Below, one piece after another: positions 1-64,000 of a stretch of DNA of 64,000 nucleotides. The translations under genes and the position numbers were made by a program. Origin of the DNA: an uncultured delta proteobacterium (GTDB taxonomy: Bacteria; Myxococcota; Myxococcia; Myxococcales; Anaeromyxobacteraceae); contig CAVYBH010000015.1 in NCBI GenBank assembly GCA_963766715.1, positions 224,001 through 288,000 on the forward strand, read 5' to 3'. The notes under the pieces are model-generated. The model made no database searches. It saw only the letters and a program-made list of their open reading frames with translations, and was not told the DNA's origin. How positions within the stretch are numbered: position 1 is the stretch's first letter; each line of letters opens with the position of its first letter.

Positions 1-185
1 AGCTCGGACACCCGGTCGAAGCCGTAGGTCCCCGAGGTGCCGTGGATCCGGTGGAGGAACTTGGCTCAGGCGATCGCGGGCCTCGGGCTCGCCCTGGCCG
101 AGGCGCTCCCAGAGGGAGCGCAGCGCCTGGCCTCCTGCAGGAGCTGGAGGCGGTAGGCGACGTAGGGATCGATCCGCTCGTTCAT
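1..185 (-). CDS. Hpt (histidine phosphotransfer) domain protein, frameshifted, runs off left edge
   Basis: ATG at 185 overlaps the upstream stop (ATGA). Manual translation of bases 1-65 on the minus strand gives AKFLHRIHGTSGTYGFDRVSE, matching the Hpt H-x-x-x-G-x-x-G motif. Confidence 0.65.
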
Positions 186-578
186 TGGAGGGCCTCGACG
201 GTGGCGTTGCTCGCGGAGGAGCGGCGCGATGCCGGCCGCGATGGCGGCGGGCGGGGAGGGCTTGGGCAGGAAGGCGTTGGCCCCGGGCCAGGCCCGGCGT
301 GCCGCTGCGGCCCGTCCTCGTGGCCGGACAGGAAGACCACCGGCGTGGCGGCCCCGAGGCGGATCCGGATCTCGGCGCAGAGGGTCGGCCCCTTCCAAGT
401 CGGGCAGCTCGTAGTCGAGGAGGACGAGGTCGAAGCGCGTCTTCCCCAGGAGGGCGAGCGCGTGGGAGCCGGTGGCAGCGGTGACCACCTCCACCCCGCA
501 CAGCCGGGGCAGGGTCGCCGACACGATGCGCAGCATGGCCTCGTCGTCGTCCACGTAGAGGATTCGCTTTCCGTGCAT
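182..578 (-). CDS. single-domain response regulator (receiver), frameshifted
   Basis: MHGKRILYVDDDEAM...LVLLDYELPD, then in other frames TPVVFLSGH and GANAFLPKP. Confidence 0.8.
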
Positions 579-591
579 GCAGGCGAGCAGT

Positions 592-606
592 GCACGGCTC
601 GCGCCA
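592..606 (-). promoter_or_regulatory. sigma54 -24/-12 promoter for the receiver/Hpt genes
   Basis: TGGCGCGAGCCGTGC on the minus strand, GG-N10-GC, 14 nt before the ATG at 578. Confidence 0.65.
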
Positions 607-634
607 GCGAGGATGGGCGGAATCCGGAGGGTGA

Positions 635-756
635 TGTTCCAAGTCGGAACGCACCCTGGGTCACTCCGCCCCGGCGTCCGGAACGCTTTGTCCCGTTCCG
701 GCGCACCGTTCGCCGCCAGGGCAGTCGGCCCGCTCCGATGCATTCCGACCTGGAAC

Positions 757-757
<1 letters not shown>
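635..757. promoter_or_regulatory. cluster of candidate enhancer-binding-protein dyads
   Basis: TGTTCC-AAGTC-GGAACG (635-651), TGTCCC-GTTCC-GGCGCA (689-705), CATTCC-GACCT-GGAACA (741-757). Confidence 0.5.
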
Positions 758-2276
<1,519 letters not shown>

Positions 2277-2293
2277 GGCGACCGCGGCGGCCG

Positions 2294-3345
2294 CTAGCGA
2301 CCGCGGGTGGCGTCCCGGACCGCGCGGGGCGCCGCCGGCCAGCCGCTCGTGGTACCAGGCCACCGTCTCGGCCAGCCCCTCGCGGATGGAGTGGGTCGGC
2401 GAGTAGCCCAGGAGGCGGCGGGCCCGGCCGATGTCGGCGTGGGAGTGGCGGATGTCGCCGGCGCGCGACGGACGGCGCTCCAGGGCGACCCGGGCCGCGG
2501 CCGGATGGAGGCGGGCTGCCTCCTCCTGCATGAGCGAGAAGAGCTCGAGCAGCGTGCTGCGTCCGCCCGCGCCGACGTTGTAGACCGTGCGCAGCGCGGC
2601 GGGATCGGTGACGGTGGCCGCGAGCAGGTTGGCCTGGACCACGTTGGCCACGTAGGAGAAGTCCCGGCTCGTCTCGCCGTCGCCGTTCAGCCAGGCGGGC
2701 TCGCCGCCGAAGAGGCTCTTGAACCAGAGCGGGATCACCGCGGCGTAGGCGCCCTGCGGGTCCTGACGGGGCCCGAAGACGTTGAAGTAGCGCAGCCCGA
2801 CGGTCTCGAGGCCATAGGCGCTGGCGTAGGCGTGCGCGTAGAGCTCGTCGGCGGCCTTGGTGGCGGCGTACGGGGAGAGCGGCCGGCCGGTGGCCTCCTC
2901 GACCTTGGGCAGGCCGGGGTGATCGCCGTAGACGGCGCTGGAGCTCGCGTAGACCACGCGGGCCACGCCGGCGTCCCTCGCGGCCGAGAGGACGTTCAGG
3001 AAGCCGGTGACGTTCACGTCGTGGCTCGTCCCGGGATCCTGGATCGAGCGCGGAACCGACCCCAGCGCGGCCTGGTGCAGGATCACGTCGACCCCGGTGC
3101 AGGCGGCGCGGCAGGCCGCCGGCTCCCGGATGTCTCCCTCCACGAGCTCGAAGCGCTCGGGCGCGCCCGCGGAGGCCTCGGCGACGTTGCGGCGGTGGCC
3201 GGTGGAGAAGTCGTCGAGGACCCGGACCCGCTGGCCCAGCGCGAGCAGCCGCTCGACGAGGTGCGAGCCGATGAACCCGGCGCCGCCGGTCACCAGCCAG
3301 GTCCGGGGAGGACCCGACGCGGAACTGCACCGGGGCCGCGGTCAC
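2294..3345 (-). CDS. NAD-dependent UDP-HexNAc(A) 4-epimerase (WbpP/TviC-like), ends frameshifted
   Basis: TGGAGFIGSH, HQAALGSVPRS, SPYAATK, LRYFNVFGPRQDP. The GTG at 3345 overlaps the upstream stop. Confidence 0.85.
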
Positions 3346-4782
3346 GCCTTCACCAGGCGACAGGGCGGGGCGCGGTCCGGGAAGAGAGGAGCCACCAGGT
3401 TGCGGGTGTCGACGGCCAGCTTCACCTTCTCGAAGAGCCCCGGCTGCCGGAAGGCGTCGTGGGCGGTCGAGACCACCACCGCGTCGTAGGAGGCGAAGGT
3501 GTCCGCGTCGCAGGGCACCGAGGCGAGCATGACGTCGTGCTTGCGCCCCTTGCGCGCCGACGGGAAGTGCGGGTCGCAGAAGTCGACCTGGGCGCCGGCC
3601 TCCTGCAGGTGCTCGATGATCTCGTAGGAGGGCGACTCCCGGTCGTCGTCCACGTTGGCCTTGTAGGCGAGGCCGAGCACGAGGATGCGGGAGCCGCGGA
3701 CCGCCTTGGCGTCGTCGTTCAGCGCCGTGGCGATGCGGGCGCAGACGTGGCGGGGCATGCTGGTGTTGATCTCGCCGGCCAGCTCGACGAAGCGGGCCCA
3801 CTGCCCGTGCTCGGCGGCCTTCCAGGACAGGTAGAACGGGTCGAGCGGGATGCAGTGCCCGCCCAGGCCCGGGCCCGGATAGAAGGGCATGAAGCCGAAG
3901 GGCTTGGTCTTGGCGGCCTCGATGACCTCCCAGACGTCGATGCCCATCCCGTCGAGGAGGACCTTCATCTCGTTCACGAGCGCGATGTTCACCGAACGGA
4001 AGATGTTCTCGAGGAGCTTGGCCGACTCGGCCACGCGGGCCGAGGAGACCCGGACCACCTTGTCGACGGCCGCGGTGTAGAGCGCCACCGCCGCGTCGGT
4101 GGAGGGCGCGTCGACGCCGCCCACGACCTTGGGGATCCGCGGGTGGAGAACTTGCCGTTGCCCGGATCCTCGCGCTCGGGGGAGAAGGCGAGGAGGAAGT
4201 CCTCGGGGCAGGTGAGCCCGCTCTTCTGGAGGATTGGGCAGGACCTCTCCGTCCGTCGTTCCCGGGTAGGTGGTCGACTCGAGCACCACCAGCTGGCCGG
4301 CCCGGAGGCGCGGGGCGATGGCCTCGGCGGTGCGGTGGATGTACGAGTTGTCCGGCTCGCGGTGCGGGCCGAGCGGCGTGGGGACGCAGATGATGATGGC
4401 GTCGCAGTCGCGCAGGCCGTCGAAGTCGGTGGTGGCGGAGAAGCGCCCGCTGTGCACGGCCTCGGTCACGCGCTCGGGCCCGATGTGCTTGATGTACGAC
4501 TCGCCGCGCTCGAGCGCGTCGACCTTGCGGGAGTCGACGTCGAAGCCGACGACCGGGAATCCGCCCTCGGCGAAGACCAGCGCGAGCGGCAGCCCCACGT
4601 AGCCCTGGCCGATGATCCCGATGCGGGCGGTGCGGGCCTGGATCTTCGCGACGAGCGCGTCCGCGACGGCGGACGACGGCGCGCGACGGGCGGAGCGGCG
4701 GCAGGACGGATCGCAGGGTCGGCCCCTCGTGGCGAGGCCTCGCGGGTGCGCTGGGGGTTCGGGCTTCGACGGGGGTGGACAT
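3342..4782 (-). CDS. UDP-N-acetyl-hexosamine 6-dehydrogenase (WbpA/WbpO/TviB-like), frameshifted
   Basis: GIIGQGYVGLPLA, ICVPTP, LESTTYPGTT, KLLENIFRSVNIALVNE, GPGLGGHCIPLDP, GLAYKANVDD. SD GGAGG precedes ATG 4782. Confidence 0.9.
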
Positions 4783-4835
4783 GCGTCCTCCAGGGAGCGG
4801 CTGCGGGAAAGGGAACGAGGAAGGGCGACGCCTGG

Positions 4836-5141
4836 CTAGGCGGCGGGGTCGGCGCGCATCGGCTCGTTGGCCGGGGCGAGGTCGGGCAGCGGGCGGCCCT
4901 CGAGCATCCAGCCGAGGCCGAGGTCGCGGAGCATCTGGGCGACGTCGGGCGTGGCGTTCATGACGCGCACCTTGCGGCCGGTGCGGGCGACCCTGCCGTG
5001 GGTGCGGACCAGGGAGGAGAGGACGCCGGCGTCCAGGGTCTCCACACCGGCCAGCGAGACCGCGTCGCCGGCGAGGGCGACGGACGCGGCGGGAGTGGCG
5101 CTGGGGAGGGGCATCGTGGCGGCGTAGGCGGGAGGGCTCAT
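4836..5141 (-). CDS. STAS-domain (anti-anti-sigma-like) protein
   Basis: VSLAGVETLDAGVLSSLVRTHGRVARTGRKVRVMNATPDVAQMLRDLGL has STAS spacing. Confidence 0.6.
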   Translation of the reverse strand: MSPPAYAATMPLPSATPAASVALAGDAVSLAGVETLDAGVLSSLVRTHGRVARTGRKVRVMNATPDVAQMLRDLGLGWMLEGRPLPDLAPANEPMRADPAA

Positions 5142-5142
5142 G

Positions 5143-6300
5143 TCAGGCGACCTTCAGGGTTCGGGAGGGATTCACGACAGGTACGGTCGACTTCATTGCA
5201 GGCCGCGTGCCGAGCAGTTGGACCAGCGAATCCGCGATGCGGAGCGAGGCGCGGCCGTCCCCGTAGGGGTTGACCGTCCGGGTCCGGCGCACCGCCGTGG
5301 TCAGGAGTGTTCCGAGCCGGCGCGCGATGCGTTCCGGATCGGTACCGACCAGCTCGGCGAGGCCGGCGTCCACGCCCTCGGGGCGCTCGGTGGTCTCCCG
5401 CACCACGAGGATGGGCGCGCCGAAGGTGGGCGCCTCCTCCTGCACGCCGCCCGAGTCGGTGACGATCACGTCGGCCCGCTTCATGAGGGAGACGAACGGG
5501 AGGTACCCCTGGGGCTCGACCAGCTCGACGCCGGGCACCGCGCCCAGGATCTCCTGGGCGCCGCCTGCACGTGGGGATTCGGGTGGACCGGCCAGACCAC
5601 GCGGGCGCGCGGGACGCCGGCGATGGCGTCGCGGATCGCGCCGAGCACGCCGCGGAGCGGAGCGCCCAGGCTCTCGCGCCGGTGGAGGGTGACGAGGACC
5701 AGGCGGTCGACGGGAGAGACCGGCCACGGGCAGCTCGGGCGAGCGGCCGGAGGCCTCGAGGAGCGCGTCGATCCCGGTGTTGCCGGTGACGACGATCCGG
5801 TCGGCCGGGACGCCCTCCGCGAGCAGGTTGGCGAGCGCGCCGCGGGTCGGGGCGAAGTGGATGGTGGTGAGCGCGCCGGCCAGGCGGCGGTTGGCCTCCT
5901 CCGGGAACGGGCTGTCGATGCTCTCGGTCCGCAGTCCCGCCTCGACGTGGGCGAACGGGATGCGCCGGTAGAAGGCGGTGAGCGCGGCGGCGAGGACGGT
6001 CGTGGTGTCGCCCTGGGCGAGGACCACGTCGAAGGGGCGCGAGGCGAGCACGCCGTCGATGCCCTCGAGGAGGCGGGCGGTGAGGCTGGCCAGCCCCTGG
6101 TCGGGGCGCATGAGATCGAGGTCCGCGTCGGCGGCCAGGCCGAGATCGGCGGCGGCGCGATCGAGCAGCCCGCGGTGCTGCCCGGTGAAGAGGACGTGGA
6201 CGTCGAAGCGCCCGGTGGCGCGGAGGGCCCGGACGACCGGCGCCATCTTGATGGCCTCGGGGCGGGTGCCGATGACGGCGAGAGCGCTGATCGTCTTCAT
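5143..6300 (-). CDS. wecB: UDP-N-acetylglucosamine 2-epimerase (non-hydrolysing), internal frameshifts
   Basis: GTRPEAIKMAP, TGQHR, QGDTTT, HVEAGLR, PFPEEANRR, TDSGGVQEEAP, RETTERPE, NPYGDGRAS. Confidence 0.92.
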   Translation of the reverse strand: MKTISALAVIGTRPEAIKMAPVVRALRATGRFDVHVLFTGQHRGLLDRAAADLGLAADADLDLMRPDQGLASLTARLLEGIDGVLASRPFDVVLAQGDTTTVLAAALTAFYRRIPFAHVEAGLRTESIDSPFPEEANRRLAGALTTIHFAPTRGALANLLAEGVPADRIVVTGNTGIDALLEASGRSPELPVAGLSRRPPGPRHPPPAREPGRSAPRRARRDPRRHRRRPARPRGLAGPPESPRAGGAQEILGAVPGVELVEPQGYLPFVSLMKRADVIVTDSGGVQEEAPTFGAPILVVRETTERPEGVDAGLAELVGTDPERIARRLGTLLTTAVRRTRTVNPYGDGRASLRIADSLVQLLGTRPAMKSTVPVVNPSRTLKVA

Positions 6301-6314
6301 GCCGCCGTGTGATT

Positions 6315-6329
6315 GCACGGCGGGTGCCA
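6315..6329 (-). promoter_or_regulatory. sigma54 -24/-12 promoter upstream of wecB
   Basis: TGGCACCCGCCGTGC on the minus strand, GG-N10-GC. A candidate enhancer dyad TGCACC-N5-GGAACG lies at 6399-6415. Confidence 0.7.
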
Positions 6330-6361
6330 GCGCCCCGCGCGACCGATCGTTCCGGAACGCG

Positions 6362-7634
6362 TCAGTGCGGGGAGGCGGGCTGTGCCGCCGAGAGCGACTG
6401 CACCGCTTCGGAACGGCGTCCGCGGTACAGGCGGAACACCCGCGGCCCGGCGAGGTACACGCCGAGCACGCAGGCCTCGGCGACGAAGGTGGCGATGGCC
6501 GCGCCCAGCGCGCCCCGGGTGGGGATGAGGAACAGGTTCACGGCCACGTTGGCGACGGCCGCGAGCCCCTGGCCGAACGGCATCACCTTCTCGCGCCCGG
6601 AGGCGACCAGGCGGCGCGAGAGGAAGGCCGTCTGGACCTGCAGGACGCTCGCCGCGAGCAGCCAGGCGAAGGCCGGGGCCGCGTCGCTCCAGCCCTTGCC
6701 GTAGAGCAGGGTGATGAAGGCGCCGGCGAAGGGCAGGAGGAGGAGCGGCCCGGCCGAGAGCCCGATCGAGGCGAGGATCCCGAGCTTGCGGGCGCGCGCC
6801 CGCGCCGCGGGATCGGCGGAGACCAGCCCCGGGAAGAGCGCCATGGCGAACGCGCCCGCGCCGGTGGCGACCCCGTTGATGACCCGGTAGGCGCCGCCGT
6901 AGAGGCCGAGCTGCACCGGCGTCGAGAGCCCCTCGAGGAAGATCATGTCGATCCGGGAGGAGATGGAGCCGAAGACCGAGGAGAGGCCGATCCACCGCCC
7001 GCGCCGGCTGAAGTGCTCGCGCACCGCCTGCGTCCTTGCGGGGGCGGAGCGGGAAGAGGTTCCGGTGGACGAGGAGCGCCCGCCCGGAGGCGAGCGTGAT
7101 CGCGCCGGCGAGCTGGCCGCCCATGGCCAGGAGGAGGTTCCCGCGCCAGGCCCCCCAGGCGACGCCCGCGAGCATCACGGCGCGCGACACCACGATCACC
7201 GGGAGGTCCCGCGCCGAGGCGCCGCGCCCCAGGATGGAGTAGTTGAAGGTCGAGGCCAGCCCGTTCACGATGAGCGCCAGGAGCGCGAGCGCCAGCGAGC
7301 CGGCGCCCTCCGCGTCGAGGCGCAGCCCGGCCCCGATGGCCAGGCCGGCCGCGACCGTGATGGCCGTGCCCTTGGCGAGCGCGGCGAGCGAGCCCTCCAG
7401 GACGGCGCCCGGCTCGTGCTTCCGGCCGGCGTAGAGGGTGATGGCGACCTCGCCGGCGCCGAAGAGCAGCACGATGGCCAGGATGCCCGCCACCGCCAGC
7501 GCGAAGGTGTAGTGCCCCATCGCGACCGGGCCGAGCGCGCGGGCGACCATCACGCCGGCGGCGACCTGGCTCGCCATGTCGACGACCTGGACGGCCATGG
7601 TGGCGGCGGCGGGGGGCAGGCGAAGTCGCTTCAC
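6362..7634 (-). CDS. Wzx-type oligosaccharide flippase, frameshift near 7025
   Basis: VARALGPVAMGHYTFALA, many TM segments, SRIDMIFL...LGLYGGAYR, NVAVNLFLIPTRGALGAAIAT. Confidence 0.8.
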
Positions 7635-8757
7635 GGCAGGCACTCCTCGAACAGGCGCCGGTAGGCGGAGGCCTTGGCGGCGAAGGTGAACTCGGCCTGG
7701 ATGCGGCGGCGCGCCTCTTCCCCCATCCGGCGCGCGCCGTCGGGGTCGGAGAGGAGCTCCACGACGCGGGCGGCGAGCCGCCCCGGGTCCCGCGGCGGCA
7801 CCAGGTAGCCTCCGCGCCCCTCCTCGAGGATCTCCCGGGTGCCTCCCACGTCCGTGGCCACGATGGGGACGGCGCAGGCGCCCGCCTCCAGGACCACGTT
7901 GGGCATCCCCTCCGTGTGGGAGGACTGCACGAAGAGGTCGGCGGCGGGGAGCAGCCGGTCCACGTCGTCCGCGGAAGCCCGCCAGCACGAAGCGATCCCG
8001 AAGACCCGCGGCCTGGATCGCCGCGGCCAGGTCGGCGCGCAGCGGGCCCTCTCCCACCAGCACGAACCCCACCCCGGGCAGGCGGTCCACCACCTGCCGG
8101 GCCGCCGCGCACGAGGTCGGCGAAGCCCTTCTCCGGGCTGAGGCGGCCGGCGGCGATCACGACGTGCTGGGGGCGCGACGGGAAGAGGGCCTCGAGCTCC
8201 CTCCGGACGGCGGGGTCGGCCGGCGCGAAGCGGGAGGTGTCGATGGCGTTCCGGATGACCACCACCCGGTCGGCGCGGATCCCGGCCTCCTGCACCCGCT
8301 GCCCCTGCCGCTCCGACACGGCCACCACCCGGCGCGCGCCGCGCATGAAGAGCTTGTCGATGGCCTCGTTCACCCGGACCCGGAAGGAGGCGCCGGTCCA
8401 CCCGTGGGCCACGGCGATCTGCGGCACGCCCGCGCGGCGGGCGGCCAGGAACCCGACCAGGTCGGTCTTGTAGCCATGGGTGATGACGACGTCCGGGCGG
8501 AGCCGGCGCAGGACGCCGTCGACCTCGCGGATCGCGCCGCGCAGCGGGCGGCCGGTGGAGGCGAGCAGTTCCGACTCGATGCCCACCTCGCGCAGGCGAT
8601 CGTGGAACGCCCTCCCCTCGGGGAAGCCGACGAAGATCGTCCGCTCCGCCCCGCGCTGGGCGGCGGCGAGGCCGAGCATCTGCCGCTCCGGGCCTCCCAG
8701 GAAGGGCGAGGCCACGAGGTGCACGACGACGCGCGGGCGAGGGGAGGTCGCGGTCAT
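7631..8757 (-). CDS. GT4 glycosyltransferase, frameshifted
   Basis: LGGPERQM, PDVVITHGYK, IRNAID, AGRLSPEKG, FVQSSHTEGMPNVVLEAGACAVPIVATDVGG. Confidence 0.85.
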
Positions 8758-8760
8758 GGC

Positions 8761-9486
8761 TCAGGCCGCCGCGACGGGGAGGAGCGCCACGGGCCGCAGG
8801 TCGCGAACCGGCTTGGCCGGGATCCCGGCCACCAGGGTGAACGGGGGCACGTCCCGGGTGACGATCGAGCCAGCGCCCACCACCGCGCCCTCGCCGATGG
8901 TGACGCCCGGCATGATCTTGCACCCGTGACCGATCCAGACGTCGTCCCCGATGGTGACCGGGCGGATCTGGTCGGGCTCGACGCCCTGGACGCGCCGCCG
9001 GGCGGCGTCGAGCGGGTGGCCCGGGTTGTCGGCGATGAAGACCTCGTTGGCGATGAGCACGTGGTTCCCGATGGTCACCTTGCTGCCCACGCTGATGGAG
9101 ACCCGGTGGCCCAGGTAGGTCTTGTTCCCGATCTCCAGCACCGGGTTCCTGCCCGCGCTGGTCGACACGAAGCTGGAGATGGCGTTCATCGTGCAGTCGT
9201 CGCCGATGCGGATGCGGATGTCGCCGTAGACGTAGGGCGCCCCCAGGTCGACCCGCAGGTTCTTGCCCACCTTCTCGCAGCGGGCCCGGAACATGGGCTG
9301 GTAGTAGAGGCAGCGGGTGATCCAGCGGAAGGCGCCGCGGATCCCGTGATGCGCGTACCACACGGGGAGGAAGATCACCCGGGGTGCGGGCATCTCGAGG
9401 GTGCGAAGCCGCTTGGCGGCGCGGTAGGCGAGGTCGGCCATCGGCGTCTCGCGCCGCTTCACCTTGCGGATGAGGTCCTGGATCAT
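8761..9486 (-). CDS. hexapeptide-repeat (LbH) O-acyltransferase
   Basis: VTIGNHVLIA...DNPGHPLD...PVTIGDDVWIG...GVTIGEGAVVGAGSIVTRDVPPFTLVAGIPAK. Confidence 0.88.
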   Translation of the reverse strand: MIQDLIRKVKRRETPMADLAYRAAKRLRTLEMPAPRVIFLPVWYAHHGIRGAFRWITRCLYYQPMFRARCEKVGKNLRVDLGAPYVYGDIRIRIGDDCTMNAISSFVSTSAGRNPVLEIGNKTYLGHRVSISVGSKVTIGNHVLIANEVFIADNPGHPLDAARRRVQGVEPDQIRPVTIGDDVWIGHGCKIMPGVTIGEGAVVGAGSIVTRDVPPFTLVAGIPAKPVRDLRPVALLPVAAA

Positions 9487-10823
9487 GACGAGGCTCCTGG
9501 GGAAACGGGGACGGCGGGCAGGCTGCGCTCGGTCGCTGCGACGAGCGCGAGCAGGATGAAGGTGAACCAGCTCCAGCACTGGGAGAGGAAGAAGGCGGAG
9601 ATGAAGAAGGCCACCACGGTGGGGAAGAGCGACCCCGCCGCGGCCCGCTCCAGCGGGTCCTCGAGCTCCTGGCGGCGTCCCCGCACCCGGAAGGCCGACC
9701 TGAAGGTCAGCACCACCATGGCCACGAAGGGCACGAAGCCGACGATGCCGGTCTCGGCGGCGGCCTTGACGAAGGAGTTGTGGGCCTCGAGCTTGTGCCA
9801 GATGACCGCGTTGGTGACGTATCGCGGGTAGTTGTCGGCGAACCGGTCGTAGCCGACGCCCAGGATGGGGCGGGCCTTCACCATCCGCATGCCCGCCATC
9901 CAGGCGTCGAGCCGCCCCTGCGCCGACTCGTCGATCCCGTCCCCGTCCCCGCCGCCGCTCGAGCGCTTGGACATGCCGGACGCGGCCATGAGCACGGCCA
10001 TGCCCACGGCCAGGATCCCGAACTGCACCGCGCGGCTCCTCACCTTCTCGCGGAGGAGGATGAAGGCGGCCGCGCCCATTCCCAGGAACCCGCCGCGGGA
10101 CTGGGTCGAGACGATCCCCGAGACCACCGCGAGCAGGAGGACCCCGTAGAGCCAGCGCTTTGGCCCCTTCGTCGCCATCACCGCGCTGGCCAGGAACGGC
10201 ATGCCCATGAGCAGGCAGAGGGCCAGGTCGTTGGGATCCCCGAGGAGGCCGACGAAACCGGCGCGGCTGCCCTCGATGGTGGCCTGACCGGTGACCTTGG
10301 CGACCAGTGCGTAGACCCCGAGGGAGGCGGTGGCCACGCCGATGGTGGTGAGGGTGGTCGCGGCGCGCCCCGGCGTGGTGACCAGGTTCAGGATGAGGAC
10401 GTAGAGGATGATGATCTTGACGAAGACGTCCTGGAAGAGTCCGAGGCTGGTGCCGGGGTCGGTCCCCAGGAACGACGAGGCGAGCAGCGCCAGGGTCAGC
10501 CAGACGAAGTAGCGGTCGAGCTTGCACCGCACCCACGAGACGTCCTGGCGGACCATCTTCTCGATGGCCCAGAGCCCGAGCGCCCCCAGGGCCAGCATCT
10601 TGGCGGGCTGCAGCACCGCCAGCGCCGGCACGATGTCGGCGGGACGGAGCAGGAGCATGAGCATGAAGCCGAGCAGCGCCCGGAACGGGCTCGCGAAGAC
10701 CCAGACCGCGAGCGCGGCGCCGATCACCGCGCCGGCCGGCGCGAGGGGGTGGAACGCGGCCAGGGAGCCGACGCCGGCCGCACTCGCGGCACCCGCCGCG
10801 GCCATGGCCGGCCCTCGCCTCAC
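9483..10823 (-). CDS. Wzy polymerase / O-antigen ligase family membrane protein
   Basis: Multiple TMs; GDPNDLA, TQSRGGFLG, RPILGVG, AHNSFVKAAAETGIVG. Confidence 0.82.
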   Translation of the reverse strand: MRRGPAMAAAGAASAAGVGSLAAFHPLAPAGAVIGAALAVWVFASPFRALLGFMLMLLLRPADIVPALAVLQPAKMLALGALGLWAIEKMVRQDVSWVRCKLDRYFVWLTLALLASSFLGTDPGTSLGLFQDVFVKIIILYVLILNLVTTPGRAATTLTTIGVATASLGVYALVAKVTGQATIEGSRAGFVGLLGDPNDLALCLLMGMPFLASAVMATKGPKRWLYGVLLLAVVSGIVSTQSRGGFLGMGAAAFILLREKVRSRAVQFGILAVGMAVLMAASGMSKRSSGGGDGDGIDESAQGRLDAWMAGMRMVKARPILGVGYDRFADNYPRYVTNAVIWHKLEAHNSFVKAAAETGIVGFVPFVAMVVLTFRSAFRVRGRRQELEDPLERAAAGSLFPTVVAFFISAFFLSQCWSWFTFILLALVAATERSLPAVPVSPGASS

Positions 10824-12271
10824 GGGCGCCTCGCGAGCGCAGCGTGCCGATCAGGTCGACGCCGGCGATGGTCGCCACCCGGTCGCGTCGGACGACGCCC
10901 GAGAGGAGCTCCGCCACGGCCGCCAGGACGATGCCCAGGACGACGCCGGCGAACAGGCCGGCAACGGCGACGATCAGGGTGGCCGGCTTGGTGGAGTGGG
11001 TGGGACGGATGGGCGGCTCGACGATCCACACCTGCCCCTTCTCGTCGAAGAGGGCCAGCTCGCGGGTGACGAGCGCGTCCTCGTACTTCACGAGGAGATC
11101 GCGGTAGACCTTGGACTTGCTGTCGACGTCCCGCTGCATGTGGGTGAGGTTCTGCTCGTTGTGGGCGAAGTCGCGGACTTGCTGGTCCGACTGGGCGAGG
11201 CGGCGCTGGAGCGCGGAGACCCTGCCGCGGGCCCCCTCGATCTCGCCGAGCACGGCCTTGTAGACCAGGATGTCGTTGCTGAGCAGGTCGCCCTGCCCGT
11301 CGGGCCCGCCCGCGCCGCGCCGATCGCCGCCGCGGGACGCGGCCATCGCCTCGAGCCGGGGGAGGTCGAGCTCGCTGGCCGGCGCCGGGCCAGCCCCTCG
11401 CGCTCGGCCTCCAGCCGCCGGATGACCGCCCGCTGGGTCTCGAGCTGCGGGTGCTCGTCGGTGTAGCTGGCCCGGAGGTCCCGCTGCCGGGCCTGGGCCT
11501 CGAGCAGCTTCGTCTCCAGCTGGCGCAGCGCGGGGCTCTGGGAACGCAGGCGCGCCTCGGTCAGCGCCTTCTTGCGCAGCGCGGCCTGGAGATCGGTCTC
11601 GGCCTCGTCGAGCGCCCGCTTGAGCTGCAGGGTGGTGTCGAGGTTACTGGTGGAAGACCTCGGGCAGCTCGGTGGCGTTGTCGGCCTTGTAGAGGGCGAG
11701 CTGGTGCTCGTCGACCTCCAGCTCGGCGCGGAGCCGCTCGATCTGGACCCGGAGGAACTCGGCCGACTCGGCGATGGACTGCTTCTGCGGTCGCATCATC
11801 TCGGCGATGAAGGTCGCGACGAGGACGTTCAGCGTCTGGTAGGTGGCCTCGGGGCTTCCCTGGGTGACCGAGAGCTGGGCCATGGTGTTGGCCACGCCGA
11901 AGACCTCGACCTCCTTGCGGAAGGCCGAGACCTTGAGCTCGATCGACGGGTCGGTGTCCTGGTCGGTGATCGCCCGGTCTGGCGCAGCACCTTCTCGAGC
12001 GTGGACTGGCCGCGGATGAGCTCCTGCAGCACCTGGATCCGGTTCTTCACGTTCCAGTCGACCATCTTGTCGTTCAGGATGGGGTTCACCGCCTTGCTCT
12101 CCTGGATGAGCACCTTGGCGGTGGCCTTGTACCGGTTGGGCATTGCCTTGTTCACGCCACTGCCACGGCCGGCGTGACCAGCACGGCGAGAGCACCATGA
12201 GCCAGCGGCGCTTCATGGCGGTGCCGATGAGCGACCAGGTGCTGGCCTGCGGCGGGGGCCTCCGGCTTCAC
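10820..12271 (-). CDS. polysaccharide co-polymerase (Wzc/GumC-like membrane part), several frameshifts
   Basis: N-terminal TM, PNRYKATAKVLI, coiled coils (SAEFLRVQIERLRAEL; YTDEHP), VWIVEPPIRP and a C-terminal TM. Confidence 0.75.
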
Positions 12272-12877
12272 GCGTGCCCCCTGTCGGTGGCGGGCCGCAG
12301 GAGGCGGCGCCCTTCCCCGCGGTCCGGCCGCCCGGAGAACATCTGGCGGACGGCGCTGGTCCGGCGCCTGAGCGCACCGAGGAGCGACGGCAGCCCGCGG
12401 TCGTCGCGGTCGTTCCAGACCACGCCGAGCGGGGGAATCCCGAGAGCGTCCAGGCGGGCGCGGAGCTGCGCGACCTCCGACTCGGTGGTGCGGCCGGCGA
12501 GGAGGACGATGAGCGCGCCGTCGATGGCCGAGAGCCACTCCGGCGAGAGGCGGATCCCGCCGTCGCCGTCGAGCAGCGCGGCGCCGTCGATGATCACCCG
12601 GGTCGTGGCCGGCACGTCGCCGGGCGCGGTCGCCTGGACGGTCTCGGTGTCGAGGAAGCGCCAGGCGCCCGGCTCGGCGGCGCCCAGCGCCACCGCGAGC
12701 GTGTAGAAGAGGCGGCTCTTCCCGTCCCCGTTGCGCGCCGAGACGATGAGGATGTAGCGGCTGGTGGCCGGCGCGCAGGGCCGCGGCCACGCCCTCGGCG
12801 AGCAGCCGGCGGGCCAGCACGTCCTTCTTGGACGCGGATTCCGGGGCGGACTGGTCCTGGCGGGAGATGGAGCGCAT
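12268..12877 (-). CDS. stand-alone CpsD/CapB-like tyrosine kinase homologue (short), frameshifted
   Basis: YILIVSARNGDGKS (Walker A-like), VIIDGAALL, DGALIVLLAGRT, LGVVWN. Confidence 0.6.
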
Positions 12878-12894
12878 GGCTGGCAGGGGCCATT

Positions 12895-12909
12895 GCAACC
12901 CCCGATCCA
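12895..12909 (-). promoter_or_regulatory. sigma54 promoter for the leftward EPS operon
   Basis: TGGATCGGGGGTTGC on the minus strand, GG-N10-GC. Confidence 0.6.
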
Positions 12910-12916
12910 GCCGGAG

Positions 12917-13015
12917 CGTTCACCATTGGAACACCTCGGCGATCCCGCCCGGGTCGGTCGGGAGCGCCGCACCCGCCGACATGCCGGATCGGAACAGACG
13001 ACCGGGAATGGAACG
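12917..13015. promoter_or_regulatory. candidate enhancer dyads between divergent sigma54 promoters
   Basis: CGTTCA-N5-GGAACA (12917-12933), CATGCC-N5-GGAACA (12980-12996), CGACCG-N5-GGAACG (12999-13015). Confidence 0.5.
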
Positions 13016-13047
13016 CGCTCCCCGACCCGGCCGGGGGGAAATGTCGT

Positions 13048-13062
13048 TGGTACGCCACTTGC
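13048..13062 (+). promoter_or_regulatory. sigma54 promoter for the rightward EPS operon
   Basis: TGGTACGCCACTTGC, one mismatch from the TGGCACG-N4-TTGC consensus. Confidence 0.8.
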
Positions 13063-13076
13063 CAGGGAAGCCGACC

Positions 13077-14188
13077 ATGAACCGGCGACTTCGAGTGGCG
13101 CAGCTCATCCAGTACTACGGCATCGGCGGCATCGAGCGCATGGTGGAGGGGCTCGTCCCCGCCTTCCATGCACGCGGCGTGGATACGGTGGTCGCCGCCT
13201 ACCGGGGCGACGGCCCGGTCCGGGCCGCCATCGAGGCCCGGGGCGCCCAGGCCATCCTGCTCCCGGGGCGGGCGGGGCTCGACCCGCTCCTCCCCTTTCG
13301 CCTGTCCCGCTGGCTGCGCGAGTCCGGCGCCGACGTGCTCCACACCCACCACCTGGGACCCTTCCTCTACGGAGCCGCGGCTGCCCGTCTCGCCGGCCTG
13401 CCCCACGTCCACACCGAGCACTCCCACGAGATCTACGATGCGCCGCGGCGGCTGGAGGTCGCGAGGCGGATGGACGATCACGCCACGGTGATCGCGGTCT
13501 CCGAGGAGGTCGCCTCCTGGCGGGAGTCCAGGCTCGGCCGGCGGTGCGCCGTCATCCCGAACGGCGTGCCCGTCCCGGCCGCGTCCACGCCCGAGGTGCG
13601 GGCCCGCGCCCGCGCCCTGCTGGGCGTCGGAGAGGACGACGTCGTCGCGGGCTGCGTCGCGCGGCTGGCGCCGGAGAAGGATCACGCCACCCTGCTGCGG
13701 GCCCTGCACGCCGCGCTGCCCTCCGCCCCGCGACTTCGGGTCGCCGTCGTGGGCGACGGCGTCGAGCGCCGGCCTCTCCGGGCGCTGGCCGACGCGCTCG
13801 GCCTTGGCGACCGCGTCCTCTTCCTCGGGGCCCGCTCCGACGTCGCGGACCTGCTCCCCGGGCTCGACCTCTTCACCCTGACGAGCCGGCGGGAAGGCCT
13901 TCCCCTGGCGCTCCTCGAGGCGCTCGCGCACGGAGTTCCCGCGATCGCGACCGCCGTGGGGGAGATCCCCCAGGTGCTCTCCGAGGGCGCCGGCATCACG
14001 GTACCGCCGGGCGATCCGGCGACCCTGGCGTGGACGCTGGCTCGCGCGCCGCCCTCGACCCGGCCTGGCGCCGGACCGCGGGCGCCTCGGCGCGGCAGCT
14101 CGTCGGAGCCCGCTACTCGATGGCCGCCATGGCCGACAGCTACGTCCACTTCTATCGCTCGGCGCTCCACGCCCGGAGGGCGGCATGA
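13077..14188 (+). CDS. GT4 glycosyltransferase, frameshift near 14045
   Basis: GIGGIERMV, ADVLHTHH, VIPNGV, VARLAPEKDH, SRREGLPLALLEALAHGVPAIATAVG. Confidence 0.88.
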
Positions 14189-15351
14189 CCTGGCTCGTGT
14201 TCGGCGACGACTGGGGGCGCCACCCCTCCACCACCCAGCACCTGGCATCCCAGCTCGGACGCCAGGAGCGCGTGATCTGGATCGACTCGCTCGCCATGCG
14301 CTCTCCGCGCCTGAGCGCCGCCGACGCGAGGAGGATCTGGGATCGGCTTCGCGCCGGGAGGAAGCCGTCCCGCGCCGCTGCCGACCCGTTCTGGATGGTC
14401 CGCCCGCGCCCGCGCGTGCTGCCGTGGCACCTCTCCGCCCCGGCCGCGGCCTGGAACCGGTCGGCGATCTCGAAGGCCGTGAAGGACGCCATGGGGAAGG
14501 AGCTCCCGAAGGTGCTGGTGTCGAACCCGGTGGCGGCCCTCTACCTCGAAGGGGTCCCGCGCTCGGCGCTCGCCTACCTGCGGCTCGACGACTACGCCGA
14601 GCTTCCGGGCGTGGACCCGGGGCTCGCCCGCGTGGCGGAGCGGCGCATGCTGGAGATGGCCGACGTCGTCGTGGGGACGGCGCGCCGGCTCCTCCCGCCG
14701 GGCGTCCCTGGGCTCTACCTTCCGCAGGGGGTCGACGTCGCCCACTTCGGGCGCGTCCCGCTGGAGGTCCCCGAGCAGAAGGTGCTCGGCTTCTTCGGGC
14801 TCCTCGCCCCGTGGATCGACCTCGAGCTGATCGCCGCCGTGGCCCGCGCCGCCCCGGAGTGGACGCTCGAGTTCGTGGGTCGGGCCGACGTCGACACGGC
14901 GCCGCTCCGGTCGCTGCCCAACGTTCGCATCCTCCCCGCGGTGCCGTACTCGGCCCTGCCGGTGGTCATGGGACGCTGGCGCGCCGCCTGGGCGCCGTTC
15001 CGGATGAACGAGCTCACCGCGGCCGTGAACCCGCTCAAGATCCGGGAGTACCTGGCCGCCGGCCTGCCCACCTTCTGCACGCCGCTCCCGGAGGTGCAGG
15101 AGATCCGCGGCGTCCGCCTCGGCAGGACGGCCGCCGACGTGGCCGCCTGGCTGGAAGGCCAGGTCGCGGGCGACTCGCCGGTGTGGCGCGCCGCCCGCCG
15201 CCACGACATCGCCGGGGACTCCTGGGAAGCGCGCGCAGCCGACCTCACCCGCTGCGTCGAGTCCATCCAGGCCCGCATCCGCCTTCCCGGACCCCGAAAC
15301 GCCATCGGCGGCCGGCAGGCCGCCCTCGCCGCACCCGCCTCGGAGAAGTGA
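14185..15351 (+). CDS. GT-B glycosyltransferase (TuaH-like/GT4-like)
   Basis: FGDDWGRHPSTTQHL, LPQGVDVAHF, LGFFGLLAPWID, NPLKIREYLAAGLP. Confidence 0.8.
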   Translation: MTWLVFGDDWGRHPSTTQHLASQLGRQERVIWIDSLAMRSPRLSAADARRIWDRLRAGRKPSRAAADPFWMVRPRPRVLPWHLSAPAAAWNRSAISKAVKDAMGKELPKVLVSNPVAALYLEGVPRSALAYLRLDDYAELPGVDPGLARVAERRMLEMADVVVGTARRLLPPGVPGLYLPQGVDVAHFGRVPLEVPEQKVLGFFGLLAPWIDLELIAAVARAAPEWTLEFVGRADVDTAPLRSLPNVRILPAVPYSALPVVMGRWRAAWAPFRMNELTAAVNPLKIREYLAAGLPTFCTPLPEVQEIRGVRLGRTAADVAAWLEGQVAGDSPVWRAARRHDIAGDSWEARAADLTRCVESIQARIRLPGPRNAIGGRQAALAAPASEK

Positions 15352-15353
15352 CC

Positions 15354-17148
15354 ATGAACGAGCTCTCCCTCTGGATCGTCTTCGCGCGCCCTCTGCGGCC
15401 TGGCGCTCCTCCCTTACGCAGGCTACCCGCTCCTCGTCCTCCTCTTTCCACGGCGCGAGACCAGGCGGGGCCCTCCCGTGGACGGCGGCGTCACCGTGGT
15501 CATCCCGGCGCGGAACGAGGCCGCGACGCTGGCGGCGAAGATCGACGCCACCCTCGCCCTCGAGCCCCGCTCCCGGATCGTGGAGGTGCTGGTGGGCTCC
15601 GACGGCTCCACCGACGCCACCGCCTCCATCGCGCTCGCCGCGGCGGCTCGCGACCCGCGCGTCCGGCTCGTCGATCGAGGGGTCCGGCGCGGCAAGGCCG
15701 CGGTCATCACCGACCTGGCCCGGCAGGCCCGCGGGGAGTTCGTCCTCTTCACCGACGCCGGCGCCGAGATCTCCCCCGGCGTCCTGCCCGCGCTCCTCGA
15801 CGCCATGCGCGACCCGGAGGTCGCCATCGCCGTCCCCCGCTACGAGACCCGAGGTCACGAGGGGGGCGAGGGCGCCTACTGGCGTCTCCAGACGGCGCTC
15901 AAGAAGGCCGAGTCGGACCGGGGGCTCGTCGTCGGCGCCCACGGCGCCTGCTACCTGGCCCGCCGCGAGCGTGTCCCGCCCCTCCCCTCCGGCACGGTGA
16001 ACGACGACCTTCTCCTTCCCGCGCTGGTCCGCTCTGACGGGGGGCGCGTGGTGTACGTCCACGAGGTCGCCTCCTCGGAGGTCTCCACCTCCGGCGCGCC
16101 GGCCGTGTTCCGGCGGCTGGCCCGCATCTCGCGCGGCAACTGGCAGCTCTTCTCCCGCCACACCGAGCTGCTCTCGCCGCTCCGGCCGCGCCTCGCCTTC
16201 CCGCTGCTCGTCACCAAGCTGCTCCGCATCCTCGGCCCCTGGCTCCTCCTGGGCGCGCTGGCCACCGCCACCGTCGGCGCCATCCACCACGCCTCCTTCC
16301 GCGCCGTGCTCGCCACCGGCCTGGTGGCGCTCCTGGCCGCCTCCTTCGCTCTCTGGCGGCAGCTCCGCGGCGAGACCGTCTCCGGGCCGATCGCCCTGCT
16401 CGGCTACGGCCTCCTCGGCCAGGCCGCCACCGCGGTGGGCGCGTGGCAGGCGCTGCGCGGCGGGCAGGGCGTGGGCTGGGAGTCGGTGGACGGGGAGGTC
16501 CTGGGGGACGTGCCCCCGCCTCTCCCGCTCAGCGTCCGCGGCGCCAAGCGAACCCTCGACGTGCTCGGATCGGGGCTGCTCCTGCTCCTCACCTGGCCCT
16601 TCATGCTGGCCTGCGCCGTCGCCGTGAAGGTCAGCTCTCCCGGGCCTGCCGTCTTCCGGCAGGAGCGGGTCCGCCACGACGCGCAGGGGCGCCCGATCTC
16701 CTTCCAGATGTACAAGTTCCGCAGCATGTGGGTGGACGCCGAGGCCCGCAGCGGCCCGGTCTGGGCCACGGTGGCCGACCCTCGCATCACGCCGGTGGGA
16801 CGGTTCCTCCGCAAGGCCCGCCTCGACGAGCTGCCCCAGCTCTGGAACGTGCTGATGGGCGACATGACGCTCGTCGGCCCCCGCCCGGAGCGGCCGTCCT
16901 TCGTGAAGCAGCTCTCCGACATGATCCCCGGCTACACCGACCGCGTCGCCCGCTGCAAGCCGGGCGTGACCGGATGGGCCCAGATTCACTGTGAGTACGA
17001 TACGTCGATCGACAGCGTCCGGACCAAGGTGCTCTACGACCTGGCCTACGTGGCCCACCTCTACGACCTGCGCAGCTACCTCGGCATGGAGGTGAACGTG
17101 GCGCTTCGCACGGTGATGGTGATGGTCAAGGGAAAGGGCGCCCACTAG
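15354..17148 (+). CDS. GT2 glycosyltransferase fused to a priming phosphoglycosyltransferase (Bac_transf) domain; N-terminal frameshift
   Basis: VTVVIPARNE, SDGSTD, GKAA, FTDA, NDD, RISRGNWQ, TMs, then KRTLDV...SPGPAVFRQER...MYKFRSM...DPRITPVGRFLRKARLDELPQLWNVLMGDMTLVGPRPE...KPGVTGWAQI, all in one ORF. Confidence 0.85.
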
Positions 17149-17150
17149 CC

Positions 17151-18956
17151 ATGATCGGTGCCCGGGCCCTCGGCCTCGCGGCCGCGCTCTGCCTCGCAGC
17201 GCCCGCAGGAGCGTCGACGGGCGCGGATCCGCTCGACGCCGCCTTCGCGCCGGCCGTCGACGTGCGGGCGTCGAGCTATCCGGGGAACGTCTGGGTGACG
17301 GGGAGCATGGCCAAGGTGCGCCGGACCGATCCCCCCGGGCCGGAGCACTGGGCGCTGCTCTCCTCGGCCCGCAACGAGACCGAGTCCTTCCAGGTCCACG
17401 TGCGCGCCCCGGGAGATCTGAAGGGGGTCACGGTGGAGGCGACCGACCTCCGGGACGCCCGCAGCGGCGCCCGCATCGCCGCCGCCACCCACGTCACGGT
17501 GTCCCGCGAGCTCTACCAGCGGATCGAGCCCGGGCTCCGGAGCGACGCGAACGGTCTCTCCGGGGACGTCCCGGACGCGCTGGTCCCTGCGCGCGATCGC
17601 TTCCACGGCGAGCGGCGGAACGCCTTCCCGGCAGACGTCCCGGCCGGGGAGAACCTGAGCGCCTGGATCGACGTCCACGTCCCCCGCGGAATCCCCTCGG
17701 GATGGTACCTGGGCGAGGTCGTCGTGCGCGCCGGGGGCGCGACGCTCGCCACCCTGCCCGTCCGGCTGGAGGTCTGGAACGTGGACCTCCCGTCGACGGC
17801 GTCGCTCCCCACCCACTTCGCGATGAGCTGGAAGGGGGCCTGCGTCCAGGAGTTCGGGAGCTACGAGGCCTGCGGGCGCGCCACGGCCGCCGGCACCCCC
17901 GACGCCGGGGTCGAGCACTTCCACGTGCTCTACGCCACCTTCGCCCTCGACCGGCGCGTGTCGCTCGCCAACGTCACCTACGGTGCGCCACGCGGGGACG
18001 ACTGGAGCCACTTCGACGCCACCTTCGGCCCGCTCCTCGACGGCGCCGCGGCCACGCGCCTGCCGGGCGCGCGCCTCACCCGCTTCACCTACGGGGGCGG
18101 CGGGGACGACGCCGCGGCGATGTCCCGCTGGGCGGCGCACTTCCGGGGGCGCGGCTGGCTCGACCGGCTCGTGTACTACCGGTGCGACGAGCCCGGCCAC
18201 GGGACCTGCACCTTCGAGAGCGCCCGGGCCGAGGAGGAGCGCGTCCACGCGGCGTCGCCGGACATCCGGACGCTCCTCACCACCGACGTCGAGAAGCTGA
18301 CCACGCACGGCCTCCTCGACTCGGTCGACGTGGCGGTCCCGGTGCTCGACCGGATGCAGCCCCACGGCAAGCCCAGCCGGCGCCCGCTCTACGACGCGTT
18401 CCTGTCCCGGGGACCGCGGAAGGAGCTCTTCTGGTACCAGTCCTGCGACCAGCACGAGAGCTGCTCGAACGGGCGCATGGGCCCGGCCCAGGCCACCTGG
18501 CCCAGCTACATGGTGGACGCGTCGCCCATGCGGAACCGCGTCTTCCAGTGGATGGCCTTCCTGGAGGGCATCCAGGGCGAGCTCTACTACGCGGTCGACT
18601 ACTGCTTCACGCGCGACTGCGGCGCGCCCGGCGCCACCTCCCGCGACCCGCTCCGGTCGGTGTACGCCTTCGGCGGCCACGGCGACGGCACGCTCCTGTA
18701 CCCGGGCAACACCCGCACCATCGGGGGCAAGCACCACGTCCCGCTCTCCTCGATCCGCCTCGAGCTCATCCGGGAGGGGATGGAGGACTACGAGCTGCTC
18801 CACCTGCTCGACGCGCAGGGCGACGGCGAGTTCGCGCGCGCCCAGGCGCGGTCCTTCATCCGGCGCGCCGACGAGTTCGCCTCCGACCCGGCCCGGCTCC
18901 TCGCCGCGCGCCAGGCGCTGGGGCGGCGGCTCCACGCGCGATCGCTCGCCCGCTGA
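17151..18956 (+). CDS. secreted DUF4091/GH123-like glycoside hydrolase
   Basis: Signal peptide; RNETESFQV, PDALVP, WIDVHVP, YYRCDEP, GDGTLLYPG, SIRLELIREGMEDYE. Confidence 0.7.
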   Translation: MIGARALGLAAALCLAAPAGASTGADPLDAAFAPAVDVRASSYPGNVWVTGSMAKVRRTDPPGPEHWALLSSARNETESFQVHVRAPGDLKGVTVEATDLRDARSGARIAAATHVTVSRELYQRIEPGLRSDANGLSGDVPDALVPARDRFHGERRNAFPADVPAGENLSAWIDVHVPRGIPSGWYLGEVVVRAGGATLATLPVRLEVWNVDLPSTASLPTHFAMSWKGACVQEFGSYEACGRATAAGTPDAGVEHFHVLYATFALDRRVSLANVTYGAPRGDDWSHFDATFGPLLDGAAATRLPGARLTRFTYGGGGDDAAAMSRWAAHFRGRGWLDRLVYYRCDEPGHGTCTFESARAEEERVHAASPDIRTLLTTDVEKLTTHGLLDSVDVAVPVLDRMQPHGKPSRRPLYDAFLSRGPRKELFWYQSCDQHESCSNGRMGPAQATWPSYMVDASPMRNRVFQWMAFLEGIQGELYYAVDYCFTRDCGAPGATSRDPLRSVYAFGGHGDGTLLYPGNTRTIGGKHHVPLSSIRLELIREGMEDYELLHLLDAQGDGEFARAQARSFIRRADEFASDPARLLAARQALGRRLHARSLAR

Positions 18957-19097
18957 CCTTCGCGAGACCGGGTCCCCTGGACCCCTTCCCTTCCCGCACC
19001 CATGTGGGTGGAGCGGCGCGGCCTCCCCACGGCCGGGAAACCCCCGGGAAAGACCGGGGGCTCCGTGCGCCCGGTCCGCGATGTGGCGCCGGGCGGC

Positions 19098-19113
19098 TGG
19101 CCCAGGGGCTGCT
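19098..19113 (+). promoter_or_regulatory. sigma54 promoter upstream of the orphan receiver
   Basis: TGGCCCAGGGGCTGCT, GG-N10-GC; SD GGAGGA precedes GTG 19139. Confidence 0.55.
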
Positions 19114-19138
19114 TCAAGGGAGTGCGGGAGGAGTTCCC

Positions 19139-19543
19139 GTGAGAGGTGAGGTCGAACCGGCCGAGAGCTGGCCCGCCGTCTTCGTCGTCGACGACGACGC
19201 CTTCCTGCGCGCCCTCGTCGGCGACTGGGTCGAGGACGCCGGCTTCCGCGCCGTGCGGCTCCCCGGGGGAGAGGCCTGCCTCGCGGCGCTCGCCAAAGAG
19301 ACTCCCGTGGCGGTGGTGCTCGACCTGCACATGTGGGGCATGTGCGGCGCCACGACGCTCGACGCCATTCGCATCGCACTCCCCAACCTGCCCGTGATCG
19401 CCCTCACCGGGGAGAGCGACCCGGCCTTCGCCCTCGACCTGGTCGAGCGCGGGGCGAGCGAGTTCCTGGCGAAGCCCGTCCACCGGAACCAGCTCGTCCG
19501 CGCCCTGCTCGCGGCAGCCTCCCTGGAGTCCGCCGCCGTCTAG
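19139..19543 (+). CDS. single-domain response regulator, paralogue of the NtrC receiver
   Basis: PAVFVVDDD...GGEACLAAL...VLDLHM...LPVIALT...FLAKPV. Confidence 0.85.
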   Translation: MRGEVEPAESWPAVFVVDDDAFLRALVGDWVEDAGFRAVRLPGGEACLAALAKETPVAVVLDLHMWGMCGATTLDAIRIALPNLPVIALTGESDPAFALDLVERGASEFLAKPVHRNQLVRALLAAASLESAAV

Positions 19544-22431
19544 ACCAGCACGGCCTTCAGGTACTCGGCGGTGCGGCTGCGCCGCTCCCGCTCGACCTCC
19601 TTCGGGTCGACGGCAACGAACTTCTCGTCGGGCGTGATCTTGAAGAGCGGTTGCCCCTTCTGCACAATCGTCCCGTCGGGGCCGGTGAGGATGATCCGGT
19701 CCACCGTGCCGGAGAACTGCGCCCGGACGGTGTTGAACATCTTCATGACCTCGATGATGTAGAGCGCCTGCCCCTTGTCGAAGTGCATGCCCTCGTGGAC
19801 GAAGGGCGGCTTCCCGGGGGCCTCCTGCCCGTAGTACATGCCGCCGCACATGGCCACGACCTCGTCGGCCTTGGTGGACGGCGGGGGCACCAGCACCTTC
19901 TTCATCCGGGCCTGCAGGTCCGGATCGGAGAGGTAGGCGGGGATGGTGACGTCGAGGTCCTCCTCGACGCGGAAGTCGAAGAACTTCACCTTCTCGGCCA
20001 CCATGAAGAGCAGCCCGAGCAGCTCGTTGCCGGTCTCGTACCCCTGGTGGGCGGAGCGGATGCGGGCCCAGGTGTCGGCGTCGTAGCCGCCCTGCGGCGC
20101 CTCGCTCTCGAGGATCTCGGCGAGCTTCCAGAACTCCTGCTTCTCGAGCCCGAAGGTCTTGCGGAGCTCCTGGTAGAAGCGGATCGACTTCTGGAGCAGG
20201 TCGTTGTCGTGCGCCCAGATCACCTCGGCCGCCGGCTTCCTCGCGTCGAACGACATGTTCAGGTACGCGTAGGTGTCGTTGAGGATGCCCAGCGGGTTGC
20301 GGATCCAGGCCACCTTGCCGCCGCGGATCTCGTAGTTCTTCCGGTTGAGCGAGAGCCACCCGGCGAACAGGTGCGGATCGTCGAGCAGCCGCTCCATGGG
20401 GCGGGTGAGCAGCGTGCCCTTGCGGTCGAGCACGTCGTTCGTGGCCTTCACCGCCGACGGGTCGTCGGGGAAGTCGGCGGCGGCCTTCTTGGCGTAGTGC
20501 TTCTTCATCTCGCCGAAGGCGAACGCCACGTCGAGCTTGTTCGACTCGTCCTTCAGCTGCCCGACCAGGGTGAGGTAGGGGACGACGAAGCGCGTGGTGG
20601 GCTTGGCCATCACGTTCTGGCCGAGGAACCAGTTCACCAGGCCGTAGTGGAACTCGAGGTTGGTGGCGAGCATCACCCCGCGGAGGCTGGTGCGGGAGAG
20701 CACGCTGGAGAGCCGCTCGTAGCTCTCCAGGCGGTCCTTCCCCTCGGTGAGGAGCAGCGCGATGTTCGAGTCGTAGGCGCCGGCCACCCGGTAGCGCATG
20801 AACATGCCGGTGTCCGGGTTCACCAGGCTGATGCCCTGGTCGTCCCGGATCTCGCCCTCGACGGGCTTCGACCAGAAGCGGATGACGCCGCCGGCGTGCG
20901 GGGAGAGCGAGGCGTCGGTGGCGTTGAGCCGGGCCTCGGCGGAGGCGCCGAAGCGGGGGACCCGGGTGGGCTTGGGCAGCCGCGCCTTGTGGCGGGCGAG
21001 CAGCGCCATGGCCTCGACGAGCGACTCGACGACGAAGGAGTCCTTCGGGTCGTCGGGGTTCGTGAACTTCAGGCTGTAGCAGAGCTCGGTGACCCGGTGC
21101 TCCACCTGGATGCGGGTGTTGACCTCCATGAAGTAGTAGCGGTCGCGATCGACGATGCACTCGAAGGTGGAGGCCGAGTCGAGCCCCACCGCCGCGCCGA
21201 AGCGGGCCGCGTCGTCCTCCATGCGCCGGAGGATCTCCAGGTCGGTGGCGAGCGACTTCGCCTCGACCTCCCGGCCGGCCTTGCGGGCCGCATCGATGGC
21301 GGCGGTCAGCCCCTCCTGGGTGACCGAGATCTCGAGCAGCTTCTGCTCGTGCATCTGCAGGGAGCAGTCGCGGCCGCCCAGCGAGACGCACCACTTGCCG
21401 TTGCCGAGCAGCTGGATCTCGTTGTGGCGGGTCTGCTCGATGTTGAGCTCGACGAGGACGTTCTTGTTGTCGCCGACGCCGTTGGCCTTGACCTCGTTCA
21501 GGACCTCGCGCGTCAGCGCCGGCGCCTCGGCCGCCGCGGCCGCGATGGCCTTCCGGTCGGCGTCCTTCATGGTGAGCAGCGTGCCGCCCAGGATGCGCTG
21601 CCCCTTGCCGCCGCCGCCGCCGATGGCCTTCAGGCGCACCCGGCTCTGCGGGTACTTCGTGAACATCTCCTCGACCTCGTGCCGGACCTGCTCGCCCAGC
21701 TCGTCGATGGTGTAGAGGTCGAGCCCCTTGGCGTAGGAGGCCATGAGGATGGCGTCGGCCAGCTCGACGAGCGGCTTCTTCGCGTCGGCCAGCACCTTGG
21801 CGTCGACCGCGATCCCCTCGGCCTTGGCCAGCGCGAGCAGCTGCTCGCGGGTGGGGTGCTTGGAGAGCAGCGTGCGGGCGGCCACGTCGTTGACGCCCGG
21901 GGTCACCGAGACCTTCACCTCGAGCGCGGTGCGCTTGGCCTCGTCCTTCTTGCCGGCGCGGGCCTGGGTCCCCGAGTTGGGGCCGATGAACTTCAGGCCG
22001 GCCTTCTCGATGGTGGCCACGAACTCCTCGTCCTCGGCCATGAACCCGTACCCGGCGAAGACCGAGTCGTACCCGTTGTCGTGCGCGATCTGCACGATCT
22101 GCTGCATGCGCTCGACGCGCTCCTCCTTGGTGGCCCCGCTGTAGTCGGGCACCCGGTGGACGCGCCGGGTGTCGGAGAGCTGGCGCAGCTCGGGCGCGAG
22201 CGCGTTGGGGTAGACGATGGAGTCCTTCTCGGAGAGCAGGATCCCGTAGTGGGCAATCCCCATCTCCTCGAAGACGTCCATGGCCTCCTTGCGGATGGGG
22301 CCGCGGCAGACGATGAGGGGCTTCAGGTCCTCGGCGGCGAAGGAGCGCACCCAGGCCGAGGGCGACTGGCCCAGGCGGCGGTCCCGGTGCACGAGGGGAT
22401 TGTTCCGGTAGAGGTCGGCGGTCGCGGCCAT
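19540..22431 (-). CDS. biotin carboxylase + biotin carrier subunit of an acyl-CoA carboxylase (963 aa)
   Basis: GYGFMAED, KAIGGGGGKG, RDCSLQ, FMEVNTRIQVEH, YDSNIA, C-terminal biotinyl motif IIEVMKM. Confidence 0.9.
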   Translation of the reverse strand: MAATADLYRNNPLVHRDRRLGQSPSAWVRSFAAEDLKPLIVCRGPIRKEAMDVFEEMGIAHYGILLSEKDSIVYPNALAPELRQLSDTRRVHRVPDYSGATKEERVERMQQIVQIAHDNGYDSVFAGYGFMAEDEEFVATIEKAGLKFIGPNSGTQARAGKKDEAKRTALEVKVSVTPGVNDVAARTLLSKHPTREQLLALAKAEGIAVDAKVLADAKKPLVELADAILMASYAKGLDLYTIDELGEQVRHEVEEMFTKYPQSRVRLKAIGGGGGKGQRILGGTLLTMKDADRKAIAAAAAEAPALTREVLNEVKANGVGDNKNVLVELNIEQTRHNEIQLLGNGKWCVSLGGRDCSLQMHEQKLLEISVTQEGLTAAIDAARKAGREVEAKSLATDLEILRRMEDDAARFGAAVGLDSASTFECIVDRDRYYFMEVNTRIQVEHRVTELCYSLKFTNPDDPKDSFVVESLVEAMALLARHKARLPKPTRVPRFGASAEARLNATDASLSPHAGGVIRFWSKPVEGEIRDDQGISLVNPDTGMFMRYRVAGAYDSNIALLLTEGKDRLESYERLSSVLSRTSLRGVMLATNLEFHYGLVNWFLGQNVMAKPTTRFVVPYLTLVGQLKDESNKLDVAFAFGEMKKHYAKKAAADFPDDPSAVKATNDVLDRKGTLLTRPMERLLDDPHLFAGWLSLNRKNYEIRGGKVAWIRNPLGILNDTYAYLNMSFDARKPAAEVIWAHDNDLLQKSIRFYQELRKTFGLEKQEFWKLAEILESEAPQGGYDADTWARIRSAHQGYETGNELLGLLFMVAEKVKFFDFRVEEDLDVTIPAYLSDPDLQARMKKVLVPPPSTKADEVVAMCGGMYYGQEAPGKPPFVHEGMHFDKGQALYIIEVMKMFNTVRAQFSGTVDRIILTGPDGTIVQKGQPLFKITPDEKFVAVDPKEVERERRSRTAEYLKAVLV

Positions 22432-22474
22432 CGTGGTGGGTCTCCGGTCTCGGATCTTGGGGTTGGTCGCGGGA

Positions 22475-24199
22475 TCAGTGGAACTCGCGCTGCGGGCCCG
22501 TCATCGCCGACGGCTTGTAGTGGCGGAGCATGAAGGCCAGGTTCTTGCCCAGCGCCTCGCGGAGGTCGGTGGGCATGACCAGCGAGGAGATGGAGCCGAG
22601 GGCGAGGCCCTCCTTCGGGTTCATCAGCTCCTTCTCGTAGCGCCGGTTCAGGGCGGCCTCCTGCTGCTTCAGCCACTCCAGCGCCTCCTTCTCGGCGTCC
22701 TTCTTGGCCTGCGCCCCGTCCATGCCGGCGGCGGTGCGGGCGGCGACGCCCTTCTTCACCATGTCGGCCGCGCCGGCGCGGATCTTCCGCAGCTCGTCCT
22801 TGTAGACGAACTCCTTGCCGGCCGGCCCCATCACGGCGAGGCGCGTGGTGGGCAGCGCCAGCACCAGGTCGGCGCCGGTGGGGTAGTTGTTGTAGGACGC
22901 GTAGGCGCCGCCGAAGGCGTTGCGCAGGATGAGCAGGATGCGGGGCGTGCGCACGTCGACGATGGCGTCGAGCATGGAGCGCCCGGCCTGCACGATGCCG
23001 CGCGCCTCCTGCTCCCGGCCCGGGAGGAAGCCGGTGGTGTCCTCCATGAAGATGATGGGGATGTTGTAGATGTTGCAGAAGCGGACGAACCTGGCGATCT
23101 TCACCGCGGAGTCGCAGTCGATCTGGCCGGAGGAGACGGCGCTGTTGTTGGCCACGAAGCCCACCACGTGGCCGCCCAGGCGACCGAAGGCGGTGACCGC
23201 CTCCTTGGCCCGCTCCGGCTGCAGCTCGTAGTAGTCGCCGTAGTCGCAGATCTGCTGGATGATGATCGACACGTCGAATGGGGTGTTGAAGCCCGTCGAC
23301 GAGTTGAAGGCCTTCTTGAGGAGCGTGTTGATCTCCCAGGTCTTCCGGTCGATCGGGTCGCTCGTCTCCTGGTACGGCGCCATCACCGAGTTGTTGTCGG
23401 GGATGTAGCCGAGCAGGCGCACCGCCTGGCGCAGCGCGGCCAGCTCGTCGGACACGGTCAGGTCGGCCACGCCGGAGTTGCCGTGCACCTTGGGGCCGCC
23501 CAGCTCCTCGGGGGTGATGTCCTCGCCCAGCACCGACTTCACCACGCCCGGGCCGGTGAGGCCGAAGAAGGTGTCGTTGGGCTGGATGACGAAGCTGCCC
23601 TGGCGCGGCAGGTAGGAGCCGCCGCCGGCGTTGAAGCCGAACATGCACATGATGGTGGGCACCACGCCGCTGATCTTGCGCAGCGCCGTGAAGGCCTCGG
23701 CGTAGCCGTCGAGGCCGCCGACGCCGGCCGGCACGAAGGCGCCGGCCGAGTCGTTCATGCCGATGAGGGGGATGCCGCGCTCGCCCGCCAGCCGGAAGTG
23801 CTTGGCCAGCTTGCTGCCGTTGGTGGCGTCCATCGAGCCGGCACGCACCGTGAAGTCGTGGCCGTAGACCGCCACGTCGCGCCCGTTGATGTTCAGCACC
23901 GCGGTGACGAGCGAGGCGCCGTCGAGGTTCTTGCCCCAGTTCTGGAAGAGGACGATGGGCTCCTTGTCGGAGAGCACGCGCATGCGCTCCCACACCGTCA
24001 TCCGCTTCTTGGCGTGCTGCTTCTCGATCTGATCGATGGCGACGGAGCGGATCGGGCGCTGGATGAGGTCCCAGCCCTCCTTCATGGCCTCCTCGTAGGG
24101 GCCGGTCGCGCGCGCGATCTCTCCGGGGATGTTGAACTCGACCTTCTCGGGCGGATCGAGCGGATTGTTCAGGGTCGGCTTGATGGGTCGCTTGGACAT
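22475..24199 (-). CDS. acyl-CoA carboxylase carboxyltransferase subunit
   Basis: [54 protein letters not shown]. Confidence 0.9.
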
Positions 24200-24390
24200 G
24201 GGGACTCGGAACCTCCGACCGCGGGAAGCGCAAGGGGTGCGAAAAAGGAAGCGGATTGTGGCAAGCCCGGGGCGGGGCGGCAAGGGCTTCGGTGCGGAAT
24301 GGGGGAGCGGGATAACGCGCTGCGCCGTGATTTCGGGTGGTCCCGCTCCTTAGGATGCTCCCTCCACGAATTCCATCGGGTAGGGGGCGC

Positions 24391-25194
24391 ATGCCGGGAT
24401 CGCCGGTCGGCGAGGGCCAGAGCCGGGACATCCTGTCGGTCGAAGGGCTCTCGCTCTCGTTCGGGGGGCTCGCCGCGCTCACGCTCGTCGACCTCTCGGT
24501 GCGGGAGGGCTCGATCACCGGGATCATCGGCCCCAACGGCGCAGGCAAGACCAGCCTGCTCAACTGCATCTCGGGCTTCTACCACCCGCAGAAGGGGCGC
24601 GTTTCCTTCGACGGCGCCGACGTGACGCGCGTGGCGCCCGACCGGCGCGCCGCCCTGGGCATCGGCCGGACCTTCCAGAACGTGGCGCTGTTCGAGGGCA
24701 TGACCGTCCTCGACAACGTGAAGCTCGGGGCCCACGCCCGGCTCCGCTCCGGCATCGTCTCCACCATGCTGATGAGCCCGGCCGCCCGGCGCGAGGAGCT
24801 GGCGCTCCGCGAGCAGGTGGAGCACGAGGTCTTCGAGTTCCTGGAGATCGAGCACCTGCGCCACCGCACGGTGGGGAGCCTGGCCTACGGCCTGCAGAAG
24901 CGGGTGGACCTGGCCCGGGCGCTCGCCATGCGGCCGCGCCTCCTGCTCCTCGACGAGCCGGTGGCCGGCATGAACGAGGAGGAGACCGAGGACATGGCGC
25001 GCTTCATCCTGGACGTCCAGGAGGAGCGGGGCGTCACCATCGTGCTCATCGAGCACGACATGGGCGTGGTGATGGACCTGTGCGATCGCATCGCCGTGCT
25101 CTCCTTCGGCGAGCGCATCGCCGCGGGAACGCCCGGCGAGATCCGGCGCGACCCCGAGGTGATCCGCGCCTACCTGGGGGAGGAGGCCGCTTGA
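24391..25194 (+). CDS. Liv-type ABC transporter ATP-binding protein (LivG-like)
   Basis: GPNGAGKT, RTFQN, LLLDEP, IEHDM, VIRAYLG. Confidence 0.9.
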   Translation: MPGSPVGEGQSRDILSVEGLSLSFGGLAALTLVDLSVREGSITGIIGPNGAGKTSLLNCISGFYHPQKGRVSFDGADVTRVAPDRRAALGIGRTFQNVALFEGMTVLDNVKLGAHARLRSGIVSTMLMSPAARREELALREQVEHEVFEFLEIEHLRHRTVGSLAYGLQKRVDLARALAMRPRLLLLDEPVAGMNEEETEDMARFILDVQEERGVTIVLIEHDMGVVMDLCDRIAVLSFGERIAAGTPGEIRRDPEVIRAYLGEEAA

Positions 25195-26090
25195 GCGAGG
25201 GGCTCGTCCACCTGGTGCAGCTGCTCGTCTCCGGGGTGGTCACCGGGGGCATCTACGCGCTCGTCGCCATGGGCTTCGTGGTGGTCTACAAGGCCACCCG
25301 GGTCATCAACTTCGCCACCGGCGAGTTCATGATGCTGGGCGCCTTCTTCGCCTGGACCGCGATGAGCGCGATGCACGCGCCCTTCGTGGTCGCGCTCCTC
25401 GCCGCGGTGGCGGCCTCGGCGATGCTCGGCATGGCCACCGAGAGGCTGGTGCTCCGGCCGCTGCTCGGCCAGCGCACCATCTCGATCATCATGGTGACCA
25501 TCGGGCTGGCGGCCATCTTCAAGGGGCTGGCCCAGATCGCCTGGTCCGGCGACTACCGCTCCTACCCGGCCATCTTCCCGCGGGCCCCCATCGAGCTCGG
25601 GCCCATCCTGATTCCCTCGCGCCAGTTCTACCCGTTCCTCATCGCGGTGGGCGCCATCGCCCTGGTGGGGCTGGGCTTCCGCTTCACGCGGACCGGGGTG
25701 GCCATGCGCGCCACCGCCGACGACCAGATGGCCGCCTTCGGGATGGGCATCGACATCCGGCGCATCTTCTCGCTCTCCTGGAGCCTGGCCGCCATGACCG
25801 CGGCGGTGGCCGGCATCGTGGTCGGGATCATCGGCGGGATCAGCCCGCAGCTGGGGGCCATCGGGCTGCGCACCTTCCCGGTGGTCATCCTGGGCGGGCT
25901 CGACAGCATCGGCGGCGCGCTGGTGGGCGGCGTGATCATCGGGGTGCTCGAGAACCTGGCGGGCGGCTACGTCGATCCGCTGCTCGACGGCGCCTCGCTG
26001 AAGGAGGTCCTGCCCTTCGTGGTGCTGGTCCTCACGCTCATGGTGCGCCCCTACGGCCTCTTCGGCACGCGGGAGGTGGAGCGGCTCTGA
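25191..26090 (+). CDS. Liv-type ABC permease (LivH-like)
   Basis: GGIYALVAMGFVVVYKATRVINFATGE, TRTGVAMRA, ILGGLDS, RPYGLFG. Confidence 0.9.
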   Translation: MSEGLVHLVQLLVSGVVTGGIYALVAMGFVVVYKATRVINFATGEFMMLGAFFAWTAMSAMHAPFVVALLAAVAASAMLGMATERLVLRPLLGQRTISIIMVTIGLAAIFKGLAQIAWSGDYRSYPAIFPRAPIELGPILIPSRQFYPFLIAVGAIALVGLGFRFTRTGVAMRATADDQMAAFGMGIDIRRIFSLSWSLAAMTAAVAGIVVGIIGGISPQLGAIGLRTFPVVILGGLDSIGGALVGGVIIGVLENLAGGYVDPLLDGASLKEVLPFVVLVLTLMVRPYGLFGTREVERL

Positions 26091-26105
26091 CCGCCCCGGA
26101 TCCCC

Positions 26106-27150
26106 GTGCTCATCGGCAACTACAAGGAGACCTACGCCTCGGACGAGGAGCTCTTCCGGACGCCGGCCACCCGCGCCTGGATGGGGGTGGCGGCGGTCGC
26201 GGCGGTCCTGTTCCCCTTCGTCGCCGGCGACTACCTGCTGTACCTGGCCAACCTCATGGCGGTGCTGGCGCTCTCCGCCATGGGGCTCAACATCCTCATC
26301 GGCTTCACCGGGCAGATCTCGCTGGGCCACGCCGCCTTCATGGGGGTGGGCGCCTACGCGACCGCCATCCTGGCCTCCCGCTTCGGCCTCCCCTTCTGGA
26401 TCTCCATCCCGGCCGGAGGCGCGGTGGCCACCGCCGCCGGCGTCGTGGTGGGGGCGCCGTCGCTCCGCATCAAGGGGCTCTACCTGGCCATCGCCACGCT
26501 CTCGGCCCAGGTGATCCTCGAGTGGGTCTTCAACAACTGGACGTCGGTGACCGGGGGCATCCGGGGACTGAACGTGGCGCCCGCGTCGATCGCCGGGTTC
26601 CGGCTCGACACCGACGAGCGGATGTACTTCCTCATCCTCGGGGCGACGGTCGTCGCACTTCCTGCTCGCCTCGAACCTGCGCCGCACCCGCTGGGGGCGG
26701 GCCTTCGTGGCGGTGCGCGACCGGGACGTGGCGGCCGAGATCGTGGGCGTGAACCTCTTCCGCACCAAGATCCTGGCCTTCATGGTCTCGTCCTACTACG
26801 CCGGGATCGCCGGCGGCCTGTGGGTCTACTTCACCAAGGTGGTGACGCCGGAGAACTTCCAGCTCTCCCTCTCCATCCAGTTCCTGGCCATCGTCATCGT
26901 GGGCGGCCTCGGCTCGGTCAAGGGCACGGTCTACGGCACGATCTTCATGACGCTCGTGCCCGAGCTGCTCAAGGCCGGGACCGGCGTGGCCCGCACCTAC
27001 TGGCCCGACGCGCAGTCGTACCTCTTCCCGCTGCGCGACGTGGTCTTCGGGCTGCTCATCGTCGTCTTCCTGATCTTCGAGCCCCACGGGCTCGCCGAGA
27101 TCTGGAACCGCATCAAGCGCTTCTTCTCGCTGTGGCCGTTCGAGAAGTGA
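26106..27150 (+). CDS. Liv-type ABC permease (LivM-like), frameshift near 26660
   Basis: GLNILIGFTGQISLGHAAFMG, LYLAIATL, AVRDRDVAAEIVGVN, VGGLGS. Confidence 0.88.
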
Positions 27151-27169
27151 CACGAAGGAGGAAACCCGC

Positions 27170-28348
27170 ATGAAGCAAACGATCCGCCGTCTCGCCCTGG
27201 TCGTCGCCGTCTCCCTGGGACTCTCCCCCGCCGCCCGCGCCGCCGACGACGTGGTCACCGTCGGCGCCTGCCAGCCCATCACCGGCCGCTTCGCCTTCGC
27301 CGGCGTGGCCATCAACGCCGGCCTGCAGGACTACCTGAACTTCGCCAACGAGAAGGGGCTGGTGAAGGGCAAGAAGTTCAACTACGTGTACGAGGACTCC
27401 GGGTACGACACCGACCGCGCCGTGGCCTGCTTCAAGCAGATCATGGCCAAGCACAACCCGGTCATCATGTACGGCGAGTCCACCGGGCTCGGGAAGGCCA
27501 TCGCCCCCGAGCTGACCTCCCGCTACAAGGTGCTCTACGCCTCGGCCTCGTTCTCCAGCGAGCTCGCCGATCCCAAGACCCACCCCTACTCCTTCATCTC
27601 CGGGCCCACCTACTCGGACATGTTCGGCGTGCTGCTCGACTACATCGCCCGCAACAAGGGGGCGGCGAAGCCCAAGGTGGCCTTCTTCTACAGCGACACC
27701 GAGTTCGGCAAGGACCCCATCCCCTACGCGAGGAAGCGGGCCGCCGAGCTGGGGATCGACGTGGTCAGCGAGATCGTCACCAAGGCGGGCGCCGTCGACG
27801 TGACGAGCGAGGTGCTCCAGCTCAAGAAGACCAACCCCGACTACGTCATCTTCCAGGGCTACATCCTCTCGCCCATCATCGAGGTCATCCGCGCCACCAA
27901 GGACTTCGGCCTCAAGACCAAGTTCATGGGCACCTTCTGGTCGATGGACAAGGGCATCATCGACAAGCTCGGGCCGGACGCCGACGGCTACATGGGCGTG
28001 AACGCCTTCGCCTACTACTACGAGGACTCGGCGCCGGGCATCGCCGCCATGCGGGCGTACAACCAGAAGGCCCACCCGGACGTGAAGTACCAGCCCAACT
28101 CCTACATCCAGGGCTGGTTCACCGGCATGGTCTACGTGGAGGCGGTGAAGCGCGTGGTGGCGGCCGGCAAGCCGGTCACCGGGGAGAACCTGGCCGCCGT
28201 CCTCGACACCATCAAGGACTGGGACACCGGCGGGGTCACCGGCAAGGTCACCTTCGTGAACCACAAGGCCGGCGTGGGGCGCGTCTACAGGGCCAACGCG
28301 CAGAAGGGCATCTTCGAGCCGGCCTCCGACTGGATCTACACGAAGTGA
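27170..28348 (+). CDS. Liv-type periplasmic substrate-binding protein
   Basis: Signal peptide; PITGRFA, EDSGYD, DTEFG, NPDYVI; position in the operon. Confidence 0.88.
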   Translation: MKQTIRRLALVVAVSLGLSPAARAADDVVTVGACQPITGRFAFAGVAINAGLQDYLNFANEKGLVKGKKFNYVYEDSGYDTDRAVACFKQIMAKHNPVIMYGESTGLGKAIAPELTSRYKVLYASASFSSELADPKTHPYSFISGPTYSDMFGVLLDYIARNKGAAKPKVAFFYSDTEFGKDPIPYARKRAAELGIDVVSEIVTKAGAVDVTSEVLQLKKTNPDYVIFQGYILSPIIEVIRATKDFGLKTKFMGTFWSMDKGIIDKLGPDADGYMGVNAFAYYYEDSAPGIAAMRAYNQKAHPDVKYQPNSYIQGWFTGMVYVEAVKRVVAAGKPVTGENLAAVLDTIKDWDTGGVTGKVTFVNHKAGVGRVYRANAQKGIFEPASDWIYTK

Positions 28349-29148
28349 ACCCGCCGCTCCTCCACGTCAACAACCTGGAGGTGGTCTACCACCACACCAT
28401 CCAGGTGCTGAAGGGGCTCTCCCTCTCCGTGCCCGAGGGCGCCATCGTGGCGCTCCTCGGGTCGAACGGGGCCGGGAAGACCACCACCCTGAAGGCCATC
28501 TCCGGTCTCCTTCCCCTCGAGGACGGGGAGATCGTCGACGGGGAGATCGCCTTCCGTGGAGCCTCCATCGCCGGGAAGCTGCCCCATCGCATCGCGCAGG
28601 AGGGGCTCTTCCAGGTGATGGAGGGGCGGCGCATCTTCGAGCACCTCACGGTGGAGGAGAACCTGGAGGCCGCCACCTACGCGCGCCGCGGAGGCGTCGA
28701 CCTGGGCGAGGCGCTCCGGAAGGTCTTCGCCTACTTCCCGCGCCTGCGGGAGCGGCGCAAGCAGCTGGGCGGCTACCTCTCGGGCGGGGAGCAGCAGATG
28801 CTCGCCATCGGCCGGGCGCTGGTGGCGGGGCCGTCGCTCCTGCTCCTCGACGAGCCGTCGCTGGGGCTCTCCCCGCTGCTCGTGCAGGAGATCTTCCACA
28901 TCGTCGAGGCCATCAACCGGGACGAGAAGGTCTCCATCCTGCTGGTCGAGCAGAACGCCCGCATGGCGCTGGGGATCGCGACCCACGCCTACATCATGGA
29001 GAACGGCAAGGTGGTCCTCGACGGCCCGGCCGAGAAGCTGCGCGAGGACCGCGACGTGCAGGAGTTCTACCTGGGCAGCCGGGGCGGCGAGCAGGCCAGC
29101 TACCGGGACGTGAAGCACTACCGGAGGAGGAAGCGTTGGCTCTCCTGA
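28345..29148 (+). CDS. Liv-type ABC ATP-binding protein (LivF-like)
   Basis: GSNGAGKT, LSGGEQQMLAIGRAL, LDEPSLGLSP, VEQNA. Confidence 0.9.
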   Translation: MNPPLLHVNNLEVVYHHTIQVLKGLSLSVPEGAIVALLGSNGAGKTTTLKAISGLLPLEDGEIVDGEIAFRGASIAGKLPHRIAQEGLFQVMEGRRIFEHLTVEENLEAATYARRGGVDLGEALRKVFAYFPRLRERRKQLGGYLSGGEQQMLAIGRALVAGPSLLLLDEPSLGLSPLLVQEIFHIVEAINRDEKVSILLVEQNARMALGIATHAYIMENGKVVLDGPAEKLREDRDVQEFYLGSRGGEQASYRDVKHYRRRKRWLS

Positions 29149-30944
29149 CCTCCGACACGCTGCCGAAGCTCCTGGTCGAGCGGGCCGGGCTGGCGCCTGG
29201 CGAGGTCGCGCTGCGCGAGAAGCAGTTCGGCATCTGGCAGCGGGTGACCTGGGCCGGCTACCTGGACCACGTGCGGCGGGCCTGCATGGGCCTCGCCTCC
29301 CTGGGGCTCGGGCGCGGGGACAAGGTGGCCATCCTCTCCGAGAACCGCCGGGAGTGGCTCTACGCGGAGCTGGCGGCCATGTCGGCCGGCGCGGTGGGCG
29401 TGGGCGTCTACCCGACCAGCCCGTCGAACGAGGTGCAGTACGTGGTCGAGCACTCCGGGGCCACCATCGTGGTCGCGGAGGATCAGGAGCAGGTCGACAA
29501 GATCCTGGAGGTCGGCGACCGGTTGCCGGCGGTCCGGCACATCGTGGTCCCGGAGACGAAGGGGCTGCGCAGCTACCGCGACCCGCGGCTCGTCACCTGG
29601 GAGGAGCTCGAGGCCCGCGGCGAGGCGTACGCGGCCGGGCACCCCGGCCTCTTCGACGAGCTGGTGGCGGCCACCCGGCCCGACGACGTGGCCTTCCTCA
29701 TCTACACCTCGGGCACGACCGGCTTCCCCAAGGGCGCGATGATCACCCACCGGAACGTGCTGGCCCAGGCCCGCGCCGCCGCCGCGGCCACCGGGATCGA
29801 CGGCCGCGACTCGGTGGTGTCCTACCTGCCGCTCTGCCACGTGGCCGAGCAGATCTTCTCGGTCTACCTCCCGCTCCAGCTGGGCATGACGGTCAGCTTC
29901 GCGGAGAGCATCCGGACCATCCAGGAGGACCTGCGCGAGATCGCGCCCAGCGTGTTCCTGGGGGTGCCGCGCATCTGGGAGAAGCTGCAGGCCACCATCC
30001 TGGTGAAGATCCAGGAGACCGGGCGGCTGCGCCGCTGGCTGTTCGAGGGCGCCCTCTCCCGCGGGCGCCGCCTCACGGCGCGGCGGCTGGCCGGCGAGCC
30101 GGTGGGTCCGCTCGACCGGGTCGCCTCCGCCCTCGATTACGTGCTGGTGCGCCGCGCGCTGCAGAACTTCGTCGGGCTGCGGCGCGCCCGCGCCACCTTC
30201 TCGGCGGCCGCCGCCATCTCCCCCGAGGTGCTGCTCTTCTTCCACGCCATGGGCATCCCGGTCCGGGAGGGCTACGGGATGACCGAGTGCACCGGGTTCT
30301 CCTTCGTGCAGCGCGAGGGCGCCATCCGGCTGGGCACGGTGGGGGACCCCATCCCCGGCCTCGAGTTCCGGCTGGCCGAGGACGGCGAGCTCCTGAAGCG
30401 CGGCGAGACCATCTTCGCCGGGTACTTCCGGGACGAGCGGGCCACCGCCGAGGTGCTGGAGGGCGGCTGGCTCCACACCGGCGACGTGGCCGCCCAGGAC
30501 CCCGACGGCCAGCTCCGCATCGTCGACCGCAAGAAGGCCATCTTCGTCACCTCGGGCGGAAAGAACGTCTCCCCGTCCCTCATCGAGAACGCCCTCAAGG
30601 TCTCCCCGTACGTCAAGGAGGCGGTGGTGCTCGGGGAGGGCGAGAAGTTCGTCTCGGCGCTCCTCCAGATCGACTTCGAGAACGTGGGGCAGTGGGCCAC
30701 CGAGCGGCGGCTGGCCTACACCAACTTCCGGAGCTTGACGGCCCTGCCGGAGGTAATGGATCTGGTGACCCGCGAGGTGGAGAGGGCCAACGCCGGCCTG
30801 GCGCCGGTGGAGCAGGTCCGCAAGTTCCGCCTCCTCGAGAAAGAGCTGGACCACGACGACAACGAGGTCACCGCCACCATGAAGGTCCGCCGCAAGACCA
30901 TCTACGAGAAGTTCGCCCCGCTGATCCGGGAGATCTACCGGTGA
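29136..30944 (+). CDS. long-chain fatty acid-CoA ligase (AMP-dependent)
   Basis: IYTSGTTGFPKGAM, YLPLCH, VPRIWEK, EGYGMTE, WLHTGD, DRKK, GGKNVSP. Confidence 0.9.
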   Translation: MALLTSDTLPKLLVERAGLAPGEVALREKQFGIWQRVTWAGYLDHVRRACMGLASLGLGRGDKVAILSENRREWLYAELAAMSAGAVGVGVYPTSPSNEVQYVVEHSGATIVVAEDQEQVDKILEVGDRLPAVRHIVVPETKGLRSYRDPRLVTWEELEARGEAYAAGHPGLFDELVAATRPDDVAFLIYTSGTTGFPKGAMITHRNVLAQARAAAAATGIDGRDSVVSYLPLCHVAEQIFSVYLPLQLGMTVSFAESIRTIQEDLREIAPSVFLGVPRIWEKLQATILVKIQETGRLRRWLFEGALSRGRRLTARRLAGEPVGPLDRVASALDYVLVRRALQNFVGLRRARATFSAAAAISPEVLLFFHAMGIPVREGYGMTECTGFSFVQREGAIRLGTVGDPIPGLEFRLAEDGELLKRGETIFAGYFRDERATAEVLEGGWLHTGDVAAQDPDGQLRIVDRKKAIFVTSGGKNVSPSLIENALKVSPYVKEAVVLGEGEKFVSALLQIDFENVGQWATERRLAYTNFRSLTALPEVMDLVTREVERANAGLAPVEQVRKFRLLEKELDHDDNEVTATMKVRRKTIYEKFAPLIREIYR

Positions 30945-32098
30945 CCCGCGGCGCCCACGCGAAGGGGACGCACGCGGCCATCGTCGGCTGGGGGAAGTGC
31001 CTGCCCCCTGCCGTGCTCTCGAACGGGGACCTGGCCACCTTCCTCGACACCGACGACGAGTGGATCGCCTCGCGCACCGGCATGCGGGAGCGACGCATCT
31101 CCCACGTCCCGCTCGGCGAGCTGATCCACGTGGCCGCGGCGCGCGCGCTGGCCTGCGCCGGGCTGGGCGCGGACGCGCTCGACCTCATCATCGTGGGGAG
31201 CACGCTGGGCGACGAGCTGGCGCCCAACGTCGCCTCGGGCACGCAGAAGCGGCTCGGCGCGAAGAACGCGGCCGCCATGGACGTGAACACCGCGTGCACG
31301 AGCTTCCTCTACGGCCTCTCCACCGCCACCGCCCTCATCCGCACCGGCGTCGTCCGCACCGCGCTGGTGGTGGGCGCCGAGGCGCCGACCCCCTTCATGG
31401 ACTGGGACAACCGGAACGTGGCCGTGCTCTTCGGCGACGGGTGCGGCGCCGTCGTGCTGCAGGCCACCGACCGGGAGGAAGGGCTCCTGGCCGAGCGGCT
31501 CGGCTGCTTCGGCGACAACCGGGACATCCTCGACATCCGCGGCGTGGGCGCCCGGTACGCCAACCAGGGCATTCCCCACGGCTACACCTCCTGGAACTTC
31601 GACGGCCAGGAGATCTTCAAGCGCGCCGTGCTGGGCATGACCCAGGCCAGCGTGGAGGCGCTCGCCCGGCGGGGACTCACCATCGGGGACGTCGACCTCA
31701 TGGTCCCGCACCAGGCCAACCAGCGGATCATCGACGCCGTCGGCAAGCGCGTCGGCATCGATCCGGCGAAGGTCTTCGTGAACGTGCAGCGCTACGGGAA
31801 CATGTCGGCCGCCACCGTGCCGGTGGCGCTCGTCGAGGCCCTCGAGGAGGGGCGCGTCCGTCCGGGCGCCACCCTGCTCCTGCCGGCCTTCGGCGCCGGC
31901 CTCTCCTGGTGCGCCCACGTGGTGCGCTGGGGCGAGCGGGTCACCGCGCTCGGGACGAGCGACGTGGCGCTGCCCCCTTGCGACCGGACCGGCCTCGAGC
32001 TCGTGAACGACCTGCGCGCGCGGCGGGCCATCTACCACCAGGCGGCGGCGCCCTTCATCGAGGCGGCGCGCCACCTCCTCGACGAGCCGTCGGCGTAG
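30941..32098 (+). CDS. fabH: 3-oxoacyl-ACP synthase III
   Basis: DTDDEWIASRTG, TACTSF (Cys), LFGDG, VPHQAN (His), YGNMSAA (Asn), AFGAGL. Confidence 0.9.
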   Translation: MTRGAHAKGTHAAIVGWGKCLPPAVLSNGDLATFLDTDDEWIASRTGMRERRISHVPLGELIHVAAARALACAGLGADALDLIIVGSTLGDELAPNVASGTQKRLGAKNAAAMDVNTACTSFLYGLSTATALIRTGVVRTALVVGAEAPTPFMDWDNRNVAVLFGDGCGAVVLQATDREEGLLAERLGCFGDNRDILDIRGVGARYANQGIPHGYTSWNFDGQEIFKRAVLGMTQASVEALARRGLTIGDVDLMVPHQANQRIIDAVGKRVGIDPAKVFVNVQRYGNMSAATVPVALVEALEEGRVRPGATLLLPAFGAGLSWCAHVVRWGERVTALGTSDVALPPCDRTGLELVNDLRARRAIYHQAAAPFIEAARHLLDEPSA

Positions 32099-32702
32099 GG
32101 CCCTGGCCCTTTCGGGCCAGGCCGCGCTCCCGCCGGCGGGCGAGCAGCACCCAGATCGCGGCGCCCGCCGTGACGGCGACCGCCAGCGCCAGCTCGACCC
32201 AGTGCAGGTCCCGCTTCAGCTGCTCGACGTGGCCGGCGAAGTACCAGCCCAGCCCCACCACCAGCGGCACCGACGCGAGCGCCGAGAGGCCGTCGGCCAG
32301 CAGGAAGGTCGCGCTCCGCACGCCCGAGGCCCCGGCCAGCGCGAAGACCGGCAGGCGCAGCCCCGAGGCGTGGCGGGCGGCCACGATGGTGAGCAGCGCG
32401 TGGCGCGCGAAGTGGCGCTCGATGAAGGCCCGGCGCCCGGGGGTGAGGACGCGGGCCACGTGGCGCGACTCGAGGAACCGGGGACCGTGCCGGCGGCCGA
32501 GCCGGAAGAGCAGGTAGTCCCCGGCGACGATGCCGACCCAGGCCACGGCGGCGGCGGGGACGAGGGAGAGGATGCCGCGCCGCGCCAGGTATCCGGCCGT
32601 CAGCTGGACGAGCTCCTCGGGCACCGGCACCCCGAGCCCGCCGGCCACCAGCAGGCCGAGGATGGCCGCATACGTGAAATGGGCGAGGAGGTCCTGGACC
32701 AT
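32055..32702 (-). CDS. DedA family membrane protein
   Basis: GLGVPVPEEL, AGDYLLFRLGR, ARHASGLR...AG. Confidence 0.85.
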   Translation of the reverse strand: MVQDLLAHFTYAAILGLLVAGGLGVPVPEELVQLTAGYLARRGILSLVPAAAVAWVGIVAGDYLLFRLGRRHGPRFLESRHVARVLTPGRRAFIERHFARHALLTIVAARHASGLRLPVFALAGASGVRSATFLLADGLSALASVPLVVGLGWYFAGHVEQLKRDLHWVELALAVAVTAGAAIWVLLARRRERGLARKGQGPTPTARRGGGAPPR

Positions 32703-32760
32703 GGAGGAGCCTTCCGGCGAGCCTCGCTTGACGGCTCCCGGAACGCTATCATGCCGAGCC

Positions 32761-33957
32761 ATGTCCATCCCCGCCCCCACCGTCGGAGAGCTCGCTCCTT
32801 CCGTCCGCCTCCTGCTCGGCCCCGGCCCGAGTCCCGTCCACCCGCGCGTCTACCGCGCCATGACCACCCCGCAGCTCGGCCACCTCGATCCCCAGTTCCT
32901 CGGGATCATGAACGAGGTGCAGGCCCAGCTCCGCTACGCCTTCCAGACGACGAACCCCTTCACCATCGCCGTGTCCGGAACCGGATCGGCGGGCATGGAG
33001 GCCGCGCTCGTGAACGTGGTCGAGCCCGGCGACACGGTGATCATCTGCGCCGCCGGCGTCTTCGGAAACCGCATGGCCGACATCGTCGGGCGGGCCGGAG
33101 GCAAGCTGGTGAAGCTCGAGGTCCCCTGGGGCCAGGTCTTCCCGCACGCCGCCATCGAGGAGGCCCTGAAGAAGCACGCTCCCGTGAAGGCGGTGGGCAT
33201 CGTCCACGCCGAGACCTCCACCGGCGCCCAGCAGCCCATGGACGGCCTCGGCAAGCTCTGCCACGCGCACGGCGCCCTGCTGGTGGTCGACACCGTCACC
33301 TCGCTGGGCGGCATCCCGGTGAACGTCGATGCGTGGGAGGCCGACGCCGTCTACTCCGGCACGCAGAAGTGCCTCTCCTGCCCGCCGGGCCTGGCCCCGT
33401 TCACCCTCTCGCCCCGCGCGCTGGACGTGGTGCGGGCGCGCAAGACCAAGGTCCAGTCCTGGTACCTGGACGCCGGGATGGTGGCCGACTACTGGGCGGA
33501 GGGGAAGCGCGTCTACCACCACACCGCGCCCATCACCATGGTCTATGCGCTGCGCGAGGCGCTCCGCCTCGTCGCCGAGGAGGGGCTCGAGGCCCGCTTC
33601 GCGCGCCACCAGAGGAACAGCGCCGCCCTCATCGCCGGCTTCGCGGCCCTGGGGGCGAAGCCCCTCTCCAAGGACGGCGAGCGGCTGCCCTCGCTCAACG
33701 CGGTGACGCCGCCCGAGGGCGTCGACGAGGCCGCGGTGCGCAAGTACTTGCTCAACGACCACGACATCGAGATCGGCGGCGGCCTCGGCCCGCTCGCCGG
33801 CAAGCTCTGGCGCATCGGCCTCATGGGGTTCGGATCGAGCCAGGCCAACGTGCTCGCCGTCCTCTCGGCCATCGAGCAGGGCATGAAGAAGCAGGGCAAG
33901 GCGGTCGCCCCGGGCGCCGCGGCCGCCGCCGCGCTGCGCGTCTACGAAGCCGCATGA
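32761..33957 (+). CDS. alanine-glyoxylate / serine-pyruvate aminotransferase (class V PLP)
   Basis: LLLGPGPS, SGTGSAGME, VHAETSTG, VDTVTSLGG, SGTQKCL, YHHTAP, WRIGLMG. Confidence 0.92.
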   Translation: MSIPAPTVGELAPSVRLLLGPGPSPVHPRVYRAMTTPQLGHLDPQFLGIMNEVQAQLRYAFQTTNPFTIAVSGTGSAGMEAALVNVVEPGDTVIICAAGVFGNRMADIVGRAGGKLVKLEVPWGQVFPHAAIEEALKKHAPVKAVGIVHAETSTGAQQPMDGLGKLCHAHGALLVVDTVTSLGGIPVNVDAWEADAVYSGTQKCLSCPPGLAPFTLSPRALDVVRARKTKVQSWYLDAGMVADYWAEGKRVYHHTAPITMVYALREALRLVAEEGLEARFARHQRNSAALIAGFAALGAKPLSKDGERLPSLNAVTPPEGVDEAAVRKYLLNDHDIEIGGGLGPLAGKLWRIGLMGFGSSQANVLAVLSAIEQGMKKQGKAVAPGAAAAAALRVYEAA

Positions 33958-33970
33958 CGAGGAACGACAC

Positions 33971-35437
33971 GTGAGCGCCCGCGCCTCCCTCGCCGATCTC
34001 GCCAGCCGCATGGCGGCGGTGGTGGGGGCGCGCAACTGCTTCTCGTCGGGGCCCGACCTCCTCACCTACGAGTGCGACGGGCTCACCCACGGGCGAACCC
34101 GGCCCGACCTGGTCGTGCTGCCCGGCTCCACCGAGGAGGTGGCCGCGGTGGTCCGCCTGGCGCGCGCCGCGGGACACCCCATCGTCCCGCGCGGCTCGGG
34201 CACCGGCCTCTCCGGAGGCGCCCGGCCGGTCCCCGGCTCGGTGGTGGTGGCGCTCTCCCGGATGCGCCGCATCCTCGAGACGAACCTCGAGGACGGCTGG
34301 ATCCGCGTCGAGCCGGGCGTCCTCAACCTGGACGTGACGAAGTCGGTGTCGGGCGCCGGCTACTACTACGCCCCCGACCCCTCGTCGCAGAGCATCTGCT
34401 CCATCGGCGGGAACGTCGCCGAGAACTCGGGCGGCGCCCACTGCCTCAAGTACGGCTTCACCGTGAACCACGTGCTGGGCGCCCGCGTCGTGCTGCACGA
34501 CGGGCGCGTCGTCGACATCGGCGGACCGGCGCTCGACTCGCCCGGGCACGACCTGCTCGCGGCGCTGGTGGGCAGCGAGGGGATGCTGGGCATCGTCACC
34601 GAGGTGACGCTGCGGCTGCTCCGCAAGCCGGAGGCCACCCGGACGTTCTTCGCCACCTTCCCCTCCACCGACGAGGGGGGCGAGGCGGTCTCGCGCATCA
34701 TCGCCGCGGGCATCCTCCCCGCCGCCATCGAGATGATGGACCGGCTCGCCATCGTGGCCGCCAAGGCCGCCACCGGGCTCGACTGGCCCGACGTGGGCGC
34801 GGCGCTGCTCATGGACGCCGACGGGCCGGCGGCCGAGGTGGAGGACCTCTCCGCCCGCGCCGTCCGCATCGCCCGGGAGGCGGGAGCGCTCGAGCTGCGG
34901 CTCCCGCGGAGCGAGGCCGAGCGGCAGCTCATGTGGAAGGGGCGCAAGAGCGCCTTCGCCGCGGTGGGGCGCATCTCGCCCAACTACCTGGTGGAGGACG
35001 GCACCATCCCCCGCTCCGAGATCGCACCCGTGCTGCGCGAGATCGAGGGCATGGCGAAGGACCACGGCCTGCGCGTGGCCAACGTCTTCCACGCCGGCGA
35101 CGGCAACCTCCACCCGCTCGTCCTCTACGACGCCCGGGAGAGCGGCCAGGAGGAGCGGGCCGAGCACCTGGGCGGCGAGATCCTGCGCATGTGCGTGCGG
35201 CGCGGCGGCTCCATCACCGGCGAGCACGGCGTGGGCGCCGAGAAGGCCGCCTACATGGCCGACATGTACGGCGAGGCCGACCTCGAGACCATGAAGTGGG
35301 TGCGCGCCGCCTTCGACCCGGCGGAGGCCTTCAACCCGGGCAAGGTCTTCCCCTCGCTGCGGCTGTGCGGCGAGAAGCCCGGTCCCGGCGGCGTGGAGCA
35401 CCCCGCCGTGCGATCCGGCGAGGTGCAGCGATGGTGA
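33971..35437 (+). CDS. glcD: glycolate oxidase FAD subunit
   Basis: [62 protein letters not shown]. Confidence 0.9.
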
Positions 35438-36672
35438 CGCCCGGACGCCCCGGGACCCCGGCCGACGCCGTCCAGGGCGTGGTCCCGGGCCTCGTCCTCG
35501 AGCCGGCCACGGTCGAGGAGGCGGTCGAGGCCATGGCCCGCGCGGCCGCCGAGAGGAAGGCGCTCGCCTTCGTGGGCGGCGGCACCGACCTGGGCCTGGG
35601 CAGCCGCCCGTCGCGCCTCGACGCGGTGATCCGGACCGGCGCCCTGTCGCGGCTGGTCGACCACGCGCCCGCCGACCAGGTGGTCACCGCCGAGGCCGGC
35701 ATGACGCTCTCCGCGCTCGCCGAGGTGCTCGCCCGCCACGGCCAGCGGCTCGCCCTCGACGCGCCTTACCCGGGCCGGGCCACCGTGGGGGGCGTGGTGG
35801 CGGCCAACGCCTTCGGCCCGCGGCGGGCCCGCTACGGCGCCGCCCGCGACCTCGTCCTGGGCGTCGCCCTCGTCCGCGCCGACGGGACGGCCGTGCGCGG
35901 AGGCTCCAAGGTGGTGAAGAACGTGGCCGGCTTCGACCTGCCGCGCCTCATGGTGGGCTCGCTCGGGACGCTCGCGTTGCTCACCCAGGTGACCTTCCGC
36001 CTGCACCCGCTCCCGGAGACCGCGGGCACGGTGCTCTTCCCGGGGCTCGACGCCGGCCAGGCCTGGTCGCTGGCCTCCGGCTGGCGGGCGGCGCAGCTCG
36101 AGCCCACCTCCTCGGCGGGGATCTTCGCCTCGGACCGGCTCGACCTGGGGGTCCGCTTCGAGGGGTTCGAGGCCGGCGTGGCCGACCAGGCGACGCGGCT
36201 CCTCGAGCTGGGGCGGAAGGCCGGGCTCTCCGGCGAGCGGCTCGACGCCGCCGGGGCCGAGGCCTTCTGGCGCCGGCACGACGCGGTCCGGGAGCTCGGT
36301 TCGCTGCGGGTGAAGGTCACCGCGCCCCCCTCGCGCCTCCCCGACATGGCGCGGGGCTGGCTCCCGCTGGTCCTCTCCGAGCTCTCCCCGTCGTCCGCGG
36401 TCGTCTACCCCACGCTGGGCATCGGCTTCGCCTCCGGCGAGCCCGCCTCCCCCGCCTCCCCGGCCGGCCTGGCCGCGGCGCTGCGCGAGGCCAGGGTCGC
36501 GGCGGCGGCGACGGGCGGGGCCCTCGTCCTCTGCGAGGCCCCCGTCGCGGTCCGGGGGGCGTTCGACCCCTGGGGCGCGGCGCCCGCGTCCATCGACCTC
36601 ATGCGCGCGCTGAAGGAGCGCTTCGACCCCGATCGCCGGCTCGCGCCCGGCCGCTTCGTGGGGGGGATCTGA
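35431..36672 (+). CDS. glcE: glycolate oxidase FAD-binding subunit
   Basis: [46 protein letters not shown]. Confidence 0.88.
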
Positions 36673-37949
36673 TGTCCGGCCGCCACCCCGCCCTCGACTG
36701 CGTCCACTGTGGATTCTGCCTCCCCGTCTGCCCGACCTGGGTGGCGTGGGGCCGCGAGCCCGACTCGCCGCGCGGCCGCATCGAGATCGCGAAGGCCATG
36801 CTGGACGGGGCGACGCCCACGCCGGACATGGTGCAGCACCTCGACTCCTGCCTCGGCTGCATGGCCTGCCTGGCGGCCTGCCCGTCGGGCGTCCGCTACG
36901 ACGTGGTCATCGAGGAGGCCCGCGCGAAGGTCGAGGCGGCGCACGTTCGAACGAGCGCCGACGCGAGCCGGCGCTCCGCCATCTTCTCCCTCTTCCCCTA
37001 CCCCGGCCGCCTGCGGGTGGCGGCGGTGTTCCTCTGGCTGTGGCAGGTGACCGGCCTGCGCTGGCTCACCCGGGCCACCGGGCTCACGCGCCTCCTCCCC
37101 TTCCTGGGGCGGCTCGACTCGCTCGCCCCGGCCCTGGGCCTCTCCGAGGTGACCTCGCGCCTCCCGGTCGCCACGCTCGCCACCGGCGCGAGACGCGGCC
37201 GGGTGGCGCTGGTGGGCGGCTGCGTGCAGCGGGTCTTCTTCCCCGGCGTGAACGAGTCCACGCTCCGGGTGCTCGCCGCCGAGGGCTTCGAGGTGATCGT
37301 GCCCGCCGGCCAGGGGTGCTGCGGCGCGCTCTCGGTGCACGCCGGCCGCGACGAGGAGGCCAGGGCGATGACCCGGGCGCTCGTCGAGCACCTCGAGGCG
37401 TCCGGCGCCGACACCTTCCTCGTGAACGCCGCCGGCTGCGGCTCCCACCTGAAGGACCTGGCGCACCTGTTCCGCGACGACCCGGCCTGGCGCGATCGGG
37501 CCGTGGCCTTCTCCGGGAAGGTGAAGGACGTCACCGAGTTCCTGGCCGCGGTGACCGCGCGCGCCGAGCGCCACCCCATTCCAGCCCGGGTCGCCTATCA
37601 CTCTCCGTGTCACCTGGGCCACGCCCAGGGCATCCAGGACCCGCCCCGGGCGCTCCTCCGCGCCATCCCGGGGCTGGAGCTCGTCGAGGTCCCCGAGGGC
37701 GACCAGTGCTGCGGCAGCGCCGGCATCTACAACCTCACCCAGGTCGAGGCCGCCGACGAGCTGGGGGCGCGAAAGGCCGCGAACGTGCTCGCCACGAAGG
37801 CTCCCTTCCTGGCGAGCGCCAACCCGGGCTGCACCCTTCAAGTCCTGCGGGTCCTTCGCGAGAAGGGCGCCTCGATCCAGGCCGCCCACCCCATCGAGAT
37901 CCTCGACGCGTCGATCCAGGGGAAGCCCTTCCCGCACGGGCGTTCCTGA
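36672..37949 (+). CDS. glcF: glycolate oxidase Fe-S subunit
   Basis: CVHCGFCLPVCPT, DSPRGRI, CLGCMACLAACPSG, two CCG domains, CCGSAGIYN. Confidence 0.9.
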   Translation: MSGRHPALDCVHCGFCLPVCPTWVAWGREPDSPRGRIEIAKAMLDGATPTPDMVQHLDSCLGCMACLAACPSGVRYDVVIEEARAKVEAAHVRTSADASRRSAIFSLFPYPGRLRVAAVFLWLWQVTGLRWLTRATGLTRLLPFLGRLDSLAPALGLSEVTSRLPVATLATGARRGRVALVGGCVQRVFFPGVNESTLRVLAAEGFEVIVPAGQGCCGALSVHAGRDEEARAMTRALVEHLEASGADTFLVNAAGCGSHLKDLAHLFRDDPAWRDRAVAFSGKVKDVTEFLAAVTARAERHPIPARVAYHSPCHLGHAQGIQDPPRALLRAIPGLELVEVPEGDQCCGSAGIYNLTQVEAADELGARKAANVLATKAPFLASANPGCTLQVLRVLREKGASIQAAHPIEILDASIQGKPFPHGRS

Positions 37950-38023
37950 TCCTCCTCCTCCCCGTGCCGCGCCCGCCCTCCCCGGATAGATCCCGGGGAG
38001 TCGCCGCTCGAAAGGAGCACCAC

Positions 38024-38431
38024 GTGAAGCTCTTCCTCGCCGCCTTGATCCTCTCCTCCGCCCTCCCTGCCCTGGCCCAGGCGCCGGCTGCTCCGGCAGC
38101 GCCCGCACCGTCCGCCGCCGCCCCGGCGGTGAAGCCCGGGAAGGTCGACGGCGCGACCGCCAAGGCCCTCGTCGCCGCCGGCGCGAAGGTGGTGGACGTC
38201 CGCACGCCGGACGAGTTCGCCTACGGGCACGTGCCGGGCGCCCTCAACATCCCGTTCGACGAGATCGGGAAGCGCACCGCCGAGATCGGGCCGGCCTCCA
38301 CGCCGGTGGTGCTCTACTGCCGCTCGGGACACCGCAGCGGCATCGCCGTGGAGACGCTCTCCAAGGCCGGGTACGGGAAGCTCTACGACCTCCAGAGCGT
38401 GACCCACTGGCCGGGGCCGCTCGCGAAGTGA
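38024..38431 (+). CDS. secreted rhodanese-like protein
   Basis: Signal peptide and Ala/Pro linker; VDVRTPDEF, GHVPGALNIP, LYCRSGHRS. Confidence 0.85.
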   Translation: MKLFLAALILSSALPALAQAPAAPAAPAPSAAAPAVKPGKVDGATAKALVAAGAKVVDVRTPDEFAYGHVPGALNIPFDEIGKRTAEIGPASTPVVLYCRSGHRSGIAVETLSKAGYGKLYDLQSVTHWPGPLAK

Positions 38432-39301
38432 TCGCCGCCGCCCTCGCCGCGCTGCTCGTCACGGCGCCCCCGGCCGCCGGCGTCCGGCAGGGCACGGTGC
38501 GCGCCGAGGACGGGGTCTCGATCGCCTACGACGTGCGCGGCCAGGGGAAGGTGGCGGTCGTCCTCCTCCACTGCTGGGCCTGCGACCGGGGGTTCTGGCG
38601 CGACCAGGTGGACGTGCTGGCCCGGCGGTACCGGGTGGTGACCATCGACATGGCCGGTCACGGCGACTCGGGCGCGGACCGGGCGCGGTGGACCGTCGCC
38701 GGGCTGGGGGGCGACGTGCAGGCGGTGGTGCTCGCGCTGAAGCTCGACCGGGTGGTGCTGGTGGGCCACTCCATGGGCGGCGCCGTGGCGCTGGACGCCG
38801 CTCGCCGCATGCCGGGCCGCGTGGCCGGGATCGTGGCCGTCGACTCGCTCCACGACGTGGAGAAGCCGGTGCCCCGCGAGACCGCCGAGAAGCTCGCCGC
38901 GCTCTACGAGGAGGACTTCCCGGGCACCATGTCCTCCATGGTCCACCGGATGTTCCCGCCGTCGACCGACCCGGCCATCGTGGAGTTCGTCGTCCGCCGC
39001 GCCTCCGCCGCGCGCCCGGTCCCGGCCGTCGCGCTGCTCCGCGACTACCCCGGCCTCGACCTGGCCCGCTGGATGGAGGCGGCCGGCGTCCCGGTGCGGG
39101 CCATCCAGTCCGGGCCCCCGCTCTCCCCGGTCACGAAGATCGGCACGAACCGCAAGCACGGCAGCTACGACGCGTCCTTCATGGACGGCGTGGGCCACTA
39201 CCCGATGCTGGAGCGCCCGGCCGAGTTCAACCGACGCCTGGAGGCGGCGGTGGCCGAGGTGCTCGCCCTGGCCCCCGCGAAGCCCGTACCCTTCGCGCTA
39301 G
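38428..39301 (+). CDS. secreted alpha/beta hydrolase (3' end frameshifted)
   Basis: LLHCWACD, DMAGHGDS, GHSMGG, GHYPMLERP. A TAG at 39299-39301 is one base out of frame. Confidence 0.8.
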
Positions 39302-39305
39302 GCGC

Positions 39306-41837
39306 CTATCGCTCGCGCAGCCAGGCGGGCCTCACCGCCTTCAGGATCTCGAACCAGGCCAGGCTCCCCAGCCCCACCGCCGCGGCCAGGCCCAGGTCGT
39401 GGAGGTCGACGGTCCCGAAGCGGAAGAGGTTCCGGAAGAACGGGACGGCGAGCGCGAGCGCGAGCGTCGCCACGGCGCCCGCGATCACCGCCCAGGCGGC
39501 CAGGTTGCGGGCGGAGAGGATCGAGAGGACGCTTCCCCGCCAGGTCCGGTTCACCAGGATGAGCCCGGCGTTGCCGGCGATGAGCGTGGTGAAGGCCATG
39601 GCCCGGGCCGACGCGTCCGCCCCGGTGTGGGCGAGCCCGAGGCGGAAGGCGAAGAGCGTGGCGGCGAGCAGGCTGGCGCCCTGCAGGATCGACACGACCA
39701 GCATGCGCCGGTCGAAGAGCGGCGCGTCGACGCGGCGAGGGGGGCGCCGCATGAGGTCCGGGTCGCCGGGCTCGGCCTCGAAGGCCATCGAGCAGGCCGG
39801 ATCGATGATGAGCTCCAGGAAGACGATGTGGACCGGGAAGAGGATCATGGGCCACCCGAGGAGGAGCGGCAGGAGCGCCAGCCCGGCGGTGGGCACGTGC
39901 ACCGCGAGCACGTAGCCCATGGCGCGCCGGAGGTTGTCGTGGATGCGGCGGCCGAGCCGGATCGCGCCGACGATGGAGGTGAAGTCGTCGTCGGTGACGA
40001 TGAGGGCGGCCGCCTCGCGGGCCACGTCGGTGCCGCGCCCGCCCATGGCCACCCCGATGTCGGCCGCCTTGAGCGCCGGCGCGTCGTTCACGCCGTCGCC
40101 GGTCATGGCGACGATCTCCCCGTCGGCCCGCAGCGCCTGCACCAGCTTCAGCTTCTGCTCGGGGACCACGCGGGCGAAGATCTCGGCGCCGCGGACCCGC
40201 GCGGCCAGGTCCTCCGGCGGGAGCGATTCCAGATCCGCGCCCGTCAGGACCTCGGCGGGGTGCAGCCCCACCTGCCGTCCGATGGCGCGGGCGGTGTCGG
40301 GCGAGTCCCCGGTGATCATGACCACGCGCACGCCGGCGCCCTCGCACTCGGCGACGGCCGCCGGCACGCCCGGGCGCACCGGGTCGGCCAGGCCCACCAG
40401 CCCCACCAGCCGGAAGTCGAAGTCGTGCTGCGCCGCCGGGAGCGGACCGTCGACCAGGTCGGCCCGCGCCACCGCCAGCACGCGAAGCCCGTCCGCTCCC
40501 ATCTCCGCGGCGTGCGCCCGCATCTCCGCCGCGGCCGCCGCGTCGAGGTGGCAGAGGTCGGCGATGGCCTCGGCGGCGCCCTTGGCCGCCACCACCCGGA
40601 CGCCTCCCTCGGCGGCGTCCCAGACCTGCGCCATGGCGAGCAGCCCGGGCGAGAGCGGGTACTCCCGGAGCAGCGTCCACCGGTCGTGAACGTGCGGGGT
40701 TCCCTGGAGGGCGGCGGCGGCGAGACGGTGGAAGGCCTGCTCCATGGGGTCGAAGGGATCGCGCTGGCTGGCGAGCAGCCCGAACTCGACCACCTCGTGG
40801 ACCTCCTCCGGGAGGGAGGGCTCGTCGACGACGTGCAGGAAGCCCGGCGACCAGATCCGGGCCACGCCCATGCGGTTCTCGGTGAGCGTGCCGGTCTTGT
40901 CGGTGCAGAGCACGGTGGCGGCGCCGAGCGCCTCCACCGCCGGCAGCCGGCGCGTGAGGACCCGGTTCCGGGAGATGCGCCAGGCCCCCATGGCCATGAA
41001 GATGGTGAGGACGACGGGGAACTCCTCCGGCAGGACCGCCATGGCGAGCGCGATCCCGGCCAGGAAGCCCTGGAGCCACTCGCCGCGGGAGAGGCCGTGG
41101 ATCAGCACCAGCGCGATGCACGCCGTCCCGCCGAGAGCCGCGACGATGCGCACGAGGCGCGAGACCTCGACCTGGAGCGGAGAGCGCCCCAGGTCGATGG
41201 AGGCCAGCGCAGTCCCGATCCGCCCCATCTCCGTGCGCGCCCCGGTGGCCTCGACCACCGCGAGACCGTGCCCCCGGACCACGAGCGTGCCGGCGTAGGC
41301 GAAGGGCAGGTCGTCGCCGCCCGGCCTCGCCAGCGGGGCAGGACCGACCGCGACGCGCTTGCGCACCGGGACCGACTCGCCGGTGAGGAGCGACTCGTCG
41401 GCCTCGACGTGGGTGGCCTCGACGAGGACCGCGTCGGCCGCCACCCGGTCTCCCTCGGCGAGGACGAGCAGGTCGCCTCGGACCACCTCGCGCCCGGGGA
41501 TCCGCACCCGCTCCCCGTCCCGGACGACGAGCGCCCGGGGGCTCGAGAGGTCGCGCAGCGCGGCCAGCGCCCGCTCGGTCTTCCGCTCCTGCACGAGCGT
41601 GATCCCCACGACCACGAGGGCGGAGAAGAGGAGCGCGAGCGCCTCCTCGGTGTCCCCGAGCAGGAGGTAGACCCCGCCCGCCGCGAGCAGCAGGGCGAGC
41701 ATCGGCTCCTTCACGACGTCGGCGACGGCGCGGAGGATCCCGCGGGGCGCGTCCCGGGACAGCTCGTTCGGCCCGTCGGCGGCGAGGCGAGCCGCCGCCT
41801 CGGCCCCGGTGAGCCCCCTCTCCCCCGGCGCGCCCAT
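39306..41837 (-). CDS. cation-translocating P-type ATPase (P2-like)
   Basis: TGES, PEEFP, DKTGT, KGAAE, DP, MITGD, TGDGVND. Confidence 0.92.
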   Translation of the reverse strand: MGAPGERGLTGAEAAARLAADGPNELSRDAPRGILRAVADVVKEPMLALLLAAGGVYLLLGDTEEALALLFSALVVVGITLVQERKTERALAALRDLSSPRALVVRDGERVRIPGREVVRGDLLVLAEGDRVAADAVLVEATHVEADESLLTGESVPVRKRVAVGPAPLARPGGDDLPFAYAGTLVVRGHGLAVVEATGARTEMGRIGTALASIDLGRSPLQVEVSRLVRIVAALGGTACIALVLIHGLSRGEWLQGFLAGIALAMAVLPEEFPVVLTIFMAMGAWRISRNRVLTRRLPAVEALGAATVLCTDKTGTLTENRMGVARIWSPGFLHVVDEPSLPEEVHEVVEFGLLASQRDPFDPMEQAFHRLAAAALQGTPHVHDRWTLLREYPLSPGLLAMAQVWDAAEGGVRVVAAKGAAEAIADLCHLDAAAAAEMRAHAAEMGADGLRVLAVARADLVDGPLPAAQHDFDFRLVGLVGLADPVRPGVPAAVAECEGAGVRVVMITGDSPDTARAIGRQVGLHPAEVLTGADLESLPPEDLAARVRGAEIFARVVPEQKLKLVQALRADGEIVAMTGDGVNDAPALKAADIGVAMGGRGTDVAREAAALIVTDDDFTSIVGAIRLGRRIHDNLRRAMGYVLAVHVPTAGLALLPLLLGWPMILFPVHIVFLELIIDPACSMAFEAEPGDPDLMRRPPRRVDAPLFDRRMLVVSILQGASLLAATLFAFRLGLAHTGADASARAMAFTTLIAGNAGLILVNRTWRGSVLSILSARNLAAWAVIAGAVATLALALAVPFFRNLFRFGTVDLHDLGLAAAVGLGSLAWFEILKAVRPAWLRER

Positions 41838-41878
41838 GCATCGAGCCTACGCCTCGGCGGCGCGAGGAGAAGCCCCGT

Positions 41879-42580
41879 TCAGCGCTCGGCCCGGATGGGC
41901 ACTCCCTGGGCGCGGTAGGCGACGTACTCCCCCTCCGGGGTCTGCCAGCTCGCCTCGAGCCGCGTGGGCAGGCGCAATCCCTCCCACAGGACGGGTTCGC
42001 CCATGCGACCCGACCAGGGGCGTTCGATGAACTTTCTCCCATGAAGGGCGGGGCGCACCGCCCGCATGGCGACCGGGTCGCCCTCGCCGCCCATCTCCAG
42101 CTCCACCGTGGCCCCGCCGGGGCCGCCGGAGTCCCGGAGGCGCAGCCAGCGACCGCCCGCCGAGGAGGCCTCGAGGCGGGGATGGAGGAGCAGCGCGACC
42201 GGGCAGCGCCCCAGGTCGGCGAGGTAGCGCTGGACCTGGCCGCGGTCCATCTCCGGCCCCTCCACGCGGGCCACCGGCACGAGCCCGGCGGCGCGGGCCG
42301 TCGACCAGCCGTGGCCGTCGTCGCAGGCGTCGGTGACCGCGGTCCGGCCGAGGAGCCCGGTGGCCAGCATGGCCTCCCAGCGGAACGAGGTTCGCGCGGC
42401 CTCGGTCCGGTGACGGGCAGTGAAGGGGATCCAGCGGGCCCGGGGAGCGCTGCGGAGCTCCCCCTTCTCGGTCCACTCGACGGCGCGGATCGCGCGCGCG
42501 GCCTCCTCCCCGCCGGGGAAGGCCCGGGCGCGCCAGGCGGCCAGCAGGGACTCGGCGGCGGGGTCGAGGGCCAGCATCAC
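41879..42580 (-). CDS. conserved hypothetical protein (DUF6544-like)
   Basis: WIPFTARH, FRWEA, QRYLADL...P, PWSG pattern; family recalled from memory, not searched. Confidence 0.5.
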   Translation of the reverse strand: MMLALDPAAESLLAAWRARAFPGGEEAARAIRAVEWTEKGELRSAPRARWIPFTARHRTEAARTSFRWEAMLATGLLGRTAVTDACDDGHGWSTARAAGLVPVARVEGPEMDRGQVQRYLADLGRCPVALLLHPRLEASSAGGRWLRLRDSGGPGGATVELEMGGEGDPVAMRAVRPALHGRKFIERPWSGRMGEPVLWEGLRLPTRLEASWQTPEGEYVAYRAQGVPIRAER

Positions 42581-42598
42581 GCCGGCAGCCTACCTCGA

Positions 42599-43078
42599 CT
42601 ACTCCTCCTCTTCCTTCATCTGCTGGGCGAGGTAGTTCTGCTCCCCCACCTGGGCCACCAGCGTGAGCTGGGCCTCCAGCCAGTCGGCGTGCTCCTCCTC
42701 GTCGACCAGGATCTCCTCGAGGAGCTCGGCGGTGCCGTTGTCGCCCTTGTCGCGGCAGAGGGCGATGCCGGCGTTGAGCACCGGGATGGCGCGCTTCTCG
42801 AGGGCGAGGTCGCTCTTCAGCTGCTCGACCACGGTCTCGCCGATCTCGAGCTTGCCGAGCTTCTGGAGGTTGGGCAGGCCGTCCAGGTAGAGGATGCGCT
42901 GGATCACCTGGTCGGCGTGCTTCATCTCGTCGATCGACTCGGCGCGGACCTTCTTCCAGAGCCGCTCGTAGCCCCAGTTCTCGCACATGCGCGCGTGCAG
43001 GAAGTACTGGTTGATGGCGGTGAGCTCGTTCGTGAGCACGTCGTTCAGGAGCGCGAGGACCTTGACGTCACCCTTCAT
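42599..43078 (-). CDS. bfr: bacterioferritin
   Basis: MKGDVKV...[40 protein letters not shown]. Confidence 0.95.
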
Positions 43079-43094
43079 GGTGTTCCTCCTCCGA

Positions 43095-43328
43095 TCAGGC
43101 GGCGACGAGGCCGCGGGCGTCCTCGGCGTGTAACGCGCCCGGGCAGCCCGCGCACGGCGTGGAGCGGCAGGGGCGCTTCGCGGCCACGATCCGCTCCACC
43201 TCCTCGGCGCAGCAACCGCAGTCGGTGGTGACGCCGGTGAGCCGGACCACCTCGTCGAGGGAGCGCCCGGACTCCACGGCCCGGTGGAGTTCCCGGTCGG
43301 AGACGGCGCGGCAGGAGCAAACGATCAT
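43095..43328 (-). CDS. bfd: bacterioferritin-associated ferredoxin
   Basis: [11 protein letters not shown]...TDCGCC, directly upstream of bfr. Confidence 0.85.
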
Positions 43329-43367
43329 GTCATCCTCCGGCCGGCAACCCGGCCGCTGTTTCAATCT

Positions 43368-43382
43368 TGATAATCATTATCA
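43368..43382. promoter_or_regulatory. Fur box
   Basis: TGATAAT-C-ATTATCA, a perfect 7-1-7 inverted repeat in an AT-rich patch. Confidence 0.88.
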
Positions 43383-43443
43383 GAATGAACCGGCCCCTGC
43401 AAGGGCTCCTTCGCGCGGGCCCCGGACCGCCTAGAATCCGCGC

Positions 43444-44080
43444 ATGAGCGAGTTTCCGAAGGACCTCTTCACCGAGCCGGACGTCGACCCCGACACGCTG
43501 GCGAACCTGGGCCCGCTCGCCGGCATGGCCGGGATCTGGGAGGGGACGAAGGGCTCGGACGACCACCCGGTCGCGGAGGGAACCGAGAACGACGCGTACG
43601 TGGAGCACTACGAGCTCCAGCCCATCGACGGCCAGACCAACGGCCCGCCAGCTCTTCTACGGGCTCCGCTACCACACGCACATCGTGAAGCCGGGCGAGG
43701 TCCAGACCTTCCACGACCAGGTGGGCTACTGGCTCTGGGAGCCGGCCACGAGGACCGTCTACCAGACCCTGGCCATTCCCCGCGGGCAGGTGGCGATGGC
43801 GTCGGGCACCGCCGAGCCGGACGCCAGGCGCTTCACGATCCGCGCCCAGCGGGGCAGCACGGTGAACGGCATCTGCTCGAACCCGTTCCTGGAGTACGGG
43901 TACCGGACGACCGACTGGTCGATCGCCGTCTCGGTGAACGCCGACGGGACCTTCTCCTACGAGCAGGAGACCGTGCTCGTGATCCCGGGACGGGCCGAGC
44001 CCTACCGGCACGTCGACCGGAACACGCTCCGGCGAATCGCCCCGCCCACGCCCAATCCCACGGCGCGCGGCAAGCGCTGA
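43444..44080 (+). CDS. FABP/nitrobindin-like heme-binding beta-barrel protein, frameshift near 43645
   Basis: LGPLAGMAGIWEG, QTNGP, YGLRYH, FHDQVGYWLWEP, IPRGQ, C-terminal HVDRNTL. Confidence 0.75.
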
Positions 44081-44092
44081 AGGCCGCCGCGG

Positions 44093-44728
44093 TCAGGCCA
44101 CCGACCGCCGGGAGCCCCGGCGCCGGGCCTCCCGGACCCAGCCCGGGAGCCGCGCCGCCAGCAGCAGGAAGAAGATGGCGGCGAAGAGCAGCGGCTTTCG
44201 TCAGGTCCGCCTTCACCCGCCACACGAAGTGGACGACCGCCAGCGCGGCCGCCAGGTAGGCGAGCCGGTGGATCCGCTTCCAGGTCCGGAAGCCGAGCCG
44301 CCTCACCCACCCGTCGGTGGAGGTGATGGCCAGCGGGGCCAGGCAGAGCAGCGCCGCGAACCCCACCATGATGAACGGACGCTTGGTGAGATCCTGGGAG
44401 ATGGTCCGCCAGTCGAAGAACTTGTCCACGACCACGTAGAAGGAGAAGTGGAGCAGCGCGTAGGCGAAGGCGGTGACGCCCAGCACGCGCCGCAGCCGCT
44501 GCAGCCAGGCCACGCCGAGCAGGTCCTTCGCCGGCGTGGGGACGAGCGAGAGGGCGAGCAGCGTCATGGCCCAGAAGCCGAGGCGATTCAGGGCCGCCTC
44601 GATGGGGTTCGCGCCCAGGCCGTCGCTCGGAAGGCGTCCCAGCCCAGCTTGGCGAGCGGCAGGAGGAGCACGGCGACGGCGGCCGGCTTCACCCAGCGCG
44701 ATGGACCGCGAGCCAGGGGGACGCGCAC
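44093..44728 (-). CDS. msrQ: methionine sulfoxide reductase heme subunit, frameshifted
   Basis: RRVLGVTAFAYALLH, KRPFIMVG, PLAITS, WKRIHRLAY, VHFVW; downstream of msrP. Confidence 0.85.
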
Positions 44729-44739
44729 GCGCGCGGGCC

Positions 44740-45696
44740 TCAGTAGAGCTTTCTCGGGTCCATGCCCGCGTACATCCCGGCCACCTCGGCCGCGTAGCCG
44801 TTGAAGGGCAGCGTCTCCCGCCGGAAGAAGTCCCCCAGGCGGCGCTCCTTGGCCTGGCTCCAGCGCGGGTGGTCGACGGCGGGATTCACGTTGCCGTAGA
44901 AGCCGTACTCGTTCGGCGCCATGAGCCACCAGGTCGTCTTCGGCTGCTCCTCGACGAAGCGCATGCGGACGATCGACTTCGGCCCCTTGAAGCCGTACTT
45001 CCACGGGAGGATCACCCGCACCGGCGCCCCGTTCTGGTTGGGGAGCACGCGGCCGTAGAGCCCCACCGTGAGGAGCGCGAGCGGGTTCGTCGCCTCGTCG
45101 ATGCGCAGGCCCTCGGTGTAGGGCCACTCGAGCACCCGGCTCCGCTGTCCGGGCATCTCCTTGGGGTCGAGCAGCGTCTGGAAGACCACGTACTTCGCCC
45201 TGGAGGTGGGCTCGAGCCGCTTGATCAGGTCGCCGAGCGGAAACCCCACCCAGGGCACGACCATCGACCAGGCCTCGACGCAGCGGAAGCGGTAGATGCG
45301 CTCCTGGAGGGGGAACATCCGGAGGAGGTCCTCGATGCCGAGGAGCTGGGGCTTCTTCACCTCCCCCTCGACGGCGACGGTCCACGGGCGCGTCTTCAGC
45401 GAGCCGGCCAGGCGCGCGGGGTCCTCCTTGGAGGTCCCGAACTCGTAGAAGTTGTTGTAGGTCGTGACCGACTTCCACGGGGTGGGCTTCTCGCCGCCGG
45501 CCTGGTTCACGGACGCGGCGGTCTGGAGCACCTCGCCCGCCGGGTCGTCGGCGCCCGCCAGGGCGGGAAGCGGAAGGCCCGCCGCGGCCGCGCCGATGGC
45601 GCCTGCGGCCCCGAGCCGGAGGAACTCGCGGCGGCGCAGGTAGAGCGCCTCGGGGGTGGCGTCGGCGTCGCGCAGGTCGGGTTTCCAGGTCGTCAT
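44740..45696 (-). CDS. msrP: methionine sulfoxide reductase molybdoenzyme
   Basis: Tat motif [43 protein letters not shown]. Confidence 0.95.
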
Positions 45697-45795
45697 GGCG
45701 GCTCCGGCAAGGCGTTCCCTTAACCGCGGGAGGGCCTCGCCCGCCCGTGTCACAAATGCGCCCGCCGCGTCTCCATTCCGGGAAAGGAGGCAGTC

Positions 45796-46185
45796 ATGCA
45801 GAACCTGAAAGCACTCCGGATCGCGGTCGTCTCCGTCGCCCTGGCCTGGGCGGGACAGGCCCTCGCGCAGCCCATCACCGGGCAGGTGGTCGGCGTGGTC
45901 ACCGACGCCGAGACGGGAAAGCCCATCGCGGGGGCCACCGTCACGGCCAGCAGCCCGGGCTGGATTGACCAGTCGTTCACCACCGACGGGTCCGGCTACT
46001 ACGTCATCACCGCGCTGCCGCCCATGAACTACACGCTGATCGCCACGGCGCCCGGCTACAAGGAGTCCTTCACCCCCGACGCCTCGATCATGGTCGACCG
46101 GCGGATCAAGAACGACATGCGGCTCGCCCCGGCCCGCGCGAAGGCCGGGGAGACCCCATCGGCCTCCCCGGTGGCGACGCGCTGA
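45796..46185 (+). CDS. secreted carboxypeptidase-regulatory-like domain protein
   Basis: Signal peptide; [40 protein letters not shown]. Confidence 0.75.
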
Positions 46186-46188
46186 GCC

Positions 46189-47550
46189 TCAGAAGTTGTA
46201 GGCGATGGCGTAGAGGAGGCTGATGCTCCGGATGGAGAGCCGCGTGGTGACCGGCGGCTCTCCCGGTTACTGGGGGGCCAGCTCGAAGTTCTTCGAGTCG
46301 CCCCAGCTGAACCCCAGGCCCAGCGACCCGGAGAGGTGGGACCCCTTGAGCTTGGCCCCCAGGGTCGCGCCGAAGAGGTTCACGCTGCGGAAGAGGCTCG
46401 AGCCGGCCGGATCGACCGGCGCGGCGTCGGAGTAGAACCCGCCGTGGAAGCTCCAGGACTCGTCGAGCCTGTAGTGTCCGCCCACCGCCACGTTCCACAC
46501 CGCGGCGGCCCCGTAGGTCAGCGCCGGAAGCGGGGAGAAGGTGTGGACCGGGAGCCCGTCCGGGCCCGTGGTCACGCTCTCGACCTTCTGCGTCGAGCCG
46601 AGCAGGGTGTACTGGGAGATGGCGGAGTGGTAGCGGACGTCCAGCTCCGCCTCGAACTTCTTGTCGCGCCAGGCGAGACCGAAGTTCACGGTGAGCGGCA
46701 GGCGGTACGCGAAGGTGGCGTCGGGATCGCGGAAGTAGACCTGGTTCCAGGGCGTGCCGTCCGCCGCCATCGACTGGTAGGCGAGCGAGCCCGTCTGGAG
46801 GATCTGGAGCGTGGGCGTGGAGAGGCTCGCACCGACCAGGAAGTGATCGGTGATGTCCCACTGGACCCCGAAGGTCCCCTGCGCCCCCCAGGTGACGCCG
46901 GTGGCGTCCGCCGTCCGCAGCGACGCGGCGGCGGTCGCATCGGTGTCGACGGCACGCTGGGAGAGGATCTGCGTCTGGGAGAGGCTCGTGACGGCCACGC
47001 CCAGGCCCGCGCCGAAGCGCAGGTTCGGCAGGGCCGCCCAGGCCGCCGAGATGGTCGGGATCAGGGTCGAGATGCTCACCCGGGAGGAGTAGGTGATCCG
47101 GTTGCCTTCCAGCGTGGCGCCGTTGACCGCGACCGACCAGGAGGTGGGCTTGGTGGCCGAGAAGCCGATGCGCCAGGCGTCCGAATGGAGGACGTCGTTG
47201 CCCAGCACGGCGCCGAAGAAGCTCGGCAGCTGGGCCAGGGAGACGCGCCCCGAGGAGGTCTGGATCGACCCCAGGTCGATGATGTCGAGCTCGTAGCCGG
47301 TGGCGCTGGCGCCGATGATGCTCCGCTCCACCCGCGCCAGGCCGGCCGGGTTGTACCAGCCGGAGGTGGTATCGGCGACGCGGGCCACGTAGGCGCCGGA
47401 CTCGAGCGCCTCCTCCTGCCCGATGAGGACCCGATCGTAGTTGGTCAGGATGGCGCTGGGCGGGAGCGGGAGGGAAGTCTGGGCGACGCCGGCGGCGGGC
47501 AGGAGGGCCGCGGCCAGTGCCGCGATCCGGGGGGTAAGAGACCAGTTCAT
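46189..47550 (-). CDS. outer-membrane beta-barrel (FadL/OmpP1-like), frameshift near 3' end
   Basis: Signal peptide; [20 protein letters not shown] (FadL-like plug); amphipathic strands; terminal YAIAYNF* in another frame. Confidence 0.65.
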
Positions 47551-47648
47551 GGCCCGACGAAGCTAGCACGCCACCACCGGATCGCCGCGGCCGTCGGGGG
47601 CGGTTATGCTCCGCGGCGCGGGTCCGGAGCGACCCGCCGGAGGTCGCC

Positions 47649-48107
47649 ATGGTCACGCTGCTCGTCAACGGTACCAGCCACCCGGTGGACGTCTCGCCGG
47701 AGACCCCTCTCCTCTGGGCGCTCCGCGACACCCTCGGGCTGACCGGCACCAAGTTCGGCTGCGGCATCGGCGCCTGCGGCTCCTGCACGGTGCTCGTGGA
47801 GGGCGAGCCCACCCGGAGCTGCCAGCTCACCGTCGGCGAGGCCGCCGGCCGCCGCATCACGACCATCGAGGGGCTCTCGCCCGACGGGAGCCACCCCGTC
47901 CAGAGGGCCTGGATCGCCGACGAGGTCCCGCAGTGCGGCTACTGCCAGTCCGGACAGATCGTGGCCGCCGCCGCGCTGCTCGCCCGCAAGCCGCACCCCA
48001 CCGACGCCGACATCGACGACGCCATGGACGGCATCCTCTGCCGCTGCGGGACCTACGAGCGGATCCGGCGCGCCGTCCACCTCGCCGCGAAGGGAGGCAC
48101 GCCATGA
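47649..48107 (+). CDS. (2Fe-2S) small subunit, isoquinoline 1-oxidoreductase alpha-like
   Basis: [30 protein letters not shown]. Confidence 0.9.
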
Positions 48108-50247
48108 GCGCGGGCACGATGGGGCGCCGCACCTTCCTCGAGATCGCGGCCGGGACGGGGCTCTGGCTGGCCGCCAGCCCGCTGCGGGTGGCCGCCGCCG
48201 ATCCCGCCTCCCCGGCTTCCGCGTCCGGGTTCCAGCCGAGCGTCTGGCTGAACGTCGATCCGAAGGGCGCGGTGACCGTGTTCCTGGGCCGCTCCGAGAT
48301 GGGGCAGGGCAGCTACACCGGCATGGCGGTGCTCGTGGCGGAGGAGCTCGACGCCGACTGGAAGACGGTGCGCGTGGTCCAGGGCGACGCCGATCCGAGG
48401 TACGGCCGGATGATCACCGGCGGGTCGTCCAGCGTCCGCCAGTCCTGGGAGCCGCTCCGGAAGGCCGGCGCCGCCGCCCGCGAGATGCTCGTCGCCGCAG
48501 CGGCCGCGCGCTGGGGCGTCGAGCCGGCGTCCTGTCGCGCCGGGAACGGCGAGGTGACCCACGCCGCCTCGGGCCGCCGCGCGACCTACGGAGAGCTGGC
48601 CCAGGAGGCCTCCCGGGTGCCGGTGCCGGAGAGCCCGCGCCTCAAGGACCCGAAGGACTACCGGCTCATCGGCAAGGCCGTTCCCCGGCTCGACACACCG
48701 GCGAAGACCCGCGGTGCGGCCACCTTCGGGATCGACGTCCGCGTCCCCGGAATGCTCCACGCCGCGGTGGCCCGGCCGCCCACGCTGGGCGGCAAGGTGG
48801 TGCGCTTCGACGCGAAGAAGGCCCTCGCGATCCCGGGCGTGCGGAAGGTGTTCGAGGTGCCGAGCGGGATCGCGGTGGTCGCCGACACGACCTGGAGCGC
48901 CTTCCGCGGCCGGGATGCGCTCGACGTCGTCGTTCGAGCCGGGGCCGAACGGCTGCCCTCGACTCGGCGGCCATCGCCCGGCTCGTGCTCGCCGCGCCGG
49001 TGGACGAGAAGCCCGCCCGCAGCGAAGGGGACCTCGAGAAGGCGCTCGCCGGCGCCGCGAAGAAGGTCACCGCGACCTACCACCTCCCCTTCCTCGCCCA
49101 CGCCACCATGGAGCCCATGAACTGCGTGGCCCGGGTCGACGCCGGCGGGGCCGAGATCTGGGCCCCCACCCAGGCGCCGCTGTGGGCGCGCGGCGACGTG
49201 GCCAAGGCGCTCGGCCTTCCGGACGACAAGGTGGTGGTGCACGTCACCTTCCTCGGAGGGGGCTTCGGTCGCCGCGCCTTTCCCGACTTCGTGCTCGAGG
49301 CCGCGCACGTCTCGAAGGGAGCCGGGGCCCCGGTGCAGGTCACCTGGACCCGCGAGGACGACCTCCGGGGCGACTACTTCCGCCCCTGCGGCGTGAACGA
49401 GCTGCGCGCCGGCCTCGACGCGAAGGGGAACCTCGTCGCCTGGCACCACCGCGTGCGGAGCCCGTCCATCTCCGCGCAGCACTTCGGAAGCTCCGGGCGC
49501 AACGGCCATCCGGACGTGGTGGAGGGAGCGGTGGACGTCCCGTACCGGTCCCGCGCCATCCGCGTCGACAGCGCCATGCCCGAGGTCGGCGTGCGGCTCG
49601 GCTGGTGGCGCTCGGTCTACGCGTCCCAGAACGCCTTCGCCGAGGAGAGCTTCGTGGACGAGGTGGCGCACGCCGCCGGGAAGGACCCGCTGGCCTTCCG
49701 GCTCGCGCTGCTCCCGCCCGATCATCCCCTGCGGACGGTCCTCGCGCTGGCCGGCGAGAGGGCCGGCTGGGGAAGGAAGCTCCCGAAGGGGGTCGCCCGC
49801 GGCATCGCCTGCCAGTCGTCCTTCGGCAGCCACGTCGCGGAGGTGGCGGAGGTCACGCTCGTGAAGGGGAAGGTCCGCGTGAACCGGGTCGTGGTGGCCG
49901 TCTCCTGCGGCACGGCGCTCAACCCGGACAGCGTGGCCCACCAGATGGAAGGGTCCGTGGCCTACGGGCTCTCCGCGGCGCTGCGCGGCGAGATCACCTT
50001 CGCGAAGGGGGCCGCGGTCCAGGACAACTTCCACCTCTACGAGCCCCTGCGCATCTCCGAGATGCCGAAGGTCGAGACCTTCATCGTGCCGAGCACGGCC
50101 GCTCCGGGCGGCATCGGCGAGCCGGGCCTTCCCCCCATCGCACCGGCGGTGGCGAACGCGCTCTTCGCGCTCACCGGGGAGCGGCTGCGCAGCCTGCCCT
50201 TCAAGGTCGCGGCAGCGGGTCGTCCTTCCGGAACGCCGTCCCGGTGA
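48104..50247 (+). CDS. molybdopterin-binding large subunit (IorB-like), Tat-exported, frameshift near 48950
   Basis: [44 protein letters not shown]. Confidence 0.88.
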
Positions 50248-50602
50248 AGAGGGCGACGAGCTCGCCCTTCTCGTCGGTGACGCGGACGGTGCAGGTGGAG
50301 AGGCGGCGCGAGCCCGACTCCTCCCGCGCCTCCGCCCGGAGCACGCCCGCGCGCACGGCCCGCAGGAAGGTGACGTGGGCCTCGATGGCCAGCGCCACGT
50401 TTCCCCGGGAGTTGGACGCCGCGGCGAAGGCGAAGTCGGCGAGCGTGAAGACCGCCCCTCCCTGCACGACGCCGGCCGCGTTGAGGTGCTCGCCGCTCAC
50501 GGTGAGCCGGGCGACCGCCCTCCCCTCCTCCACCTCGAGGAGCTCGATGCCGTTTCGGGCGGCGAAGCGGTCCCCACCGAAGAACGAGCGCAGCTCGGAC
50601 AT
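50201..50602 (-). CDS. PaaI-family hotdog thioesterase
   Basis: [27 protein letters not shown]. Confidence 0.88.
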
Positions 50603-50682
50603 CCGCCGATCCTACCCGTTCGCGCCCGTGCCGGGGTTGCGAAGCGGACCGGGCGGGATATGGGACTGCGAAGGAGGCACCC

Positions 50683-51237
50683 ATGGCCAAGAAGGCTCGA
50701 GGCAAGGCTCGTCCGGCGAGGAAGGTCGCGAGGAAGGCGGCGCGCAAGCCCGCCAGGAAGAAGGTCGACGCGGTCCCGCGCGCCTCCGGCGCCCTCGTCC
50801 CCGGGCTCGCCATCCGCGGCGCCGCCGCGGCGATCGAGTTCTACAAGAAGGCGTTCGGCGCGAAGGAGCTCTCCCGGATGTCCAGCCCGGACGGGAAGAT
50901 CATGCACGCGGAGCTGAGGCTCGGAGACCGGGTGCTCTTCCTGGGCGACGAATCCCCGGAGATGGGCGCGCCGTCTCCCCAGACGCTGGGGGGCTCGCCG
51001 GTCTCCCTCATGCACTACGTGAAGGACGTGGACGCCGTGTACGCCCGCGCGGTCGCCGCCGGGGCGAAGCCGGTCATGCCCCCCGCCGACATGTTCTGGG
51101 GCGACCGGTTCGGACAGGTCACCGATCCCTTCGGCCACCGCTGGGCGCTCGCCACCCACCAGGCCGACCTGACGCCCAGGCAGATGAAGAAGGCCATGGA
51201 CGAGTGGATGGCGTCGCAGGGGATGGCGCAGGGATGA
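50683..51237 (+). CDS. VOC/PhnB-like protein with Lys/Ala/Arg-rich N-terminus
   Basis: [36 protein letters not shown]. Confidence 0.85.
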
Positions 51238-51256
51238 GCCTCGACGGCGGCGCGGC

Positions 51257-52072
51257 GTGAAGGAGGCCGATCGGGAGGCCCTCGCCCGCGCGCGCGACGT
51301 GCTCGAGAACCCCGGGCTCGCCATCCGGCTCACCGACCTGGTGGGGCGCCCGGTGGAGATGGCGGTCGCCGCCCTCCCCGCGGCCGCCTCGCGCCAGATC
51401 CACCGCGCCACGGGTGCGGCCCTCGACCGGGCGCTCTCGGTCGCGCTGCGCACCATGGACGCCGACCCCAATCCACCTGCCAAGTGGTTCCACCGGCTGG
51501 CCGCCGGGGCCGCCGGCGCGGGCGGGGGCGCCTTCGGGCTCGCCGGCCTCGCCATCGAGCTTCCGGTGTCGACCACCCTCATGCTCCGGGCCATCGCCGA
51601 CCACGCCCGGGCGCAGGGGGAGGATCTGGCCCGTCCCGAGGCGCGCCTCCAGTGCCTGGCGGTCTTCGCCTACGGCTCGCCCCGGGCCTCGGACGACGCG
51701 GCGGAGGCCGGCTACTTCGCCGTCCGCGCCGCGCTGGCCCGCTCGATCGCGGAGGCCTCCGAGTGGGTGGCGACGAAGGGGCTCACGCGCGCCGCCGCGG
51801 ACCGGGGCGCCCCGGCGCTCGCCCGCCTGCTCTCGACCGTGGCGCAGCGCTTCGGGGTGGCGGTGTCGGAGAAGGCCGCCGCGCAGCTCGTGCCGCTCCT
51901 CGGCGCGGCCGGGGGCGCGGCCGTGAACCTGGCCTTCATGAGCCACTACCAGCGCACGGCCTGGGGCCACTTCACCGTCCGGCGACTGGAGCGGATCCAC
52001 GGGGAGGCGGCCGTCCGCGCCGCCTGGGGACCGCCGGGGCGCGGACGCCCCCGGATCACGTCGCGTCGCTGA
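51257..52072 (+). CDS. EcsC family protein
   Basis: GAGGGAFGLAGLAIELPVSTTLMLRAIADHAR, AAQLVPLLGAAGGAAVN, HFTVRRLER. Confidence 0.75.
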   Translation: MKEADREALARARDVLENPGLAIRLTDLVGRPVEMAVAALPAAASRQIHRATGAALDRALSVALRTMDADPNPPAKWFHRLAAGAAGAGGGAFGLAGLAIELPVSTTLMLRAIADHARAQGEDLARPEARLQCLAVFAYGSPRASDDAAEAGYFAVRAALARSIAEASEWVATKGLTRAAADRGAPALARLLSTVAQRFGVAVSEKAAAQLVPLLGAAGGAAVNLAFMSHYQRTAWGHFTVRRLERIHGEAAVRAAWGPPGRGRPRITSRR

Positions 52073-52746
52073 ACTTCATGGAGGCGTGGGTGCCGTCGCA
52101 GAACGGCTTGTTCTGCGAGGCCCCGCAGCGGCAGAGGGTCTGCCGGTTCCGCACCTCGTAGCCCTTCCCGTCGGCGCCGACCACCTCGATCCCGCCCCAC
52201 AGGGCGATGCCGCCGCTGCACCCCTGGGCCGGGTCCTCGACGAGGCCGGCCTGGGGCTGGAGCGTCGGCTCGTGGGCCTTGCCGGTCGCCTTGTCCCAGG
52301 CGACCAGGCGCCCGCCCGGGCAGGCGGCGGCCTCCTCCTCGGTGTGCCGGCGGGCCTCGGGCTCGTCCGACCGCTCGACCAGGTTCCAGACCCGGCCGTG
52401 GGGATCGCAGAAGCGCGCGAAGGCGCAGAGCGGCTCGGCGTCGGTGAGGCGCAGGGTCGGCCCGTCGATCGCCTCGGCCTGCTCCAGATAGGGATCGCGG
52501 CTGGCGGTCTCGGCCCCGTCGAAGCCGATCCGGGCGTGCGTGCCGTCGCAGAAGGGCTTCTTCTTCGAGCCCCCGCAGCGGCACAGGGCGTACTGCGCCT
52601 GCGCCGGGAAGGTCTCCCCCCGCTCCCAGCGCACCGACTCGCCCTCGGCGTTCACGCCGATGGTCAGCTTCACGAGCGGTACCGACCCGGTCACGAGGTA
52701 CGGCCCGTCCTTCGAGGATGGTCACTCGCCTCGGCTTCTCCGCCAT
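52056..52746 (-). CDS. double CDGSH iron-sulfur protein with central divergent Fe-S domain, N-terminal frameshift
   Basis: Two LCRCGxSxxKPFCDGTH motifs flanking CAFARFC...CPGG. Confidence 0.85.
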
Positions 52747-52845
52747 GGTGCCTCCGTTCCGGGCCTTGCGCCCCCTGCCTCGTTCCTCTAACGGTGGAGG
52801 GCGAATCCCGCGAGCCCCTCCGGGGGGTGGACGAACGGAGAACGG

Positions 52846-53748
52846 ATGAGCCGGAAGCTCTCGACCCGCAGGCTGTCCCGCTTCCTCGACCCCTACCGGA
52901 TCACCCGCGGGAAGGGGTTCCGCCTGCGCGACCACGATCCGGCCGACACCGGCGGCCTCGGGTCCGAGGACAAGCCGGAGGCGAAGCGGATGCTCGCCGA
53001 GGGCGTGGAGCGCCTGTCCGAGCTCCAGGAGAAGCTCTACGCCAGCGACGAATGGGGCGCGCTGCTCATCTTCCAGGCCATGGACGCGGCGGGGAAGGAC
53101 GGCACCATCAAGCACGTCCTCTCCGGCGTGAACCCGCAGGGCTGCCAGGTCACCTCCTTCAAGCAGCCCTCGCCGGAGGAGCTGGACCACGACTTCCTCT
53201 GGCGGACCCAGCGCGTCGCGCCGGAGCGGGGGCGGCTCGGCATCTTCAACCGCTCCTACTACGAGGAGGTCCTGGTGGTGCGGGTGCACCCGCAGATCCT
53301 GGCCCGCCAGCGCATCCCGCCCAGCCTGGTGGGGAAGGACATCTGGGAGGAGCGGCTCGAGGCCATCGCCGACTACGAGCGCCACCTGGCCCGGAACGGG
53401 TTCCTCGTCCTCAAGTTCTTCCTCAACGTCTCGCGCAAGGAGCAGAAGCGGCGCTTCCTGGAGCGGCTCGACGAGCCCGACAAGCACTGGAAGTTCTCCT
53501 CCGCCGACGTGCGGGAGCGGGCCCACTGGTCGAGCTACATGAAGGCCTACGAGGAGGCCATCCGGGGCACGGCGAGGAAGCACGCCCCCTGGTACGTGGT
53601 CCCGGCCGACAACAAGTGGTTCACCCGGCTGGTGGTCGCGGCGGCCGTCGTGGAGGCGCTCGAGTCACTGCGGCTGGAGTACCCGCGGGTCAGCGACGCC
53701 CAGAAGGAGGAGCTCGCGCTGGCCCGGGTGCAGCTGTCGAAGGAATAA
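52846..53748 (+). CDS. ppk2: polyphosphate kinase 2 family (class III-like)
   Basis: FQAMDAAGKDGTIK, FKQPS, IFNRSYYEEVL, WKFSSAD, WYVVPADNKW. Confidence 0.9.
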   Translation: MSRKLSTRRLSRFLDPYRITRGKGFRLRDHDPADTGGLGSEDKPEAKRMLAEGVERLSELQEKLYASDEWGALLIFQAMDAAGKDGTIKHVLSGVNPQGCQVTSFKQPSPEELDHDFLWRTQRVAPERGRLGIFNRSYYEEVLVVRVHPQILARQRIPPSLVGKDIWEERLEAIADYERHLARNGFLVLKFFLNVSRKEQKRRFLERLDEPDKHWKFSSADVRERAHWSSYMKAYEEAIRGTARKHAPWYVVPADNKWFTRLVVAAAVVEALESLRLEYPRVSDAQKEELALARVQLSKE

Positions 53749-53793
53749 ATCTGCTAACATCGACGCCCTTCTTTCCTCCCGAAAGGCGCTCCC

Positions 53794-55173
53794 ATGTCCC
53801 TCACGCTCCAGGACGTCAGCCACGCGGTTCGCGAGACCCAGTACGCGGTTCGCGGTGCCATCGTGGCTCGCGCCGGCGAGCTGGAGCGGCAGGGGCGGCG
53901 GATCATCTACTGCAACATCGGCAACCCCCAGTCGCTCGGGCAGAAGCCGCTCACCTACGTCCGGCAGGTCCTCGCGCTCTGCGAGTACCCGGCGCTCCTC
54001 GAGGGGCCGGCGGCGGCGGCCTTCCCGGAGGACGCCCGCGAGGCGGCCCGGCTCGTGCTGCGCGAGAGCGGCGGGCACGGCGTGGGGATCTACACCGAGA
54101 GCAAGGGCTGGCGCTTCGTCCGGCAGGCGGTGGCCGACTTCGTCCACGAGCGCGACGGCATCCCCGCCGACGCCGAGCACGTCTTCCTCACCGACGGCGC
54201 CAGCAAGGGCGTGCAGTCGGTGCTGCGCCTGCTCGTCGACGGCCCGGCGGACGGGGTGATGATCCCCATCCCGCAGTACCCGCTCTACTCGGCCTCCCTC
54301 ACGCTGCTGGGCGGCACGATGGTCCCGTACTACCTGGACGAGGCGAAGGACTGGAGCCTCTCCCGCCACGCGCTCGAGACCGCCCACGCGGAGGCGGTGA
54401 CGCGGGGGATCCGGGTCCGGGCCATCGCGGTCATCAACCCGGGGAACCCCACCGGCGCGGTGCTCGACGAGTCCAACGTGGCGATGGTGCTCGACTTCGC
54501 CCGCGCCCACGGGCTCTCGGTGCTGGCCGACGAGGTCTACCAGGAGAACGTCTACCGGGCGGGCGACCGCTTCGTCTCCTTCGCCAGCGTGCTCGTCCGG
54601 CGCGGCCTCCTCGACGTGCCCCTCTTCAGCTTCCACTCCGTGTCGAAGGGGTTCTTCGGCGAGTGCGGCCACCGGGGCGGATACCTCGAGTGCCGCAACG
54701 TCCCGGCCGAGGTGATGGCGGAGGTCGAGAAGCTCCAGTCGGTGGCGCTGTGCGCCAACTCGGCGGGACAGCTGGTCACCTGGATCCTGGTGCGGCCGCC
54801 CCGGCCCGGCGAGCCCTCCTTCCCGCTCTTCGACCGGGAGCGGCGCGGGATCCTCGAGTCGCTGAAGCACCGGGCCGCGCTGCTCGGGAAGGGGCTGAAC
54901 GCCATCCCGGGCATCCAGTGCAACGCGCTCACCGGGGCGATGTACGCCTTCCCGCGGATCACGCTCCCGCCCGGGACCACCGACGCCGAGTACTGCCTCG
55001 CCTTGCTCGAGGAGACCGGCATCTGCGTGGTCCCGGGGTCGGGGTTCGGCCAGCTCCCCGGCACCTGCCACTTCCGGACCACCATCCTGCCGCCGGTCGA
55101 GGAGATCGAGACGGTGGTGCGGAAGCTCTCCGGGTTCCACGCCGCGTTCGTCCGGGCCCACGGCGGGGCCTGA
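53794..55173 (+). CDS. alanine aminotransferase, eukaryote-type (class I/II PLP)
   Basis: YAVRG, NIGNPQSLGQKPLT, PIPQYPLYSA, INPGNPTG, DEVYQEN, FHSVSKG..GECGHRGGY, PGSGFGQ, HFRTTILP. Confidence 0.88.
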   Translation: MSLTLQDVSHAVRETQYAVRGAIVARAGELERQGRRIIYCNIGNPQSLGQKPLTYVRQVLALCEYPALLEGPAAAAFPEDAREAARLVLRESGGHGVGIYTESKGWRFVRQAVADFVHERDGIPADAEHVFLTDGASKGVQSVLRLLVDGPADGVMIPIPQYPLYSASLTLLGGTMVPYYLDEAKDWSLSRHALETAHAEAVTRGIRVRAIAVINPGNPTGAVLDESNVAMVLDFARAHGLSVLADEVYQENVYRAGDRFVSFASVLVRRGLLDVPLFSFHSVSKGFFGECGHRGGYLECRNVPAEVMAEVEKLQSVALCANSAGQLVTWILVRPPRPGEPSFPLFDRERRGILESLKHRAALLGKGLNAIPGIQCNALTGAMYAFPRITLPPGTTDAEYCLALLEETGICVVPGSGFGQLPGTCHFRTTILPPVEEIETVVRKLSGFHAAFVRAHGGA

Positions 55174-55179
55174 TCCCGA

Positions 55180-55584
55180 TCAGTGCGGGTGGGTCGACGC
55201 GCCGGCGCGCTCCTCGGCGTGCCGGCCGGGCCGGGCGTAGTCGGCGAAGCCCGCGAAGTCGAGGAGCACGCAGGGCTCGCTCCCCACCGTCCACGCGTCG
55301 TGCCCGGGCGGGATGGTGACGAAGTCCCCGGGGGCGATCTCCGCCTCCTGCCCGTCGTCCATGACGACGCGCATCCGCCCGGAGAGCACGTAGCCGGCGT
55401 GCGCCGCCTCGCAGCTCGCGGTCCCGGCGATGGGCTTCACGTGCTTCGACCAGCGCCACCCGGGCTCGAAGATGCCGCGGCCGACGAGGTCGTCGCCGAG
55501 GCGGATGAGCTCCAGCCGGCCCTTGTCCACGAAGGGCCTCGTCTCGTCGGGTGCGGAGAACCGCTTGATCGCCATGCGGGTCAT
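55180..55584 (-). CDS. cupin domain protein
   Basis: PGWRWSKHVKP, HAGYVLSG, IPPGHDAW. Confidence 0.8.
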   Translation of the reverse strand: MTRMAIKRFSAPDETRPFVDKGRLELIRLGDDLVGRGIFEPGWRWSKHVKPIAGTASCEAAHAGYVLSGRMRVVMDDGQEAEIAPGDFVTIPPGHDAWTVGSEPCVLLDFAGFADYARPGRHAEERAGASTHPH

Positions 55585-55738
55585 GTGGCTGCCTCCTCGA
55601 CCGGCGCGCCTCCCGCGGCCGGCCGTCGAGCACGTTGCGCCCCGCCGGAGGGCGCGATCAAGCGACCGCCGGGCTCTTGCGGGTTCCCCCGTCGGGCCCG
55701 TGGGAAAACCGCTTTTCGCGCCACGCTGGCCCCGCCGC

Positions 55739-56263
55739 TCACCTGGCCGGGAGCACCGCCTCCAGCTTCTTCTTCAGCTCGGCGGAGGTGGGCTCGACGC
55801 TCGAGTCGAGGTGCGCGACCACCTTGCCGGAGGGATCGACGAGGAACTTGTTGAAGTTCCAGGTCACCGCCCCGCCGTTCACGGGAAGGGTGGTCAGGTA
55901 CGCGTACAGCGGCGCCGCGCCGGCCCCCTTCACCGCGATCTTGGCGAAGAGCGGGAAGGTCGTCTTGTAGCGCGCCTCGCAGAACTTCTTGATCTGGGCG
56001 TTCGAGCCCGGCTCCTGCGCGCCGAAGTCGTTCGACGGGAAGGCCAGCACCTCGAATCCCCGCGCGCGGTAGGCCTGGTAGAGCTCCTCGAGCCCCTTGT
56101 ACTGCGGGGTGTACCCGCACTCGGAGGCCGTGTTCACGAGCAGGAGCGCCTTGCCCTTGTACTGGGAGAGCGAGACCTCCTTCCCGTCGATGGTGGTCAC
56201 CTGGAAGTCGTGGACGCTCATCGGGGCACCTGCCAGCAGGAGGGAGAGAAGGGCGGCGTTCAT
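55739..56263 (-). CDS. glutathione peroxidase family (Cys-type)
   Basis: VNTASECG, LAFPSNDFGAQEPG, WNFNKFLV. Confidence 0.9.
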   Translation of the reverse strand: MNAALLSLLLAGAPMSVHDFQVTTIDGKEVSLSQYKGKALLLVNTASECGYTPQYKGLEELYQAYRARGFEVLAFPSNDFGAQEPGSNAQIKKFCEARYKTTFPLFAKIAVKGAGAAPLYAYLTTLPVNGGAVTWNFNKFLVDPSGKVVAHLDSSVEPTSAELKKKLEAVLPAR

Positions 56264-56316
56264 GGCGGGGAGCTAACCGGGGCGGGTATGCTGCGCCAGC
56301 CCCGGACTCCTGCCTC

Positions 56317-57400
56317 GTGATCGCCCTCTACCTCTCCGGCCACGGCTACGGCCACATGACCCGGGCCTGCGAGGTGCTCGCCGAGCTGCGCCGGCGGGAT
56401 CCGTCGGTCCCCCTCGCCGTGGTCGGCTCGGTCCCCGAGCGGCTGGTGCGGCGGGCCGTCCCGGGGCCGCTCACGTTCCGGACGGCCGCCTGCGACGTGG
56501 GGCTCGTCCAGCACGACGCCCTCCGCATCGACGAGGCGGCCACGGCCGCCCGGTGCCGGGAGTTCGAGTCCACCTGGGACGCGCGGGTCGAGGCAGAGGC
56601 GGGCTTCCTGCGCGAGGCCCGGGTCGGCCTGGTGGTCGGCGACATCCCCGCCCTCGCCTTCGCGGCGGCCGCGCGCGCCGGGGTCCCCTCGGTGGGGCTC
56701 GGGAACTTCTCCTGGGACTGGATCTACCGGCACCTGTCCGTCCGGGAGCCCGGCCTGGCCGCGTCGGCCGCGCTCGCCGCGTCGGCCTACCGCCAGGCGT
56801 CGCTCCTCCTCGAGCTCCCCTTCGCCGGAGACCTGTCGGCGTTCGCGCACCGGGAGCCGGTCGGCCTGGTGGCCCGGCGCCCCAGGGTGGCCCGCGCGGA
56901 GGCGCGCCGCCGGCTCGGCCTCGACGATCGGACCGCGGTCCTCCTCTCCTTCGGCGGCGTGGGGCCGCCCGCTCTCCCCCGGGACGCGACGCCCGCCGCC
57001 GGCGACCTCCGCTGGCTGCGGCCGGAGGACGTCGACCATCGGCTGGAGGCGCTCGATCTCACCTTTCCCGACGCGGTGGCGGCGGTGGACGTGGTGGTGA
57101 CGAAGCCCGGGTACGGCATCGTCTCCGACGCCATCGCCGCGGGAACCCGGGTCGTCTACACCGAGCGGGGCGACTTCCCCGAGTACCCGATCCTCGTGGA
57201 AGGGATGAGCCGCCACCTGGCCTGCACCCACGTCTCGAACGCCGACCTGCTGGCCGGGCGGATCGTGGAGCCGGTGCGACGAGTCCTCCGGCTGCCGATC
57301 CCGCCGCCCCCGGAGATGGAGGGCGCGACCCGGGCGGCGAGCCGCCTGCTCGAGTCATATCCACCGGGGCGGCGTGGCGCCGGGGATTCGCTCCGGATAG
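56317..57400 (+). CDS. GT-B fold protein resembling the N-terminal domain of plant L-arabinokinase
   Basis: YLSGHGYGHMTR, CDVGLVQHDAL, VVGDIP, NFSWDWIY, LLSFGG, VTKPGYGIVS, RGDFPE. The 3' end is uncertain. Confidence 0.65.
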
Positions 57401-57408
57401 ACCCGGGC

Positions 57409-57750
57409 ATGCCCGTCATCCTGGCCGTCCGCGACCTCGTCTTCCGCTCCAAGATCCTCGCCGCCGCCGAGCGGCTCGGCGCCGACGTGAAGCTCGCGCC
57501 GCGCGGCACCCCGCTCGAGCAGGCGGCGCGCGACCTCGGCCCGGGCACCCTCGTCCTCGACCTCGGCGAGCCCGGCGTCGTCGACCAGGTGCCTGCCGCG
57601 AAGGTCGCCGGCGCGACCCGGGTCGTCGGATTCCTCGGCCACCTCCAGGCCGACCTGATGGACGCGTCGCGCAGGGCCGGGGTCGACGAGGTGCTCACCC
57701 GCGGCCAGTTCGTTCAGCGGCTCGACGACATCCTGCGCGGCACCGCCTGA
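57409..57750 (+). CDS. atypical receiver-like small protein
   Basis: ILAVRDLVFRSKI, LVLDL, VGFLGH, AGVDEVLTRGQF; in frame with the upstream ORF in this assembly. Confidence 0.55.
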   Translation: MPVILAVRDLVFRSKILAAAERLGADVKLAPRGTPLEQAARDLGPGTLVLDLGEPGVVDQVPAAKVAGATRVVGFLGHLQADLMDASRRAGVDEVLTRGQFVQRLDDILRGTA

Positions 57751-57850
57751 TCCGTTCGGACTGCACCCGAATGGGTGGGGTCAGGACGAAGGAAATGCTT
57801 ACCGAACGCCTCCTTCGCATGATTTCGCGCTCCATGAGAGGGGCCTCATC

Positions 57851-58818
57851 ATGCTGGCAGGTTCGCGGTCGTCTCCGGCGAAGCTCCTTCCCGTAGGGCT
57901 CGCCGCGGCGAGGAACTTCGGGAGCTTCGAGGAGCTCGCCACCTGGGCGCCGGCCTGGAACGAGTCGGAGATCCAGCTCGGGCGGGGCAGGTTCCGGGGC
58001 AGGCTGGTCGTCGCCCACACCGCGCGGATCCAGCTCGCCCTCGTGGTGCGCCGGCCGGGCGTCCTGTGCCGCGGCACGCCGCCTCCGGGAACCCGGGTGG
58101 TCGGACTCTGCCTGTCGGCGGGGCCCGCCTTCCTCCAGGGGCGGCCGTTCCGCCGCGGCGACGTCCCGGTGATCCTCGGGGGAATGCCCTACGAGTTCCG
58201 CGCGCCCGGCGCGCACCTCGTCTTCCTGCTGGCGGTGGAGGAGTTGCTGCTTGTCCCGGCATGCGGCCTCGCGGGGGCGCCCCCAGGCCTTCGACGTGGA
58301 CGGGTGGATGCGCCTCCGGGACGGCGAGGCCGGGCGCGCGCTCGGGCGCGCCTGGTACGGCGAGCTTCGGCGGGCGCTGCGGGACGCCGGGGGCGCTCGT
58401 CGATCCGGTCACCTCCTCCCGCTTCGAGGACGCCGTCCTCGACGCGCTGCTCGACGCCACCACCGAGCTCCCCTCCGCGGGCCGGCCGGCGACGCGGACC
58501 GATCCGCTGCGGCGGGCCGAGGAGTACCTCACGGCGCACCTCGCCGAGCCAGTGACGGTCAGTGAACTATCCCGGGCCGTCGGCGTCCCGGTGCGCACCC
58601 TCCACAGCGGCTTCCGCCGGTCGCTCGGCCTCCCCCCCAAGACCTACGGCAGGGTGCTGCGCCTCAACGCCGCCCGCGTCGACCTGCGCAAGGCCGGGCC
58701 GGGCGTGACGGTGAGCCAGGTGGCGATCCGCTGGGGCTTCTTCCACCTCGGCAACTTCGCGGCCGACTACCGCCGGATGTTCGGCGAGAGCCCGTCGGAG
58801 ACGCTGCGCCCCGGCTGA
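57851..58818 (+). CDS. AraC-family regulator (EutR-like), frameshifted
   Basis: QLGRGRFRG N-terminal domain; VSELSRAVGVPVRTL, LRLNAAR, WGFFHLGNFAADYRRMFGESPSETL. Confidence 0.85.
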
Positions 58819-59436
58819 TCAGGGACGCTCGACCTCGACCGCCTCGACCCAGACCTGCTCGCAGGCGCCCGAGCCGACGTCGTCCCGGGACAGGCTGGTG
58901 GGCGACTGGAAGGCGGTGCGCCCGGCGCGGTCCCGGATCACCACGTCGACGAGCTTGCCTCGGAGCGTCACCAGGTCGCCCTCGCGGATCCGCTTCATCT
59001 CCCGGGCCACCTCGTCCGACGCGGGCACCAGGTGGTGGTTCGCCACGTGGCGCTCGATGACCTGCTGCCCGGGAAAGGCCCCACCGCCGTCGTGCCACCA
59101 GCTGACGTACCGGCCGGAGAGGTGGAACTTCATGTGCGCCAGCACCTCGGGGGTGGCGACCGGGCCCCAGGCGAGGGCCAGGTCCATGGGGAGGACGAAG
59201 TCCCACTGATCGAGCAGCGTCCGGCTGGTGTCGACCGCGTAGCCGGTGATGCGGTAGCCGGCGCGCGGCGTGAGGGTGACGTGGTGCTCCTTGGCCTCGA
59301 ACTCGATGGGCGCCTCCCCGGCGAGCGCCACCTGCTCCGGCTCCGCCGCGGCGCGGGCCGGATCGACGCGGGCGCGCCAGTCCCGGCAGCCGGCGAGGAC
59401 GAGGAGCGCGGCCAGTGCCAGCCGGCGCGCGATCAT
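58819..59436 (-). CDS. hypothetical lipoprotein
   Basis: Lipobox LVLAG-C; PMDLALAWG, ANHHLVPA, SLSRDDVGSGACE. Confidence 0.65.
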   Translation of the reverse strand: MIARRLALAALLVLAGCRDWRARVDPARAAAEPEQVALAGEAPIEFEAKEHHVTLTPRAGYRITGYAVDTSRTLLDQWDFVLPMDLALAWGPVATPEVLAHMKFHLSGRYVSWWHDGGGAFPGQQVIERHVANHHLVPASDEVAREMKRIREGDLVTLRGKLVDVVIRDRAGRTAFQSPTSLSRDDVGSGACEQVWVEAVEVERP

Positions 59437-59864
59437 GGGAGGCGGAGCACCATGCAGGCGGCCGAGGCGGGACAGAGCGACCGGAACTGGTCCCCCTCCC
59501 GGATCGAGGCGGGCACGAGCTCCCTCGGCACGTCCACGAAGCCGGCCCGGAGCGCCCGCTCTCGAACGGTGGTGGTGAGCAGGAAGAGGCGCCGGACCCC
59601 GAGCGCGGCGGCCTCCTTCACGGCGCGATCGTGCAGCGCCGCTCCCAGCCCCCGGCGGCGCTGGCCCGGGGCGACCGCGAAGGATCGCAGGAGCCCGTCC
59701 TGCCCGTGGACCTCGAACCCGATGCAGCCCAGGAGCTCCGCCCCGCTGCGGGCGACGAGGAAGCGCTGCCCGGGCCGACCGACGTCGTCGTCCTGCAGGG
59801 CGCAGGCCCGCAGGAGCGCGCGGATCTCCGGCAGGTCCCCGTCCGAGGCCCATCCGATGTCCAT
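59433..59864 (-). CDS. GNAT N-acetyltransferase (ArsN2/ArgA-like)
   Basis: GLLRSFAV, RRRGLG, LFLLTTT, QFRSLCPASA. Confidence 0.75.
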   Translation of the reverse strand: MDIGWASDGDLPEIRALLRACALQDDDVGRPGQRFLVARSGAELLGCIGFEVHGQDGLLRSFAVAPGQRRRGLGAALHDRAVKEAAALGVRRLFLLTTTVRERALRAGFVDVPRELVPASIREGDQFRSLCPASAACMVLRLP

Positions 59865-59923
59865 GCGCCACCATACCCCGACGCCCCTCGGCACCGCGCC
59901 CCGAAGCGGGTTAACCTCCGGCC

Positions 59924-60679
59924 GTGCGCCTCGACACCTATGGCTGGCTGGTCCTCCTGGAGATCGCGCTGGCCGTCCCCACCCTGCTCTCGCTCGTCTT
60001 CATCCCCGCCCCCTACGGCCGTCACGAGCGGAAGGGCTGGGGCCCCACCATCCCCGCGCGGGTCGGCTGGATCGTCATGGAGAGCCCGGCGGTCTGGTTC
60101 TTCGCCTGGGTCTACTTCCAGGGCCCGAACGCGCTGCGGCCGGTGCCGCTCGTGCTGCTCGCCCTCTGGCAGCTCCACTACCTGTACCGGGCCTTCGTCT
60201 TCCCCTTCCTGCTGCGGGCCGAGGGGCGGCGCATGCCGGTCACGGTGGCCGCCATGGCCTTCCTCTTCAACCTGCTCAACAACTGGATCAATGCCCGCTG
60301 GATCTCGGCGATGGGCGACTATCCCGCCGGCTGGCTCTCCTCCACCCCGTTCCTGGTGGGCTCCGCGCTCTTCCTGGGGGGCTTCGCGCTCAACGTGACC
60401 TCCGACCGGACCCTGCGGAACCTCCGGGCCCCCGGGGAGACCGGCTACCGGATCCCCCGAGGCGGCGCCTTCGAGCTCGTCACCGCCCCCAACTACCTGG
60501 GCGAGATCATCGAATGGACCGGCTGGGCCATCCTGACCTGGTCGCCCGCCGGCCTGGCCTTCGCCGTCTACACCTTCGCCAACCTGGCCCCCCGCGCCGT
60601 CTCTCACCATCGCTGGTACCGGGAGCGCTTTCCCGACTACCCTGCGGGACGCAAGGCCTTCATCCCCTTCCTCCTCTAG
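59924..60679 (+). CDS. 3-oxo-5-alpha-steroid 4-dehydrogenase (steroid 5-alpha-reductase, SRD5A/DET2-like)
   Basis: APYGRH, GWIVMESP, HYLYRA, SDRTLRNLR, YRIPRGG, PNYLGEIIEW, NLAPRA..HHRWY, RKAFIPF. Confidence 0.9.
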   Translation: MRLDTYGWLVLLEIALAVPTLLSLVFIPAPYGRHERKGWGPTIPARVGWIVMESPAVWFFAWVYFQGPNALRPVPLVLLALWQLHYLYRAFVFPFLLRAEGRRMPVTVAAMAFLFNLLNNWINARWISAMGDYPAGWLSSTPFLVGSALFLGGFALNVTSDRTLRNLRAPGETGYRIPRGGAFELVTAPNYLGEIIEWTGWAILTWSPAGLAFAVYTFANLAPRAVSHHRWYRERFPDYPAGRKAFIPFLL

Positions 60680-60690
60680 GTGGACAAAGA

Positions 60691-61644
60691 GTGAAGATCC
60701 TCCTCACCGGACCCTTCGGCAACATCGGTTCCCACGTCATCCCCGAGCTGCTCCGCGAGGGGCACCAGGTCCGCGCCTTCGACCTGGACACCCCGGCGAC
60801 CCGCAAGGCGGCCCGCGACCTCGGCAAGAAGGTCGAGCCGGTCTGGGGCGACGTCCGCGACGCCCGGGCGGTCGCGCGGGCGGTCGAGGAGATGGACGCG
60901 GTGCTGCACCTGGCCGCGGTCATCCCCCCCGGGTCGGACGAGGACCCCGAGCGCACCCGGGCCGTGAACGTGCAGGGCACCGCGAACGTGGTGCAGGCCA
61001 TCCAGGGGCGCTCGCGCAAGCCGAAGCTCCTCCTCACCTCGACCTTCGACGTGCACGGCCACACGCTCCAGAAGCCGCCGCCCCGGCGGGTCGACGACCC
61101 CGTGGTGGGGACCGATCCGTACACGGAGAGCAAGATCGCGTCGGAGGCGCTGGTGCGCGAGTCGGGGCTGGACTGGTGCATCTTCCGGTTCACCGACGTG
61201 CCGATCATCGGCCTGCGCGACCCGCACCCGATCATGTTCGAGATCGGGCTCGACAACCGCATCGAGGCCCTCCACCCCGACGACGCCGCCACCGCGGTGG
61301 CCCGGGCGCTGCGGACGCCGGCGGTGTGGGGGCGCACCCTCTTCGTGGGCGGCGGAGCCTCCTGCCAGCTCACCTACCGCGAGTACCTCACCCGCATGCT
61401 CCGGGCCATGGGCATGGACATGCTGCCCGACGAGGCCTTCAGCGACGCCGAGTACCCCACCGACTGGGTGGACAGCGAGGAGTCGCAGCGCCTGCTCCGG
61501 TACCAGCGGCACAGCTTCGACGACATCACGGCCGACATCGCGAAGTGCCTGGGGTGGAAGAAGGCCTTCGTCCCCATGGCCTCGCCGATGGTCCGCAAGA
61601 AGATGCTGGAGATGTCGCCCTACTGGAAGCAGCGGCAGCGGTAG
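60691..61644 (+). CDS. extended SDR (epimerase/dehydratase or 3beta-HSD-like)
   Basis: TGPFGNIG, WGDV, HLAAVIPP, YTESK (YxxxK). Confidence 0.8.
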   Translation: MKILLTGPFGNIGSHVIPELLREGHQVRAFDLDTPATRKAARDLGKKVEPVWGDVRDARAVARAVEEMDAVLHLAAVIPPGSDEDPERTRAVNVQGTANVVQAIQGRSRKPKLLLTSTFDVHGHTLQKPPPRRVDDPVVGTDPYTESKIASEALVRESGLDWCIFRFTDVPIIGLRDPHPIMFEIGLDNRIEALHPDDAATAVARALRTPAVWGRTLFVGGGASCQLTYREYLTRMLRAMGMDMLPDEAFSDAEYPTDWVDSEESQRLLRYQRHSFDDITADIAKCLGWKKAFVPMASPMVRKKMLEMSPYWKQRQR

Positions 61645-61680
61645 TCGAGCCGCCGCCGCGCTTCCCGGGCCGCCGGCCGC

Positions 61681-62463
61681 CTACTCGCCCGCGGCGGTCT
61701 TGTGGTGGGCGTGGCCGTGCGAGTGGGCCGACGCGATGTGCGGCTTCCCGTGGCGCCCCGGAAGCACCTTGGCCGGGCGCGCGCCCGGGCCGGCCGGGAT
61801 GGCGTCGTCGGGGGGCTTCGTCGCGAAGACGCGGTTGACGATCGGCGCCATGAGACCCAGGCTGGTGGCCGCCAGCTTGCGCAGCGGGTTGCGCGAGGCC
61901 TCGCCGTTGGGGAGCGGCTGGCTCCAGGCCTTCCCGAGCAGGTCCATGTACATCCCCACGGTCTGCCCCGCGGTGGCGAAGTCGAGCGTGGAGAGGATCT
62001 CGTCGGCCAGGCCGAACGGCATGGACGTCATGATGGGGCCGCGCATGTACTCGGTGGCCCAGACGCCGTCGGTGAAGTTCATGGCGCGAGCCTGGCCGGG
62101 TCCCACCCAGACGCGGTCGCCCGGCTTGTAGATCCGCTTCTCGAACTGCCCCTCGCCGAAGTAGTGCATCTCGCCGTCGATGACGGTGTCCCAGAAGCCG
62201 ACCGCGTGGCGCCCCGAGTGCCCCTCGGAGCCGATGGGGGTGCCCCAGATCATGAGGTATTCCATCGACGACGCGAAGTAGAGCTTCATCTGGATCATCG
62301 CGCCGCCGGCGATGCTGTACATCCAGGGCTGCGAGCGGTCAATCCGGCCCGGGTAGGCATCCTCCCAGGCGTCGGCGATGGCGTCGAACATCTCGGGCTT
62401 GGGCTTGCCGATCCCCTGCAGGGAACACTCGTGGATGACGTCGGCGTCGAAGATGTAGTCCAT
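61681..62463 (-). CDS. ERG2 / sigma-1 receptor family protein (C-8 sterol isomerase-like)
   Basis: AGGAM...YFASSMEYLMIWGTPIGSEGHSGRH...DTVIDG...YKPGD...GPGQA...WATEYMRG...PFGLADEILSTLDF follows the ERG2/Sigma1R motif order. Confidence 0.88.
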   Translation of the reverse strand: MDYIFDADVIHECSLQGIGKPKPEMFDAIADAWEDAYPGRIDRSQPWMYSIAGGAMIQMKLYFASSMEYLMIWGTPIGSEGHSGRHAVGFWDTVIDGEMHYFGEGQFEKRIYKPGDRVWVGPGQARAMNFTDGVWATEYMRGPIMTSMPFGLADEILSTLDFATAGQTVGMYMDLLGKAWSQPLPNGEASRNPLRKLAATSLGLMAPIVNRVFATKPPDDAIPAGPGARPAKVLPGRHGKPHIASAHSHGHAHHKTAAGE

Positions 62464-62541
62464 GGCCAGGCTCCGGTGGGGTGGGAGAAGGCCGGGATTC
62501 TACAACGCCTCGACGCAGTGTGTCGAAGCCCCCGGTACGGG

Positions 62542-63577
62542 TCAGGCCCTCCCCGGGCGGCGGGGCGGGATGGGCCGGTTGAGGGGGCTGTCCGGGTGGG
62601 TCTTCATCCAGTCCCAGGCGTCCCGGAGCGTCTGCACGACCGGCCGCGGGGCATGGCCGAGCTCCTCGCGCGCCTTCCGGTCCCGGATCTCGAAGTCGAC
62701 GGCCAGGGTGTGCACCGCATAGGGGGTGAGGAGCGAGCGTCGCCCGGTGACCTTCTCGAAGACGGGCGCGAAGGCGGCGATCCCCGCGGCGACCCGGAGC
62801 GGGATGAAGACCCTCGGAGGCGTCCTCCCCGCCAGGCCGGCCAGGTTCCGCATCAGCTCGCGGACGGTCATGCGCTCCCCGGAGAGGAGGTAGCTCTCCC
62901 CCTTGCGCCCCCGCTCCGCGGCGAGCACGTGGCCGATGGCGACGTCGCGGACGTCGACGAAGTCGTAGCAGCCTTCCGTCCCCGCCGGCACGGGGAAGCG
63001 GGAGAACAGGACGATGACCTCCCCGATCTCGGAGAGCCGGTAGTCGTGGGGGCCGAGCACGTAGACCGGGTTCACGATCACCGCGTCCAGCCCGTCCCGG
63101 ACCGCGTCGAGCACGATCCGGGAGGCGGCGGCCTTGGCCTTGCCGTAGTCGCCGGGCGCGAGCGCCGGGTCGTAGCCGGCCTCCTCGGTGAGCACGCCCC
63201 CCTTGCCCGGCTCGGTGAGGGCGTGGACCGAGCTCGTGTAGACGAGCCGCCCCACCCCGGCCTCGCGCGCCGCCGCGACCACGTTCCGCGTCCCGTCGAC
63301 GTTCACGGTGCGTACGCTCTCGATGTCGAGCGAGCTGATGCTCACCACCCCGGCCAGGTGGAAGACCACGTCCGCCCCGGCGAAGGCCGCGGGCAGGGTC
63401 GTCGGGCCGCAGCACGTCGCCCTGCACCCGCTCCACGTCGAGGCCGGAGAGCGCGCGGGCCTCGTCGCCCGGCTGCACCAGCGCGCGAACCCGCTTCCCG
63501 CGCCGGAGGAGCTCGCGCACCAGCGCGTTGCCGAGGTGGCCGGTGGCCCCGGTGACGGTCGCGGTCTGGAAGTCCAT
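62542..63577 (-). CDS. extended SDR (HpnA/DFR/3beta-HSD-like), frameshift near 63400
   Basis: VTGATGHLG, VFHLAG, NVDGTRNV, YTSS, YGKAK (YxxxK), VNPVYVLGP, FVDVRDVA.GH. Confidence 0.85.
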
Positions 63578-63599
63578 GCGCGGGTTCGCTCCTCTTCCT

Positions 63600-64000
63600 T
63601 CAGGGCGAGGCCAGGAGGGCCTCGAGGGTTCGCTGCCGGTGGGCGAAGGTCCGCGCCATCTCGGGCCCCACGAAGAGCCGCTCGGCGATCGCGCCGAGGG
63701 GACCGAGGCCGACATCGTACTCGAGCAGGTCGCGAACCACCGTGCCCTCGCGCCCATCCACCCGGCGAGGCTCGAACTCGTGCCGGTGGGACCAGCGGCG
63801 GAAGGGTCCCCGCTCCTGGACGTCGGCGAAGTGGTGGTCGCGCTCGTACGAGACGATGCGGGCCACCCACTGGCTCCGGAGGGGCAGCGGCGGGAGCAGC
63901 CGCACCGAGACCACGATCTCGGTGCCGGCGCCGGCCTCCTCCGAGCCCGGGGAGGCGCCGGGCGGCGGCACCCGCACGATCCGCACGATCTCGGCCCCGA
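63600..64000 (-). CDS. SRPBCC (START-like) family protein, 5' end beyond window
   Basis: WVARI, FADVQERGPFRRWSHRHEF, GTVVRDLLEY, FAHRQRTL. Confidence 0.75.
   Translation of the reverse strand, partial: GAEIVRIVRVPPPGASPGSEEAGAGTEIVVSVRLLPPLPLRSQWVARIVSYERDHHFADVQERGPFRRWSHRHEFEPRRVDGREGTVVRDLLEYDVGLGPLGAIAERLFVGPEMARTFAHRQRTLEALLASP

Follow-up and report, generated by a model that had tools for sequence, protein, structure and literature searches.

What do the genes at the end of this 64,000-nucleotide stretch of DNA (the window) from an uncultured member of the Anaeromyxobacteraceae do together, and do they act on steroids? The initial annotation had placed five genes in two convergent groups within positions 59924 to 64000. 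All five ORFs were located there in the orientations proposed, and their profile matches bear out the layout (Table 1). Eleven bases separate the stop codon of the reductase gene from the start of SDR1, and the two genes are likely co-transcribed. On the other strand, the promoter match lies directly upstream of the ERG2 gene. Of the 20 loci at the top of the list, which are genus-like, with ERG2 identities of at least 81%, 16 have a similar motif ahead of this gene. This predicted promoter suggests that ERG2 is transcribed independently of SDR2.

Table 1. Features of the locus, in window coordinates
Feature	Position	Strand	Evidence
SRD5A1/2/DET2-type 3-oxo-delta4-steroid 5-alpha-reductase homologue, 251 aa, core gene	59924..60679	+	Pfam PF02544 Steroid_dh, E 7e-53
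SDR1, extended short-chain dehydrogenase/reductase, 317 aa, core gene	60691..61644	+	Epimerase 82.6 bits, 3Beta_HSD 72.1 bits
ERG2/sigma-1 receptor family protein, anchor-less, 260 aa, core gene	61681..62463	-	PF04622, E 1e-43
Sigma-70-like promoter match overlapped by a short inverted repeat	62497..62526	-	1 site vs 0.1 +/- 0.4 in shuffles
SDR2, HpnA/dihydroflavonol-reductase-like extended SDR, accessory	62542..63578	-	HpnA best NCBIfam model, below cut-off
SRPBCC/polyketide-cyclase-family protein, 168 aa, passenger	63600..64106 (106 bases beyond window edge)	-	PF03364 Polyketide_cyc, E 5e-8

Among 92 genomes of the family, relatives whose counts are not independent, matches to ERG2 were found in 23, to the reductase in 27 and to SDR1 in 23. 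Each of the 23 ERG2-bearing genomes has a reductase match, a fragment in one case, and 22 have SDR1. The three core genes are adjacent and intact in 18 of the relatives' 22 ERG2 loci, in five genera; two of the remaining loci are truncated where their contigs end, one has its reductase elsewhere and one is split by an insertion. We also counted 80 SDR1 loci from metagenomes, without de-replication. The reductase gene lies directly upstream of SDR1 in 58 of the 66 with enough flanking sequence, ERG2 lies no more than 1.5 kb away in 38 of 42, and SDR1 has both as flanking genes in 32 of the 37 informative loci. All four genes are present in 22 of these 37, the usual fourth being a classical SDR, SDR-K, that is missing here and in the other loci of this genus. 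In one genus of a second myxobacterial family, three of seven genomes carry reductase, SDR-K, ERG2 and SDR1 co-directionally in that order, and the other four keep SDR-K, ERG2 and SDR1 with a reductase elsewhere. More distant ERG2 loci (n = 25, mostly from spirochaetes) have no reductase nearby (0/25) but SDR-K within 3 kb in 13 cases, so the cassette may consist of two pairs that can be separated.

It might be argued that common descent alone keeps the genes side by side and that no pathway unites them: a single genus accounts for 14 of the 23 family carriers, the reductase occurs alone in four family genomes, and 55 of 251 spirochaete genomes have it without an ERG2 match. Linkage under rearrangement largely refutes this explanation, which we regard as highly improbable. 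At least three distinct gene orders occur across several lineages, with changing outer neighbours, and the outer neighbours vary among the metagenome loci as well. Co-localisation in relatives had been set beforehand as a test able to refute the proposal, and the genes lie together in the five genera, in the second myxobacterial family and on numerous contigs from metagenomes, in differing orders. The pairing of an SRD5A-type reductase with a bacterial sigma-1/ERG2 relative is a conserved cassette, and its carriers are environmental lineages, namely uncultured myxobacterial relatives and other bacteria. The genes of the five-gene block first proposed are all real, but the conserved unit comprises only three, the reductase, SDR1 and the ERG2 homologue. 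No sterol uptake gene was found to be conserved near it.

The description of the reductase as SRD5A/DET2-like was confirmed. It is close kin to the bacterial enzyme PbSRD5A (7C83, E 1e-88), shown in PMC7815742 to 5-alpha-reduce progesterone, and matches human SRD5A2 at E 4e-47 and the enoyl-CoA reductase art-1 at E 3e-13, which places it much nearer SRD5A1/2-type proteins than enoyl-CoA reductase. By a hand count of the alignment as printed, it is about 56% identical to PbSRD5A. The 13 residues that hydrogen-bond NADPH in that enzyme are all kept, and so are the catalytic E53 and Y86. The glutamine of the QEY motif, which human SRD5A2 requires according to the same paper, is replaced by Met52; Met occupies the position in 73 of 73 homologues.

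SDR1 scores higher with Epimerase than with 3Beta_HSD, and the Atlas clusters nearest to it bear both Pfam families. Its predicted model (pLDDT 93) has a generic extended-SDR fold, and it has no characterised close relative: the top hits by sequence and by fold are enzymes of nucleotide-sugar metabolism, at 16 to 25% identity. Grouping of the SDRs with nucleotide-sugar or flavonoid enzymes had been set as a second refuting condition, on which these hits bear only at that low identity. As regards a nucleotide-sugar epimerase or dehydratase, SDR1 falls far below the curated cut-off of every NCBIfam model and has Asp169, invariant in 91/91 homologues, at the position of an Asn in 8RDG and 6WJB that contacts the nucleotide diphosphate. 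The Ser-Tyr-Lys triad (S117, Y144 and K148), as expected of an extended SDR, is likewise invariant in all 91; SDR1 may be a 3-beta-HSD, but its identity to any solved-structure match is no more than 25%. For SDR-K, the best solved match is 5FYD, which we take to be a 7-beta-hydroxysteroid dehydrogenase, tied with two general alcohol dehydrogenases. The NCBIfam 7betaHSDH model ranks fourth and second for the two SDR-K proteins tested, at 98 and 106 bits, below its cut-off of 300 bits.

The ERG2 homologue matches human sigma-1 (5HK1) with an E value of 4e-28, from its residue 3 onward against residue 39 of the chain, and its predicted model superposes on 5HK1 with an rmsd of 1.4 A over 183 residues. 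The N-terminal membrane anchor of the eukaryotic members was not found in it (19-residue hydropathy maximum, 1.26). H86, D92 and E138 are invariant in 81 of 81 distinct homologues, and Y69 is kept in 80. Six of the 11 residues that contact progesterone in the Xenopus sigma-1 receptor (PMC11224282) are identical and three are conservatively replaced; the two that have changed are Trp to Ala55 and Tyr to His86.

Could this protein be a steroid binder or shuttle rather than an enzyme, in a cassette that detoxifies delta4-3-ketosteroids, bile-acid derivatives or steroidal alkaloids? The sigma-1 receptor is not known to be an isomerase, and its acidic pair for amine and steroid binding is kept (D92 and E138). 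The homologue scores 149 bits with PF04622, versus 259 bits for another bacterial clade with a different motif at that place. In addition, the sole relative of SDR1 in the plasmid collection sits in a tomatine-degrading Sphingobium; this gene, however, is only 34% identical and is not among the enzymes characterised in the available part of the tomatine-degradation paper. Since the near-complete invariance of Tyr69, His86, Asp92 and Glu138 suits a catalyst, we consider a mere binder quite unlikely. As of 2021, according to the supplement of PMC8237579, none of the bacterial homologues of ERG2 had been characterised. Elsewhere in the ERG2 clades, locus L096 has a SnoaL-fold protein, a PRK07121 FAD protein and a 5-alpha-reductase as neighbours, and locus L218 has an ERG4/ERG24-family reductase.

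The steroid-type folds might also be coincidental, with the cassette reducing a hydrophobic enone or ketone of another kind, such as a long-chain acyl, a polyprenyl or a plant secondary metabolite. This is at odds with the distance between the reductase and enoyl-CoA reductase, with the steroid contacts mostly kept in the ERG2/sigma-1 pocket and with the steroid-type genes that neighbour other ERG2 clades. Nonetheless, polyprenol reductases and enoyl-CoA reductases also belong to the SRD5A family (PMC11301207), and the description of PbSRD5A in the available portion of PMC7815742 does not state a physiological substrate. The top NCBIfam model for SDR-K is mycolate reductase (137.5 and 129.9 bits, far below cut-off), and SDR2 resembles HpnA and cinnamoyl-CoA reductases. 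We think a non-steroid substrate unlikely.

SDR2 and the SRPBCC gene, both initially counted as parts of the system, are linked to the cassette in this genus only. SDR2 is present in 11 of 14 genus genomes; it was not found in the other three, which keep the core and are 93-98% complete, nor beside the cassette in any of 31 informative metagenome loci outside the genus-like clade, so that it does not qualify as a core member. The SRPBCC gene, considered as a START-type sterol carrier but matched only by Polyketide_cyc families in the profile search, adjoins the cassette in 4 of the 12 relatives in the genus that are informative and in 1 of 32 informative metagenome loci (0/27 outside the genus-like clade), and we no longer regard it as part of the system. 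An identity of SDR2 as HpnA or SdmB was rejected: the scores are 260.9 bits against the HpnA cut-off of 367.65 and 223.9 bits against the SdmB cut-off of 600 for an intact relative, and a cyclase domain occurs in 0/14 genus genomes. In a tree of 15 hand-picked rows, SDR2 clusters (SH-aLRT 93) with three SDRs from spirochaetes whose genes lie near a 5-alpha-reductase or SDR-K. Its single-base frameshift, near 63401, probably reflects a mistake in the assembly, because the frame is open over its length in ten same-genus genomes, two contigs of run X3 do not have the extra base, and five more genes within 16 kb downstream are likewise split over frames.

If the substrate is a steroid, it could be one that the cell makes, the cassette then tailoring the sterol of a myxobacterial pathway in its late steps. 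The remark that the window holds no cyclase or epoxidase extends to the whole assembly (84.6% complete), in which we found no sterol cyclase, epoxidase or P450, nor other genes of sterol synthesis or ring degradation. Beyond the cyclase-free genus, none of the 64 other genomes of the family has an oxidosqualene cyclase; endogenous sterols, entertained at the outset as possible substrates, are therefore unlikely for the family. In a 401-genome sample of the phylum, only 8 of 35 ERG2-bearing genomes have an oxidosqualene cyclase match. In favour of a self-made sterol, an oxidosqualene cyclase carrying the DCTAE motif occurs in six of the seven cassette-bearing genomes of genus g17 in the second family, adjoining squalene synthase and epoxidase in the one locus checked; yet of that family's 90 cyclase-bearing genomes only 6 have ERG2. 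ERG2 homologues do occur in sterol-making myxobacteria (PMC8237579). Taken as a whole, tailoring of a self-made sterol appears very unlikely.

We give an even chance to the proposal that the cassette converts environmental steroids to 5-alpha-reduced 3-hydroxy products (stanols), the ERG2 homologue being responsible for a double-bond shift. An SDR would first oxidise the 3-hydroxyl. The ERG2-family protein would then move the ring double bond into delta4 conjugation, or shift a ring-B double bond, possibly with Tyr69, Glu138, Asp92 and His86 as an acid-base set; this is the least certain step. Hydride transfer from NADPH to C5 by the membrane reductase is strongly suggested by the characterised homologue and the conserved residues. 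Finally, an SDR would return the 3-ketone to an alcohol. Most other lineages have two SDRs, SDR1 and SDR-K; in this genus, with no SDR-K at the locus, either SDR1 would catalyse both the oxidation and the reduction or SDR2 would take the place of the missing enzyme. Isomerisation of delta5 to delta4 is an activity that many 3-beta-HSDs have themselves (PMC10653915), so the ERG2 protein may be dispensable for the second step. A bolder version, which we find doubtful, is that the cassette is a genetic basis of microbial delta5-sterol to 5-alpha-stanol conversion in low-oxygen soils and sediments, its ERG2/sigma-1 protein being a soluble ketosteroid double-bond isomerase that represents an ancestral catalytic role of the sigma-1 fold. 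If so, cyclase-less bacteria would turn scavenged plant and fungal sterols into membrane stanols; a strong triterpene-cyclase match was obtained in 1 of 23 cassette-type family genomes versus 20 of 69 others, relatives that are not independent. If the steroid route is true, these genes would be candidates for a reaction that has long served as an oxygen marker in sediments.

The closest known system is the isoalloLCA cluster of gut Bacteroidetes, composed of a 5-alpha-reductase, a 5-beta-reductase along with a 3-beta-HSDH (bioRxiv 10.1101/2021.01.08.425963). Both systems cluster an SRD5A-type 5-alpha-reductase with an SDR, in our case presumably also for steroids not made by the cell, and the reductase of an isoalloLCA-type Phocaeicola locus is 40% identical to ours, with the same Met-Glu in place of Gln-Glu. 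In contrast, our locus has no flavin oxidoreductase (the 5-beta-reductase) among its genes, the Phocaeicola locus has no ERG2/sigma-1 gene, and its SDR is classical and matches none of SDR1, SDR2 and SDR-K at E 1e-3; its carriers are gut lineages, whereas ours are environmental. Compared with PbSRD5A, human SRD5A2 and DET2, the reductase of the window shares the NADPH residues and the catalytic Glu and Tyr but has Met at the QEY glutamine. The ERG2 homologue shares with sigma-1 (5HK1, 8W4B) and ERG2 the cupin barrel, the helical lid and the equivalents of Tyr103, Asp126 and Glu172. It differs in having no N-terminal membrane helix and an extra C-terminal helix and, relative to sigma-1, His instead of Tyr120 and Ala instead of Trp89. 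Unlike the fungal ERG2 delta8-delta7 isomerase, whose activity was initially suggested for it as a candidate, it is not tied to sterol synthesis. The de novo sterol pathways of myxobacteria (PMC8237579, PMC10152446) belong to the same phylum and include ERG2 homologues in some producers, but the window's genome shows none of their cyclase, epoxidase and P450; the main text of PMC8237579 does not use the term SRD5A. The plant route from delta5-sterols to 5-alpha-stanols has the same chemistry as proposed for the cassette. Besides DET2 it employs a 3-beta-HSD and a 3-ketoreductase, and its substrate is an endogenous sterol. We know of no instance in which its genes are clustered with an ERG2-family gene. 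Its DET2 step, the counterpart of the reductase studied here, is described in PMC11301207.

The core of the locus consists of an SRD5A-type reductase, an extended short-chain dehydrogenase/reductase (SDR1) and an ERG2/sigma-1 protein. All five ORFs that the initial annotation had placed at 59924..64000 were found as described in the source assembly (4.2 Mb, 72% GC, 84.6% complete).

Genes of the candidate steroid-modifying locus and its neighbors
Gene	Position in window	Strand	Observation
SRD5A-type reductase	59924-60679	+	ORF present
SDR1	60691-61644	+	ORF present
ERG2/sigma-1	61681-62463	-	ORF present
SDR2	63578-62542	-	ORF present, frameshifted
SRPBCC	64106-63600	-	ORF present; start outside window

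The SDR2 gene contains a single surplus base at ~63401. Relatives are open across this position, the base is absent from two contigs of an independent run, and five further genes within the next 16 kb are also broken across frames, indicating that the frameshift is likely an assembly error. A genuine lesion was judged unlikely on these grounds, reads of the same strain not being among these data. An AraC-family regulator gene (57851-58818, + strand) is likewise broken over two frames, probably by another assembly frameshift, and several more frameshifts occur just past the window end.

A promoter-like site at 62497-62526, between SDR2 and ERG2, recurs in genus-like relatives (81% ERG2 identity or more), suggesting that ERG2 is probably transcribed separately from this predicted promoter. 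The motif is overlapped by an inverted repeat, TCGAC-N7-GTCGA, a possible operator of which the source genome has 12 such sites. The sole RNA run, with 0.07 of words and 16 of 30 bins covered as contigs, was uninformative on expression. No obvious ribosome-binding site was seen at the reductase start. Divergent from the reductase, with a gap of 59 bases only, lie an ArsN2-type acetyltransferase gene (59433-59864, - strand; 130 bits against the NCBIfam cut-off of 125) and, beyond it, a small gene of no assigned family (58819-59436, - strand). This pair (59864-58819) was rejected as part of the cassette, its linkage being confined to the genus-like clade.

Linkage patterns across family, metagenome, second-family and distant loci show that the conserved unit is a three- to four-gene cassette, possibly made of two often-joined pairs, reductase-SDR1 and SDR-K-ERG2, where SDR-K is a classical SDR. 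Of 92 family genomes, 23 carry ERG2, 27 the reductase and 23 SDR1; every one of the 23 with ERG2 also matched the reductase, though one match is a fragment, and SDR1 accompanies ERG2 in 22. Among titled records, the nearest ERG2 genes belong to uncultured Anaeromyxobacter, Anaeromyxobacteraceae and deltaproteobacterial genomes (83-96% identity). In 18 of 22 relatives' loci, from five genera, reductase, SDR1 and ERG2 sit side by side and are intact; of the remaining four, two run into a contig end, a third has its reductase at another place and the fourth is interrupted by an insertion. Outside the window's genus, the usual place of SDR-K is between SDR1 and ERG2; within that genus, SDR-K is represented only by a 49-55% paralogue away from the locus.

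We found 84 metagenome SDR1 loci and kept 80, without de-replication. Where the flank reaches at least 300 bases (66 loci), the gene directly upstream is the reductase in 58; ERG2 lies within 1.5 kb in 38/42, both are present in 32/37, and the full four-gene set in 22/37. The five-gene cluster proposed initially thus holds for reductase, SDR1 and ERG2 but not for its other two members, as outside the genus-like clade SDR2 was found in none of 31 and SRPBCC in none of 27 informative metagenome loci. A role of SRPBCC as the sterol carrier of the cassette was dropped, its linkage not being kept among relatives.

Three of seven genomes in one genus of a second myxobacterial family have reductase>SDR-K>ERG2>SDR1 on a single strand, and in the other four SDR-K, ERG2 and SDR1 stay together with a reductase elsewhere. 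At 25 more distant ERG2 loci, mostly from spirochaetes, SDR-K lies within 3 kb in 13, and none of the loci contains a reductase; a reductase is encoded elsewhere in four of five such genomes tested, compared with 60/251 across the phylum. That the genes are associated by chance is a very improbable reading of these linkage patterns. In the spirochaete sample (251 genomes), the reductase occurs in 5/5 ERG2-bearing genomes versus 60/251 overall; this co-occurrence was not counted as support, since the ERG2 of four of the five belongs to another clade (37-38% identity). In a quick ERG2 tree, some cassette-bearing metagenome loci group (SH-aLRT 96) with the proteins from Rugosimonospora, Amycolatopsis, Actinophytocola and Labedaea, and their placement among Actinomycetota depends on this tree. 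SDR1 relatives at 63-67% occur in Actinoplanes and Rhizocola. The named actinobacteria were matched by SDR1 or ERG2 homologues rather than by the cassette as a set; cultured ones include Rugosimonospora africana, Amycolatopsis alkalitolerans and Actinoplanes species.

Conversion of a delta5-sterol to a 5-alpha-stanol proceeds by 3-oxidation, double-bond shift, 5-alpha reduction and 3-reduction, and the four-gene set would fit these four activities. We consider it about an even bet that the cassette carries out this conversion. The 5-alpha reduction can be assigned with good confidence to the reductase, 3-oxidation and 3-reduction would be performed by the SDRs, and the double-bond shift, putatively catalyzed by the ERG2-family protein, is the weakest step.

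The reductase matches PbSRD5A, a bacterial 5-alpha-reductase homologue (E 1e-88, ~56% identity by hand count), human SRD5A2 (E 4e-47) and enoyl-CoA reductase (3e-13). It retains the catalytic Glu and Tyr as well as all 13 residues that hydrogen-bond NADPH. PMC7815742 reports progesterone reduction by PbSRD5A and a requirement of human SRD5A2 for the glutamine of its QEY motif. This position is Met in 73/73 distinct reductase homologues. The same Met occurs in the reductase of a Phocaeicola massiliensis isoalloLCA-type locus (reductase, flavin oxidoreductase, classical SDR), and clusters orthologous to that set are described as functional in bioRxiv 10.1101/2021.01.08.425963. By this analogy the Met appears compatible with steroid reduction, the activity being known for the orthologous clusters rather than for the Phocaeicola protein itself.

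SDR1 carries the Ser-Tyr-Lys triad, and an invariant Asp occupies the position of an Asn in two solved UDP-sugar epimerases, in which that Asn binds phosphate. SDR1 falls below every curated cut-off; its fold matches are of a generic kind, chiefly to nucleotide-sugar enzymes (16-25% identity), with no steroid dehydrogenase structure among the matches listed. A search of 72,556 plasmid-collection records (E 1e-15) gave a single SDR1 match, an uncharacterized gene from a tomatine-degrading Sphingobium, annotated as 3-beta-HSD and adjoining a flavin oxidoreductase; it may serve as a weak lead to SDR1 function. No plasmid-collection match was obtained for ERG2 or SDR-K. In the steroid-saponin degrader Sphingobium sp. 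TomTYG65 (L215:14306-18756), TetR, SDR1 relative (34%), flavin oxidoreductase and GH39 genes are consecutive; the available text on the characterized tomatine cluster revealed no tie to this relative. SDR-K has two conserved arginines of the kind typical of NADPH-preferring classical SDRs, and resembles mycolate reductase and 7-beta-HSDH, below both cut-offs. A non-steroid lipid as the cassette's substrate is an unlikely alternative, to be weighed between these SDR resemblances and the reductase matches. SDR2 is HpnA-like; three well-assembled genomes of the genus retain the core but gave no SDR2 match. SDR2 clusters with spirochaete SDRs adjoining reductase or SDR-K in a small hand-picked tree, and may be an accessory member.

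With a pLDDT of 88, the ERG2 model superposes on human sigma-1 over 183 residues (1.4 A) and is devoid of an N-terminal membrane helix. Y69, D92 and E138, equivalent to Tyr103, Asp126 and Glu172, are essentially invariant among homologues, as is His86; other bacterial ERG2 clades have a different motif here and higher Pfam model scores. Of the 11 progesterone contacts in the Xenopus receptor given in PMC11224282, six are identical here, three conservative and two changed. According to the PMC8237579 supplement, no bacterial ERG2 homologue had been characterized and the ancestral function is unclear. With invariant motif residues on one side and ligand contacts on the other, we regard it as rather unlikely that ERG2 acts as a binding protein within steroid detoxification.

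Other ERG2 contexts were noted. A homologue of another clade (L096:8957-12729, G192; Pfam 259 bits) has as neighbors a SnoaL-fold gene, a 5-alpha-reductase and a PRK07121 FAD protein from the kinship of 3-ketosteroid dehydrogenases, which makes this a second, independent steroid-type neighborhood. In a spirochaete-phylum genome (L218:5768-7958, G643), the gene directly downstream of an ERG2-family gene encodes an ERG4/ERG24-family sterol reductase (E 4e-128). Distant proteins with an N-terminal signal-like segment occur in small low-GC Myxococcota genomes (L109:4776-5681, L110:8908-9810). A conserved ~590-aa protein without Pfam match is encoded upstream of ERG2 in one genus (L034:7078-9084) and elsewhere in the source genome (G000:C2:8720-10480).

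Returning to the proposed stanol route, we looked for a sterol source. The initial remark that the window lacks a cyclase and an epoxidase extends to the whole assembly (84.6% complete), in which no triterpene cyclase, squalene epoxidase or P450 was matched (PF13243, PF08491, PF00067), and de novo synthesis in the source genome was set aside accordingly. PF01222 gave no match, nor did the control of that search. The 14 genus genomes gave no match to a cyclase domain, and an oxidosqualene cyclase was likewise not found in the 64 other family genomes. In the second family, ERG2 occurs in only 6/90 cyclase-bearing genomes. These cyclase absences and the scarcity of ERG2 indicate that the cassette is largely uncoupled from sterol synthesis. 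Tailoring of an endogenous sterol is improbable as the general role; in the second family's genus, six of seven cassette-bearing genomes do have an oxidosqualene cyclase. In a genome of the genus with the co-directional four-gene cassette (L203:9138-13692, G155), a DCTAE-motif oxidosqualene cyclase, squalene synthase and squalene epoxidase are clustered. Strong triterpene-cyclase matches occur in 1/23 ERG2-bearing versus 20/69 other family genomes, which are related and not independent. Steroid ring degradation is not suggested, because no KstD-type enzyme was matched in the source genome beyond the FAD-binding motif; the SnoaL and PRK07121 proteins of L096 used as queries gave no match either, these being the only such genes searched.

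Every DNA run matching the locus had less than half of the words, so the habitats assigned (sediment, wetland, freshwater) serve only as an indication. According to PMC6928973, 5-alpha-stanols arise by bacterial conversion under anoxia and are used as a redox tracer. If correct, our reading would supply candidate genes and carriers for this conversion and give a bacterial ERG2/sigma-1 protein its first testable function; being anchor-less, this protein should purify easily. The reading would also place 5-alpha-reducing steroid clusters beyond the gut, in environmental bacteria not making sterol, with possible relevance to the environmental fate of steroid hormones.

The cassette is real and conserved, and apparently undescribed: in keeping with the initial impression, no description of the gene combination was found in the mainly open-access literature covered. 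The nearest known system is the isoalloLCA cluster of gut Bacteroidetes, which the window cassette would resemble in its mode of action, yet it is not a member. It is without a 5-beta-reductase, its SDRs are non-homologous, and it has an additional ERG2/sigma-1 gene.

Follow-up and report, generated by a model that had tools for sequence, protein, structure and literature searches.

Homologues of ERG2 have already been reported from bacteria, none of them characterised, and the ancestral function of the family is described as unclear (Hoshino and Gaucher, PMC8237579, in the text available to us); the accessible portion of that paper's supplement gives no known activity for any bacterial ERG2 homologue. 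The sigma-1 receptor has the same acid triad without isomerase activity, according to the available parts of PMC4106346 and bioRxiv 10.1101/333765. On the side of steroid reduction, the sections at hand report that PbSRD5A reduces progesterone in vitro (PMC7815742), describe DET2 and Treponema reductase activity (PMC11301207), and mention microbial Δ5-sterol reduction in sediment (PMC9495973). The accessible parts of PMC10152446, PMC10202945, PMC10094450, PMC12667688 and PMC3783881 contain nothing on the proteins described below, and we found no paper on their clade or gene block in literature that mostly lay outside subscription journals; the tree and tables of the Hoshino supplement, seen in part, may include members.

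Within the window, the whole 64,000-nucleotide stretch of DNA analysed here, one gene encodes a protein of this family, P0002. The protein runs from MDYIFDADVIH to ...KTAAGE and matches PF04622 (ERG2_Sigma1R) over residues 2–174 with 149.3 bits against a cut-off of 21, in agreement with the family assignment made in an earlier note on this DNA; it is a real, intact member of PF04622. The match covers profile positions 21–200 and therefore begins past the N-terminal part of the profile. Among proteins of solved structure, it is related to human and Xenopus sigma-1 (E 4e-28 to 2e-24; human 5HK1, 3.6e-28), and the 5HK1 alignment provides the human numbering used below (P0002 position + 34). An AlphaFold2 model built from 31 aligned homologues (mean pLDDT 83, below 50 at residues 244–260) returned only sigma-1 structures as top Foldseek matches (E about 1e-18), with an rmsd of 1.6–1.7 Å over 183 columns at about 33% identity. 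The gene is under purifying selection (dN/dS 0.02–0.12 for codons 1–180 in comparisons with 13 relatives). Many homologues carry the database name 'C-8 sterol isomerase', and NCBIfam has no named family for P0002 or for the neighbouring reductase. The features tested separate P0002 both from sigma-1 receptors and from ERG2 orthologues.

Table 1 Features of the P0002 locus (window coordinates).
Feature	Position	Strand	Remarks
Steroid 5α-reductase, SRD5A1/2-DET2 type	59924..60679	+	PF02544, 179 bits
Extended SDR 'A', NAD-dependent epimerase/3β-HSD-like	60691..61644	+	convergent on P0002 gene
ERG2/sigma-1-family gene, P0002	61681..62463	minus	260 aa; ORF, Pfam and structure match
His run, H242-H254	61702..61740	minus	disordered, variable tail of P0002
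Basic amphipathic helix, P0002 residues 193-212	61828..61887	minus	clade-specific; pLDDT about 90
Cupin-barrel core, P0002 residues 2-174	61942..62460	minus	holds E68/Y69/D92/E138 (human E102/Y103/D126/E172)
Ribosome-binding GGAG	62471..62474	minus	7 nt above P0002 ATG
Sigma-70-like promoter pattern, TCGACA-18-TAGAAT	62497..62526	minus	10/12 match
Imperfect palindrome	62510..62526	minus	overlaps -35 box of promoter pattern
Extended SDR 'B', HpnA/SdmB/3β-HSD-like	62542..63577	minus	upstream of P0002 gene, same direction

The centre of the pocket is kept. In the alignment to human sigma-1, Y69, D92 and E138 correspond to Y103, D126 and E172, as the earlier note had proposed, with E68 at the place of E102 and GHSGR at residues 81–85. 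The broader statement that the ligand residues are intact holds for this acid triad but not for the rest of the pocket, which carries W89A, Y120H, G91I and H154V (human numbers, as in the following). A homologue search found 527 proteins, of which 120 were listed and, with P0002, form a 121-sequence set; sigma-1 W89, G91 (of the GxxxG motif), Y120 and H154 are replaced by A, I, H and V in all 121, and S84, A89, I91, W107, H120, F124, D126, V154, F164, A170 and E172 are invariant throughout this set. Altogether, 21 pocket and structural positions are nearly invariant over the 121 listed sequences, which is what an active site predicts. At the 11 positions that contact progesterone in Xenopus sigma-1 (PMC11224282, from the portion available), six residues are identical in P0002, three are conservative replacements and two are changed (W89A and Y120H). 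Judged by this alignment, the P0002 pocket is remodelled relative to sigma-1 (W89A, G91I, Y120H, H154V). Since G91I moves mammalian sigma-1 toward the monomer (PMC4106346, accessible part), the sigma-1 trimer may be lost in P0002.

The pocket also departs from that of ERG2. In fungal ERG2 representatives (Hanseniaspora, Eremothecium) and in the Polyangium group, D124 goes together with F126 and, in most cases, with H152, a D124/F126/H152 signature that we derived from the present alignment and not from a paper, while a bird sigma-1 has D126 and H154. The signature is absent from the P0002 clade, which has F124, D126 and V or I at 152 and so neither the D124/H152 pair of ERG2 nor the D126/H154 pair of sigma-1. 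Its A89, H120, A170 and G185 agree with fungal ERG2 and not with sigma-1.

P0002 has no N-terminal transmembrane helix (best 19-residue hydropathy, 1.26). Its reading frame is closed by a stop 12 codons above the ATG, and this, together with the GGAG close to the ATG, means that no transmembrane start was missed; we could thus rule out a hidden upstream transmembrane segment, which the earlier note had named as something that would refute it. No 19-residue window exceeds a hydropathy of 1.53 in P0002 or in any of the 120 homologues listed out of 527, and in nearly all of these the start is no more than five residues away from one shared motif. Among 150 listed representatives at 50% identity, 90 cover the core, and 32 of the 90 begin directly at the domain; the cluster of one such representative includes the anchor-less ERG2-family protein of Polyangium aurulentum. 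The close homologues (121 of 121 listed), the representatives and the Polyangium protein together indicate that the anchor-less state is common and normal among bacterial homologues, so that the absence of the helix, correctly observed earlier, is not a trait particular to P0002. The helix formed by residues 193–212 (hydrophobic moment 0.36, net charge +3; mean moment 0.40 and charge +3.0 across 31 aligned homologues) is a candidate membrane contact that could replace the lost anchor; forms of roughly 185 residues do without it.

The His-rich tail described in the earlier note exists, and its codons recur in DNA of a near-identical strain from another sample (one contig over 60979–61772), so the run is real but local. 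It is not the end of the protein, which finishes with ...HHKTAAGE past the run, nor is it conserved: the last 45 residues contain seven His in P0002, four in one homologue and 0–2 in the other 119 listed (120 listed of 527), the 13 genus-level relatives have 1–4 His after residue 212, and many homologues stop near residue 225. Metal binding by the tail therefore finds no support in an unconserved run with pLDDT under 50, and we rejected a metal-binding His-tail protein, there being no conserved His cluster and the tail being disordered.

For placement, we used a quick IQ-TREE run on 94 rows together with FastTree; both trees are unrooted and came with long-branch warnings. The proteins of 81 loci form a single group in IQ-TREE (SH-aLRT 99, branch 0.76), with which FastTree agrees, and the sigma-1 group (SH-aLRT 99) and the ERG2/Polyangium group (97) both stand apart from it. 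P0002 accordingly falls outside the animal sigma-1 clade and outside the fungal-ERG2/Polyangium group in both unrooted trees. These sequence comparisons place it in a separate bacterial clade that lacks the anchor and is associated with steroid-reducing enzymes, with members in Myxococcota, Actinomycetota, Spirochaetota and Chloroflexota. Its relevance to sigma-1 receptor origins, suggested earlier, is limited: the clade is apart from sigma-1 and fungal ERG2, and unrooted trees leave the deep order unsettled.

Other PF04622 lineages also came to light. A sister-lineage protein, P0127 (a 360 aa representative), is a fusion in which an F420H2-dependent (DDN-type) reductase domain precedes the ERG2/sigma-1 domain, and it ends in a hydrophobic C-terminus. 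A group of eukaryote type that begins with a transmembrane segment (P0199, P0176, P0167, P0230 and P0236, with P0176 from Paradermamoeba) shares W107, F124 and D126 with the P0002 clade, and H120 in three of the five; by sequence, this sharing could reflect either convergence or an old relationship. A further group (P0144, P0193, P0198, P0205, P0215, P0228 and P0251) has signal-peptide- or lipoprotein-like starts, which suggests exported bacterial members.

The genes around P0002 point to steroid chemistry. The reductase matches PbSRD5A (7C83, E 1e-88) and human SRD5A2 (E 4e-47), with enoyl-CoA reductase at only E 3e-13; its catalytic Glu and Tyr are aligned and it has the features of SRD5A1/2-DET2 members, with Met, in 29 of 30 loci, in place of the Gln56 that human SRD5A2 requires before the catalytic Glu. 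SDR A and the reductase form an operon on which the P0002 gene converges, and hence P0002 is not co-transcribed with the reductase. SDR B contains a one-base frameshift near 63401 (63401–63410); its reading frame is intact in relatives, and a related contig is one base shorter at 63401. An unlinked classical SDR of the host (G000:C12:340385-341156) also has a one-base frameshift, and both are probably assembly indel errors. The neighbouring SDRs score under every curated NCBIfam cut-off. Two further neighbours conserved in the genus (58819–59343, minus strand, and G000:C15:288131-288820; about 170 and 234 aa) have no Pfam or NCBIfam match.

The TAGAAT element read earlier as a −10 box is present as part of the promoter pattern listed in Table 1, the sole such pattern in 4.7 kb (one observed against 0.2 expected from shuffles). 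The palindrome over its −35 box recurs at 12 of the 14 loci from the genus, even with a different upstream gene, and has one strict copy in the host genome; its position would make it a candidate operator or repressor site. RNA runs covered small shares of the block only, in short, divergent contig pieces.

We counted partners within 3.5 kb, at 110 bits or more, at 81 loci from four phyla, 14 of them from one genus and some on short contigs. A classical SDR was found at 40, SDR A at 35, the 5α-reductase at 26, SDR B at 12 and at least one of these at 61; the remaining 20 of the 81, some on short contigs, have none of the four. The neighbours are enzymes rather than regulators or transporters, with the exception of one MMPL in two near-copy loci, and at a spirochaete locus a different, strong 3β-HSD (PF01073, 224 bits) directly adjoins the PF04622 gene. 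Genome-wide, all 18 related carriers have both the reductase and SDR A; of the 43 non-carriers, six have the reductase and none has SDR A. The related carriers are three genera with one shared gene block, so these counts are not independent. Farther afield, 36 of 50 distant carriers have the reductase, 14 have no match to it, and 28 have no SDR A. In Spirochaetia, all six genomes with PF04622 (one the centre of the draw, one in another clade) have the reductase, compared with 45 of the 195 that lack PF04622. Together, these data show that the P0002 clade is linked to, and co-occurs with, steroid enzymes.

The SRD5A1/2-type reductase itself is far commoner in Spirochaetia than the PF04622 gene (51 of 201 genomes). 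Of 23 inspected loci with an unlinked reductase gene, 5 have an SDR B-like gene next to it, and this pair is often present without PF04622. In the present genus, the locus has no linked classical SDR; the unlinked one of the host is a doubtful stand-in for the usual partner, its type being found in six genomes that lack the PF04622 gene and, as an additional copy, in four with a linked orthologue. One record, titled Bifidobacteriaceae, has the gene and the classical SDR, and its genome matches neither reductase nor cyclase.

The host belongs to the Anaeromyxobacteraceae, as do the closest loci; the others among the best 80 of 139 loci come from Micromonosporaceae, Pseudonocardiaceae, Spirochaetia, Dehalococcoidales and other Myxococcota. 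PF04622 is found in 18 of 61 related genomes, including 13 of 13 within the genus. No triterpene cyclase, squalene epoxidase or P450 match was detected in the host genome (84.6% complete), and a squalene/oxidosqualene cyclase is present in none of the 18 related carriers, the 13 genus relatives included, against a match in 20 of 43 non-carriers. We therefore rejected de novo sterol synthesis in the host. An ERG4/ERG24 search gave no match even in control genomes, and the KshA ring-cleavage family is absent from five of five genus genomes. Among the 50 distant carriers, 23 have no cyclase, 11 a strong hopene-type match (DxDD in 10), 6 an oxidosqualene type with DCTAE and 10 a weak or partial match; five cyclase-bearing loci have no sterol-synthesis family among the neighbours scanned. 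Across 37 genomes of the host family, the PF04622 gene (18) and a hopene-type cyclase (7) never occur together, which may reflect lineage history or a substitution of membrane lipids by scavenged sterols. DNA with the gene block was detected in sediment, wetland and freshwater metagenomes (shares 0.26–0.48).

Our preferred reading, to which we give a probability of about 0.5, is that P0002, attached peripherally to the membrane, isomerises a double bond of a putative substrate within a pathway by which scavenged sterols are reduced toward 5α-stanols. As a cupin enzyme bound peripherally on the cytoplasmic side, it would receive a sterol or steroid into its barrel from the membrane by way of the membrane-facing helices, and the buried acids D92 and E138, with Y69 and H86, would shift a double bond of the ring system by adding and removing a proton. 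The pathway would draw on sterols scavenged from dead eukaryotic matter, with no synthesis of its own: a 3β-HSD-like SDR would oxidise C3 to give the Δ4-3-one, the 5α-reductase would reduce Δ4, and another SDR would turn the ketone into the alcohol of a 5α-stanol. Given how often the reductase and SDR B are found in the absence of the PF04622 gene, the isomerase would most likely be an accessory step for sterols unsaturated in ring B (Δ7, Δ5,7 or Δ8 types). We infer the catalysis, substrate, order of steps and membrane role of helix 193–212. The fold with its triad, the nearly invariant pocket and its ERG2-like A89, H120, A170 and G185, the linkage to steroid enzymes (the spirochaete 3β-HSD and a reductase near PbSRD5A among them), the reductase fusion of P0127 and the lack of both cyclase and KshA argue for this reading. 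Against it stand the missing partners at 20 of 81 loci, the distant carriers without reductase (14 of 50) or SDR A (28 of 50), the F124/D126/V-I152 pocket in place of the ERG2 signature, the triad that sigma-1 has without isomerase activity and the lack of a known activity in bacterial homologues; the convergent gene order, the shared block of the related carriers, the low NCBIfam scores of the SDRs and the Met of the reductase also count against it. The earlier proposal of a soluble or peripheral sterol isomerase or sensor keeps its footing in the fold, the acids and the neighbours; a role in making sterols finds no support.

An orthodox Δ8-Δ7 isomerase of de novo sterol synthesis would fit the family membership, the database names and the oxidosqualene-cyclase motif in 6 of 50 distant carriers, but it is very improbable given a host lacking cyclase, epoxidase and P450, related carriers without a single cyclase, cyclase-bearing loci without sterol-synthesis neighbours, and a protein outside the fungal-ERG2/Polyangium group that lacks the D124/H152 pair. 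Somewhat less improbable, though we still doubt it, is that P0002 carries out the Δ5-to-Δ4 shift that a sterol-to-stanol route requires, for which an Asp/Glu pair within a hydrophobic barrel could suffice, or acts as a C7 dehydratase with the classical SDR partner, which matches 7β-HSDH models. Many 3β-HSDs are bifunctional, however, and perform this isomerisation themselves; the frequent reductase–SDR B pairs without PF04622 and the absence of a linked classical SDR in this genus also speak against this alternative.

Two further alternatives are unlikely, and to nearly the same degree, yet deserve more weight than the ketosteroid isomerase or dehydratase. P0002 could be a non-catalytic carrier or sensor resembling sigma-1, handing a sterol or intermediate between the membrane reductase and soluble SDRs; its D126-type pocket is that of sigma-1, which binds progesterone and DHEAS without isomerase activity (in the source portions available), and many reductase-bearing genomes manage without the gene, but near-invariant polar pocket residues in four phyla, and the company of enzymes rather than regulators or transporters save for the MMPL, favour catalysis. 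Alternatively, the block could act on a non-steroid lipid or enone, such as a terpenoid (a hopanoid or some other) or an aromatic enone. SDR B most resembles the hopanoid-associated HpnA (258 bits, cut-off 368) and the classical SDR partner most resembles mycolate reductase; the strong hopene-cyclase-type match is present in 11 of 50 distant carriers; and the literature found, as far as its accessible text goes, does not establish which substrates bacterial SRD5A enzymes use in nature. This must be set against the zero of 18 related carriers with a triterpene cyclase, a reductase far nearer to steroid 5α-reductases than to enoyl-CoA reductase, and the bona fide 3β-HSD independently recruited beside the gene in the spirochaete.

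A wider possibility, which we offer as tentative and would not expect to hold in full, is that the clade marks an undescribed bacterial sterol-reducing pathway of 3β-HSD-like SDR, 5α-reductase, ketoreductase and sigma-1-like isomerase, present in bacteria of sediment and peat without sterol synthesis of their own, and supplying the Δ5/Δ7-sterol to 5α-stanol enzymes of early diagenesis and the first catalytic D126-type member. Were the block to make 5α-stanols, it would provide genes for the microbial step of steroid diagenesis invoked by biomarker work (PMC9495973, part available), and the P0002 clade, if the isomerase reading is true, would be a soluble model for the ancestral role of the sigma-1 pocket. 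Two cultured Rugosimonospora species carry SDR A and the reductase adjoining the PF04622 gene; with anchor-free proteins, cultured carriers and neighbours that hint at a substrate, the ERG2 family's ancestral role becomes a testable question. The interest of P0002 does not lie in its missing anchor or His tail.

Compared with known systems, P0002 shares with animal sigma-1 (SIGMAR1; 5HK1, 6DJZ, 7W2B, 8W4B) the cupin barrel with flanking helices and the residues E102, Y103, D126, E172, D188, D195, T202 and Y206. It differs in lacking the N-terminal helix, in having the extra basic amphipathic helix 193–212, in the changes V84S, W89A, G91I, F107W, Y120H, I124F, H154V, W164F and A185G, and in its bacterial steroid-enzyme context. 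With fungal ERG2 and its myxobacterial relatives, P0002 has in common PF04622, E172, Y103, A89, H120, A170 and G185, and the P. aurulentum protein (187 aa) is likewise anchor-less; the two form separate clades, D124/F126/H152 in one against F124/D126/V-I152 in the other, and, unlike the ERG2 group, hosts of the P0002 clade mostly have no sterol cyclase. The described stanol routes (the plant DET2 step, gut IsmA and PbSRD5A, the last a close homologue of the neighbouring reductase) follow the same logic of 3β-HSD-like oxidation, Δ4-3-oxosteroid reduction and ketoreduction, and include no ERG2/sigma-1 protein in the descriptions available. Gut coprostanol is a 5β product, whereas the P0002 block points to 5α, on a putative substrate.
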